NCBI RefSeq assembly: GCF_003334255.1
Contig: NZ_QOWU01000013.1
DNA from: Escherichia coli
GTDB lineage: Bacteria; Pseudomonadota; Gammaproteobacteria; Enterobacterales; Enterobacteriaceae
DNA length: 64,000 nt
Reading direction: 5' to 3' (one strand)
Shown: in pieces, positions 1 through 64,000 of the stretch
Layout of the letters: every line of letters begins with the position of its first letter
How positions within the stretch are numbered: the first letter of the stretch is position 1
Notes under the pieces: model-generated
Seen by the model: the letters and a program-made list of their open reading frames with translations, nothing else
Told to the model about the DNA's origin: nothing
Database searches by the model: none
Translations under genes and position numbers: made by a program

Positions 1-223
1 GATAATCTTCCACGCACCAGGCGGCAACAATCACCATCGCCGCACCCAGTTTGCTCTGGTATTGGGTCAGACGTTGTTTATCCAGCCCACGACCATACAG
101 CAGCCAGCCGCTACGACCTGCGTGGTAATCCAGTGGCATCACTTCATCACCACTTAATGAAAGAGGCAGACCCGGCCATAAAGAGACATCTTCAGGCAGG
201 TCGCACCAGGTAATGTTAGGCAT
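1..223 (-). CDS. serB: phosphoserine phosphatase, N-terminal part only (gene runs off the window start)
   Basis: Reverse-strand ATG at 223..221 translates MPNITWCDLPEDVSLWPGLPLSLSGDEVMPLDYHAGRSGWLL..., the recalled SerB N-terminus; no stop before position 1. Confidence 0.85.
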   Translation of the reverse strand, partial: MPNITWCDLPEDVSLWPGLPLSLSGDEVMPLDYHAGRSGWLLYGRGLDKQRLTQYQSKLGAAMVIVAAWCVEDY

Positions 224-328
224 TAAGGCTCCTGTAAAATCGTTCGAAGCAGGGAAAATAACGCATGAGGCTACCTTGTATCCATTGCTTCTGGCAACAT
301 TAAGTCTCAAATTTTCAAAGGGTGGAAG

Positions 329-973
329 ATGGCTCGCACAAAACTGAAATTCCGGCTGCATCGGGCAGTGATTGTCCTGTTCTGTCTTGCCTTGTTAGTG
401 GCGCTGATGCAGGGAGCGTCATGGTTTAGTCAAAACCACCAGCGACAGCGTAATCCACAGCTGGAAGAACTGGCCCGCACCCTGGCGCGTCAGGTGACGC
501 TGAACGTTGCACCGCTGATGCGTACCGACTCACCGGATGAAAAACGCATTCAGGCGATCCTCGATCAGTTAACGGATGAAAGCCGTATCCTCGACGCGGG
601 TGTGTATGACGAACAAGGCGATCTTATCGCACGTTCTGGCGAAAGCGTCGAAGTGCGCGACCGGCTGGCGCTCGACGGTAAAAAAGCAGGCGGCTATTTT
701 AACCAGCAGATTGTCGAGCCAATTGCGGGTAAAAACGGACCGCTCGGCTATCTGCGCCTGACACTCGACACCCATACGCTCGCCACCGAAGCCCAACAGG
801 TGGATAACACCACTAACATTTTACGCCTGATGTTGCTGCTCTCACTGGCAATCGGTGTAGTGCTGACCCGCACGCTGCTACAGGGTAAACGCACCCGCTG
901 GCAGCAATCGCCCTTCCTGTTAACCGCCAGCAAACCGGTGCCGGAAGAGGAAGAAAGCGAGAAAAAAGAGTGA
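329..973 (+). CDS. ytjB: Smp/YtjB family inner-membrane protein
   Basis: 214-aa ORF with N-terminal hydrophobic segment; conserved position between serB and lplA; GGAAG RBS before ATG. Confidence 0.85.
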   Translation: MARTKLKFRLHRAVIVLFCLALLVALMQGASWFSQNHQRQRNPQLEELARTLARQVTLNVAPLMRTDSPDEKRIQAILDQLTDESRILDAGVYDEQGDLIARSGESVEVRDRLALDGKKAGGYFNQQIVEPIAGKNGPLGYLRLTLDTHTLATEAQQVDNTTNILRLMLLLSLAIGVVLTRTLLQGKRTRWQQSPFLLTASKPVPEEEESEKKE

Positions 974-1000
974 CCCATTACTACAAGAAAGGAAATCGTT

Positions 1001-2017
1001 ATGTCCACATTACGCCTGCTCATCTCTGACTCTTACGACCCGTGGTTTAACCTGGCGGTGGAAGAGTGTATTTTTCGCCAAATGCCCGCCACGCAGCGCG
1101 TTCTGTTTCTCTGGCGCAATGCCGACACGGTAGTAATTGGTCGCGCGCAGAACCCGTGGAAAGAGTGTAATACCCGGCGGATGGAAGAAGATAACGTCCG
1201 CCTGGCGCGGCGCAGTAGCGGTGGCGGCGCGGTGTTCCACGATCTCGGCAATACCTGCTTTACCTTTATGGCTGGCAAGCCGGAGTACGATAAAACTATC
1301 TCCACGTCGATTGTGCTCAATGCGCTGAACGCGCTCGGCGTCAGCGCCGAAGCGTCCGGACGTAACGATCTGGTGGTGAAAACCGTCGAAGGCGACCGCA
1401 AAGTCTCAGGCTCGGCCTATCGCGAAACCAAAGATCGCGGCTTCCACCACGGCACCTTGCTACTCAATGCCGACCTCAGCCGCCTGGCAAACTATCTCAA
1501 TCCGGATAAAAAGAAACTGGCGGCGAAAGGCATTACGTCGGTACGTTCCCGCGTGACCAACCTCACCGAGCTGTTGCCGGGGATCACCCATGAGCAGGTT
1601 TGCGAGGCCATAACCGAGGCCTTTTTCGCCCATTATGGCGAGCGCGTGGAAGCGGAAATCATCTCCCCGAACAAAACGCCAGACTTGCCAAACTTCGCCG
1701 AAACCTTTGCCCGCCAGAGTAGCTGGGAATGGAACTTCGGTCAGGCTCCGGCATTCTCGCATCTGCTGGATGAACGCTTTACCTGGGGCGGCGTGGAACT
1801 GCATTTCGACGTTGAAAAAGGCCATATCACCCGCGCCCAGGTGTTTACCGACAGCCTCAACCCCGCGCCGCTGGAAGCCCTCGCCGGACGACTGCAAGGC
1901 TGCCTGTACCGCGCAGATATGCTGCAACAGGAGTGCGAAGCGCTGTTGGTTGACTTCCCGGAACAGGAAAAAGAGCTACGGGAGTTATCGGCATGGATGG
2001 CGGGGGCTGTAAGGTAG
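1001..2017 (+). CDS. lplA: lipoate-protein ligase A
   Basis: 338-aa [28 protein letters not shown]... matches recalled LplA; expected length and synteny. Confidence 0.95.
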
Positions 2018-3349
2018 TTACCCGCCCATGCGGGCAACTTTCTCTTCGATTTGCCGGATTTTTTCCGGCATTTCTTGCGCAATGTGGCGAAACGCCTCGC
2101 TGATACGCGGATCTCTGGCGACCGTTTGCCAGAACTGCTGCGCCAGCGGGATCGCCGTTAACCAAGCGCTTTTACTGACGTTAAGATCAAACTTCACCTC
2201 AATGGCAGCATCACGCAGCATTCCAGCGCTGTTTGGTGCATAGACCATCGGCAGCATGTCGTAGACGGGCGTCAGCGCAAATGGCGGTTCAGATAAATAA
2301 AACGATAAATTACCTGCGTGCATATCGCTGTTGGCGATAAGTCGCCCAAATGCCCAGATCACTTCTGTTTGCGCCACGCTCTGGTGAGTGACAAGTTGTT
2401 GCTCACACAAACGGCGCATTGCCTGCGGCCACGATCCCGGAGAAGAGATAAACTCACTCTGCACCGCCTCCAGCGACACAATAGGCAAGCGACCATCGTT
2501 ACCTTTGCAGTCAAAGCGTTCCGCTTCGAGGAATACCTGCCTGTTACTTGTTACAAGCACCGTTGACTCGATGGCGTGGATCCCACCGTCACGCAGGATT
2601 TGCGCGGCAATAGATTCAGCAATTAGCAGGTCACCCCAACGTTGGCTGACCGCGGTTTGCTGTGGTACGGTGAATTTCACCAACACATGTTTATTGCCTG
2701 ACGGCGTTTGTGCATAGTAGGTAAATTTTGGCTGCTCGCCGCCCGCAGAAGAACCCACAATTTCTCCTGCCAGTGCATCACTTGCCAGCTGTTCGTAATG
2801 GGTGAGTTTTTGATCCAGAGGAATTTCCGCAGGGTGTTGTGCAGTAATCCATCGCTGATAATTCCCCTCCCCGACCAACCAACCGCCAGTATATTCACCG
2901 TTAAATACGGTCAGGGCGTAGAGCACATCTTCTTCCTGCCAGAGACGTATATCATCAGTCAGATTCAGTTGCGCGGCTAACTTCCTGCCCCACGCGCGCC
3001 CTAAAAAGCCCTGCGGTCGGAGATCGGTCAAATACCAGGGCAAACCATCAAACCACTGTTCGTCGCCATCTGCGCCTGTTACCAGACAACTTCCCTGCGG
3101 CCAGCACAACCGGATGTCGGCGAATTTATGCGCCTTTCCGGTATCGTCCACCCGCCAGACGGGAATACGCTCAATTCCGCGATAAGGACGCAGCAGTGCA
3201 TATCGCGTTGCCCGTGCTTTACCAAAGCGAATCACCCGATCTTCTCTGGCAACAAGGCGTGAGAACGTCGCCTGACTGATTGCCAGACGCTGGCGCAATT
3301 CCGGGGCAGAACGCGGCCCTTGCAGTAAAAGATCAGTCAGCTCGCTCAT
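2018..3349 (-). CDS. yjjJ: HipA-like Ser/Thr kinase family protein (HTH + HipA domains)
   Basis: 443-aa ORF convergent with lplA; size and position match yjjJ. Confidence 0.85.
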   Translation of the reverse strand: MSELTDLLLQGPRSAPELRQRLAISQATFSRLVAREDRVIRFGKARATRYALLRPYRGIERIPVWRVDDTGKAHKFADIRLCWPQGSCLVTGADGDEQWFDGLPWYLTDLRPQGFLGRAWGRKLAAQLNLTDDIRLWQEEDVLYALTVFNGEYTGGWLVGEGNYQRWITAQHPAEIPLDQKLTHYEQLASDALAGEIVGSSAGGEQPKFTYYAQTPSGNKHVLVKFTVPQQTAVSQRWGDLLIAESIAAQILRDGGIHAIESTVLVTSNRQVFLEAERFDCKGNDGRLPIVSLEAVQSEFISSPGSWPQAMRRLCEQQLVTHQSVAQTEVIWAFGRLIANSDMHAGNLSFYLSEPPFALTPVYDMLPMVYAPNSAGMLRDAAIEVKFDLNVSKSAWLTAIPLAQQFWQTVARDPRISEAFRHIAQEMPEKIRQIEEKVARMGG

Positions 3350-3453
3350 TAATGAATAGATTCGTGAATAGATACTTGAATAGATTTATTAACACATTTC
3401 ACTGAAAAGTATAGCGAAAATATTCAAGCTGGAGAGAAAAATGAATAGATACT

Positions 3454-3483
3454 AAAAAGCCGGAGCAGTCTCCCGCTCCGGCT
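3454..3483 (-). terminator. rho-independent terminator downstream of deoD
   Basis: 9-bp GC-rich stem AGCCGGAGC/GCTCCGGCT followed on the minus strand by a T-run, immediately 3' of the deoD stop. Confidence 0.6.
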
Positions 3484-3515
3484 TCACAAGGCAATCGCCT
3501 TGCAGCGAAACACAA

Positions 3516-4235
3516 TTACTCTTTATCGCCCAGCAGAACGGATTCCAGTGCGATTTTGATCATGTCGTTGAAGGTAGTCTGACGCTCAGCGGCAGTGGTC
3601 TGCTCGTGAGTGCGGATGTGGTCAGATACGGTGCAGATGGTCAGGGCTTTCGCGCCAAATTCTGCAGCGACGCCGTAGATACCAGCCGCTTCCATTTCCA
3701 CGCCGAGAATGCCGTATTTTTCCATCACGTCGAACATTTCGCCGTCCGGAGAGTAGAACAGGTCAGCGGAGAACAGGTTACCCACGCGAGCATCAATACC
3801 CAGTGCTTTAGCTGCATCTACTGCGTTACGCACCATGTCGAAGTCAGCGATAGCGGCAAAGTCATGGTCTTTAAAACGGATGCGGTTAACTTTGGAATCG
3901 GTGCAGGCACCCATACCGATAACGACGTCGCGCAGTTTTACGTGCGGCAGAACTGCGCCACAGGAACCCACGCGGATAATTTTCTTCACGCCGAAATCGG
4001 TGATCAGTTCTTTGGTGTAGATGGAGCAGGACGGGATACCCATACCGTGACCCATTACGGAAATTTTGCGGCCTTTGTAAGTACCGGTGAAGCCCAGCAT
4101 ACCGCGAACGTTGTTCACTTCACGGGCATCTTCAAGGAAAGTTTCAGCAATATACTTCGCACGCAGCGGGTCGCCTGGCATCAAAACTACGTCAGCGAAA
4201 TCGCCCATTTCTGCATTAATGTGTGGGGTAGCCAT
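3516..4235 (-). CDS. deoD: purine nucleoside phosphorylase
   Basis: ORF track extends to 4292, but the recalled DeoD N-terminus [33 protein letters not shown] begins at ATG 4235 (239 aa). Confidence 0.95.
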
Positions 4236-4291
4236 TGTTTTATCCTTTTTGTGACATAACAAAGGCGGAGTCAACGCTCCGCCCAAATCCA

Positions 4292-5536
<1,245 letters not shown>

Positions 5537-5566
5537 TCAAATTTAAATGATCAGATCAGTATACCG

Positions 5567-6889
5567 TTATTCGCTGATACGGCGATAGACAGTTGGTGTG
5601 CTTTCCGGTGCTTTATCGGCAAGTTTAATTGCCGCTTTCACCGCTTTCGCCGCTTCCTGCCAGTTGTTTTCGTCTTTCGCGTGGATAACCGCCAGCGGAC
5701 GCTGACCGTCTACCTGGTCGCCCAGACGCGCCATATCAGTAAAGCCGACGCTGTAATCGATGGTGTCAGATGCCTGACGGCGTCCGCCGCCCATTGCAAC
5801 CACTGCCATCCCCAGCGCGCGGGTATCCATTTCACTGACAAAACCTTCGGTATCAGCATAGACTGCTTTCGTCAGCATCGCTGTCGGCAGATACTTCGCG
5901 TAGTTCTCAACGAAGTCGGTCGGGCCTTTTTGTGCCGCTACCATACGACCAAAGACTTCTGCCGCTTTACCGTTGTCCAGCACCGCCTGCAATTTCGCGC
6001 GCGCTTCGGCGTCATCTTTCGCCAGTTTGCCGGAGATCAGCATCTCCACGCACAGCGCCATCGTGACATCAAACAGACGCGGGTTACGATATTCACCCGT
6101 CAGGAACTGCACCGCTTCACGAACTTCAACCGCGTTACCTGCACTGGAGGCCAGTACCTGATTCATGTCGGTGAGCAGCGCGGTGGTGCGCACGCCAGCG
6201 CCGTTAGCCACGCCAACAATCGCTTCGGCAAGGGCTTCAGAGAGTTCGTAGGTCGGCATAAACGCGCCGCTACCCACTTTCACGTCCATCACCAGCGCGT
6301 CCAGACCTTCCGCAAGTTTCTTCGCCAGAATAGAGGCGGTGATCAGCGGGATGGAGTCCACGGTTGCGGTAATATCACGGGTCGCGTAGAAACGTTTATC
6401 AGCCGGAGCCAGTGAACTGGTCTGACCGATAATCGCCACGCCGACGTCTTTAATAATTTCGCGGAAACGGTTGTCATCCGGGAAAATGTCGAAGCCAGGG
6501 ATGGATTCCAGTTTGTCGAGCGTACCGCCAGTATGACCGAGGCCGCGACCAGAGATCATCGGAATATAGCCGCCGCAGGCTGCGACCATCGGCCCCAACA
6601 TCAGCGAAGTCACATCGCCGACGCCACCGGTGGAGTGTTTATCAACAATCGGGCCATTCAGATGCAGGCTTTTCCAGTCGAGAACGGTTCCTGAATCTCG
6701 CATCGCCATGGTCAGCGAGACACGCTCAGGCATTGTCATATCGTGGAAGAAAATGGTCATCGCGAGGGCGGCAATCTGCCCTTCGGAGATAGTGTTGTCG
6801 CGAATACCGTTGATAAAGAAACGAATTTCTTCATCGCTCAGCGCATGACCATCACGTTTTTTACGAATAATTTCTTGTGCGAGAAACAA
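5567..6889 (-). CDS. deoA: thymidine phosphorylase
   Basis: 440-aa [47 protein letters not shown]... Confidence 0.95.
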
Positions 6890-6904
6890 GGTAACCTCCC
6901 GAGG

Positions 6905-7010
6905 AAAAGAGTATGAGGCGGCTTTTGCCGGATGCGTCTACGCCTTATCCGGCCTACGGGTAGATACGTCTCGTAGGCCTGATAAGCGCAGCGCATCAGG
7001 CGTAAAGCAT
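6905..7010. repeat. REP (repetitive extragenic palindromic) element pair between deoA and deoC
   Basis: GCCGGATGCG...CGCCTTATCCGGCCTACG and inverted copy GTAGGCCTGATAAGCGCAGCGCATCAGGC characteristic of E. coli REP. Confidence 0.7.
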
Positions 7011-7015
7011 CTTAC

Positions 7016-7795
7016 TTAGTAGCTGCTGGCGCTCTTACCGTCGCCGTGACCCAGCGCTTTCAGCAGGCTTGCCAGCAGGCTGGAAGCGCCAAAGCGGTAG
7101 TGACGCGCATCTGCCCAGTCAGCACCGAACAGTTCATCTGCAATGGCGAGATATTTCTGCGCATCTTCCGCAGTACGCACGCCGCCCGCCGGTTTGAAAC
7201 CAACGGTTTTTTCTACGCCCATATCACGGATCACTTCCATCATGATGCGCGCGCTTTCCGGCGTCGCGTTCACAGCCACTTTACCGGTAGAGGTTTTGAT
7301 GAAGTCCGCACCCGCTTTGATGGAGATTTCAGACGCTTTACGGATCAGCGCTTCGTCTTTCAGTTCGCCGGTTTCGATGATCACTTTCAGCAGTACATTC
7401 GCTGCCGCGCAAGCCTCTTTACAGGCTTTCACCAGGTCAAAACCAACCTGCTCGTTACCCGCCATCAGCGCGCGGTACGGGAACACAACGTCAACTTCAT
7501 CAGCACCGTAGGCGATTGCCGCACGGGTTTCTGCCAGCGCGATGTCGATGTCGTCGTTACCGTGTGGGAAGTTGGTTACCGTAGCGATACGGATTTCCGG
7601 GGTGCCCTGCTCTTTCAGAGTTTTGCGAGCAATCGGGATAAAGCGAGGATAGATACAGATAGCGGCGGTATTGCCGACCGGAGTTTTGGCCTGATGACAC
7701 AGGGCGATCACTTTCTCGTCGGTGTCGTCGTCATTCAGGGTGGTCAGGTCCATCAATTTCAGTGCACGCAGGCTGCTTGCTTTCAGATCAGTCAT
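7016..7795 (-). CDS. deoC: deoxyribose-phosphate aldolase
   Basis: Recalled DeoC begins [36 protein letters not shown] at ATG 7795 (259 aa); the 267-aa track ORF has an N-terminal extension. Confidence 0.95.
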
Positions 7796-7839
7796 TTCAT
7801 TCTCCTGGCTTGTCGCCAATAAAATTCACCTTGCGAGTT

Positions 7840-7855
7840 TGTTAGTATTCTAACA
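7840..7855. promoter_or_regulatory. DeoR operator O2 (deoP2), one mismatch to the palindrome
   Basis: TGTTAGTATTCTAACA versus the 16-bp DeoR palindrome TGTTAGAATTCTAACA; about 45 bp upstream of the deoC ATG. Confidence 0.7.
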
Positions 7856-7873
7856 TCTACTCCGCAACACACT

Positions 7874-7940
7874 TCGATACACATCACAATTAAGGAAATC
7901 TACTTACAAGTTTGCATCACTGTAATGCGATCTGGTTCAA
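7874..7940. promoter_or_regulatory. deoP2 CRP/CytR region (two CRP-like half-site pairs)
   Basis: TTCGATACACATCACA (reverse TGTGA-N6-TCGAA) near 7874..7889 and TGCGATCTGGTTCAAA near 7924..7939, about 50 bp apart as expected for CRP1/CRP2 flanking a CytR site. Confidence 0.5.
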
Positions 7941-8052
7941 ATAATTCACTTTCAAATGAATGCGTCAGTGGTGGCAAACGCATCAGGATCAAAGTGAACA
8001 TCACGAAACTTCTTACAATGGCGCATCACCTTCGGCATAAAAGGAAAAGAAG

Positions 8053-9603
8053 ATGCCCACTTCTCATGAAAATGCACTGCAACAACGTTGCCAGCAAATT
8101 GTCACCAGCCCAGTGCTTAGCCCGGAGCAGAAGCGCCATTTTCTGGCACTGGAAGCAGAAAACAATCTGCCTTACCCACAGCTTCCTGCCGAAGCCCGCC
8201 GCGCGCTGGATGAAGGTGTAATCTGCGATATGTTTGAAGGTCATGCGCCGTACAAACCGCGCTATGTCTTACCCGATTACGCCCGTTTTCTGGCGAACGG
8301 TTCCGAATGGCTGGAGCTGGAAGGCGCGAAAGATCTTGATGACGCACTCTCTCTGCTGACCATTCTTTACCACCACGTACCGTCGGTCACATCGATGCCG
8401 GTCTACCTGGGGCAACTGGATGCGTTGTTGCAACCGTATGTTAGAATTCTAACACAAGACGAGATCGATGTTCGAATAAAACGTTTCTGGCGTTACCTCG
8501 ACAGAACCCTGCCAGACGCCTTTATGCACGCCAATATCGGCCCGTCTGATTCGCCCATTACCCGCGCGATCTTACGTGCAGATGCAGAGTTGAAGCAGGT
8601 TTCACCGAACCTGACCTTTATCTACGATCCTGAAATCACCCCTGATGACCTGCTGCTGGAAGTGGCGAAGAACATCTGTGAATGTAGCAAACCGCACATC
8701 GCCAACGGTCCGGTGCATGATAAAATTTTCACAAAAGGGGGCTACGGGATTGTGAGCTGTTACAACTCACTGCCGCTGGCGGGTGGTGGCAGCACGCTGG
8801 TACGCCTTAACCTGAAAGCCATTGCCGAGCGCAGCGAATCGCTGGATGACTTCTTTACGCGCACTCTACCGCACTACTGCCAGCAGCAGATCGCCATCAT
8901 CGATGCGCGGTGTGAATTCCTCTATCAACAATCACACTTCTTTGAGAATAGCTTCCTGGTGAAAGAAGGGCTGATTAACCCTGAACGTTTTGTGCCAATG
9001 TTTGGCATGTATGGGCTGGCGGAAGCGGTTAACTTGCTGTGTGAAAAAGAAGGGATTGCCGCGCGCTACGGTAAAGAAGCCGCCGCAAATGAAGTAGGTT
9101 ATCGCATCAGCGCGCAACTGGCGGAGTTTGTCGCCAATACCCCCGTGAAATATGGCTGGCAAAAACGCGCCATGTTACACGCACAGTCGGGGATCAGTTC
9201 CGATATCGGCACCACGCCGGGCGCGCGTTTGCCGTATGGCGATGAGCCAGATCCGATCACCCATCTGCAAACTGTCGCCCCGCATCATGCTTATTATTAT
9301 TCCGGCATCAGCGACATTCTGACGCTCGACGAAACCATCAAACGTAACCCGCAGGCACTGGTACAGCTTTGCCTCGGTGCCTTTAAAGCCGGAATGCGTG
9401 AATTTACCGCCAATGTCAGCGGTAACGATCTGGTTCGCGTTACCGGTTATATGGTGCGTTTGTCGGATTTAGAAAAATATCGCGCCGAAGGTTCACGCAC
9501 CAACACCACCTGGCTGGGCGAAGAAGCCGCACGCAACACTCGTATTCTGGAACGCCAGCCGCGCGTGATAAGCCATGAACAGCAGATGCGCTTTAGTCAG
9601 TAA
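8053..9603 (+). CDS. yjjI: glycine-radical-enzyme-like protein YjjI (DUF3029)
   Basis: 516-aa ORF divergent from deoC; synteny and length; 29-nt overlap with yjjW. Confidence 0.85.
8439..8454. promoter_or_regulatory. DeoR operator O1 (deoP1), perfect palindrome
   Basis: Exact TGTTAGAATTCTAACA; 599 bp from O2, the known P1-P2 spacing; lies inside the yjjI reading frame. Confidence 0.75.
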
Positions 9604-10438
9604 GATTATCCCCTTCTCCTGCGTTGACGGGCCAGGCAGTCGTCTGGCTCTGTTTTTGCAGGGCTGCAATCTGCGCTGCAAAAACTGTCACAATCCGTGG
9701 ACGATGGGACGTTGCAATGACTGTGGGGAGTGCGTGCCACAGTGTCCGCATCAGGCGTTGCAGATTGTTGACGGCAAAGTGGTGTGGAACGCTGTGGTTT
9801 GCGAGCAGTGTGATACCTGCCTGAAGAGGTGTCCGCAACATGCCACGCCCATGGCGCAATCCATGAGCGTGGACGAAGTGCTTAGCCATGTCCGCAAAGC
9901 AGTGCTGTTTATCGAAGGGATAACGGTGAGTGGCGGTGAAGCCACGACCCAGCTGCCGTTTGTGGTGGCGCTGTTTACTGCTATCAAAAACGATCCGCAA
10001 CTGCGCCATCTCACCTGTCTGGTGGACAGTAACGGCATGTTGAGCGAAACCGGCTGGGAAAAATTGCTCCCGGTGTGCGACGGCGCAATGCTCGATCTCA
10101 AAGCGTGGGGGAGCGAATGTCATCAACAACTCACCGGACGCGATAATCAGCAGATTAAGCGCAGCATCTATTTGCTGGCAGAGCGCGGCAAGCTGGCGGA
10201 ACTGCGTTTGCTGGTGATCCCTGGCCAGGTGGATTATTTGCAACACATCGAAGAACTGGCGGCGTTTATCAAGGGACTCGGCGATGTTCCGGTACGCCTG
10301 AACGCGTTTCATGCCCACGGCGTGTATGGCGAGGCGCAAAGCTGGGCGAGCGCCACGCCGGAAGACGTTGAGCCGTTGGCTGATGCGTTAAAGGTGCGCG
10401 GGGTGAGCCGGTTGATATTTCCGGCGCTCTATTTGTGA
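9575..10438 (+). CDS. yjjW: glycyl-radical enzyme activating protein (radical SAM with extra ferredoxin-like Cys clusters)
   Basis: 287-aa ORF with CxxxCxxC-type motif ([11 protein letters not shown]) and CxxCxxCxxxC motifs. Confidence 0.85.
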
Positions 10439-10439
10439 C

Positions 10440-10860
10440 ATGCCGGATACGGCCTACGGTTCGGCACAGACTTGTAGGCCTGATAAGACGCGTCAAGCGT
10501 CGCATCAGGCATTGTGCGCCAACTGCCGGATGCGGCGCGAACGCCTTATCCGGCCTACGGTTCGGCACAAACCTGTAGGCATGATAAGACGCGACAAGCG
10601 TCGCATCAGGCATTATGCGCCGACTGCCGGATGCGGCGTGAACGCCTTATCCGGCCTACGGTTCGGCACAGACTTGTAGGCATGATAAGACGCGACAAGC
10701 GTCGCATCAGGCATTGTGCGCCAACTGCCGGATGCGGCGTGAACGCCTTATCCGGCCTACGGTTCGGCACAAACCTGTAGGCATGATAAGACGCGTTAAG
10801 CGTCGCATCAGGCATTGTGCGCCAACTGCCGGATGCGGCGTGAACGCCTTATCCGGCCTA
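10440..10860. repeat. BIME: tandem array of at least 4 REP-pair units, about 100-bp period
   Basis: Unit GCCGGATGCGGCGTGAACGCCTTATCCGGCCTACGGTTCGGCACA...GTAGGCATGATAAGACGCG..AAGCGTCGCATCAGGCA recurs around 10440, 10540, 10640, 10740 and 10840 with point differences. Confidence 0.85.
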
Positions 10861-11637
10861 CGGCACGTTAAACAACGTATACGTGTTATTAAGCAACGCT
10901 TGCGCAATCTCATCCGCCGGTTCCCGGCGCAACTCGCAAAGCACGGCAAACACACGGGCAGCCTGCTCCGGGCGGTTAGGCTGCCCCTGAAAACCGTTGA
11001 GCGGCATATCCGGCGCGTCGGTTTCCAGCAATAACGATGCCAGCGGTAATTTTGCGATGACATCGCGGGTTTTACTGGCGCGTGGATAGGTGATAGTACC
11101 GCCTACGCCAATTTTGTAGCCCAGCTGTACAAACCGTTCGGCCTGTTGCAGGCTGCCGGAAAAACCGTGAACCACGCCAGTGCGCGGTAAATCGTGGCGT
11201 TTAAGATGCATCGCCAGTTTGTCGTGCGTGCGCCGTGAATGCAGGATCACCGGCAGATCGTAGCGTTTCGCCAGTTTCAGTTGTTCGTCGAGTAACCACT
11301 GCTGCCTCTCAAATTGCGGATCGTCGCCAAAGAGATCCAGACCGATCTCCCCCACCGCCACCACCTTCGCCGGACGCCTTTCCAGCGCCTGCTGTAGCTG
11401 CTCAAGAGACACATCGCTATGTTTTTCCAACATACCAGGATGCAAGCCCAATGCGGCATACAGCGGTTGATAATTTTCCGCTAATGCCAACACACGGGCA
11501 AAATTTTCCGCCTCTGTTGCCGGAACAATGATCTTGCCTACGCCCGCTTGTGCCGCGCGTTGCAGGCTGGCCTCTTCATCGCCACTAAACGGCGGGAAAT
11601 CAAAATGGCAGTGGGTGTCGATAAAACGGCAAATCAA
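10858..11637 (-). CDS. yjjV: TatD-family metal-dependent DNase/hydrolase
   Basis: 259-aa ORF MICRFIDTHCHFDFPPFSGDEE... with TatD-type DTHCH motif. Confidence 0.85.
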   Translation of the reverse strand: MICRFIDTHCHFDFPPFSGDEEASLQRAAQAGVGKIIVPATEAENFARVLALAENYQPLYAALGLHPGMLEKHSDVSLEQLQQALERRPAKVVAVGEIGLDLFGDDPQFERQQWLLDEQLKLAKRYDLPVILHSRRTHDKLAMHLKRHDLPRTGVVHGFSGSLQQAERFVQLGYKIGVGGTITYPRASKTRDVIAKLPLASLLLETDAPDMPLNGFQGQPNRPEQAARVFAVLCELRREPADEIAQALLNNTYTLFNVP

Positions 11638-12743
11638 GCCAGATCCTCATTGTTAAATGTCGGGTCGTTCGCCTGCGGAGCGTCGCTCACTTCGGCAACC
11701 AGCGTATCGTTGGCGACTGGCGCAGGCGGAATGACAATCGATTCCGGCGTCACCACTGGCACCAGATGGCGGGTAAGCGGCGCTTTTTCAGTTAATAGCT
11801 TGCCAACCGTGGCGAGGAAATAACGACCGCATAAACGCCCAAGTTTATAGTCTTCACGCAGCGCCGGAATCCGACTGCCAAGCGCGATACTATGTAATGG
11901 CTTCGGCGGATAAATTTCGAATATCCGCAGCTTGCCCGGTGGTTTCTCAATAAATTGCTGAATGTCACGATAGCTGGTTTCATGATGCTGCACCAGATTG
12001 ACCAGCGGCTGCAGGCTACTGTCACCCAGCCAGCGTTCCATGCGTTTGAACCACTGCGGCGTGTAGTACATTTGTGACGGCACAGTGCGAATGACGACCA
12101 ACGTTTTAGCGCCCTGCCTTGCCGCCTCTTTAACCGGAATCGCATCACTGATCCCGCCATCCAGGTAGTTAATGCCTTCCAGCGACACTCCGCTACGATA
12201 AAAGCCAGGTATCGCACTGGAGGCGCGAATCACATCCAGCCAGTTTTGTTTGGTTGGTAAAAAGTAATTCGGCGCGTAGTCATCCTGACGACAGGCGCAC
12301 ATATAAAACGATTTGCCGCTGTCAAACAACCGCGCGGCGGTATCCATTTGCAACGGCATCTGGCTTGCAGTGGCCTCCACCAGCCAGTCGAGATCGATAA
12401 GATTTCCTCCACGGACAAAGCGCAATGGATCGAAAAATTCGCGTTTTGTGGTATAGCGCATGATGACTTTGCGCGCGTAACCGGGCTGATTGCAGATAAA
12501 CGCCGAGAGGTTCTGCGCCCCGGCAGATGTGCCGAGATAAAGATCGAAAGGATTAAACTGCGCGCGCATAAACTCATCCAGCACGCCAGCCGTGAAAATT
12601 CCACGCTGTCCGCCGCCTTCGCACACCAGAGCTATTCGTCCAGGCTGGAACGGCCTTAGCGACAACGGCGCAATATTACCAAGCGTTACAGGTATTCGCT
12701 GCCCCACCTCTGCCTTCCTGTTTTTGTTGTGAAAGAATGACAA
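11634..12743 (-). CDS. yjjU: patatin-like phospholipase family protein
   Basis: ORF with GxGxxG and GTSAG patatin motifs (ALVCEGGGQRGIF...LGTSAGA); true start may be the internal GTG near 12707 (357 aa). Confidence 0.8.
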   Translation of the reverse strand: MSFFHNKNRKAEVGQRIPVTLGNIAPLSLRPFQPGRIALVCEGGGQRGIFTAGVLDEFMRAQFNPFDLYLGTSAGAQNLSAFICNQPGYARKVIMRYTTKREFFDPLRFVRGGNLIDLDWLVEATASQMPLQMDTAARLFDSGKSFYMCACRQDDYAPNYFLPTKQNWLDVIRASSAIPGFYRSGVSLEGINYLDGGISDAIPVKEAARQGAKTLVVIRTVPSQMYYTPQWFKRMERWLGDSSLQPLVNLVQHHETSYRDIQQFIEKPPGKLRIFEIYPPKPLHSIALGSRIPALREDYKLGRLCGRYFLATVGKLLTEKAPLTRHLVPVVTPESIVIPPAPVANDTLVAEVSDAPQANDPTFNNEDLA

Positions 12744-12828
12744 AGTAACGCAATTTATTATTCGCTAAAACCGCAAAAGCCAGTCCGCTGGACTGGCTTT
12801 GGATAAAATTTTCTTAATGGTCTGAAAT

Positions 12829-12990
12829 CTAGGGTCGTTTTCGGCCCATGAACAAACTCACCAGGAACAGAATAATCCCGACGACAAAGACAATTTTAGC
12901 TGCGCCTGCAGCGGTACCGGCCAGACCACCAAACCCAAGTGCGGCGGCGATTAACGCGATAACCAGAAATATGATGCCCCAACGAAACAT
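12829..12990 (-). CDS. ytjA: small membrane protein (DUF1328)
   Basis: 53-aa hydrophobic [28 protein letters not shown]... from ATG 12990; longer track ORF is an upstream extension. Confidence 0.75.
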
Positions 12991-13116
12991 AAGCGTCTCC
13001 TTTACCATAGTTAATGTCACCGCTTGATATGAGCGTGAAAATCACTCAATGCGATATTTTTAGTGTGGTGCACATCGCGCCTCCCGACAAAGTTCGGGAG
13101 GACGAATTACGACGAA

Positions 13117-13722
13117 TTACTTAGTTTTCAGATCATTTTTAACGCTTTTCACACCATCTACCGCTTTGGCGATACTTTCAGCACGGTCACTTTGTGCCTG
13201 AGAATCGACGGTACCGGAGAGCTGAACCACGCCGTCGGTGGTTTCAACTTTCACATGACGGGAAGGGACGATATCGTCCGCCAGCAGTTTGGCTTTGATT
13301 TCACTGGTGGTGGCGGTGTCACCCGCGTAGCCCTTCACCGAGCCTTCTTTAGCGTCGCGAACGTGCAGTTTGTCGCTGACAGAGGTCACCCCTTCAACGC
13401 CTTTCGCCACTTTCACTGCCTCTTCGGCCTGGGCCTGGCTTTCAACGAAACCGCTCAGGGTCACGACTTTTTGATCGGTTTTTACAGAGATATCGGTGCT
13501 CTTGATGTTGTCATGATCCACCAGGGCCGCCTTCACTTTCGCGGTGATGGCGCTGTCATCCATGAAATTACCGACTTTATTCATAGAGCTATCGACTTTT
13601 TGCCCTGCGCTTTCATTGGTAGTCTGCGCGTTGTTTTCCGCGTAGGCAGAGCCGGTCGCGACGGCAGAGGTCAACATTACAGCCAGCAGAGTTTTCGAAA
13701 TCTTCAGTCTTGTCATAGTCAT
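13117..13722 (-). CDS. osmY: osmotically inducible periplasmic protein (two BON domains)
   Basis: Recalled OsmY begins [28 protein letters not shown] (signal peptide) at ATG 13722; 201 aa. Confidence 0.95.
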
Positions 13723-14078
13723 CGATTTATTCCTGTATGTTTGCTCGTAATTTGAGCCTGGCAACACGAGGTTGCATTGCTGAATAGGGAGAGACTTCAC
13801 CCTCTACAGAAGTCAATGGTCGCCATCACAAAAGCGATGAGTGATGAATAACGACCATTACAGCCTCTGAATCAGTTATTAATATCGGTAGAATGACAAT
13901 CGACGGCTTTAGATACTGATATCTACGCATTGAACGGTATTTAACGCCGTCAGAAATGTCATCACTTTGTTAAATATAGATCACAATTTTGAAACCGCTC
14001 GGGATATCAGCGAAAACATAAGCAAAAGTGAATGTTTTAAGAACATTCCGTAAGCGGCTAATAAGGAAGGGAAATTGA

Positions 14079-14104
14079 CAGGGCGCAGCGGCTACCGCGC
14101 CCTG
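14079..14104 (-). terminator. putative terminator downstream of prfC
   Basis: 8-bp stem CAGGGCGC/GCGCCCTG just 3' of the prfC stop. Confidence 0.45.
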
Positions 14105-14114
14105 GAGGCAAGAA

Positions 14115-15704
14115 TTAATGCTCGCGGGTCTGGTGGAACTGAACGTCCGGATAACGTTCCTGTGCCAGGCGCAGGTTGACCATGCTGGTAGCGATGTAAG
14201 CGAGGTTATCGCCGCCATCAAGCGCCAGTTGGCTTTCGTTCTTACGCTTGAACTCTTCGAATTTCTTCGCGTCTGCACATTCTACCCAGCGGGCAGTGGC
14301 AACGTTGACTGACTCATACACTGCTTCAACGTTGTATTCGCTCTTCAGGCGCGCTACCACCACATCAAACTGCAGCACACCAACTGCACCAACGATCAGA
14401 TCGTTGTTGGAGATTGGACGGAACACCTGCACCGCGCCCTCTTCGGAAAGCTGTACCAGCCCTTTGAGCAGCTGTTTTTGCTTCAGCGGATCTTTCAGGC
14501 GGATACGACGGAACAGTTCTGGTGCGAAGTTCGGAATACCGGTGAACTTCATCATCTCACCCTGGGTAAAGGTGTCGCCGATCTGAATGGTGCCGTGGTT
14601 GTGCAGGCCGAGGATATCGCCCGGATACGCTTCTTCAACGTGCGAACGGTCACCCGCCATAAAGGTCAGCGCGTCGGAGATCACCACATCTTTCGCAGTG
14701 CGCACCTGGCGCAGTTTCATGCCTTTTTCATATTTACCGGACACCACACGCATAAACGCCACGCGGTCGCGGTGTTTCGGGTCCATGTTGGCCTGAATTT
14801 TAAATACGAAGCCGGTAAATTTATCTTCGCTCGCTTCTACGGTACGGGTATCAGTCTGACGCGGCATCGGCGCAGGTGCCCACTCCACCAGGCCATCCAA
14901 CATATGATCGACGCCGAAGTTACCCAGCGCAGTACCGAAGAATACCGGAGTGATTTCGCCCGCAAGGAACAGCTCTTTGTCGAACTCGTTAGACGCGCCT
15001 TTCACCAGTTCCAGTTCGTCACGCAGCTGCTGTGCCAGATCTTCACCAACCGCAGCATCGAGATCCGGGTTATTCAGCCCTTTAACAATGCGGACTTCCT
15101 GAATGGTGTGGCCTTTACCGCTCTGATAGAGATAGGTTTCGTCTTTATAAAGGTGGTAAACGCCTTTAAACAGCTTGCCGCAGCCAATCGGCCAGGTGAT
15201 CGGCGCACAGCCGATTTTCAGCTCGTTCTCAACTTCATCGAGCAGCTCCATCGGGTCGCGGATATCACGGTCAAGTTTGTTCATAAAGGTGAGGATCGGC
15301 GTGTCGCGCAGACGGGTAACTTCCATCAGCTTACGGGTACGATCTTCAACACCTTTTGCGGCGTCGATAACCATCAGGCAGCAGTCCACCGCCGTCAGGG
15401 TACGATAGGTATCTTCCGAGAAGTCTTCGTGCCCCGGGGTGTCGAGCAGGTTAACCAGGCAATCGTGATACGGAAACTGCATCACAGACGTAGTAATGGA
15501 GATCCCACGCTGCTTTTCCATCTCCATCCAGTCCGACTTAGCGTGCTGGTTGGAACCACGGCCTTTTACTGTACCGGCGGTCTGAATGGCCTGTCCGAAC
15601 AGCAGCACCTTCTCGGTGATGGTAGTCTTACCGGCGTCCGGGTGAGAAATAATGGCAAAAGTGCGGCGCTTCGCCACCTCTTGCAAATAAGGAGACAACG
15701 TCAT
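14115..15704 (-). CDS. prfC: peptide chain release factor 3 (GTPase)
   Basis: [28 protein letters not shown]... from ATG 15704 (529 aa); P-loop present. Confidence 0.95.
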
Positions 15705-15794
15705 AATTCTTTCTTCTTGAGTAAGCGGCATCGCGCCGCGCTTGTTGAAAACGAAAAATTGCGGCTATTTTACCCATCAACGGGGGGGAGGCAA

Positions 15795-16472
15795 TCAGTG
15801 TTTACACAGGAGCTGCTCCAGTTCGTGCAACGAAGAAACGGTCCAGGTGGGCGCGATGCCTTCTGGTTGCTCGCGATGGTGTGCATTCAGCCAGCAGGTC
15901 GCAAGCCCGGCGTTGATGCCACCGAGAATATCGGACTCGGCAGTGTCGCCAACCATCAGCACGCGTGAACGGTCAGGATTGCCCGCCTGTTCCAGCGCAT
16001 AATCGAAAATTTTCTTATTCGGTTTGGCAACGCCAACTTCTTCGGAAATCACCAGCAAATCGAAGTAATCACGCAGGCCCGTGCGTTCCAGACGTACCTG
16101 TTGCAAGGCACTAAAGCCGTTGGTGATGATGCCGATTTTGGCGTTGCCACGAATGGCGTTAAGCAGAGAAACCGCGCCCGGCAGCGGCGTGCAGATTTCC
16201 GCCATCGCATTAATAAAGGCTTCGTTGAGTTTACCTGGCTCGACGTTCAGCCGTTCGGCCCAGCTCTCAAACCGCCCGTGCTGAAGCTGTAATGAAGTGA
16301 TCGCGCCGTTTTGATAATCCACCCACAGTGGCTTGTTAACGGCCTGATAGTCCTGAAAATCTTCAGCGGTAAAGGTGACGCTGTAATCAAGAAACATCCG
16401 CTGCAGGCCGGTGAATGAGTCAAAGGTAAACAGCGTTTCATCGGCATCAAAGAAAATCCAGTCCCACTTCAT
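15795..16472 (-). CDS. yjjG: HAD-family pyrimidine 5'-nucleotidase
   Basis: 225-aa ORF with HAD motif I FFDADETL near the N-terminus; synteny. Confidence 0.9.
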
Positions 16473-16486
16473 TATTCCACCTTGTA

Positions 16487-16933
16487 TTACATACTGATTG
16501 GCAACGCCATGATGATGGCGTCTTCGCGACCGTCCGTGGTGGGGTAGTAATTGCGGCGAATCGTCGCCTCGTTAAAGCCTAAACTTTCGTACAGGGCAAT
16601 GGCGGCAGCGTTTGAAGCACGGACTTCCAGCCATAGTGTCGCCACGCCGCGTTTTTCCAGTTCGTCGATCAGATGTTCCAGCAGCGCCCTTCCCAATCCC
16701 TGACGCTGATAGTCAGGATCGACCGCAATATTGAACAATGTAGCTTCATCCAGCACCACTTGCGTAATCGCAAACGCCGCCATTTTGCCGTTTTGCGTTA
16801 ACTGAAAGTTGAGATAACGCTCGCCCTGGTTGCTGGCAAACGTTTTTTCACTCCACGGAAAGGCGTGGGCGCGTTGTTCAATGTGGTAAGCCGCCGGTAA
16901 ATCAGTCGTTTCGAGGGAAGAAATCGTGTTCAT
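16487..16933 (-). CDS. rimI: ribosomal protein S18 alanine N-acetyltransferase
   Basis: 148-aa GNAT ORF; overlaps holD 3' end by 32 nt. Confidence 0.9.
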
Positions 16934-17315
16934 ATGTGCAAATTTGTTGCCATAACGCGGCGCGTGCCGTTGGGTTTGCCCGTAAATCGGTGAGCGCCGG
17001 TGATGCCACCTGAGCGCCTTCCAGTGATAGCGGTTCGTCAGTACCCAACCGCCAACTGTTGCAGTGACTGCCTTGCGGCAGCATCGCGATTTTTTCTGGC
17101 GTCAGTTGCAGCACCTGGTCGGGGCTGACGGTTAATGCGCGCAGAACATCGCTCACTAAAGGATCAGTCAGGGCGGGAAGATCGTTTGCCACCATCACCA
17201 GACGGACGTGTGCCGGGATCGCAATGGCAATCTCCCCCTGCAACGCGCCAGGGCGACGCAGCGACCACTGGGTAATGCCCAGTTGCTGTAACTGCCAGTC
17301 TCGTCGGGATGTCAT
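16902..17315 (-). CDS. holD: DNA polymerase III psi subunit
   Basis: 137-aa ORF MTSRRDWQLQQLGITQWSLRRPGALQGEIAIAIPAH... Confidence 0.9.
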   Translation of the reverse strand: MTSRRDWQLQQLGITQWSLRRPGALQGEIAIAIPAHVRLVMVANDLPALTDPLVSDVLRALTVSPDQVLQLTPEKIAMLPQGSHCNSWRLGTDEPLSLEGAQVASPALTDLRANPTARAALWQQICTYEHDFFPRND

Positions 17316-17417
17316 AGCGAATCGCTCCTGTTGTCAGGGGCGCAAATATAGCAAATTCGTCGATACCGCGCCAACATATGGCTATAATCGCCGCCAGTAT
17401 CAATTGAGGAGCATTCC

Positions 17418-18449
17418 ATGTCTGCATTTACCCCGGCAAGTGAAGTCTTGCTGCGTCACAGTGATGATTTCGAACAAAGCCGTATTCTGTTTGCCGGAGA
17501 CTTACAGGATGACCTGCCCGCGCGTTTAGATACCGCGGCCAGCCGTGCTCATACCCAGCAATTCCACCACTGGCAGGTATTAAGCCGCCAGATGGGGGAT
17601 AACGCCCGTTTCAGTCTGGTCGCCACGGCGGATGACGTCGCAGATTGCGATACGCTGATTTACTACTGGCCGAAGAACAAACCGGAAGCCCAGTTCCAGT
17701 TGATGAATTTACTTTCTCTGCTGCCAGTGGGGACAGATATTTTTGTCGTTGGCGAGAACCGCAGCGGCGTGCGCAGCGCCGAGCAGATGCTGGCAGATTA
17801 TGCGCCGTTGAATAAAGTCGACAGCGCTCGTCGCTGTGGCCTCTATTTTGGTCGTCTGGAAAAACAGCCGGTATTTGATGCGGAGAAATTCTGGGGCGAA
17901 TACAGCGTCGATGGCCTGACGGTCAAAACGCTGCCTGGCGTGTTTAGCCGCGACGGTCTGGATGTCGGTAGCCAGTTGCTGCTCTCGACGTTAACTCCGC
18001 ACACGAAAGGTAAAGTGCTGGATGTCGGCTGTGGCGCGGGCGTGCTTTCAGTTGCCTTTGCGCGCCATTCGCCGAAAATTCGTCTCACCTTGTGCGATGT
18101 CTCTGCCCCGGCGGTAGAAGCCAGCCGCGCAACACTTGCGGCCAACGGTGTTGAAGGTGAAGTCTTTGCCAGCAACGTCTTTTCCGAGGTGAAAGGTCGT
18201 TTTGATATGATCATCTCCAACCCGCCGTTCCACGATGGGATGCAAACCAGCCTGGATGCGGCGCAAACGCTGATTCGCGGTGCGGTGCGTCATCTTAATA
18301 GCGGCGGCGAGCTGCGAATTGTAGCGAACGCCTTCCTGCCTTATCCGGACGTGCTGGATGAGACATTTGGCTTCCACGAAGTGATCGCGCAAACAGGGCG
18401 CTTCAAGGTGTATCGCGCCATTATGACCCGCCAGGCGAAGAAAGGTTAA
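17418..18449 (+). CDS. rsmC: 16S rRNA m2G1207 methyltransferase
   Basis: 343-aa ORF with SAM-binding motif [12 protein letters not shown] and NPPFH catalytic motif. Confidence 0.9.
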
Positions 18450-18454
18450 TTATC

Positions 18455-18560
<106 letters not shown>

Positions 18561-18647
18561 ATCTGCCCCCGCATGCATACCAAACCTGCACGCTAGTTTC
18601 CTGATGGACATTTTTCCAGCAATTACACCTCTGTCGATAATTAACTA

Positions 18648-18675
18648 TTGACGAAAAGCTGAAAACCACTAGAAT
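18648..18675 (+). promoter_or_regulatory. sigma70 promoter of the tRNA-Leu gene
   Basis: TTGACG (-35), 16-bp spacer, TAGAAT (-10), about 40 nt before the mature tRNA 5' end. Confidence 0.7.
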
Positions 18676-18716
18676 GCGCCTCCGTGGTAGCAATTCTTTT
18701 TAAGAATTGATGGTAT

Positions 18717-18803
18717 GCGAAGGTGGCGGAATTGGTAGACGCGCTAGCTTCAGGTGTTAGTGTCCTTACGGACGTGGGGGTTCAAGTCCCCCCCCTCGCA
18801 CCA
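18717..18803 (+). tRNA. leuV: tRNA-Leu (anticodon CAG)
   Basis: 87-nt GCGAAGGTGGCGGAATTGGTAGACGCGCTAGCTTCAGGTGTTAGTGTCCTTACGGACGTGGGGGTTCAAGTCCCCCCCCTCGCACCA with encoded CCA; one copy only. Confidence 0.95.
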
Positions 18804-18841
18804 ATTATCTTTACTTCCTTTCTTGTTTCTTCCTTGATTTT

Positions 18842-19078
18842 TCATCCCTGATTCAAATTCATTATCATCAGCATGATGCCAGCAATAAGTGCCAGGCACG
18901 ATGGTAGCAAAATGTAATGCCGCAACTGTTTGTGATACAGCATCATCGGCGTCAATACTAATCCCATCAGAATGACAATCCGCCACTGATCTGACGATAA
19001 ATCCGCATACATCAGCCCTGCAATCAGCAATCCCGGCAGCAACACTCCCCAGCCACTGCCCAGCGTACGTTGCAACAT
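18842..19078 (-). CDS. yjjZ: small inner-membrane protein
   Basis: 78-aa ORF MLQRTLGSGWGVLLPGLLIAGLMYADLSSDQWRIV... from ATG 19078; track ORF extends further upstream. Confidence 0.7.
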   Translation of the reverse strand: MLQRTLGSGWGVLLPGLLIAGLMYADLSSDQWRIVILMGLVLTPMMLYHKQLRHYILLPSCLALIAGIMLMIMNLNQG

Positions 19079-19096
19079 GATTTCATCTCTTTCATT

Positions 19097-19137
19097 GATA
19101 ATGATAACCAATATCATATGATAATTTTTATCATTTG
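19097..19137. promoter_or_regulatory. Fur boxes in the fhuF promoter
   Basis: GATAATGATAACCAATATC (close to GATAATGATAATCATTATC) and a second ATGATAATTTTTATCATTT about 20 bp downstream. Confidence 0.75.
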
Positions 19138-19218
19138 CAAGCCAGATAAATCCCTTGCTATCGGGTAAACCTATCGCTAGGATTAGCAATCATTATCATT
19201 TAGATTACTATCCCGATT

Positions 19219-20007
19219 ATGGCCTATCGTTCCGCACCGCTCTATGAAGATGTCATCTGGCGAACGCATCTCCAGCCGCAGGATCCCACGCTTGCGCAAG
19301 CCGTGCGGGCGACGATCGCAAAACATCGTGAACATTTGCTGGAGTTTATCCGCCTGGATGAACCTGCCCCACTTAACGCCATGACGCTGGCGCAATGGTC
19401 ATCACCGAATGTGCTAAGTTCTCTGCTGGCGGTCTATTCCGATCATATCTATCGCAACCAACCGATGATGATCCGCGAGAACAAACCGCTGATCTCACTA
19501 TGGGCACAATGGTATATCGGCCTGATGGTGCCACCATTAATGCTGGCGCTACTGACGCAGGAAAAGGCATTAGATGTGTCGCCGGAACATTTCCATGCTG
19601 AGTTTCACGAAACCGGACGCGTCGCCTGTTTCTGGGTCGATGTGTGTGAAGATAAAAACGCAACACCACATTCGCCGCAGCATCGAATGGAAACGTTAAT
19701 CAGCCAGGCGCTGGTTCCGGTTGTGCAAGCACTAGAAGCGACCGGAGAGATCAACGGCAAACTTATCTGGAGTAATACCGGTTATTTGATCAACTGGTAT
19801 CTCACTGAGATGAAGCAACTGCTCGGCGAGGCTACTGTTGAATCGCTGCGCCATGCCCTCTTTTTTGAGAAAACGCTCACGAACGGTGAAGATAATCCAC
19901 TCTGGCGTACCGTGGTACTGCGCGACGGCCTGCTGGTGCGCCGCACTTGCTGCCAGCGTTATCGCTTACCGGATGTGCAGCAATGTGGCGATTGTACGCT
20001 GAAATGA
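19219..20007 (+). CDS. fhuF: ferric-siderophore reductase, 2Fe-2S protein with C-terminal C-C-x10-C-x2-C
   Basis: 262-aa ORF ending ...RRTCCQRYRLPDVQQCGDCTLK. Confidence 0.95.
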   Translation: MAYRSAPLYEDVIWRTHLQPQDPTLAQAVRATIAKHREHLLEFIRLDEPAPLNAMTLAQWSSPNVLSSLLAVYSDHIYRNQPMMIRENKPLISLWAQWYIGLMVPPLMLALLTQEKALDVSPEHFHAEFHETGRVACFWVDVCEDKNATPHSPQHRMETLISQALVPVVQALEATGEINGKLIWSNTGYLINWYLTEMKQLLGEATVESLRHALFFEKTLTNGEDNPLWRTVVLRDGLLVRRTCCQRYRLPDVQQCGDCTLK

Positions 20008-20044
20008 AAGCACTGCCGGGGAAGTAAACCCGGCATCATGCGGA

Positions 20045-20722
20045 TTAATAGGGATGCAACACATTACTTGTTTCGCAATGCCGCATACATAACAGAATAT
20101 CTGCGGCCTCCAACAACCCTGCGTCAGAACTGACGCCCAGTTTCGACATCACATTAAATTTATGTGCACGGATCGTTTTGATATTGCGTTTAAGCTGCTC
20201 GGCAATTTGTGTCATTGAGTAGCCACGCGACATAAAGCGCAATATTTCTCTCTCCGTCGGGCTTAACGTCCGGCTTTGGTTAATGTACCACTGATTGTTC
20301 AGTCGGTCGGTCGCCTGACGTACACCATTTAATGACAAAAAGAGTTCCTGATGAAAAATCTCCAGCGTTGACGCTTTACTTAATACACCGTCCAGCGGTG
20401 ATGGCGACAATGAACCAATCAGCCGAGCTTCAATATCATCATCCGCAATAACTAAACGCCGGGTACGCGGAAACTTAATCGCCAGTTCAGTCAGGCAAGA
20501 TAATCCCTCTCTGCGCTCACTTCTCATGGCAGAAAAAGAAAAAATGACCGCCGCAAACGAGATCCGCGACATGGCATCCTGAAATGACTCCTGACTGGTA
20601 TAGGTATGGAGCTTATAAGGGTTACCCGCAAACTTTCTGAATAAACTCTCAATACCGATACTACTCATGACGCATTTTTCTATGAGTGCGACATTTCTCT
20701 TCTTAATTCGGCTGTGTTCCAT
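20045..20722 (-). CDS. bglJ: LuxR/FixJ-type transcriptional regulator
   Basis: 225-aa ORF with C-terminal LuxR HTH; overlaps yjjQ 3' end. Confidence 0.85.
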
Positions 20723-21405
20723 TCTGCGGCATCTCCATAAACAGAAGGCAAGTTAAGTTCTCTTGCACCCTGCGCGCTATTTATCCATGCATACATTTCA
20801 GCGTTGCTGTGAATTGCCAGTCGACGCATCGCACTGTTTTTTTGGGCGCTGATAGTTTTATTACTTTTCTTAAGCAATGAAGCTATCTGGTTGATGCCCC
20901 ATCCTTTACCTAATAGCCGCAGTACCTTGCGCTCTGAAAGAGTGAGAATGACGGAGCGATAGCTAAAATCATGAGTTTCAGTCATTGCCGGGGAGGTCAG
21001 CATGGCGCTGATACGCTCTGCGTGCGTATTGCCGGAACGTACGGTCTTGACCAGATTCTCAATGGGTTCAACATCAGACAATAACGTCGCCGTAGGGCAC
21101 ATGAGCAGTTCTACTGCCTGGGAATACCAGGAGCGTGACACCATGAAAACCCAGTGAATTTCCCGATATTGTGAGATTAAAGAATAATAATGTTCACAAA
21201 CAGAACGTGGATCTTCACTTTCACCGGCTAAATCAGCAATGACTAATCCGGAACGACGTAATTGTAATAAGGTAAGGTCCTCCGCAGAGGCGCTGGATAT
21301 TATTTCATATTCAGGGAAGTGAGTCCTCATGACCTCTTTTAACCCTGCTTGCATAACAGGTATTTTACTGATAACAATTCCATTTTTGCAGCATCCTGGC
21401 AACAT
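20680..21405 (-). CDS. yjjQ: LuxR/FixJ-type transcriptional regulator (RcsB partner)
   Basis: 241-aa ORF with C-terminal LuxR HTH; upstream of bglJ. Confidence 0.85.
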
Positions 21406-22023
21406 ATTTCCTCCACATCCACTGTCTAAAAATTATGATGGTTTATTCAGGATATTCATTCCTTAAATGTTTCCAGCAAATTAATAGATTAAGCGAATAA
21501 ATTATCCTTAGCATTCACTTTCATATCAGCATACTCCTGCTGCACAACAACTCCACTGCATGTGTCAGAAGGTTAGCATCAAATGATAACCTGGTGAAAT
21601 AGCCTGGAGACATTTAAAATATCTACATTAAGTTGTTAGGAATACTTAATGAAAAACAGAAATCACATTCATTTAATTTATAATTAAATGATATCCCTTC
21701 CCGCAGAATGCAAAATCACACAACCAATATTTATTCAATGAAATCTGATGGTTTTAGCTTGTTAACATTAAAAAACGTGCCCGGTTATCTATTATCCTGA
21801 TTCGTAAAGGCCAAACAATAAATTCATTATGATGATAATATTCATGTGATAGTTTGTTTGCGGCGAGAGATAATTCGCTTTTTATCACCGAGCTTCTCCC
21901 GATAACCAGGATTAATCAGCGCAATTTTGATCTTAACCTACCGCAAAACAACCGTGCTTCATGATACAAATGGATTCTCATTATCTGAACAATACGCAGC
22001 ACGTCTATGACAAAGGGCGAGTT
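21406..22023. promoter_or_regulatory. AT-rich divergent yjjQ-bglJ / yjjP control region (probable H-NS-silenced locus)
   Basis: About 600 bp of markedly AT-rich sequence with A/T tracts between divergent genes. Confidence 0.5.
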
Positions 22024-22794
22024 ATGCAAACTGAGCAACAGCGAGCCGTAACACGGCTTTGTATCCAGTGTGGATTATTTCTTTTGCAACATGGTGCGGA
22101 AAGCGCGTTGGTTGATGAGCTTTCCTCACGACTGGGTCGGGCACTGGGAATGGACAGCGTCGAAAGTTCTATCTCTTCGAACGCCATAGTGCTGACAACT
22201 ATTAAAGATGGGCAATGCCTGACATCGACACGTAAAAATCACGATCGCGGCATTAATATGCATGTGGTGACTGAAGTCCAGCACATTGTGATTCTTGCGG
22301 AGCATCATCTGCTGGATTACAAAGGCGTAGAGAAACGATTTAGCCAAATTCAGCCATTACGTTACCCAAGATGGCTGGTAGCCTTAATGGTTGGCCTTTC
22401 TTGCGCCTGTTTCTGTAAACTCAATAACGGTGGCTGGGATGGTGCCGTCATCACCTTCTTTGCCAGTACGACCGCGATGTATATCCGCCAGCTGCTGGCA
22501 CAACGTCATCTTCATCCACAGATCAACTTTTGCCTTACCGCTTTCGCCGCCACCACCATTTCCGGATTGCTTTTGCAACTCCCCACTTTCAGCAATACCC
22601 CCACCATTGCGATGGCCGCCAGCGTTCTGCTGCTAGTGCCGGGCTTTCCGTTGATTAATGCCGTCGCCGATATGTTTAAAGGCCACATCAATACCGGACT
22701 GGCACGCTGGGCGATCGCCAGTCTGCTGACACTGGCTACCTGCGTCGGCGTAGTGATGGCACTGACGATTTGGGGGCTACGCGGATGGGTGTGA
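22024..22794 (+). CDS. yjjP: inner-membrane protein, putative transporter subunit (ThrE-like)
   Basis: ORF from ATG 22024 ([15 protein letters not shown]...) gives 256 aa; track ORF starts earlier at 21961. Confidence 0.8.
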
Positions 22795-23258
22795 TCGAAT
22801 TTCTGTTAGCGTTGGCGCAGGATATGATCCTCGCCGCCATTCCTGCGGTCGGCTTTGCGATGGTGTTCAACGTTCCCGTGCGGGCGTTACGCTGGTGTGC
22901 GCTGCTTGGCTCGATAGGTCATGGTTCCCGAATGATCTTGATGACCAGCGGGTTGAATATTGAGTGGTCAACCTTTATGGCTTCTATGCTGGTCGGTACC
23001 ATTGGTATTCAATGGTCGCGCTGGTATCTGGCGCATCCGAAAGTGTTTACCGTGGCGGCCGTTATCCCTATGTTCCCGGGCATATCGGCTTATACCGCAA
23101 TGATTTCGGCGGTAAAAATCAGCCAGTTAGGTTACAGCGAACCGTTGATGATTACCCTGTTAACCAACTTTCTTACAGCTTCATCGATTGTTGGTGCGTT
23201 ATCCATCGGTCTTTCCATTCCTGGATTATGGTTGTACCGCAAGCGCCCTCGCGTATAA
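22785..23258 (+). CDS. yjjB: inner-membrane protein, partner of YjjP
   Basis: 157-aa hydrophobic [29 protein letters not shown]...; overlaps yjjP end. Confidence 0.8.
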
Positions 23259-23364
23259 AATTGCCTCGCTTAAGCACACGGATGAGAGACAGCCTCCTCT
23301 CCTCCGTGTGTTACTATAAAAGTTATCTCCCTTCTCGTTCATCGTTCCATATTTGAGAAACAGT

Positions 23365-23904
23365 ATGTCTTCCAGAGTTTTGACCCCGGACGTCGTTGGT
23401 ATTGACGCCCTGGTACACGATCACCAAACCGTTCTGGCAAAAGCTGAAGGCGGTGTGGTTGCCGTATTTGCTAACAATGCCCCGGCGTTTTATGCCGTCA
23501 CGCCTGCACGCCTGGCTGAACTGCTGGCGCTGGAAGAAAAGCTGGCGCGTCCGGGAAGCGATGTCGCTCTGGACGATCAACTCTATCAGGAACCGCAAGC
23601 CGCTCCCGTTGCTGTACCCATGGGGAAATTCGCCATGTATCCGGACTGGCAACCCGATGCCGATTTTATCCGCCTGGCGGCGCTATGGGGCGTGGCGCTA
23701 AGAGAGCCGGTGACCACCGAAGAACTGGCCTCATTCATTGCCTACTGGCAGGCGGAAGGTAAAGTCTTTCACCATGTGCAGTGGCAACAAAAACTGGCGC
23801 GCAGCCTGCAAATCGGTCGTGCCAGCAACGGCGGACTGCCGAAACGAGATGTGAATACGGTCAGCGAACCTGACAGCCAAATTCCACCAGGATTCAGAGG
23901 GTAA
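23365..23904 (+). CDS. dnaT: primosomal protein DnaT
   Basis: 179-aa [38 protein letters not shown]... from ATG 23365. Confidence 0.95.
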
Positions 23905-23906
23905 CG

Positions 23907-24644
23907 ATGAAAAACGTTGGCGACCTGATGCAACGCCTGCAAAAAATGATGCCTGCCCATATCAAACCCGCATTCAAAACGGGTGAAGAACTACTGGCCT
24001 GGCAAAAAGAACAAGGAGCGATCCGCTCCGCCGCTCTCGAACGTGAAAATCGGGCGATGAAAATGCAGCGCACCTTTAACCGCTCCGGTATTCGTCCACT
24101 GCATCAGAACTGTTCCTTTGAGAACTATCGCGTTGAGTGTGAAGGGCAGATGAATGCGTTAAGCAAAGCGCGCCAGTATGTCGAAGAGTTTGACGGCAAC
24201 ATCGCCAGCTTCATCTTTTCTGGTAAGCCAGGAACCGGCAAAAACCATCTGGCGGCGGCAATCTGCAACGAGCTGCTGCTACGCGGTAAATCCGTATTGA
24301 TCATCACCGTGGCCGATATTATGTCGGCGATGAAAGATACCTTCAGGAATAGCGGTACCAGCGAAGAACAACTGCTTAACGATCTGAGCAACGTTGATCT
24401 GCTGGTGATCGATGAGATCGGCGTGCAGACCGAATCGAAATACGAAAAAGTGATCATCAACCAGATCGTCGATCGCCGCTCTTCTTCCAAACGCCCAACC
24501 GGGATGCTGACCAACAGTAATATGGAAGAGATGACCAAGTTGCTGGGCGAACGCGTGATGGACCGTATGCGCCTGGGTAACAGTTTGTGGGTGATCTTCA
24601 ACTGGGATAGCTACCGTAGCCGGGTAACAGGTAAAGAGTATTAA
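23907..24644 (+). CDS. dnaC: helicase loader DnaC (AAA+)
   Basis: 245-aa ORF with Walker A GKPGTGKNHLAAA; 2 nt after dnaT stop. Confidence 0.95.
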   Translation: MKNVGDLMQRLQKMMPAHIKPAFKTGEELLAWQKEQGAIRSAALERENRAMKMQRTFNRSGIRPLHQNCSFENYRVECEGQMNALSKARQYVEEFDGNIASFIFSGKPGTGKNHLAAAICNELLLRGKSVLIITVADIMSAMKDTFRNSGTSEEQLLNDLSNVDLLVIDEIGVQTESKYEKVIINQIVDRRSSSKRPTGMLTNSNMEEMTKLLGERVMDRMRLGNSLWVIFNWDSYRSRVTGKEY

Positions 24645-24689
24645 TCCCCGTTTCTGGCGGTATACTGCGACACAATTCCACCTTGAGTA

Positions 24690-25187
24690 ATGATGATGAA
24701 AACTGTTAAACATCTTCTGTGCTGTGCCATTGCCGCCAGCGCATTAATTTCCACCGGGGTGCATGCTGCGTCCTGGAAAGATGCGCTCTCCAGCGCCGCC
24801 AGCGAACTTGGCAACCAAAACAGCACGACACAGGAAGGCGGTTGGTCGCTCGCGTCATTAACTAACTTGCTTAGCAGCGGAAACCAGGCCTTAAGCGCAG
24901 ATAACATGAACAATGCCGCAGGCATTCTGCAATACTGCGCGAAGCAAAAGCTGGCGTCGGTAACCGATGCCGAAAACATCAAGAACCAGGTGCTGGAAAA
25001 GCTGGGCCTGAACAGTGAAGAGCAAAAAGAAGACACCAACTATCTGGACGGCATTCAGGGTTTGCTGAAAACCAAAGATGGTCAGCAACTCAATCTGGAT
25101 AACATCGGAACAACTCCGCTGGCAGAAAAGGTGAAAACCAAAGCCTGCGATCTGGTGTTAAAACAGGGGCTGAACTTCATTTCCTGA
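24690..25187 (+). CDS. yjjA: secreted/periplasmic protein YjjA (DUF2501)
   Basis: 165-aa ORF with signal peptide MMMKTVKHLLCCAIAASALISTGVHAAS. Confidence 0.8.
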   Translation: MMMKTVKHLLCCAIAASALISTGVHAASWKDALSSAASELGNQNSTTQEGGWSLASLTNLLSSGNQALSADNMNNAAGILQYCAKQKLASVTDAENIKNQVLEKLGLNSEEQKEDTNYLDGIQGLLKTKDGQQLNLDNIGTTPLAEKVKTKACDLVLKQGLNFIS

Positions 25188-25440
25188 ACCGCGAAACGCC
25201 GCGTTTTAGCTGTTACCCGGCTGACGCGGCTCTCTCCTGCCCTTTTCCCTGCTCCTGGACGGTTTTACCCCTGTTACACGGGAAGTGACCGTAATCAAAA
25301 AAGTCTGTTTATAAACTAATTCCTAACAACATCGCATTTTTTTGACACTAGAATTGCAGCAATATGGCGACGCCATTACATTGTGCTTCTCAAAAAGCTT
25401 AAACGTTGGCTAAACGGCCCGGTTTAGTGAGGATCGCCCG

Positions 25441-27732
25441 TTGTCAGAACTACTCTCTTTCGCCCTTTTTCTCGCCTCTGTGCTGATTTACGCATGGAAA
25501 GCGGGACGTAACACCTGGTGGTTTGCAGCCACGTTAACGGTGCTGGGGCTATTTGTCGTTTTAAATATCACCCTGTTTGCCAGCGACTATTTTACTGGCG
25601 ATGGTATTAACGACGCGGTTCTCTATACCTTAACCAACAGCCTGACCGGTGCTGGCGTCAGCAAATACATTTTGCCGGGTATCGGCATTGTGCTGGGGCT
25701 GACAGCGGTGTTCGGTGCGCTGGGCTGGATCCTGCGCCGTCGTCGCCATCATCCGCACCATTTTGGTTACAGCCTGCTGGCGCTCTTACTGGCGCTGGGT
25801 TCGGTGGACGCCAGCCCGGCATTTCGTCAGATAACGGAACTGGTGAAATCCCAGTCACGCGACGGCGACCCGGACTTTGCGGCTTATTATAAAGAGCCGT
25901 CGAAAACTATCCCTGACCCGAAACTCAACCTGGTTTATATCTACGGCGAAAGTCTCGAGCGGACCTATTTTGATAACGAGGCTTTCCCGGATCTCACGCC
26001 TGAACTGGGCGCGTTGAAAAATGAAGGCCTGGATTTCAGCCACACGCAGCAGCTGCCGGGAACAGATTACACGATTGCGGGCATGGTGGCTTCTCAGTGC
26101 GGCATACCGCTGTTTGCCCCCTTTGAAGGCAACGCCTCCGCCTCTGTCTCCAGCTTCTTCCCGCAGAACATCTGTCTGGGAGATATCCTGAAAAACTCGG
26201 GTTATCAGAACTATTTCGTGCAGGGCGCGAATCTGCGTTTTGCCGGTAAAGATGTGTTCCTGAAGTCGCATGGCTTCGACCACTTATACGGCTCAGAAGA
26301 GCTGAAAAGCGTGGTAGCCGACCCGCACTATCGCAACGACTGGGGATTCTACGACGATACCGTTCTCGATGAAGCGTGGAAAAAGTTTGAAGAGCTTTCC
26401 CGCTCAGGTCAGCGATTCTCACTGTTTACCCTGACAGTCGATACCCATCACCCGGATGGTTTTATCTCTCGTACCTGTAACCGCAAAAAATATGATTTTG
26501 ACGGTAAACCGAATCAGTCATTCAGCGCGGTAAGTTGCAGCCAGGAGAACATCGCGACGTTTATCAACAAAATCAAAGCGTCACCGTGGTTTAAAGATAC
26601 CGTCATCGTCGTCTCTTCTGACCATTTAGCGATGAACAACACGGCGTGGAAATACCTCAATAAGCAGGATCGCAATAACCTGTTTTTTGTCATTCGTGGC
26701 GACAAGCCGCAGCAAGAGACGCTGGCAGTGAAGCGTAACACGATGGATAACGGCGCGACGGTGCTGGACATTCTCGGTGGCGATAACTATCTCGGACTTG
26801 GTCGTAGCAGTTTATCCGGGCAGTCGATGTCGGAAATCTTCCTCAATATCAAAGAGAAAACATTGGCGTGGAAGCCAGATATCATCCGCCTGTGGAAATT
26901 CCCTAAAGAGATGAAAGAGTTCACCATCGACCAGCAGAAAAACATGATTGCCTTCTCGGGTAGCCATTTCCGTTTGCCGCTGCTGTTGCGGGTTTCAGAC
27001 AAACGCGTGGAACCGCTGCCGGAAAGCGAATACTCAGCACCGCTGCGTTTCCAGCTGGCCGATTTCGCTCCACGCGACAATTTCGTCTGGGTTGACCGTT
27101 GCTACAAGATGGCACAACTCTGGGCTCCGGAACTGGCACTTTCCACCGACTGGTGTGTCTCGCAAGGGCAGCTTGGCGGTCAGCAAATTGTTCAGCATGT
27201 TGACAAAACAACATGGCAGGGCAAAACGGCATTTAAAGATACGGTCATCGACATGGCGCGTTACAAAGGCAATGTCGATACGCTGAAGATTGTTGATAAC
27301 GATATTCGCTACAAAGCCGACAGTTTCATCTTTAACGTCGCCGGTGCGCCAGAAGAGGTGAAACAGTTTAGCGGGATTTCCCGTCCGGAGTCGTGGGGCC
27401 GCTGGTCCAACGCGCAGCTGGGCGATGAAGTAAAAATCGAGTACAAGCATCCGCTGCCGAAGAAATTTGACCTGGTGATTACCGCCAAAGCATACGGCAA
27501 TAACGCCAGCCGTCCTATTCCGGTACGCGTAGGCAATGAAGAACAAACTCTTGTGCTGGGCAATGAAGTGACCACCACCACACTGCATTTCGATAACCCA
27601 ACCGATGCCGACACACTGGTAATTGTGCCGCCGGAACCTGTCTCAACCAACGAAGGGAATATCCTCGGACACTCGCCGCGTAAGCTCGGGATCGGCATGG
27701 TGGAAATTAAAGTGGTAGAACGTGAAGGGTAA
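25441..27732 (+). CDS. opgB: phosphoglycerol transferase I (OPG biosynthesis), TTG start
   Basis: 763-aa ORF, N-terminal membrane segments plus sulfatase-like domain; first codon is TTG. Confidence 0.9.
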
Positions 27733-27744
27733 TTCCTGACTGAT

Positions 27745-27773
27745 GTGTAGGTCGCATAGGGTGCGACCTACAC
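27745..27773. terminator. perfect 12-bp-stem hairpin between convergent opgB and lgoD
   Basis: GTGTAGGTCGCA-TAGGG-TGCGACCTACAC; no flanking T-run on either strand. Confidence 0.4.
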
Positions 27774-27869
27774 GCCTTCTACGGCTTACAACACATTATT
27801 AAGAAACAAAAAAAACAGCGCCCAACACTTCCCCGGACGCTGCATGGCAACTTTAATAATCTCGCCTTA

Positions 27870-28892
27870 TCAGAAAGTAATTACGCCTTTAATTAACTCA
27901 CGATTGTTAATCACATCGCGCTCGTAGGTTTCTGCCAGCGTGGCGAACGGATAGCGATGGGTTAACATCATGTCAGCAGTGATTTTTCCTTCCGCCATCA
28001 GTCGACCGACTTTAGCAAAATCTTCCGGCGTGGCGTTGCGGCTGCCCATCATCGTCGTTTCTTTTTTATGGAATTCCGGATCGGAGAACTGCAACTCACC
28101 TTTAAACAGGCCGACAAATACCACCGTGCCGCCGTGACGAATCAAATTCACGGTGTTATTCATCGCATGTTGATTACCTGTCGCGTCGATCACTTTCTGC
28201 GCCAGCGAACCACCAAACTGCGCCCGTAGCTGCGCGTCAAAATCTTCGGCTGACGGGTCCAGTAAAGGTAATTCCAGACGCGTTGCCACATGTTCACGGC
28301 GCGCCGGACTGGTATCCGCCACCACCACCTGTGCGCCATCGGCTTTAGCGATTGCCGCCGCGCCCAGACCGATTGGCCCCGCCCCGACCACCAGCACCTG
28401 CTCGCCGGGAGCAATGGCTGCGCGACGCACCGCATGAGCGCTAATAGCGAAAGGTTCAATCAATGCTGCCGCCTGCGGGTCAATACCGTCTGCGGGCAAA
28501 ATGTTCGCCACCGGCACGCTCAAATACTCACTAAAACCGCCATCCTGATGCACGCCAATGACTGAAATTTTTTCACAGCAATTGGTACGCCCGCTTTTAC
28601 ACGCCGGGCATTGCTGACAGGCAACATAAGGGATCACAGCAACTTGCTGACCATTTTTAAGATCAGCAATATTTTTACCCAGCCCAACAATCTCCCCACA
28701 TATTTCATGGCCTAAAACACGTGGATAACTAAAAAATGGTTGATTTCCACCCCAGGCATGAATATCGGTACCGCAAATCCCGACAGACTTAATTTTTATT
28801 AATGCTTCATTGTCACCCGGAATAGGTATCTCGCGTTGTTTCCAGACTAATTCTTTCGGCTGCTGGCAAATTAAAACATTCATCGTAGACAT
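27870..28892 (-). CDS. lgoD: L-galactonate 5-dehydrogenase (Zn-dependent MDR family)
   Basis: MSTMNVLICQQPKELVWKQREIPIP... with GHEICGEI zinc motif and Rossmann GAGPIGLG; the MSTMNV start is a few codons inside the 345-aa track ORF; boundary uncertain by 1-2 nt. Confidence 0.85.
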   Translation of the reverse strand: MSTMNVLICQQPKELVWKQREIPIPGDNEALIKIKSVGICGTDIHAWGGNQPFFSYPRVLGHEICGEIVGLGKNIADLKNGQQVAVIPYVACQQCPACKSGRTNCCEKISVIGVHQDGGFSEYLSVPVANILPADGIDPQAAALIEPFAISAHAVRRAAIAPGEQVLVVGAGPIGLGAAAIAKADGAQVVVADTSPARREHVATRLELPLLDPSAEDFDAQLRAQFGGSLAQKVIDATGNQHAMNNTVNLIRHGGTVVFVGLFKGELQFSDPEFHKKETTMMGSRNATPEDFAKVGRLMAEGKITADMMLTHRYPFATLAETYERDVINNRELIKGVITF

Positions 28893-29030
28893 GATTCGGC
28901 TCTCCACTTTTTGTTGCCTTAGATATCAATGAAAATGAAAAATGGCAGCGGAACGGAAAATCTTTTTTGTGAAAACACACGCATAAAAATGTTTTAAATC
29001 GGGTTTTAATGGACTCACAAGGAGGAAAAT

Positions 29031-29945
29031 ATGAGTCGTTCACAAAATTTACGCCACAATGTGATTAACCAGGTCATTGATGATATGGCGCGGGGTCATA
29101 TCCCTTCCCCACTTCCATCGCAAAGTGCGCTGGCGGAAATGTACAACATCAGCCGCACCACAGTGCGTCATATTCTCAGCCACTTACGCGAATGCGGCGT
29201 CTTGACGCAGGTTGGAAACGACTATGTTATTGCGCGTAAACCTGACCATGATGACGGTTTCGCCTGTACTACCGCTTCAATGAGTGAACAAAACAAAGTG
29301 TTTGAGCAGGCTTTTTTCACGATGATAAACCAGCGCCAGTTACGCCCAGGGGAAACGTTTTCTGAACTGCAACTGGCTCGGGCCGCGGGTGTCAGCCCGG
29401 TTGTAGTAAGAGAATATCTTTTAAAATTCGGCCGTTATAATCTTATTCACAGCGAAAAGCGCGGCCAGTGGAGCATGAAGCAATTCGATCAATCCTACGC
29501 CGAGCAGCTGTTTGAGCTACGCGAAATGCTCGAAACACATTCACTTCAGCACTTTCTCAACCTGCCTGATCATGATCCCCGCTGGCTGCAGGCGAAAACC
29601 ATGCTCGAACGTCATCGGCTACTGCGTGACAACATCGGCAATAGCTTTCGCATGTTCTCGCAACTTGACAGAGATTTTCACTCCTTACTGCTTTCAGCTG
29701 CCGACAATATCTTTTTTGATCAATCGCTTGAGATCATCTCAGTCATCTTTCATTTTCACTATCAATGGGACGAAAGCGATCTTAAACAGCGCAATATCAT
29801 TGCCGTCGATGAGCATATGACCATTCTCAGCGCTCTGATTTGCCGCAGTGACCTTGATGCCACCCTTGCGCTCCGTAACCATTTGAATTCAGCTAAACAA
29901 TCAATGATTCGATCCATTAATGAGAACACGCGTTATGCTCATTAA
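29031..29945 (+). CDS. lgoR: GntR-family transcriptional regulator of L-galactonate genes
   Basis: 304-aa ORF with N-terminal GntR HTH (LPSQSALAEMYNISRTTVRHIL). Confidence 0.85.
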   Translation: MSRSQNLRHNVINQVIDDMARGHIPSPLPSQSALAEMYNISRTTVRHILSHLRECGVLTQVGNDYVIARKPDHDDGFACTTASMSEQNKVFEQAFFTMINQRQLRPGETFSELQLARAAGVSPVVVREYLLKFGRYNLIHSEKRGQWSMKQFDQSYAEQLFELREMLETHSLQHFLNLPDHDPRWLQAKTMLERHRLLRDNIGNSFRMFSQLDRDFHSLLLSAADNIFFDQSLEIISVIFHFHYQWDESDLKQRNIIAVDEHMTILSALICRSDLDATLALRNHLNSAKQSMIRSINENTRYAH

Positions 29946-30159
29946 GTACGGATTAAAAACAGCAAACTATTAGCGGGTGCACGGTTTTATCAAAAGATAA
30001 ATACCGGGAAATTCCCGCTTACCTATGCTCACAATCAGTCGACTAAAAATGTTTTTGTGAGCGGTAGTAAAGTCCTAAAACTTTAACCTGCCGTTAATGT
30101 CAACCTTGCGTAATGCACAATTACGTAAACAATTAAAATTATAAATACAGGAGTCCGGC

Positions 30160-31521
30160 GTGGAAAAAGAAAATATCACCATCGATCCGCGTTCTTCATT
30201 TACTCCATCTTCGTCGGCAGATATTCCCGTGCCACCAGATGGATTAGTTCAACGCAGTACCCGAATTAAACGCATTCAAACCACCGCCATGTTGTTATTA
30301 TTTTTTGCGGCGGTAATCAATTATCTCGACCGCAGTTCGCTGTCGGTAGCAAATTTAACGATTCGTGAAGAATTGGGATTAAGTGCCACCGAAATCGGCG
30401 CTTTGCTCTCCGTGTTTTCACTCGCTTACGGGATTGCGCAACTTCCTTGCGGCCCACTATTGGATCGTAAAGGCCCACGCCTGATGCTGGGACTGGGGAT
30501 GTTCTTCTGGTCACTGTTCCAGGCAATGTCTGGCATGGTGCACAACTTTACGCAGTTCGTGTTGGTGCGTATCGGTATGGGGATTGGTGAAGCGCCGATG
30601 AACCCATGCGGTGTAAAAGTCATTAACGACTGGTTCAACATCAAAGAGCGCGGACGCCCGATGGGCTTCTTCAACGCAGCTTCTACCATTGGCGTTGCCG
30701 TAAGCCCACCGATTCTGGCGGCGATGATGCTGGTGATGGGCTGGCGCGGGATGTTTATTACCATTGGTGTACTGGGGATTTTTCTCGCCATCGGCTGGTA
30801 TATGCTCTATCGCAACCGCGAGCACGTAGAACTGACTGCCGTTGAGCAAGCTTATCTCAATGCAGGTAGCGTCAATGCCCGCCGAGATCCGCTCAGTTTT
30901 GCCGAATGGCGCAGCCTGTTCCGTAACCGTACAATGTGGGGAATGATGCTCGGATTCAGTGGCATCAACTACACTGCGTGGCTGTATCTGGCCTGGCTTC
31001 CTGGTTACCTGCAAACAGCCTATAACCTGGATTTAAAAAGCACAGGGTTGATGGCGGCTATCCCTTTCCTGTTTGGGGCTGCCGGGATGCTGGTCAACGG
31101 TTACGTTACCGACTGGCTGGTCAAAGGGGGAATGGCTCCGATTAAAAGCCGTAAGATCTGCATTATTGCCGGGATGTTCTGTTCTGCCGCCTTTACGCTG
31201 ATAGTACCACAAGCGACAACATCCATGACGGCGGTTCTGCTGATTGGCATGGCACTGTTCTGTATTCACTTTGCCGGAACATCCTGCTGGGGCTTGATCC
31301 ACGTCGCAGTTGCTTCTCGCATGACTGCGTCGGTGGGCAGTATCCAGAACTTTGCCAGCTTCATCTGCGCCTCTTTTGCGCCGATCATTACTGGTTTTAT
31401 TGTTGATACCACCCACTCATTCCGTCTGGCACTAATCATCTGCGGTTGCGTCACCGCAGCGGGGGCACTGGCGTACATCTTCCTGGTTCGTCAGCCGATC
31501 AACGACCCACGTAAAGATTAA
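30160..31521 (+). CDS. lgoT: MFS transporter (L-galactonate:H+ symporter)
   Basis: 453-aa polytopic ORF with MFS motifs. Confidence 0.85.
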   Translation: MEKENITIDPRSSFTPSSSADIPVPPDGLVQRSTRIKRIQTTAMLLLFFAAVINYLDRSSLSVANLTIREELGLSATEIGALLSVFSLAYGIAQLPCGPLLDRKGPRLMLGLGMFFWSLFQAMSGMVHNFTQFVLVRIGMGIGEAPMNPCGVKVINDWFNIKERGRPMGFFNAASTIGVAVSPPILAAMMLVMGWRGMFITIGVLGIFLAIGWYMLYRNREHVELTAVEQAYLNAGSVNARRDPLSFAEWRSLFRNRTMWGMMLGFSGINYTAWLYLAWLPGYLQTAYNLDLKSTGLMAAIPFLFGAAGMLVNGYVTDWLVKGGMAPIKSRKICIIAGMFCSAAFTLIVPQATTSMTAVLLIGMALFCIHFAGTSCWGLIHVAVASRMTASVGSIQNFASFICASFAPIITGFIVDTTHSFRLALIICGCVTAAGALAYIFLVRQPINDPRKD

Positions 31522-31528
31522 TCTCCTT

Positions 31529-31561
31529 ATGCCCGATAACATTTTGCTTATCGGGCATTTT
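31529..31561 (+). terminator. rho-independent terminator after lgoT, shared with convergent tsr
   Basis: 11-bp stem ATGCCCGATAA/TTATCGGGCAT, 8-nt loop, followed by TTTT. Confidence 0.7.
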
Positions 31562-31569
31562 CATGGCGA

Positions 31570-33225
31570 TTAAAATGTTTCCCAGTTCTCCTCGCTATCT
31601 GCCACGGCCATTTTACGCGGCGCAGCTGGCGTCACGGTTTTTACCACAGCCGATGTTTCACGCTGCTGTTGCTGAATCCGGAACACTGCCACTGCTTCGG
31701 TCAGGCGACTGGCCTGCTCTTCCAGCGCGGCGGCGGCAGCGGCAGACTCTTCCACCAGCGCGGCGTTCTGTTGAGTTACCCGGTCCATCTCAGCAACCGC
31801 TAAGCCAACCTGATCGATACCACGGCTCTGCTCATCAGAAGCAGAAGCAATTTCGCCCATAATGTCCGTCACGCGGGTCACGGCGCTGACAATCTCCGCC
31901 ATTGTTTCCCCGGCGCTTTCGACCAGCGTAGAGCCAACATCCACTTTCCCCACCGAGTCTTCAATCAGGCTTTTAATTTCACGAGCCGCCTGGGCGCTGC
32001 GCTGGGCCAGATTACGCACTTCTCCCGCGACCACCGCAAAACCGCGCCCTTGCTCACCCGCACGCGCAGCCTCAACCGCCGCGTTCAAAGCCAGAATATT
32101 GGTCTGGAAGGCAATGCCGTCAATTACGCTGATAATATCGGCGATTTTCTGCGAACTGGTGGAGATATCGCGCATAGTCTGCACCACGTTATCTACCACT
32201 TTACCGCCGCGTTGCGCCGTTTCAGAAGCACTTAACGCCAGATGGCTGGCCTGGCGCGCATTTTCGGCGTTCTGCTTCACCGTTGCGGTCAGTTGCTCCA
32301 TGCTGGCTGCCGTCTCTTCCAGCGAAGCGGCCTGTTGCTCGGTGCGCGAAGAGAGATCGTTATTGCCGGTGGCGATTTCGCTGGCACCGCTATAGATGGC
32401 ATTGGCCCCGTTGCGCACATCACCGACGGTACGCATCAGCTCTCCCTGCATATGGCGCAAACTCTCTGCCAGTTGCCCCATCTCATTAGAGCCATCCACC
32501 TCAATCGGTTTCACCAGATCGCCGCCTGCAATATGACGAATGCTGTCAATCAGGCGATTCATTGGCGCTACCAGCGAGGCTTTAATACCGAACCAGACGG
32601 CGAAGATGACCGCCAGTACGACGATCATCACGCCCACCAGAATCCACATCGCCTGGCTGTAGGAGGCATTGTTATCGCTGACGGCGATATCATGGAGCCG
32701 ATCGTTTTGCTCCATGTAAGCCACATACTGCTTCTCGAAACCGTCCTGATATCCCTGGGTCGGCTGATCAAAGAACTCGTTGATTTTGCCTGCACCTAAC
32801 AGTTGGATCAGCTCCGCCAGCGCATTGTGATAAATATCGTAATTACGTTTGATCTCTGCCGCTGCGGCGGTGCTCTGACGCGGGTCACGCGGCAACGCTT
32901 CGTAATCCGCCCAGTTTTTTTCCGCCTGTTTCAGCGAAATACTGGCACTCTCCATCAGCTCAGCAACGGTTGAACCGCTACCAATATTATTCTGATCCAT
33001 CATGTAGCGGATACCCGCGCGGTTGAGGGTGTTACGCGTCTGCAACAACGCGACCCAGCTGCCATTCAGCGTGGATTGCTGCTGGCGAATGGTTTGTAAA
33101 ACAGTGAAATTTTCTTTGTCATTCTTTAAGGCATTAAAGAACAGACCGCCTGATGTCAGTTGTAAAAGGCCAAAAACGGCCAAAACCAGCAGTAAGCTGG
33201 TCACAATTTTGATACGTTTTAACAT
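31570..33225 (-). CDS. tsr: methyl-accepting chemotaxis protein I (serine chemoreceptor)
   Basis: 551-aa [43 protein letters not shown]... with HAMP and MCP signalling domain and C-terminal NWETF. Confidence 0.95.
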
Positions 33226-33602
33226 GGTTTCTCTTTCCTGTGGACCGATGCAAGATTTTCGGCCTGGAAAGGAAAAACTTTATGAATATCCCGCGGAGAT
33301 TACGCCGAGTGAATTTTATTCACACTCTGAATTTAAAAAGCCATTATTTACATAAATTATTCACAATATAAATATGTGATATGAATCACATATTTATCGT
33401 CACTTAAACGACGCCTTTGCCGCTCAACCGCAAAACTGACCGCTTACATCCCTAAAATAACCACTCAGTTATTTACCTTACTTTACGCGCGCGTAACTCT
33501 GGCAACATCACTACAGGATAGCGGTCAATTTACCTCCTCAAACGCAACGCAAACCTAGAACGGCTTCGGCCAACTATTAATCAATACATGCCAGGTTTTA
33601 CT

Positions 33603-35753
33603 ATGGATACTAAAAAGATATTCAAGCACATACCCTGGGTGATTCTCGGAATCATCGGTGCATTCTGCCTCGCGGTAGTTGCATTACGTCGGGGGGAGCA
33701 CATCAGCGCCCTGTGGATCGTGGTCGCCTCTGTATCGGTGTATCTGGTGGCGTATCGCTACTACAGTCTGTACATCGCCCAGAAGGTGATGAAACTCGAC
33801 CCCACGCGCGCGACGCCTGCGGTTATTAACAACGACGGTCTGAACTACGTTCCGACCAACCGTTACGTGTTGTTTGGTCACCACTTCGCCGCTATCGCCG
33901 GTGCTGGTCCGCTGGTGGGTCCGGTTCTCGCCGCGCAGATGGGCTACCTGCCTGGCACGCTGTGGCTGCTGGCGGGGGTCGTGCTGGCCGGTGCGGTTCA
34001 GGACTTTATGGTGCTGTTTATCTCCTCTCGCCGTAATGGCGCATCTCTTGGTGAGATGATCAAAGAAGAGATGGGACCAGTACCGGGGACTATCGCGCTG
34101 TTTGGCTGTTTCTTAATCATGATCATCATCCTCGCCGTCCTGGCGCTGATTGTGGTTAAAGCCCTGGCCGAAAGTCCGTGGGGTGTCTTCACCGTTTGCT
34201 CAACCGTACCGATTGCGCTGTTTATGGGTATCTACATGCGCTTTATTCGTCCGGGGCGTGTGGGTGAAGTCTCTGTCATTGGTATCGTGCTGCTGGTTGC
34301 CTCTATCTACTTCGGTGGCGTGATTGCTCACGATCCGTACTGGGGTCCGGCACTGACCTTTAAAGACACCACCATTACCTTCGCGCTGATTGGCTATGCG
34401 TTTGTTTCCGCACTGCTGCCAGTGTGGCTGATCCTCGCACCGCGCGACTATCTGGCAACCTTCCTGAAAATCGGCGTTATCGTCGGCCTGGCGCTGGGTA
34501 TCGTGGTGCTGAACCCGGAACTGAAAATGCCTGCCATGACCCAGTACATTGACGGTACTGGCCCGCTGTGGAAAGGCGCTCTGTTCCCGTTCCTGTTCAT
34601 CACCATCGCCTGTGGTGCGGTATCTGGCTTCCACGCGCTGATCTCTTCCGGTACGACGCCAAAACTGCTGGCTAATGAAACCGACGCGCGTTTCATCGGC
34701 TACGGCGCAATGCTGATGGAGTCCTTCGTGGCGATTATGGCGCTGGTTGCTGCGTCCATCATCGAACCGGGTCTTTACTTCGCGATGAACACCCCGCCTG
34801 CTGGCCTTGGCATCACCATGCCTAACCTGCATGAAATGGGTGGCGAGAACGCGCCGATCATCATGGCGCAGCTGAAAGACGTTACCGCACACGCGGCAGC
34901 GACCGTCAGCTCCTGGGGCTTCGTGATTTCGCCAGGGCAGATCCTGCAAACCGCGAAAGACATTGGTGAGCCTTCTGTCCTGAACCGTGCAGGTGGCGCG
35001 CCGACGCTGGCGGTAGGTATCGCGCACGTGTTCCACAAAGTGCTGCCGATGGCTGACATGGGCTTCTGGTATCACTTCGGTATTCTGTTCGAAGCCCTGT
35101 TCATCCTGACCGCGCTGGATGCGGGTACCCGTTCTGGCCGCTTTATGCTGCAAGACCTGCTGGGTAACTTTATCCCGTTCCTGAAAAAAACCGACTCTCT
35201 GGTTGCCGGTATCATTGGTACTGCGGGCTGTGTGGGTCTGTGGGGCTACCTGCTGTATCAGGGCGTGGTCGATCCGCTGGGCGGCGTTAAGAGCCTGTGG
35301 CCGCTGTTCGGTATCTCCAACCAGATGCTGGCAGCCGTAGCGCTGGTACTGGGCACCGTTGTGCTGATTAAGATGAAGCGCACCCAATACATCTGGGTAA
35401 CTGTTGTTCCGGCTGTATGGCTGCTTATCTGCACCACCTGGGCGCTGGGCCTGAAACTGTTCAGCACCAACCCGCAGATGGAAGGCTTCTTCTACATGGC
35501 AAGCCAGTACAAAGAGAAGATTGCTAACGGTACTGACCTGACGGCGCAGCAGATTGCCAATATGAACCACATCGTTGTGAACAACTACACCAACGCAGGT
35601 CTGAGTATTCTGTTCCTGATTGTGGTGTACAGCATCATCTTCTACGGTTTCAAAACCTGGCTTGCGGTGCGTAACAGCGACAAACGTACTGACAAAGAAA
35701 CACCGTACGTTCCAATCCCGGAAGGCGGCGTGAAGATCTCTTCGCACCACTAA
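33603..35753 (+). CDS. btsT: CstA-family pyruvate/H+ symporter
   Basis: MDTKKIFKHIPWVILGIIGAFCLAVVALRRGEHISALW... from ATG 33603 (716 aa). Confidence 0.9.
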   Translation: MDTKKIFKHIPWVILGIIGAFCLAVVALRRGEHISALWIVVASVSVYLVAYRYYSLYIAQKVMKLDPTRATPAVINNDGLNYVPTNRYVLFGHHFAAIAGAGPLVGPVLAAQMGYLPGTLWLLAGVVLAGAVQDFMVLFISSRRNGASLGEMIKEEMGPVPGTIALFGCFLIMIIILAVLALIVVKALAESPWGVFTVCSTVPIALFMGIYMRFIRPGRVGEVSVIGIVLLVASIYFGGVIAHDPYWGPALTFKDTTITFALIGYAFVSALLPVWLILAPRDYLATFLKIGVIVGLALGIVVLNPELKMPAMTQYIDGTGPLWKGALFPFLFITIACGAVSGFHALISSGTTPKLLANETDARFIGYGAMLMESFVAIMALVAASIIEPGLYFAMNTPPAGLGITMPNLHEMGGENAPIIMAQLKDVTAHAAATVSSWGFVISPGQILQTAKDIGEPSVLNRAGGAPTLAVGIAHVFHKVLPMADMGFWYHFGILFEALFILTALDAGTRSGRFMLQDLLGNFIPFLKKTDSLVAGIIGTAGCVGLWGYLLYQGVVDPLGGVKSLWPLFGISNQMLAAVALVLGTVVLIKMKRTQYIWVTVVPAVWLLICTTWALGLKLFSTNPQMEGFFYMASQYKEKIANGTDLTAQQIANMNHIVVNNYTNAGLSILFLIVVYSIIFYGFKTWLAVRNSDKRTDKETPYVPIPEGGVKISSHH

Positions 35754-35802
35754 CCGTGTTTAGCCCCGCTTCGGCGGGGCTTTGTTCTTATCAGAGTGAA
35801 CT

Positions 35803-36006
35803 ATGTTTGGTAACTTAGGACAGGCAAAAAAATATCTCGGCCAGGCGGCGAAGATGTTGATTGGCATTCCAGACTACGACAACTACGTCGAGCATATGAA
35901 GACCAACCATCCCGACAAGCCGTACATGAGCTATGAAGAATTCTTCCGCGAACGCCAGAACGCGCGCTACGGCGGCGATGGTAAAGGCGGTATGCGCTGT
36001 TGTTAA
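35803..36006 (+). CDS. yjiX: small protein YjiX (DUF466)
   Basis: 67-aa ORF directly after btsT and 10 nt before yjiA. Confidence 0.85.
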
Positions 36007-36016
36007 TGGAGAGAGC

Positions 36017-36973
36017 ATGAACCCGATTGCAGTTACCCTACTCACCGGTTTTTTAGGCGCAGGAAAAACCACCCTGCTGCGCCATATTCTTAACGAACAG
36101 CACGGCTACAAGATTGCCGTGATTGAAAACGAATTCGGCGAAGTCTCTGTTGATGATCAACTGATTGGCGACCGCGCCACGCAGATCAAAACGCTGACCA
36201 ACGGCTGCATCTGCTGTTCGCGCTCCAACGAGCTGGAGGACGCGCTACTCGACCTGCTGGACAATCTCGACAAGGGCAATATTCAGTTCGACCGTCTGGT
36301 CATTGAATGCACCGGTATGGCCGATCCCGGCCCGATTATTCAGACCTTTTTCTCCCATGAGATTTTATGCCAGCGCTACCTGCTGGATGGCGTGATTGCG
36401 CTGGTGGATGCGGTACATGCCGATGAGCAGATGAACCAGTTCACCATCGCCCAGTCCCAGGTGGGCTACGCTGACCGTATTCTGCTGACTAAAACCGACG
36501 TCGCAGGCGAAGTAGAGAAACTGCGTGAACGCCTGGCGCGCATCAACGCCCGCGCACCGGTCTACACCGTCACCCACGGTGACATCGACCTGGGCCTGTT
36601 GTTCAACACCAACGGTTTTATGCTGGAAGAAAACGTCGTCAGCACCAAACCGCGTTTCCACTTTATCGCGGATAAACAAAACGATATTTCGTCGATTGTG
36701 GTGGAACTGGATTACCCGGTAGATATCAGCGAAGTTTCCCGCGTGATGGAAAACCTGCTGCTGGAATCGGCAGATAAACTGCTGCGTTACAAAGGGATGC
36801 TGTGGATTGACGGCGAACCTAACCGCCTGCTGTTCCAGGGCGTCCAGCGCCTCTACAGCGCCGACTGGGACAGGCCATGGGGCGATGAAAAACCGCATAG
36901 CACCATGGTGTTTATCGGGATTCAGCTGCCGGAGGATAAGATTCGGGCGGCGTTTGCTGGGTTGAGGAAGTAA
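36017..36973 (+). CDS. yjiA: CobW/P47K-family metal-chaperone GTPase
   Basis: MNPIAVTLLTGFLGAGKTTLLRHILNEQHGYKIAVIENEFGEV... with GxxGxGK(T) P-loop and CxCC motif; starts at ATG 36017. Confidence 0.9.
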   Translation: MNPIAVTLLTGFLGAGKTTLLRHILNEQHGYKIAVIENEFGEVSVDDQLIGDRATQIKTLTNGCICCSRSNELEDALLDLLDNLDKGNIQFDRLVIECTGMADPGPIIQTFFSHEILCQRYLLDGVIALVDAVHADEQMNQFTIAQSQVGYADRILLTKTDVAGEVEKLRERLARINARAPVYTVTHGDIDLGLLFNTNGFMLEENVVSTKPRFHFIADKQNDISSIVVELDYPVDISEVSRVMENLLLESADKLLRYKGMLWIDGEPNRLLFQGVQRLYSADWDRPWGDEKPHSTMVFIGIQLPEDKIRAAFAGLRK

Positions 36974-36991
36974 TTTTGGATGATGGATGAT

Positions 36992-37022
36992 GGCCGCCAT
37001 GTGGCGGCCTGAATTATTTTTT
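36992..37022 (+). terminator. rho-independent terminator after yjiA
   Basis: GGCCGCCA/TGGCGGCC stem followed by ATTATTTTTT. Confidence 0.6.
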
Positions 37023-37316
37023 GTTCTGATCGCGCAGCATCGCTTCACGTAAAATTGCGTTCAGGCGAGTTTGATAGCCTTTACCAGGTCGCTTCAGCCA
37101 TTCCATCACATCAGCATCAATACGCACCGAAGCCTGGGTTTTCAATGGCCGATAAAACTTACCGCGTTCTGCGTTAGACCATTGCTCATCGCTGGAAGGT
37201 GGGATATCGCTGTAATCAATCTCTTCGTCGGATTTATTCGCCAGCGCCTTCAATTCGGCCTCATGCTGCACATCGAGTGTAGAGGAGGTCCCTCGTTTAT
37301 GTTTAACCATGCTCAT
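37014..37316 (-). CDS. BrnA-like antitoxin (CopG/RHH-type, DUF4415-like)
   Basis: About 100-aa ORF MSMVKHKRGTSSTLDVQHEAELKALANKSDEEIDYSDIPP... whose ATG overlaps the stop of the upstream DUF497 ORF. Confidence 0.6.
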   Translation of the reverse strand: MSMVKHKRGTSSTLDVQHEAELKALANKSDEEIDYSDIPPSSDEQWSNAERGKFYRPLKTQASVRIDADVMEWLKRPGKGYQTRLNAILREAMLRDQNKK

Positions 37317-37599
37317 AGCGACTCCTCTCTTTACGATCTGCTTTTCGTGCACTGATGATTCGAATAATTTCATTTCCGCTTTCGAAACGGATGGTATGCG
37401 CAACCAGAATAACCACGATACCGTGAACCACGCCGATAGTCTGCCAGCGATACTCACCGTTTTCTATGCGATCTTGCTGTGACAAATGTTGTGGATCATC
37501 AAACACCAACACCGCATCTTCAAAGCGGATGCCATGTTTCACCCGATTACTTTTGGCCTTGTTTGCATCCCATTCAAACTCCATTGGCATAGTTGCCAT
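37303..37599 (-). CDS. BrnT-like toxin (DUF497 ribonuclease fold)
   Basis: MATMPMEFEWDANKAKSNRVKHGIRFEDAVLVFDDP... pattern typical of DUF497; start choice (37599, 37590 or 37584) uncertain. Confidence 0.6.
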   Translation of the reverse strand: MATMPMEFEWDANKAKSNRVKHGIRFEDAVLVFDDPQHLSQQDRIENGEYRWQTIGVVHGIVVILVAHTIRFESGNEIIRIISARKADRKERSRYEHG

Positions 37600-37605
37600 C
37601 CCTAA

Positions 37606-37617
37606 TTGTATATACAA
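37606..37617. promoter_or_regulatory. perfect 12-bp palindrome immediately upstream of the brnT-like gene (candidate operator / -10)
   Basis: TTGTATATACAA is its own reverse complement. Confidence 0.4.
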
Positions 37618-37786
37618 AAATGTATCTACAATTATTCTGCAATTATAGCGTTGATGTTGGAAATAGCATCACGTTTTGGATAATCAACCATGAAATTGAC
37701 AATGAGTAAGTTGGACTTGATTCATCCAATAGAATTTCTCGCCTGACATGGCACACTAAACACCTCGCTGTCGTTAAGGGATTACC

Positions 37787-38953
37787 GTGAAAAACTATAA
37801 AGTTATTACCCCGCTTTTTCCTACCTATGCACAGGTTAAAGCTATGATGAAAGCCGTCTCAGGCTATTCCCTGAAAGCGGTACGCAATATGATTACCGCC
37901 ATTCACGAGCAAACCGGTACGCCGCAAAAACCCGTTGACTGGTCGGAACCCGACCTGTGGATCAGCGAGCGCTTAACGGGTGAAGATGCCGACATCGCCC
38001 GTCGTATTTGGGATACCGATAATCACATCTTGAACCCGCGCCACAGCTACGGCTGCTACTTATTCCTCAACTATCCCCAGTTTGATCTGATGGAAAGCAC
38101 ACCAGATGATACCTGGCAGCCCACCTCGCACGGGCAAAAATTCCTGCAAGATGACGAAAAAACGCTGCGTTCACTGGACGATCAGGAAGGCATTCTGCAA
38201 CTTCTTGAACTATTAGCTGGCCGCGAAATGTCGCGCCGCGCCGATTTATTGCCGGAATGGCAGGCCTTTTTGCATCAGCATTCGAAATTCGCGTCTGCAA
38301 GTTCAGTGAAAAGCACGCTCTACTCCCGTCTCTATAACCTTATCGACCGTGACATGGTTAACCGTGAAGGCATGAGCTATCGCATCACCGATACCGGGCG
38401 CGCCTGACTTGGAAAAGCGTTACCTGCACGAAAAAGCGATCCGCGTAAAGAGCTGTTGGAAGCGGTAAAACGCTATAACGAACAGCAAAAAGAGCTGCTG
38501 CGCGAACAAATCAGCACGATGAACCCGTACAAATTTGAACAACTGGTCGGTCAATTACTGGAAGCAATGGGCTACGAGCAGGTCGAAGTGACCAAAGCCT
38601 CTGGCGATAAAGGCGTGGACGTGATTGGTCAGGTGCAGGTCGGCATCACCACCATTACAGAAGTGGTGCAGGTCAAAAGAATGCAGAACACTATCACTCG
38701 CCCGTATATCGACCAGTTGCGCGGGGCGTTGCCTTACCACAAAGCCATTCGCGGTACGCTCATCACCACCGGGAAATTTGCGGCGAAATGTGCAGAAGCG
38801 GCGCTCTTTCCGGGTGCCGCGCCCATTACGCTTATCGACGGCGATCGTTTACTGGAACTGTTAATCGAAAATAACGTCGGCATTCGCCGCAGCAATGCAG
38901 TGGAATTGCTGGATGTAGATTTGCAGTTGTTTGATGAGCTGGAGATGGATTAA
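37787..38953 (+). pseudogene. Mrr-family type IV restriction endonuclease homolog (N-terminal winged-helix plus C-terminal Mrr_cat), interrupted by one in-frame TGA
   Basis: Track ORFs 37787..38407 and 38456..38953 are in the same frame (38456-37787 = 669 = 3 x 223), separated only by TGA at 38405..38407; the C-terminal part carries GDKGVDVIG...VVQVKRMQNTITRP resembling K-12 Mrr GDGGIDGVI...VQAKRWQNTVGRP. Confidence 0.6.
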
Positions 38954-39016
38954 AGGGCGAAATCCGCCGCCTCAACCATTACAATAGCGACCCAATTTAT
39001 CTGAACAGAGTTCATC

Positions 39017-40625
<1,609 letters not shown>

Positions 40626-40636
<11 letters not shown>

Positions 40637-42017
40637 TGGCTTCAAGTTACCTCTAGGATGGAATTGTAAAAAACTGGTTGATTGTACAAAGGAGGGAAAT
40701 ATCTCTTATGGTATTGTTCAACCAGGTCAGCATCAAGAAGATGGCATTGGTATTATTCGTGTAAATAATATACAAAATGGAAATATTTACATAGACGATG
40801 TTCTGAAGGTTTCTCATGAAATAGAAAGTAAATTTGCCAAAACTAGGTTAGAAGGAGGAGAAGTACTTTTAACACTAGTGGGTTCCACTGGAATTAGCGC
40901 CATTACAACTAAAGCACTACAGGGATGGAATGTTGCTCGTGCCGTAGCCGTAATTAAGCCATGCGATGAAATAAGTGCAGAGTGGATACATATTTGCCTC
41001 CAATCACCTTTTACAAAATATTTTTTGGATTCCAGAGCTAATACTACTGTTCAGAAAACTCTCAATCTCAAAGACGTGAAAGAAATTCCATTACCAATTC
41101 CTCCACATGAGGAAAGAGTAAGTCTTGAGAAAATTTACTTCAATTTTGAGAATAGAATAAACTTAAATATAAAAATTAATAAAATCCTAGAAGAAATGTC
41201 ACAAAACCTGTTCAAATCCTGGTTTGTAGATTTTGATCCGGTGGTTGATAACGCTCTGGATGCAGGAAACCCAATTCCGGAAGCCCTGCAATCTCGCGCC
41301 GAATTGCGTCAAAAAGTACGTAATAGTGCAGATTTTAAACCGCTTCCGGCGGAAATCCGCTCGCTTTTCCCAAGTGAATTTGAAGAAACGGAGTTGGGTT
41401 GGATGCCAAAGGGATGGCAAATTAAATCATTAGATCATATTGCTAATTTCCAGAATGGTTTGGCTTTACAAAAATTTAGGCCGAAGAATATGGAGGATGA
41501 TTATTTACCTGTATTAAAAATAGCAGATCTCCGAGCAGGACAAATAACTAATGACGAACGAGCAAGAACTGATATTTCTGATAGTTGTAAGGTGTATGAC
41601 GGCGATATGATTTTCTCATGGTCGGGGACTTTGATGATCGATATTTGGACTGGTGGGAATGCTGCATTAAATCAGCATTTATATAAGGTCACATCAAAAA
41701 AATACCCACAATCTTTTTATTTTATGTGGACAATACAGCATCTTTCAAGATTTCAACATATTGCAGAGGCAAAAGCGGTAACAATGGGGCACATCAAAAA
41801 AGGAGATTTAAGTAACTCTTTCTGTCTAATTCCTACTTCATCGTTGATTACTAAATATGATAATATCGTTGGAGGATATTTAGCGAAGATTAAAAATCAA
41901 AGATTGTTAAATAACCAAATGACCGCCCTACGCGACACCCTGCTCCCGAAACTCATCTCCGGCGAGCTATCCCTGGACGATATTCCGGATCTCAACACCG
42001 ATACAGAAGCTGCATAA
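40626..42017 (+). CDS. hsdS: type I restriction-modification specificity subunit
   Basis: 463-aa ORF overlapping the hsdM stop by 11 nt; two AT-rich segments separated by a GC-normal central region. Confidence 0.85.
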
Positions 42018-42025
42018 CGCATTTT

Positions 42026-42098
42026 GCCCCTGTAAAATCAGGGGCTTTCTGGTAAGGTTTTCTACTGATACGGGAATGCTTACCAGAAATTAGCCAGG
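42026..42098 (+). promoter_or_regulatory. hsdS-hsdR intergenic hairpins (terminator-like stem plus a longer overlapping inverted repeat)
   Basis: GCCCCTG-TAAAAT-CAGGGGC followed by TTTCT; then TTCTGGTAAG...(22 nt)...CTTACCAGAA. Confidence 0.45.
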
Positions 42099-42099
42099 G

Positions 42100-45000
42100 T
42101 TGGAGCGCGATATGAGTCTCTCTTTCAGTGAAGCAAAATTAGAACAAGCGATCATTGAACTGTTACAGGATCAGGGATATCAACACCTGATCGGCGATAA
42201 TGTCCCACGTTCGACTCTCGATCAGGTCATTATCGAAGACGATCTCCGTCATTATTTAGCGGCACGCTACCAGCCTGATGGCATTACTGAAGAAGAGATT
42301 CAGCGACTGATCAAACAGTTCACCACGCTTCCGGCCTCCGATCTTTATGAAAGCAACAAAACATTTTGTCGCTGGCTGGCAAATGGTTTTCTGTTCAAAC
42401 GCGACGATCGGCAAAAAAAAGATCTCTATATTGAATTGCTCGACACCCGGCATCTACCTGCCGCACTGCGCCAGATATTTGACGCTGAAGATGTCCCGTT
42501 GCAACAGGCGGCGGAACTCCCGCCCTCCTATATTAATCCGCCGCTTAACCGGATTAAGATTGTTAACCAGCTTAAAATCTCCGGTAAAGATAATCAGACT
42601 CGTATTCCTGACGGCATTCTCTATATCAACGGTCTGCCACTGGTCGTCTTTGAATTTAAAAGCGCGGTGCGCGAGCAGGAAGCCAATATAGGCGATGCCT
42701 GGAAGCAGCTCTGCAAACGCTATCGCCGGGATATTCCGCAACTGTTTATCTACAACGCGCTCTGCATTATTAGCGATGGTGTAAATAACCGGATGGGCAA
42801 CCTGTTTGCGCCCTATGAATACTTTTACTCATGGCGCAAAGTCACCGGTAATGAAAACCGTGAACAGGACGGAATTCCATCATTGCACTCAATGATTCAG
42901 GGACTGTTTCATCCGGTACGTCTGTTGGATGTGATTAAAAACTTTATCTGCTTCCCGGATAAAGCCAAGCACGAAGTAAAAATTTGCTGCCGATATCCGC
43001 AGTACTATGCCGCCCGCAAACTCTATTACAGCATCAAGCAAGCGCGTAAACCTTTCGGTAGCGGTAAAGGCGGTACCTACTTTGGCGCAACGGGCTGCGG
43101 AAAAAGCTACACCATGCAATTTTTAACCCGCCTGTTAATGAAAAGCGTGGAGTTTGCCAGCCCGACCATTGTTTTGATCACCGACCGTACCGATCTGGAC
43201 GATCAGCTTTCTGCGCAAATGTGCAACGCCAAAAATTACATTGGCGATGACACCATCGTTCCCGTTACCAGCCGTGAAGATTTGCGTAATCAACTGGCGG
43301 GACGCAATAGTGGCGGTGTATTCCTGACAACGATCCATAAATTCACCGAAGACACCGAACTCCTTTCTGAACGCAGCAATATCATTTGCATCTCGGACGA
43401 AGCACATCGCAGTCAGGTTAACCTCGACCAGAAAGTCATCGTCGATAAAGAAAGCGGAAAAGTGCGCAAAACTTATGGCTTTGCGAAATACCTGCACGAT
43501 TCACTGCCAAACGCCACCTATGTTGGCTTTACCGGAACTCCGATTGACGCAACACTCGATGTCTTCGGTGAGGTGATCGACAGTTACACCATGACCGAAT
43601 CCGTTCAGGATGAAATCACTGTACGCATCGTGTACGAAGGCCGTGCGGCTAAAGTGATCCTGGACTCCAGCAAACTGGAAGAAGTCGAAAAGTATTACGA
43701 AGAGTGCGCAAACGCAGGCACCAATGAGTGGCAAATCGACGAAAGCAAAAAAGCCACCGCAACCATGAATGCGGTACTGGGTGATGAAGATCGGTTAAAA
43801 GCCCTCGCGGAAGATTTTGCCAAACATTATGAAAAACGCGTAGCCGAAGGTTCCACCGTAAAAGGCAAAGCCATGTTTGTTTGTGCCAGCCGTGAAATTG
43901 CCTGGGATTTCTACCGCCAGCTTAAAGTTATTCGCCCTGCCTGGTTTGAAGTGAAGCAAGCCCCCGATGGCGTCGTCCTGACGGAACAGGAGCAGAAAGA
44001 GTTACCGCCTTCTGAAATGGTGAAGATGGTCATGACGCGCGGTAAAGATGACGACGAGGCGCTTTATGATTTACTGGGCACAAAAGAATATCGCAAAGAG
44101 CTGGATAAGCAGTTCAAAAACGCTAAATCGAATTTCAAAATTGCCATTGTTGTTGATATGTGGCTGACCGGTTTTGATGTTCCTGAACTGGATACCATCT
44201 ATATTGATAAGCCCTTACAAAAACATAACCTTATCCAGACTATTTCTCGCGTTAACCGTAAACTGGAAGGCAAAAGCAAAGGGTTAGTAGTGGACTACAT
44301 CGGCATTAAGAGTCAGATGAACCAGGCACTGGCAATGTATTCCCGCATTGATGCCACCAACTTTGAAGATATTCAGCAATCGGTAATAGAAGTTAAAAAC
44401 CATCTCGATTTGTTGGGGCAAGTATTTTATGAATTCGACAGTCGGGATTATTTTAGTGGTGAGCCACAAGCGCAATTATCCTGCCTCAACCGCGCGGCGG
44501 AATTTGTTCTGCGCACTCAGAAAGTTGAACGTCGTTTTATGGGACTGGTTAAACGCATGAAAGCCGCCTACGACGTCTGCTGCGGCAGTGAAGCACTATC
44601 ACAGACAGAACGTGATCATATTCACTATTATCTTGCTGTTCGTTCAATTGTTTTCAAACTGACGAAAGGTGACGCACCGGATGTCACCCAGATGAATGCA
44701 CGCGTTCGTGAAATGATTGCAGAAGCGCTAAAAGCTGATGGCGTAGAAGAAATTTATTTTCTTGGCGATAAAAAAGCGGAATCCATCGATATTTTTGACG
44801 AAGATTATCTGGCGCGAATTAACAAGATCAAACTTCCGGCAACGAAGATCCAGTTATTACAAAAATTACTGGAAAAAGCGATCAGCGACTTCAAGAAAGT
44901 GAACCAGTTGCAAGGGATTAACTTCACCCGCCGCTTCCAGGCGATTATAGATCGTTATAATGAGCGGCGAGAAGATGATGTACTCAACGGTGAAGAATTC

Positions 45001-45375
45001 GATACATTCAGTCAGGAAATGACCGATATTATCTATGATATTAAAACCGAAATGGGCACATGGGCCGATTTAGGTATTGATATTGAAGAAAAAGCGTTTT
45101 TCGACATTCTTGCTCATATGCGCGATAAATATCAGTTCACCTATGACGATGAAAAAATGCTGTCACTGGCAAAAGAGATGAAAAGCGTGGTTGACAACAC
45201 ATCGAAATATCCTGACTGGAGTAAACGCGATGATATTAAAGCGAAACTGAAAGTTGAACTTATTCTGCTTCTACACAAGCATAAGTTCCCGCCAGTAGCA
45301 AATGATGATGTTTATATGGGTGTGCTGGCACAGGCAGAGAATTTTAAAGAACATCATATGAGTGCTTTAAATTAA
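42100..45375 (+). CDS. hsdR: type I restriction enzyme R subunit (helicase/endonuclease)
   Basis: 1091-aa ORF with helicase motifs (GCGKSYT Walker A-like; DEAH-like ICISDEAHRSQ); the likelier start is ATG 42112 (GGAG 8 nt upstream). Confidence 0.9.
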   Translation: MERDMSLSFSEAKLEQAIIELLQDQGYQHLIGDNVPRSTLDQVIIEDDLRHYLAARYQPDGITEEEIQRLIKQFTTLPASDLYESNKTFCRWLANGFLFKRDDRQKKDLYIELLDTRHLPAALRQIFDAEDVPLQQAAELPPSYINPPLNRIKIVNQLKISGKDNQTRIPDGILYINGLPLVVFEFKSAVREQEANIGDAWKQLCKRYRRDIPQLFIYNALCIISDGVNNRMGNLFAPYEYFYSWRKVTGNENREQDGIPSLHSMIQGLFHPVRLLDVIKNFICFPDKAKHEVKICCRYPQYYAARKLYYSIKQARKPFGSGKGGTYFGATGCGKSYTMQFLTRLLMKSVEFASPTIVLITDRTDLDDQLSAQMCNAKNYIGDDTIVPVTSREDLRNQLAGRNSGGVFLTTIHKFTEDTELLSERSNIICISDEAHRSQVNLDQKVIVDKESGKVRKTYGFAKYLHDSLPNATYVGFTGTPIDATLDVFGEVIDSYTMTESVQDEITVRIVYEGRAAKVILDSSKLEEVEKYYEECANAGTNEWQIDESKKATATMNAVLGDEDRLKALAEDFAKHYEKRVAEGSTVKGKAMFVCASREIAWDFYRQLKVIRPAWFEVKQAPDGVVLTEQEQKELPPSEMVKMVMTRGKDDDEALYDLLGTKEYRKELDKQFKNAKSNFKIAIVVDMWLTGFDVPELDTIYIDKPLQKHNLIQTISRVNRKLEGKSKGLVVDYIGIKSQMNQALAMYSRIDATNFEDIQQSVIEVKNHLDLLGQVFYEFDSRDYFSGEPQAQLSCLNRAAEFVLRTQKVERRFMGLVKRMKAAYDVCCGSEALSQTERDHIHYYLAVRSIVFKLTKGDAPDVTQMNARVREMIAEALKADGVEEIYFLGDKKAESIDIFDEDYLARINKIKLPATKIQLLQKLLEKAISDFKKVNQLQGINFTRRFQAIIDRYNERREDDVLNGEEFDTFSQEMTDIIYDIKTEMGTWADLGIDIEEKAFFDILAHMRDKYQFTYDDEKMLSLAKEMKSVVDNTSKYPDWSKRDDIKAKLKVELILLLHKHKFPPVANDDVYMGVLAQAENFKEHHMSALN

Positions 45376-45382
45376 TTATGAA

Positions 45383-45408
45383 GGCCGGATACACTTTGTT
45401 ATCCGGCC
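45383..45408 (+). terminator. hairpin downstream of hsdR
   Basis: GGCCGGATA-CACTTTGT-TATCCGGCC directly after the hsdR stop; weak T-tail. Confidence 0.4.
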
Positions 45409-45495
45409 ATTCTGAATTAACGTTAATTTCTCTTCCAGATCTTTCCAGTAACGCTTTTATTATTTTCTATTTTTAGCTGGACTTCCCCCCATATT

Positions 45496-45515
45496 TACTG
45501 ATGATATATCCAGGT
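45496..45515. promoter_or_regulatory. LexA (SOS) box in the symE promoter
   Basis: TACTGATGATATATCCAGGT has CTG-N10-CAG with AT-rich core, matching TACTG(TA)5CAGTA. Confidence 0.7.
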
Positions 45516-45519
45516 ATTT

Positions 45520-64000: not shown

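What the first reader, a model, noticed from the sequence alone, without database searches (positions are those of the whole stretch)
40626..42017. Mosaic composition of hsdS: two AT-rich target-recognition domains around a GC-normal core
Roughly 40690-41200 and 41430-41900 are conspicuously AT-rich (runs such as AAATAATATACAAAATGGAAATATTTACATAGACG), while the central segment (about 41220-41420) and the ends have host-like GC content. This is the signature of target-recognition domains exchanged horizontally between conserved spacer regions, so the specificity is likely recently acquired.
Basis: seen in the sequence. Interest (0 to 1): 0.5.

Follow-up and report, generated by a model that had tools for sequence, protein, structure and literature searches.

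The report
Ordinary AT-rich recognition domains in hsdS
The restriction-enzyme specificity gene hsdS really does have two AT-rich recognition modules around GC-normal conserved parts, but every relative examined shows the same pattern, so it is a normal, old feature of these genes and not a sign of recent acquisition.

Summary
The window is the E. coli type strain ATCC 11775 chromosome, and the finding lies in its immigration control region: yjiA, brnTA, an mrr pseudogene, hsdM, hsdS, hsdR, symE.

The composition claim holds.
- The two variable blocks (40640-41189 and 41422-41926) are 34% GC.
- The central conserved block is 47% GC, the 3' end 55%, and hsdM 52%.
- The 5' end of hsdS is not GC-normal.

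The modular-exchange idea is also right.
- Strain 82.0311 is identical through TRD1 (target-recognition domain 1) and then switches to an unrelated TRD2.
- Strain 13E0767 carries an identical TRD2 with an unrelated TRD1.
- Both crossovers fall inside the conserved blocks.

The inference "AT-rich, therefore recently acquired" fails.
- The same mosaic occurs in EcoKI hsdS of K-12.
- It occurs in every other allele of this (type ID) family that I examined.
- It occurs in 67 of 70 family members from other species.
- Orthologous TRD1 and TRD2 in Enterobacter, Salmonella and Klebsiella are 84-87% identical in protein. Their synonymous divergence is at least that of hsdM, yet they are still 32-36% GC.

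Low GC is therefore a long-standing steady state of these cassettes. The gene is an ordinary, already annotated hsdS. Its half-sites could not be predicted with the tools available.

The parts
37787..38953 (+). mrr-family type IV restriction gene, pseudogene (internal stop). It is the first gene of the mrr-hsdM-hsdS-hsdR cassette.
   Evidence: RefSeq annotates it as 'restriction endonuclease, internal stop'. It appears as two ORFs, 37787-38407 and 38456-38953. Intact 388-393 aa versions exist in ST131, 82.0311, Salmonella, Klebsiella and Enterobacter.
39017..40636 (+). hsdM, the methyltransferase subunit (539 aa), GC 51.5%
   Evidence: Matches TIGR00497 hsdM. Best solved relative is 3khk; relatives in EcoR124I and EcoKI are only distant. 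It is 99.3% identical to ST131 HsdM and 24.5% to EcoKI HsdM.
40626..42017 (+). hsdS, the specificity subunit (463 aa), GC 37.7%
   Evidence: Two Methylase_S domains, at aa 41-189 and 261-397. It is 100% identical to WP_000535334.1.
40640..41189 (+). Variable block 1: globular TRD1 (aa 13-158) plus the first half of long helix 1. GC 34.4%, GC3 0.23.
   Evidence: Unrelated in ST131 and 13E0767 alleles, identical in 82.0311. Structure model. GC values.
41190..41421 (+). Central conserved region: second half of helix 1 plus a linker. It contains the family motif WFVDFDP and is a crossover site. GC 46.6%.
   Evidence: Found at 90-94% nucleotide identity in 868 E. coli genomes. Invariant columns run from N185 to W264. 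Crossovers fall at about 41325-41400 against 82.0311 and about 41349-41403 against 13E0767.
41422..41926 (+). Variable block 2: globular TRD2 (aa 252-402) plus the first half of long helix 2. GC 34.1%, GC3 0.28.
   Evidence: Identical over 41404-41974 in 13E0767; unrelated in 82.0311 and ST131. Structure model.
41927..42017 (+). C-terminal conserved region, with motif LRDTLLPKLISGEL (end of helix 2). GC 54.9%. It is the second crossover site.
   Evidence: Invariant columns run from L435 to L450. Identity to other alleles resumes here.
42026..42045 (+). Terminator-like GC-rich hairpin between hsdS and hsdR
   Evidence: Consensus scan only: 7-bp stem with 6 G-C pairs. Function not shown.
42112..45375 (+). 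hsdR, the restriction/translocase subunit (1087 aa), GC 45.5%
   Evidence: Matches TIGR00348 at 465 bits. Annotated start. It is 99.3% identical to ST131 HsdR, 91-92% to the Salmonella, Klebsiella and Enterobacter homologues, and 19% to EcoKI HsdR.

Best explanation
This is an ordinary, apparently intact type I restriction-modification specificity gene of the StySBLI/EcoMII (type ID) family, in the chromosomal immigration control region of E. coli ATCC 11775.

How it works: HsdS has two globular target-recognition domains. Each reads one half of a bipartite DNA target. Two long helices hold them apart, set the spacer length and dock two HsdM subunits. M2S methylates the target and R2M2S restricts unmodified DNA.

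Gene structure: the gene consists of two allele-specific blocks (a TRD plus the first half of the following helix), separated and followed by family-wide conserved blocks. Homologous recombination in the conserved blocks moves TRD cassettes between alleles, and this creates new specificities.

Composition: the AT-richness of the variable blocks is a long-standing compositional steady state of TRD cassettes. It is mostly at synonymous sites and is shared by all alleles, by other type I families and by orthologues in other genera. It is not a fading mark of a recent import.

Shown here: the gene identities, the block boundaries, the independent assortment of the TRDs, the crossover positions, the generality of the mosaic, and the age of both TRD lineages.

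Inferred: that the enzyme is active, and the cause of the AT bias. I think the most likely cause is AT-biased mutation that is only weakly opposed where codon selection is weak and allelic recombination is absent.
For: Identity and context.

Block structure and crossovers:
- 82.0311 is identical over 40552-41324, then TRD2 is unrelated until about 41930.
- 13E0767 is identical over 41404-41974 with an unrelated TRD1.
- TRD1 and TRD2 assort independently in E. coli genomes and in the protein database.

Generality of the mosaic:
- EcoKI hsdS has TRDs at 31-38% GC, centre 44-45%, 3' end 55-56%, with hsdM at 54.8%.
- Six other type ID alleles have TRDs at 32.5-37.9% GC.
- In 70 species loci the TRDs are below the conserved blocks in 67 (Wilcoxon p = 7e-13). 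TRD GC tracks host GC with slope 0.96 and r = 0.87.

Age of the TRD lineages:
- Orthologous TRD1 and TRD2 in Enterobacter, Salmonella and Klebsiella are 84-87% identical in protein.
- Their dS is 0.8-1.9, against 0.75-0.84 for hsdM.
- Their GC is 32-36% and their GC3 0.24-0.26, in loci of 51-55% GC.

Synonymous origin of the bias: amino-acid content with host codon usage predicts 46% GC and GC3 of 0.55-0.57. The observed values are 34% and 0.23-0.28.

Structure: the model has two globular domains and two long helices, H161-202 and H405-444.
Against: - Activity and target sequence were not measured.
- dS values come from Nei-Gojobori counts on short, compositionally skewed segments near saturation, so they are rough.
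- The 70 loci are the hits most similar to the query, not a random sample. Their domain limits were set from two motif anchors.
- The cause of the AT bias is not established.
- Enteric TRDs are 13-17 points below their flanks, much more than the family average of 6-7 points. This extra deficit is unexplained.
- Tracts 100% identical to other strains, ending in the conserved blocks, show that some cassette exchange within E. coli is recent. A recent origin of this particular TRD pair is therefore not excluded.
Confidence: 0.85

Rival explanations
1. One reading: the two TRDs were imported recently from an AT-rich donor. Their low GC is un-ameliorated foreign composition, so the specificity is new to this lineage.
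For: - The TRDs are 34% GC in a 50% GC genome, in the lowest ~2% of windows.
- TRD cassettes do move. Tracts identical to other strains end in the conserved blocks.
- Only 31-44 of 5426 E. coli genomes carry these TRDs.
Against: - All named close relatives of either TRD are Enterobacteriaceae (83-87%), followed by Vibrio, Proteus, Plesiomonas, Aeromonas and other Gammaproteobacteria (about 68-75%). No low-GC donor appears.
- Orthologues in three genera have dS at or above that of hsdM but the same low GC3. The composition is therefore at equilibrium, not a legacy.
- Every other allele, and EcoKI, shows the same mosaic.
- The allele sits in a 40-kb haplotype that is 99.96-99.98% identical in unrelated isolates.
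- No relative above 60% identity exists in the plasmid or phage collections.
Confidence: 0.05
2. The AT-richness is forced by protein function. DNA-reading domains and coiled-coil helices need residues with AT-rich codons (Lys, Asn, Ile, Phe, Tyr), so composition simply follows amino-acid content.
For: - GC1 and GC2 are lower in the TRDs (0.47/0.32 and 0.40/0.35) than in hsdM (0.55/0.39).
- Expected GC from amino-acid content is 46% for the TRDs against 50% for hsdM.
- The most AT-rich pieces are the helix halves, at 23-30% GC.
Against: Amino-acid content accounts for only about 4-5 of the ~17 points of deficit. GC3 is 0.23-0.28 against the expected 0.55-0.57, so most of the bias is synonymous.
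Confidence: 0.07
3. This is a phase-variable or shuffling hsdS system, in which TRDs are swapped within the cell by inversion between several hsdS copies or by repeat-tract slippage.
For: The modular TRD architecture is the same one such systems exploit.
Against: - There is no second hsdS copy or fragment anywhere in the 64-kb window, by blastn or tblastn.
- There is no repeat tract in hsdM, hsdS or hsdR beyond a 21-nt, 1.9-copy match.
- No recombinase gene is annotated in the locus.
Confidence: 0.01

Closest known systems
EcoMII of E. coli ST131 EC958 (type I R-M, recognises AAC(N4)CTTT; PMC4659465)
   Same: - Same mrr-hsdM-hsdS-hsdR cassette between yjiA/brnTA and symE.
- HsdM and HsdR are each 99.3% identical to those of an ST131 O25b:H4 strain.
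- The conserved hsdS blocks are 94% identical in nucleotides.
- Same GC mosaic.
   Different: Both TRDs are unrelated (29-58% nucleotide match), so the target sequence must differ. The mrr gene is intact in ST131 and a pseudogene here.
StySBLI, EcoR9I and KpnAI: the type ID family (Titheradge et al. 2001; targets CGA(N6)TACC, AGCA(N6)TGA, GGCA(N6)TTC as listed in PMC12707154)
   Same: - Chromosomal allele at the immigration control region.
- The EC958 R subunit is reported as 92% identical to the StySBLI R subunit (PMC4659465).
- The homologous Salmonella and Klebsiella cassettes fetched here are 91-95% identical in HsdM and HsdR.
   Different: No StySBLI, EcoR9I or KpnAI sequence was available here, so the link is indirect. 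Complementation, antibody cross-reaction and the 6-bp adenine interval are untested.
EcoKI hsdS of E. coli K-12 (type IA)
   Same: - Same two-TRD, two-conserved-region design.
- Same compositional mosaic: TRDs 31-38% GC, centre 44-45%, 3' end 55-56%.
- Same chromosomal region.
   Different: - Different family: HsdM is 24.5% and HsdR 19% identical.
- The gene order is hsdR-hsdM-hsdS in K-12 and hsdM-hsdS-hsdR here.
- Only weak TRD similarity, 18 bits.
Natural and laboratory TRD exchange in type I enzymes (StySB x StySP giving StySQ; StySKI/EcoAI hybrids; reviewed in PMC3874165)
   Same: Crossing-over in the conserved region between TRDs yields hybrid specificities. The same crossover location is seen here against strains 82.0311 and 13E0767.
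   Different: Here the exchange is inferred from natural alleles of the ID family. Hybrid specificity was not measured.

Membership tests
Type I R-M specificity subunit (HsdS) | Two target-recognition domains of the Methylase_S (PF01420) type | tested here: met
   PF01420 hits at aa 41-189 (E = 1.7e-7) and aa 261-397 (E = 3e-6). Solved HsdS chains 1yf2, 2y7c and 7vru also match.
Type I R-M specificity subunit (HsdS) | Two conserved regions forming long helices that separate the TRDs | tested here: met
   Invariant columns run N185-W264 and L435-L450 across 25 homologues. The AlphaFold model has helices 161-202 and 405-444, with mean pLDDT 78.
Type I R-M specificity subunit (HsdS) | Encoded next to hsdM and hsdR | tested here: met
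   hsdM matches TIGR00497 and hsdR matches TIGR00348; both are adjacent on the same strand.
Type I R-M specificity subunit (HsdS) | Directs methylation and restriction of a bipartite target | not testable with these tools
   No methylome or REBASE data were available. Literature searches found nothing for this allele.
Type ID family (StySBLI prototype) | HsdM and HsdR about 90% or more identical to family members, and only ~20-30% to other families | tested here: met
   99.3%/99.3% to the ST131 EcoMII-type system; 91-95% to the Salmonella, Klebsiella and Enterobacter cassettes; 24.5%/19% to EcoKI. The link to StySBLI itself rests on the 92% R-subunit identity reported in PMC4659465, so it is indirect.
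Type ID family (StySBLI prototype) | Subunit complementation and antibody cross-reaction within the family | not testable with these tools
   These are experimental criteria (described in PMC2481252).
Type ID family (StySBLI prototype) | Six base pairs between the two methylated adenines | not testable with these tools
   The target sequence is unknown. The family values are taken from the table in PMC12707154.
Recently acquired foreign DNA (compositional island) | Composition deviates from that of the host | tested here: met
   34% GC against 50%; lowest ~2% of windows.
Recently acquired foreign DNA (compositional island) | The deviation is specific to this allele or lineage, not shared by long-resident homologues | tested here: not met
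   The same mosaic is found in EcoKI, six other type ID alleles and 67 of 70 species loci.
Recently acquired foreign DNA (compositional island) | Little synonymous divergence from the source, or no co-diverged orthologues in sister genera | tested here: not met
   Orthologous TRDs in Enterobacter, Salmonella and Klebsiella have dS 0.8-1.9, at or above hsdM, and the same GC3.
Phase-variable / inverting hsdS systems | Extra hsdS copies or fragments with inverted repeats, a recombinase, or simple-sequence repeats | tested here: not met
   No second copy in the 64 kb, no repeat tract and no recombinase annotated.

The most novel reading that the evidence does not exclude
A single gene keeps two different compositional equilibria for tens of millions of years or more: GC3 of about 0.25 in the allele-specific blocks and about 0.4-0.6 in the shared blocks.

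The proposed reason is that only the shared blocks can pair with other alleles. They would therefore experience homologous recombination and GC-biased gene conversion, or more effective selection. The TRD blocks have no homologous partner in most encounters and would drift to the AT-biased mutational equilibrium.

If so, hsdS alleles would be a clean natural experiment on how recombination shapes bacterial GC content. The unusually large deficit in enteric bacteria (13-17 points, against a family mean of 6-7) would need its own explanation.
Probability: 0.25. Interest if true: 0.45.

Novelty: already known. Interest (0 to 1): 0.15.

Why it matters
It matters mainly as a caution. Low GC inside hsdS is not a clock for horizontal transfer, because the variable domains of type I specificity genes are AT-rich everywhere, including in textbook EcoKI.

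The useful positive results are these:
- The type strain's system belongs to the type ID (StySBLI/EcoMII) family.
- The block boundaries are mapped precisely.
- Natural partner strains share exactly one TRD: 82.0311 shares TRD1 and 13E0767 shares TRD2. Three methylomes would therefore read off both half-sites.

Tried and rejected
- **Single-protein scan of genome contigs:** it found no relatives. Repeating it with an alignment worked.
- **Titheradge et al. 2001 (the type ID paper):** not held in the library, so the family description comes from reviews and the ST131 paper.
- **Half-site prediction:** no REBASE access. Solved HsdS structures match the TRDs only weakly (18-29 bits). Four literature searches or look-ups found no methylome for ATCC 11775 or for any strain with this allele.
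- **Published statement on hsdS G+C content:** a search turned up nothing relevant.
- **Corrected error:** I first read the truncated hit lists as showing that strain S88 has TRD1 without TRD2. One search showed that S88 has the identical full allele. G5 also has the full allele, with IS1 in hsdM. Strain 82.0311 is the genuine TRD1-only case.
- **Horizontal spread of the allele:** comparison with E110019, HL15 and Res13 was uninformative, because 40 kb around the locus is 99.96-99.98% identical in all of them.
- **Plasmid and phage collections:** no relative above 60% identity.
- **Phase-variable reading:** rejected.
- **Promoter scan:** fewer promoter-like sites in 38800-42300 than in shuffled sequence.

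Full report
**What the window is**

The hsdS ORF (40626-42017) is 100% identical to a gene of E. coli DSM 30083 = ATCC 11775, the species type strain. RefSeq annotation of that record gives the local order:
- btsT, yjiX, yjiA
- brnA/brnT
- a 'restriction endonuclease' pseudogene with an internal stop (an mrr-family gene)
- hsdM, hsdS, hsdR
- symE, yjiS, yjiR

This is the enterobacterial immigration control region described in PMC3874165 and PMC12707154. NCBIfam and Pfam confirm the three hsd genes. hsdS overlaps hsdM by 11 nt. A terminator-like hairpin follows it at 42026-42045 (consensus match only).

**Checking the observation**

| Segment | GC |
|---|---|
| 40690-41200 | 34.4% |
| 41220-41420 | 48.3% |
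| 41430-41900 | 34.4% |
| 41901-42017 | 50.4% |
| hsdM | 51.5% |
| whole window | 50.3% |

- Only about 2% of equally long windows elsewhere in the 64 kb are as AT-rich. The contrast is significant: Fisher p = 2.7e-5 for TRDs against conserved blocks, and p = 1e-17 against hsdM.
- The observation therefore stands, with three corrections.
  - The 5' end of the gene is not GC-normal. Only 14 nt are shared with other alleles, and the first 64 nt are 36% GC.
  - The core is intermediate, with GC3 of 0.39 against 0.60 in hsdM.
  - The GC step lies at about 41232, some 40 nt inside the conserved block.

**Where the blocks are**

Comparison with other alleles fixes the block limits independently of composition:

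| Block | Coordinates | GC |
|---|---|---|
| variable 1 | 40640-41189 | 34.4% |
| conserved (central) | 41190-41421 | 46.6% |
| variable 2 | 41422-41926 | 34.1% |
| conserved (3' end) | 41927-42017 | 54.9% |

An AlphaFold model (mean pLDDT 78) shows globular domains at aa 13-158 and 252-402, and long helices at aa 161-202 and 405-444. Each variable block is therefore a TRD plus the first half of the helix that follows it. The compositional boundaries follow the homology blocks, not the structural domain limits.

**Which family**

- HsdM and HsdR are only 24.5% and 19% identical to the EcoKI subunits. They are 99.3% identical to those of an ST131 O25b:H4 strain, and 91-95% identical to syntenic mrr-hsdMSR cassettes in Salmonella, Klebsiella and Enterobacter.
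- The ST131 system is EcoMII. It has the gene order hsdM-hsdS-hsdR next to mrr, and its R subunit is reported as 92% identical to that of StySBLI, the type ID prototype (PMC4659465).
- I therefore assign the system to type ID by sequence. The link to StySBLI itself is indirect. The experimental family criteria are untested.

**Is the gene a mosaic of exchangeable parts? Yes.**

- In 5426 complete E. coli genomes, the conserved blocks are found in 868 at 90-94% identity. The whole allele is in 31, TRD1 in 36 and TRD2 in 44.
- Domain-by-domain comparison of 120 database homologues shows independent assortment:
  - TRD2 at >90% identity is joined to at least six clearly different TRD1s in Escherichia.
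  - TRD1 at 100% identity is joined to other TRD2s.
  - In other genera, TRD1 and TRD2 orthologues have 17 and 23 different partner clusters respectively.
- Two natural recombinants map the joints:
  - Strain 82.0311 is identical to the window over 40552-41324. It has a few differences up to 41374, an unrelated TRD2, and matches again from about 41930.
  - Strain 13E0767 has an unrelated TRD1, scattered differences through the central block, and then complete identity over 41404-41974.
- In 13E0767 and an O111:H8 strain the cassette is not in the immigration control region. It sits in an island next to lutC/ykgG.

**Does AT-richness mean recent acquisition? No.** Four lines of evidence argue against it.

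1. *The textbook EcoKI hsdS has the same profile.* Its TRDs are 31-38% GC, the centre 44-45% and the 3' end 55-56%, beside an hsdM of 54.8%.
2. *Other type ID alleles show the same values.* All six that I examined, from E. coli, Enterobacter, Salmonella and Klebsiella, have TRDs at 32.5-37.9% GC and conserved blocks at 43-54%.
3. *The pattern holds across the family.*
   - An alignment-based scan of one genome per species returned 80 loci of this HsdS family, from many phyla and one archaeon.
   - In the 70 loci that could be parsed, TRDs are below the conserved blocks in 67 (Wilcoxon p = 7e-13).
   - They are 3-8 points below their flanks in every host-GC class, and TRD GC tracks host GC with slope 0.96 and r = 0.87.
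4. *The same TRD lineages are old.*
   - TRD1 and TRD2 exist in Enterobacter (both together, P0003/L082), Salmonella (TRD1, L083) and Klebsiella (TRD2, L084) at 84-87% protein identity.
   - Their synonymous divergence is 0.8-1.9. That is equal to or greater than hsdM in the same cassettes (0.75-0.84).
   - Their GC is still 32-36% and their GC3 0.24-0.26.
   - Sites that have turned over this much report the local substitution equilibrium. They do not report the composition of a donor.

About 12 of the ~17 points of deficit are synonymous. Amino-acid content with host codon usage predicts 46% GC and GC3 of 0.55-0.57, against the observed 34% and 0.23-0.28.

**What remains possible about recency**

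- Cassette exchange within E. coli is ongoing. The tracts shared with 82.0311 and 13E0767 are 100% identical, while neighbouring hsd sequence differs by 1-7%. The present TRD pair could therefore have been assembled within the species.
- Against this, the same pair occurs in Enterobacter with uniform divergence across all blocks.
- The allele also lies in a 40-kb haplotype that is 99.96-99.98% identical in isolates from humans, pigs and ducks.
- Composition says nothing either way.
- No relative above 60% identity was found on plasmids or phages.

**Why the TRDs are AT-rich is not settled**

- Protein requirements explain a minority of the effect.
- My preferred inference is AT-biased mutation that is poorly countered in blocks where codon selection is weak and where there is no allelic partner for recombination. 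I did not test this.
- The especially large deficit in enteric bacteria is unexplained.

**Other readings**

There is no second hsdS copy, no repeat tract and no recombinase in the window, so this is not a phase-variable system.

**Limits**

- The target sequence could not be predicted. There was no REBASE access, only weak similarity to solved HsdS structures, and no published methylome for this allele.
- dS estimates on short, skewed, near-saturated segments are rough.
- The 70-species sample is similarity-ranked, and its domain limits are anchored on two motifs.

**Verdict**

The finding is a correct observation of a general and already known architecture in an annotated gene. The 'recently acquired' inference does not.

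Noticed in passing
window 37787-38953 (+): The mrr-family type IV restriction gene that heads the cassette is a pseudogene with an internal stop, appearing as two ORFs (37787-38407 and 38456-38953). The same stop is annotated in S88, E110019, HL15, Res13 and G5. The gene is intact (388-393 aa) in ST131, 82.0311, Salmonella, Klebsiella and Enterobacter.
   Followed up: partly
L086 (NZ_CP020107.1 4104105-4110364) and L090 (NZ_CP077499.1): In strains 13E0767 and O111:H8 7-58 72A, a type ID hsdM-hsdS-hsdR cassette lies outside the immigration control region. It sits in an island with YagK/YfjJ-domain and zinc-ribbon genes, next to lutC/ykgG. Its HsdM and HsdR are 98.7% and 97.7% identical to the window's, and its TRD2 is 100% identical. 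The family therefore has a second, possibly mobile, chromosomal home.
   Followed up: partly
window 54000-57000: This is the most AT-rich stretch of the window (37-38% GC, down to 27% in 200-nt windows). By coordinate transfer from E110019 it covers a pentapeptide-repeat protein gene and an SdiA-regulated-domain gene. It contains an internal repeat: 56352-56489 matches 56400-56537 at 88% identity, offset 48 nt.
   Followed up: no
window 21000-22000: A second AT-rich patch (38% GC). By coordinate transfer it falls on yjjQ and the yjjQ-yjjP intergenic region.
   Followed up: no
window 44000-44950, inside hsdR: The C-terminal third of hsdR dips to 36-43% GC. hsdR overall is 45.5% GC here, against 52-54% in the Enterobacter, Salmonella and Klebsiella homologues. 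Its dS against those genera (~1.95) is more than twice that of hsdM (~0.8).
   Followed up: no
window 42026-42045: A GC-rich hairpin followed by TTTCT lies between hsdS and hsdR. It suggests that hsdMS and hsdR are separate transcription units, as in other type I systems. It is a consensus match only.
   Followed up: no
window 37014-37617 (-): A BrnT/BrnA toxin-antitoxin pair sits between yjiA and the mrr pseudogene. K-12 has mrr directly next to yjiA at this position. In strain 82.0311 brnT is truncated.
   Followed up: no
L088 (strain G5) and NZ_CP195940.1 (strain C10): The same hsdS allele is found next to an hsdM disrupted by IS1A in strain G5. In strain C10, TRD1 and TRD2 lie about 2.4 kb apart, which suggests an insertion in hsdS. 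These would be independent inactivations of the system.
   Followed up: partly
L081 (Methanosarcinaceae MAG): The HsdS family defined by the motifs WFVDFDP and LLPKLISG reaches archaea. The best solved relative of the HsdM is PDB entry 3khk (454 bits), far above EcoR124I or EcoKI.
   Followed up: no

What the first reader, a model, noticed from the sequence alone, without database searches (positions are those of the whole stretch)
42018..42099. Structured spacer between hsdS and hsdR: terminator-like hairpin overlapping a longer inverted repeat
A 7-bp GC stem followed by TTTCT lies directly after hsdS. It overlaps a second inverted repeat (TTCTGGTAAG/CTTACCAGAA, 22-nt loop) that ends just before the hsdR start. 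The two structures are mutually exclusive, which is attenuator-like geometry and could set the HsdR to HsdM/HsdS ratio.
Basis: seen in the sequence. Interest (0 to 1): 0.45.

Follow-up and report, generated by a model that had tools for sequence, protein, structure and literature searches.

The report
Two conserved hairpins between hsdS, hsdR
The 94-base gap between the specificity and nuclease genes of this E. coli type I restriction system holds two adjacent RNA hairpins that are conserved across enteric bacteria; they form together rather than competing, so this looks like a fixed weak terminator plus a second stem-loop, not a switch.

Summary
Both inverted repeats are real. H1 is GCCCCTG/CAGGGGC (42026-32/42039-45) followed by TTTCT. 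H2 is 11 bp, not 10: TTTCTGGTAAG/CTTACCAGAAA (42046-56/42079-89), with an inner 5-bp helix.

They are not mutually exclusive. They share no paired base; only H1's T-tail is the start of H2's 5' arm. The predicted fold contains both, with pair probabilities of about 0.9-1.0.

The module is single-copy, unannotated and absent from Rfam. It occurs in 862-864 of 5426 complete E. coli genomes, always between hsdS and hsdR.

Selection on it is strong. The stems are about 100% identical between E. coli and Klebsiella-type relatives, whereas fourfold-degenerate sites of hsdR are only 46-51% identical. Photorhabdus, Xenorhabdus and other relatives keep the same two-hairpin layout with compensatory changes. 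In Xenorhabdus H1 carries a canonical U-run.

Best reading: H1 is a constitutive, leaky intrinsic terminator or 3'-end stabiliser that lowers hsdR relative to hsdMS. H2 is a conserved mRNA stem-loop of unproven role, possibly processing or stability.

The attenuator-switch idea is not supported. The ratio-setting idea remains plausible but untested. This is an ordinary kind of element and a new, well-conserved example.

The parts
40626..42017 (+). hsdS (specificity subunit); stop codon TAA at 42015-42017
   Evidence: ORF list. RefSeq annotation of the identical S88 locus. NCBIfam specificity-subunit matches, below the curated cut-offs.
42026..42045 (+). H1: 7-bp G+C-rich stem GCCCCUG/CAGGGGC with 6-nt loop, predicted -13.7 kcal/mol
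   Evidence: Paired in 99% of cells across 30 distinct variants, with G-C to C-G swaps in L056 and L106. A-U in L128 and a U-A loop-closing pair in Photorhabdus.
42046..42050 (+). UUUCU tail of H1, a weak U-tract; also the first bases of the H2 5' arm
   Evidence: Discriminant score is borderline (d about +4). Lengthened to a long U-run in Xenorhabdus.
42046..42089 (+). H2: 11-bp outer helix (42046-56/42079-89), 2x2 internal loop, 5-bp inner helix (42059-63/42072-76), 8-nt apical loop; predicted -17.7 kcal/mol
   Evidence: Conserved in all Enterobacteriaceae variants. Photorhabdus keeps it with four compensatory pairs, CUGG/CCAG changed to GCCU/AGGC.
42090..42111 (+). Linker with conserved AGCCAGGG and the Shine-Dalgarno GGAG (42102-42105) of hsdR
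   Evidence: GGAGCG.GATATG nearly invariant.
42112..45375 (+). hsdR (restriction subunit, 1087 aa)
   Evidence: TIGR00348 HsdR match of 465 bits against a cut-off of 284.55.
39017..40636 (+). hsdM (methylase subunit), overlapping hsdS by 11 nt; first gene of the M-S-R array
   Evidence: TIGR00497 hsdM match of 175 bits, below the curated cut-off of 242.75.

Best explanation
The hsdS-hsdR spacer encodes a fixed, non-switching, two-hairpin RNA module in the hsdM-hsdS-hsdR mRNA.

H1. This is a G+C-rich hairpin 8 nt after the hsdS stop with a weak UUUCU tail. It acts as a leaky intrinsic terminator and/or a 3'-end-protecting hairpin for the hsdMS message. Fewer stable transcripts would then carry hsdR than hsdM and hsdS.

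hsdR expression. In E. coli and its close relatives, hsdR is made mainly from transcripts that read through H1. No convincing promoter lies in the spacer.

H2. It forms immediately 3' of H1 in every read-through transcript, using the U-tail as the start of its 5' arm. It is a conserved structural element of the hsdR leader. Its most likely role is in mRNA processing or stability: an RNase III-type site, or a protective 5' hairpin after cleavage. It may also keep the 94-nt untranslated gap structured.

Shown: the structures, their compatibility, their conservation and their covariation.
Inferred: partial termination, read-through expression of hsdR, and the role of H2.
For: 1. Both hairpins are in the MFE and centroid fold, with pair probabilities of about 0.9-1.0 and z = -4.1. 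The Klebsiella-type spacer gives z = -4.8.
2. RNAalifold on 30 distinct variants predicts H1 and H2 side by side.
3. Purifying selection is strong. Fourfold-degenerate sites of hsdR are only 46-51% identical between E. coli and Citrobacter, Klebsiella, Pluralibacter and Enterobacter relatives. All 36 stem bases are identical between E. coli and Klebsiella L012, and substitutions fall in the loops and linkers.
4. Covariation. H1's closing pair appears as G-C, C-G, A-U and G-U. Photorhabdus H2 differs at four consecutive pairs but stays paired. On 17 sequences, 24 cells changed on both sides against 5.6 +/- 2.0 in shuffles (0/500). The covariation score was 0.243 against 0.109 (0/500) and at most 0.125 for slid partners.
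5. G.U pairs that would be A.C on the other strand (U61.G74 in 27 of 30 variants) point to the + strand RNA.
6. A covariance model finds the module once in the window (91 bits). It also finds it directly after hsdS in Yokenella, Salmonella, Pragia, Photorhabdus (E about 2e-4) and, more weakly, Xenorhabdus.
7. Terminator reading. H1 passes the terminator-like scan. The homologous Xenorhabdus hairpin has a long U-run. A sister subfamily (Proteus, Serratia, E. asburiae) has an unrelated hairpin plus UUUUUGUUAU at the same place.
8. No sigma-70 match was found in the spacer. My weight-matrix candidates score at a level expected about once per 200 nt.
9. More distant relatives (Aliiglaciecola, Paraglaciecola, Pseudoalteromonas) have hsdS and hsdR abutting or separated by a short unstructured gap, consistent with one M-S-R operon.
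Against: - No transcript data exist: no 3' ends, no start sites, no RNA levels. Termination, read-through and processing are therefore all inferred.
- The U-tract is poor. The discriminant score is borderline in E. coli and negative in several relatives (formula recalled from memory). H1 may terminate very little and act only as a stabiliser.
- Within Enterobacteriaceae, H2 shows no compensatory change, and pair 42052-42083 is broken in 8 of 30 variants.
- Xenorhabdus H2 is U-run against A-run, which is low complexity, and its alignment is uncertain.
- One lineage (L130) has lost both hairpins.
- A weak or non-canonical hsdR promoter cannot be excluded. EcoKI's promoters are described as weak (PMC12707154).
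Confidence: 0.5

Rival explanations
1. H1 (terminator) and H2 are mutually exclusive folds, so the spacer is a regulated attenuator that switches between termination and read-through to tune hsdR.
For: The T-tail of H1 (42046-42050) is also the start of the H2 5' arm. A terminator-like hairpin between an M/S unit and R is a natural place for control.
Against: - No base is shared between the two stems.
- Both are present in the MFE, the centroid and the alignment consensus folds, with probabilities of about 1. The same holds in Klebsiella-type, Pragia, Photorhabdus and Xenorhabdus spacers.
- H2's 3' arm is made after RNA polymerase has passed the H1 release point, so it cannot act as an antiterminator.
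- No upstream complement of either H1 arm is visible. No riboswitch or leader family matched.
Confidence: 0.03
2. Terminator plus promoter. H1 ends the hsdMS transcript, and the conserved sequence of the H2 5' arm is an extended -10 promoter for hsdR: CTGTAA, 17 nt, TGgTAAGGT, starting near 42064. The conservation would then reflect a promoter or operator, as in the two-promoter layout of other type I families.
For: - The candidate scores in the 99.9th percentile of my weight matrix.
- The freely varying position 42052 (G, T or A in 8 of 30 variants) is exactly the 'n' of TGnTAAGGT.
- EcoKI has separate promoters for hsdR and hsdMS, with an apparent terminator between them (PMC12707154).
- Xenorhabdus has a strong terminator followed by a longer AT-rich spacer with TATGAT.
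Against: - That score is expected about once per 200 nt by chance, and the consensus scan found nothing in the spacer.
- The motif is not kept where pairing is kept. Photorhabdus has TAAGGC, losing the -7 T, and Xenorhabdus has TAAGAG.
- It does not explain the equally strong conservation of the 3' arm, or the compensatory changes.
Confidence: 0.15
3. H2 is a DNA palindrome bound by a dimeric protein (a regulator of hsdR, or a recombination or insulation site), not an RNA structure.
For: Perfect 11-bp arms whose centres lie 33 bp apart, about three helical turns. Sequence conservation is high, with little covariation inside Enterobacteriaceae.
Against: - G.U wobble pairs are used on the + strand only.
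- The inner helix and the flush stacking on H1 are also conserved.
- Photorhabdus changes both arms in a complementary way.
- No regulator gene travels with the locus.
- Both partners of pair 42052/42083 vary independently.
Confidence: 0.07
4. It is a decayed mobile or repeated element (REP/BIME-like or MITE) or a chance palindrome with no role, conserved only because the locus spread recently.
For: - The window carries other repeat-derived hairpins, for example four naRNA4 copies.
- About 0.9 chance perfect inverted repeats of 11 bp or more are expected per shuffled window.
- The hsd region is horizontally mobile.
Against: - One copy per locus, and only at hsdS-hsdR, in 862 genomes.
- One + strand hit in the window with the covariance model.
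- No Rfam match.
- Flanking synonymous sites are close to saturation (46-51% identity) while the stems are unchanged.
- The structure is kept with different sequence in Morganellaceae.
Confidence: 0.03

Closest known systems
Intra-operon partial terminator followed by a processing hairpin: the rplL-rpoB intergenic attenuator and RNase III site of E. coli (from my own knowledge, not checked here)
   Same: A hairpin with an imperfect U-tract lies between cistrons whose products are needed in different amounts. A second, longer stem-loop follows it in the read-through RNA. The setting is constitutive rather than switched.
   Different: No experimental evidence exists here for termination or RNase III cleavage. 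The spacer is only 94 nt. H2 is about 16-17 bp with an internal loop and abuts H1 with no linker.
EcoKI (type IA) hsdR / hsdMS layout with two promoters and an apparent terminator after hsdR (PMC12707154)
   Same: A type I system in the same chromosomal island. A structured gap separates the R gene from the M/S genes. The K-12 hsdR-hsdM spacer also folds unusually well (z = -3.7).
   Different: - The gene order here is M-S-R, not R-M-S.
- HsdR is only 25% identical over 219 aa.
- The spacer is 94 nt against 200 nt.
- No promoter is recognisable in it.
Classical transcription attenuators and riboswitch expression platforms (trp leader type)
   Same: A terminator-like hairpin lies upstream of a gene whose dosage matters.
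   Different: The defining alternative pairing is absent. H1 and H2 share no paired base and coexist. There is no leader peptide, no ligand-binding domain and no upstream antiterminator.
Intercistronic stabilising hairpins such as the REP sequences in malE-malF (from my own knowledge)
   Same: A stable hairpin just after an upstream cistron can protect it from 3' exonucleases and raise it relative to the downstream gene.
   Different: This is not a dispersed repeat. There is a single copy per locus, and it has no similarity to REP or naRNA4 models.

Membership tests
Rho-independent (intrinsic) terminator | G+C-rich stem of about 5-14 bp with a loop of 3-8 nt | tested here: met
   7 bp with 6 G-C pairs, a 6-nt loop, -13.7 kcal/mol.
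Rho-independent (intrinsic) terminator | U-rich tract of about 7-9 nt directly after the stem | tested here: inconclusive
   UUUCUGGU has 5 U in 8, of which only 3 are contiguous. It passes the simple scan. The discriminant score is borderline (d about +4) and negative in several relatives (formula from memory). It is clearly met in Xenorhabdus.
Rho-independent (intrinsic) terminator | RNA 3' ends generated at the U-tract in vivo or in vitro | not testable with these tools
   No transcript data. Needs Term-seq, 3'-RACE or in vitro transcription.
Transcription attenuator (terminator/antiterminator switch) | An alternative helix that uses bases of the terminator stem, so that the two folds exclude each other | tested here: not met
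   H1 is 42026-42045 and H2 is 42046-42089, with no shared paired base. Both are present in the MFE, centroid and consensus folds, with probabilities of about 1.
Transcription attenuator (terminator/antiterminator switch) | The competing element is made before the terminator is completed, and a sensor is present (leader peptide, ligand or protein site) | tested here: not met
   H2's 3' arm lies 34 nt or more downstream of H1. No complement of the H1 arms is visible upstream. No riboswitch or leader family matched.
Any curated RNA family (Rfam 15) | Match at the family's gathering score | tested here: not met
   The best hits over the spacer score 15.6-18.1 bits against gathering scores of 46.7-100. 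Nothing was found there in the whole-window gathering search.
Dispersed repeat (REP/BIME, MITE) | Many copies per genome in unrelated contexts | tested here: not met
   Median 1 place per genome, always at hsdS-hsdR, and absent from the other roughly 4560 E. coli genomes. One + strand hit in the window.
RNase III processing site | Roughly two turns of double-stranded RNA, often with an internal loop | tested here: inconclusive
   H2 is 11 + 5 bp in E. coli, 12 + 5 bp in Klebsiella and 9 + 7 bp in Photorhabdus. That is near the lower size limit. Cleavage is not testable here.
Type ID restriction-modification family (StySBLI, EcoR9I, KpnAI): context of the element | Subunit complementation, antibody cross-reaction or high identity with a named prototype | not tested
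   No prototype sequence was at hand. Indirect support:
- The locus lies in the yjiA-side immigration control region with brnTA, symE and symR.
- It is not type IA (25% identity to EcoKI HsdR).
- HsdR is 90% identical to a K. pneumoniae homologue.
- It is present in 16% of E. coli genomes, against about 15% reported for type ID at the two hotspots (PMC12707154).

The most novel reading that the evidence does not exclude
The H1-H2 tandem is a dedicated cis-regulatory RNA module of this (probably type ID) restriction family. It would limit or delay HsdR synthesis at the RNA level. Two routes are possible. In one, read-through of H1 depends on a ribosome terminating 8 nt upstream at the hsdS stop. 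In the other, H2 is cleaved or bound to control hsdR mRNA life. Either would give a built-in safeguard when the system enters an unmodified host. So far only post-translational control, such as ClpXP proteolysis, is described for type I families (types IA and IB).
Probability: 0.15. Interest if true: 0.55.

Novelty: new member of a known kind. Interest (0 to 1): 0.28.

Why it matters
A recent review states that very little is known about transcriptional control of type I restriction systems (PMC12707154). The cell must avoid making nuclease before methylase. This spacer is strongly conserved, supported by covariation and not annotated, and it sits exactly where the R-to-M/S ratio could be set. 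About one in six complete E. coli genomes carry it, including ST131-type strains, as do Klebsiella, Salmonella, Citrobacter and others. If it does lower or time hsdR expression, it would be a simple handle for studying or engineering restriction barriers. If not, it is just a well-kept terminator and hairpin pair.

Tried and rejected
1. Mutually exclusive folding. Rejected by single-sequence, ensemble and alignment folds.
2. A closing helix pairing the hsdS stop region with the hsdR start codon, as seen in the E. coli MFE. It is only 72% paired across variants and many pairs are window-specific, so it is not supported. The linker after H2 also varies from about 22 nt to about 50 nt between genera, by my count on the sequences. 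That weakens a stop-to-start coupling idea.
3. A promoter in the H1 loop (TAAAAT at 42033). The loop varies (AAAAAT, TTAAAT, TCAAAC), so it is not conserved.
4. The extended -10 candidate TGgTAAGGT. See the rival explanations; it is not kept in Photorhabdus or Xenorhabdus.
5. A small ORF, ATGCTTACCAGAAATTAG at 42076-42093. The ATG is absent outside the E. coli-type spacer.
6. A CsrA-type GGA site. The GGA of the inner helix is paired, not in a loop.
7. Rfam, at both permissive and gathering thresholds. Nothing found.
8. A plasmid search. It gave only one record, a chromosome-sized replicon.
9. Literature. The type ID paper (PMC60208) is not held. The other searches found no description of this spacer.
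10. MAFFT misaligned the Photorhabdus 3' arm in one alignment (A6). I used A5, checking each pair by script.

Full report
**Where it is**

The window is E. coli, 100% identical over the queried 801-base stretch (41700-42500) to ATCC 11775, S88 and other strains. The region lies in the yjiA-side immigration control region. The gene order is brnTA, an mrr-like pseudogene, hsdM (39017-40636), hsdS (40626-42017), a 94-nt spacer, hsdR (ATG 42112-45375), then symR/symE. NCBIfam places HsdR well above its curated cut-off (TIGR00348, 465 bits against 284.55). HsdM and HsdS match the corresponding type I family models, but below the curated cut-offs. HsdR is only 25% identical over 219 aa to EcoKI HsdR, so the system is not type IA. 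Four things make type ID the probable family: the M-S-R order, the location, 90% identity to a K. pneumoniae homologue, and a frequency of 16% of E. coli genomes. I did not test it against a named prototype.

**The observation**

H1 is GCCCCTG (42026-32), loop TAAAAT, CAGGGGC (42039-45), followed by TTTCT. H2 is TTTCTGGTAAG (42046-56) paired with CTTACCAGAAA (42079-89). That is 11 bp rather than the 10 reported. Its 22-nt interior contains a further 5-bp helix.

The claim that the two are mutually exclusive is wrong. H1 ends at 42045 and H2 begins at 42046. The only overlap is between H1's T-tail and H2's 5' arm.
- The MFE and centroid structures of 42000-42125 contain both hairpins (-45.7 kcal/mol, z = -4.1, 0 of 200 shuffles as good).
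- In a 321-nt context, pair probabilities are 0.97-1.0 for H1 and 0.89-1.0 for all but the outermost H2 pair.
- H1 alone is -13.7 kcal/mol and H2 alone is -17.7 kcal/mol.

Taken singly, neither motif exceeds chance. The terminator-like scan finds 9 sites in 8 kb against 9.0 expected. About 0.9 perfect inverted repeats of 11 bp or more are expected per shuffled window. The case therefore rests on comparison with relatives.

**Distribution**

The spacer is found in 862-864 of 5426 complete E. coli genomes. The median is one place per genome, always between the S and R genes, and no feature is annotated there. It is not a dispersed repeat. The covariance model built later finds a single + strand hit in the window. 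Rfam has nothing at either threshold.

**Conservation**

I collected HsdR relatives from species genomes. I also collected 71 metagenome contigs, matched through a pattern in the start of hsdR that is unbiased with respect to the hairpins. This gave about 45 distinct spacer variants, of which 30 were aligned (A2).

RNAalifold predicts H1 and H2, with the inner helix, side by side. Between E. coli and Citrobacter, Klebsiella, Pluralibacter, Superficieibacter and Enterobacter relatives, fourfold-degenerate sites of hsdR are only 46-51% identical. Against that background, all 36 bases of the H1 stem and the H2 outer arms are identical between E. coli and Klebsiella L012. At 0.49 identity per site, that outcome would have a probability of about 7e-12 (my arithmetic). 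Substitutions cluster in the two loops and the linkers. The spacer is under strong purifying selection.

**Covariation**

Inside Enterobacteriaceae it is thin:
- H1 is 99% paired, with one compensatory pair (G-C to C-G in L056 and L106; L056 also gains a C-G pair).
- H2 is 95.7% paired, with one-sided G-C to G-U or U.G to U-A changes but no double change.
- Pair 42052-42083 is broken in 8 of 30 variants.

More distant loci, fetched through protein look-ups, settle the matter:
- L128 (85% HsdR identity) has an A-U closing pair in H1.
- Photorhabdus has H1 GCCCCUU/AAGGGGU. Its H2 is UUUGCCUUAAGGCUUUU / AAAAGCCCUAAGGCAAA, in which four consecutive pairs differ from E. coli on both sides (CUGG/CCAG changed to GCCU/AGGC) and remain paired.
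- Xenorhabdus has H1 followed by a long U-run that pairs with a downstream A-run.
- All of these fold into the same layout: H1, then H2 starting at the next base.

On a 17-sequence alignment, 92% of cells pair. There are 24 cells changed on both sides against 5.6 +/- 2.0 in shuffles (0/500). The covariation score is 0.243 against 0.109 (0/500) and at most 0.125 when partners are slid.

Three caveats apply. The three Xenorhabdus rows are related to one another. They are poorly aligned in H2. Their H2 is low-complexity sequence.

G.U pairs that would be mismatches on the other strand (U61.G74 in 27 of 30 variants) favour a + strand RNA structure. A covariance model of the module recovers it directly after hsdS in several relatives:
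- Yokenella, Salmonella, L128 and Pragia: 73-93 bits.
- Photorhabdus: 34.7 bits, E about 2e-4.
- L130: E about 8e-4.
- Xenorhabdus: weakly, E 0.06-4.

One lineage (L130) has lost both helices.

**What H1 is**

It sits 8 nt after the stop codon, or 4-9 nt in relatives by my count on the sequences. It is G+C rich and is followed by UUUCU. With the d'Aubenton-Carafa discriminant, recalled from memory, it scores about +4 in E. coli, which is borderline. It scores negative in several relatives and +16 to +17 in Xenorhabdus. In Xenorhabdus the scan calls a canonical terminator.

A sister subfamily (Proteus, Serratia fonticola, Enterobacter asburiae; 71-73% HsdR identity) has an unrelated hairpin followed by UUUUUGUUAU at the same position. 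More distant relatives have hsdS and hsdR abutting, or separated by a short unstructured gap.

The recurrent feature is therefore a terminator-type hairpin between the M/S genes and the R gene. In E. coli it is weak.

**Is there an hsdR promoter in the spacer?**

The consensus scan finds none. My weight matrix gives two candidates near the 99.9th percentile, a level expected about once per 200 nt:
- The one in the H1 loop is not conserved.
- The other is CTGTAA, 17 nt, TGgTAAGGT. The freely varying base 42052 falls on its 'n' position, which is curious. However, the motif is not kept in Photorhabdus or Xenorhabdus, where the pairing is kept.

I therefore favour read-through expression of hsdR in E. 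coli and its close relatives. A weak promoter remains a live rival. Xenorhabdus combines a strong terminator with a longer AT-rich spacer containing TATGAT. That fits a trade-off between terminator strength and a separate promoter, but this is inference only.

**Why it is not an attenuator switch**

An antiterminator must use terminator-stem bases and must form first. H2 uses none of them, and its 3' arm is made 34 nt or more after H1. No upstream complement of either H1 arm is visible in 41900-42025. One possible link to translation remains: a ribosome stopped at UAA would reach about the first base of H1 and could slightly weaken it. This is untested.

**Role of H2**

This is unproven. The most likely role is a processing or stability element in the hsdR leader, by analogy with the rplL-rpoB attenuator and RNase III site (my own knowledge). 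Alternatively it may simply keep the untranslated gap structured. A DNA-palindrome or protein-site reading is disfavoured by the wobble pairs and by the compensatory changes.

**Comparison and verdict**

The K-12 type IA hsdR-hsdM spacer is also unusually structured (z = -3.7). It is reported to contain a terminator and a promoter (PMC12707154). The element here is an ordinary kind of thing: an intercistronic terminator-like hairpin plus a stem-loop. The example is new, unannotated and strongly conserved. The switch interpretation is not supported. The ratio-setting idea is plausible but untested.

Noticed in passing
window 37787-38953 (+): An mrr-like restriction endonuclease gene just upstream of hsdM is broken by an internal stop, giving two ORFs (37787-38407 and 38456-38953). 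It is annotated as a pseudogene in the identical S88 locus.
   Followed up: no
window 45383-45408 (+): hsdR is followed 8 nt after its stop by a 9-bp hairpin, GGCCGGATA/TATCCGGCC, with a poor tail (ATTCTGAATT). Its terminator discriminant is strongly negative. The array therefore ends in a hairpin rather than a clear terminator, just before symR/symE.
   Followed up: partly
window 45520-45596 (-): SymR antitoxin RNA (Rfam RF01809, 95 bits), antisense to the start of symE. This is the same toxin-antitoxin pair that flanks the type IA hsd genes in K-12.
   Followed up: no
window 10477-10858 (-): Four tandem copies of naRNA4 (RF02564, 75-80 bits each), spaced 101 nt apart. This is a REP-derived repeat array.
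   Followed up: no
window 42076-42093 (+): A five-codon mini-ORF, ATG CTT ACC AGA AAT TAG, lies inside the 3' half of H2 in the E. coli-type spacer only. The ATG is absent in Klebsiella-type and other relatives, so it is probably meaningless.
   Followed up: yes
window 42052 and 42083: The seventh pair of H2 is the one place where the stem varies freely without compensation. G changes to T or A in 8 of 30 variants, and C changes to A or G in Pragia and L088. Xenorhabdus has a mismatch at the equivalent place. It coincides with the 'n' of a possible TGnTAAGGT extended -10 motif.
   Followed up: partly
L017 2470-2492, L137 and L131 (Xenorhabdus): In Xenorhabdus the Shine-Dalgarno GGAG of hsdR is buried in a 7-bp hairpin, CCGCUUC/GGAGCGG. 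E. coli has only a 3-bp version (CCA/UGG).
   Followed up: no
L130 1690-1800 (metagenome contig, 81% HsdR identity): This lineage keeps recognisable spacer sequence, but both hairpins have decayed. H1 is reduced to about 2 bp, and H2 has two mismatches.
   Followed up: no
L139 5050-5249 (K-12 hsdR-hsdM spacer, - strand): The 200-nt gap between hsdR and hsdM of the type IA EcoKI system also folds unusually well (z = -3.7). It includes a 9-bp G+C-rich hairpin shortly before hsdM.
   Followed up: partly
window 33368-33397 and 27745-27773: Two other long perfect palindromes are present in the window: ATAAATATGTGAT/ATCACATATTTAT (13 bp, 4-nt gap) and GTGTAGGTCGCA/TGCGACCTACAC (12 bp, 5-nt gap).
   Followed up: no
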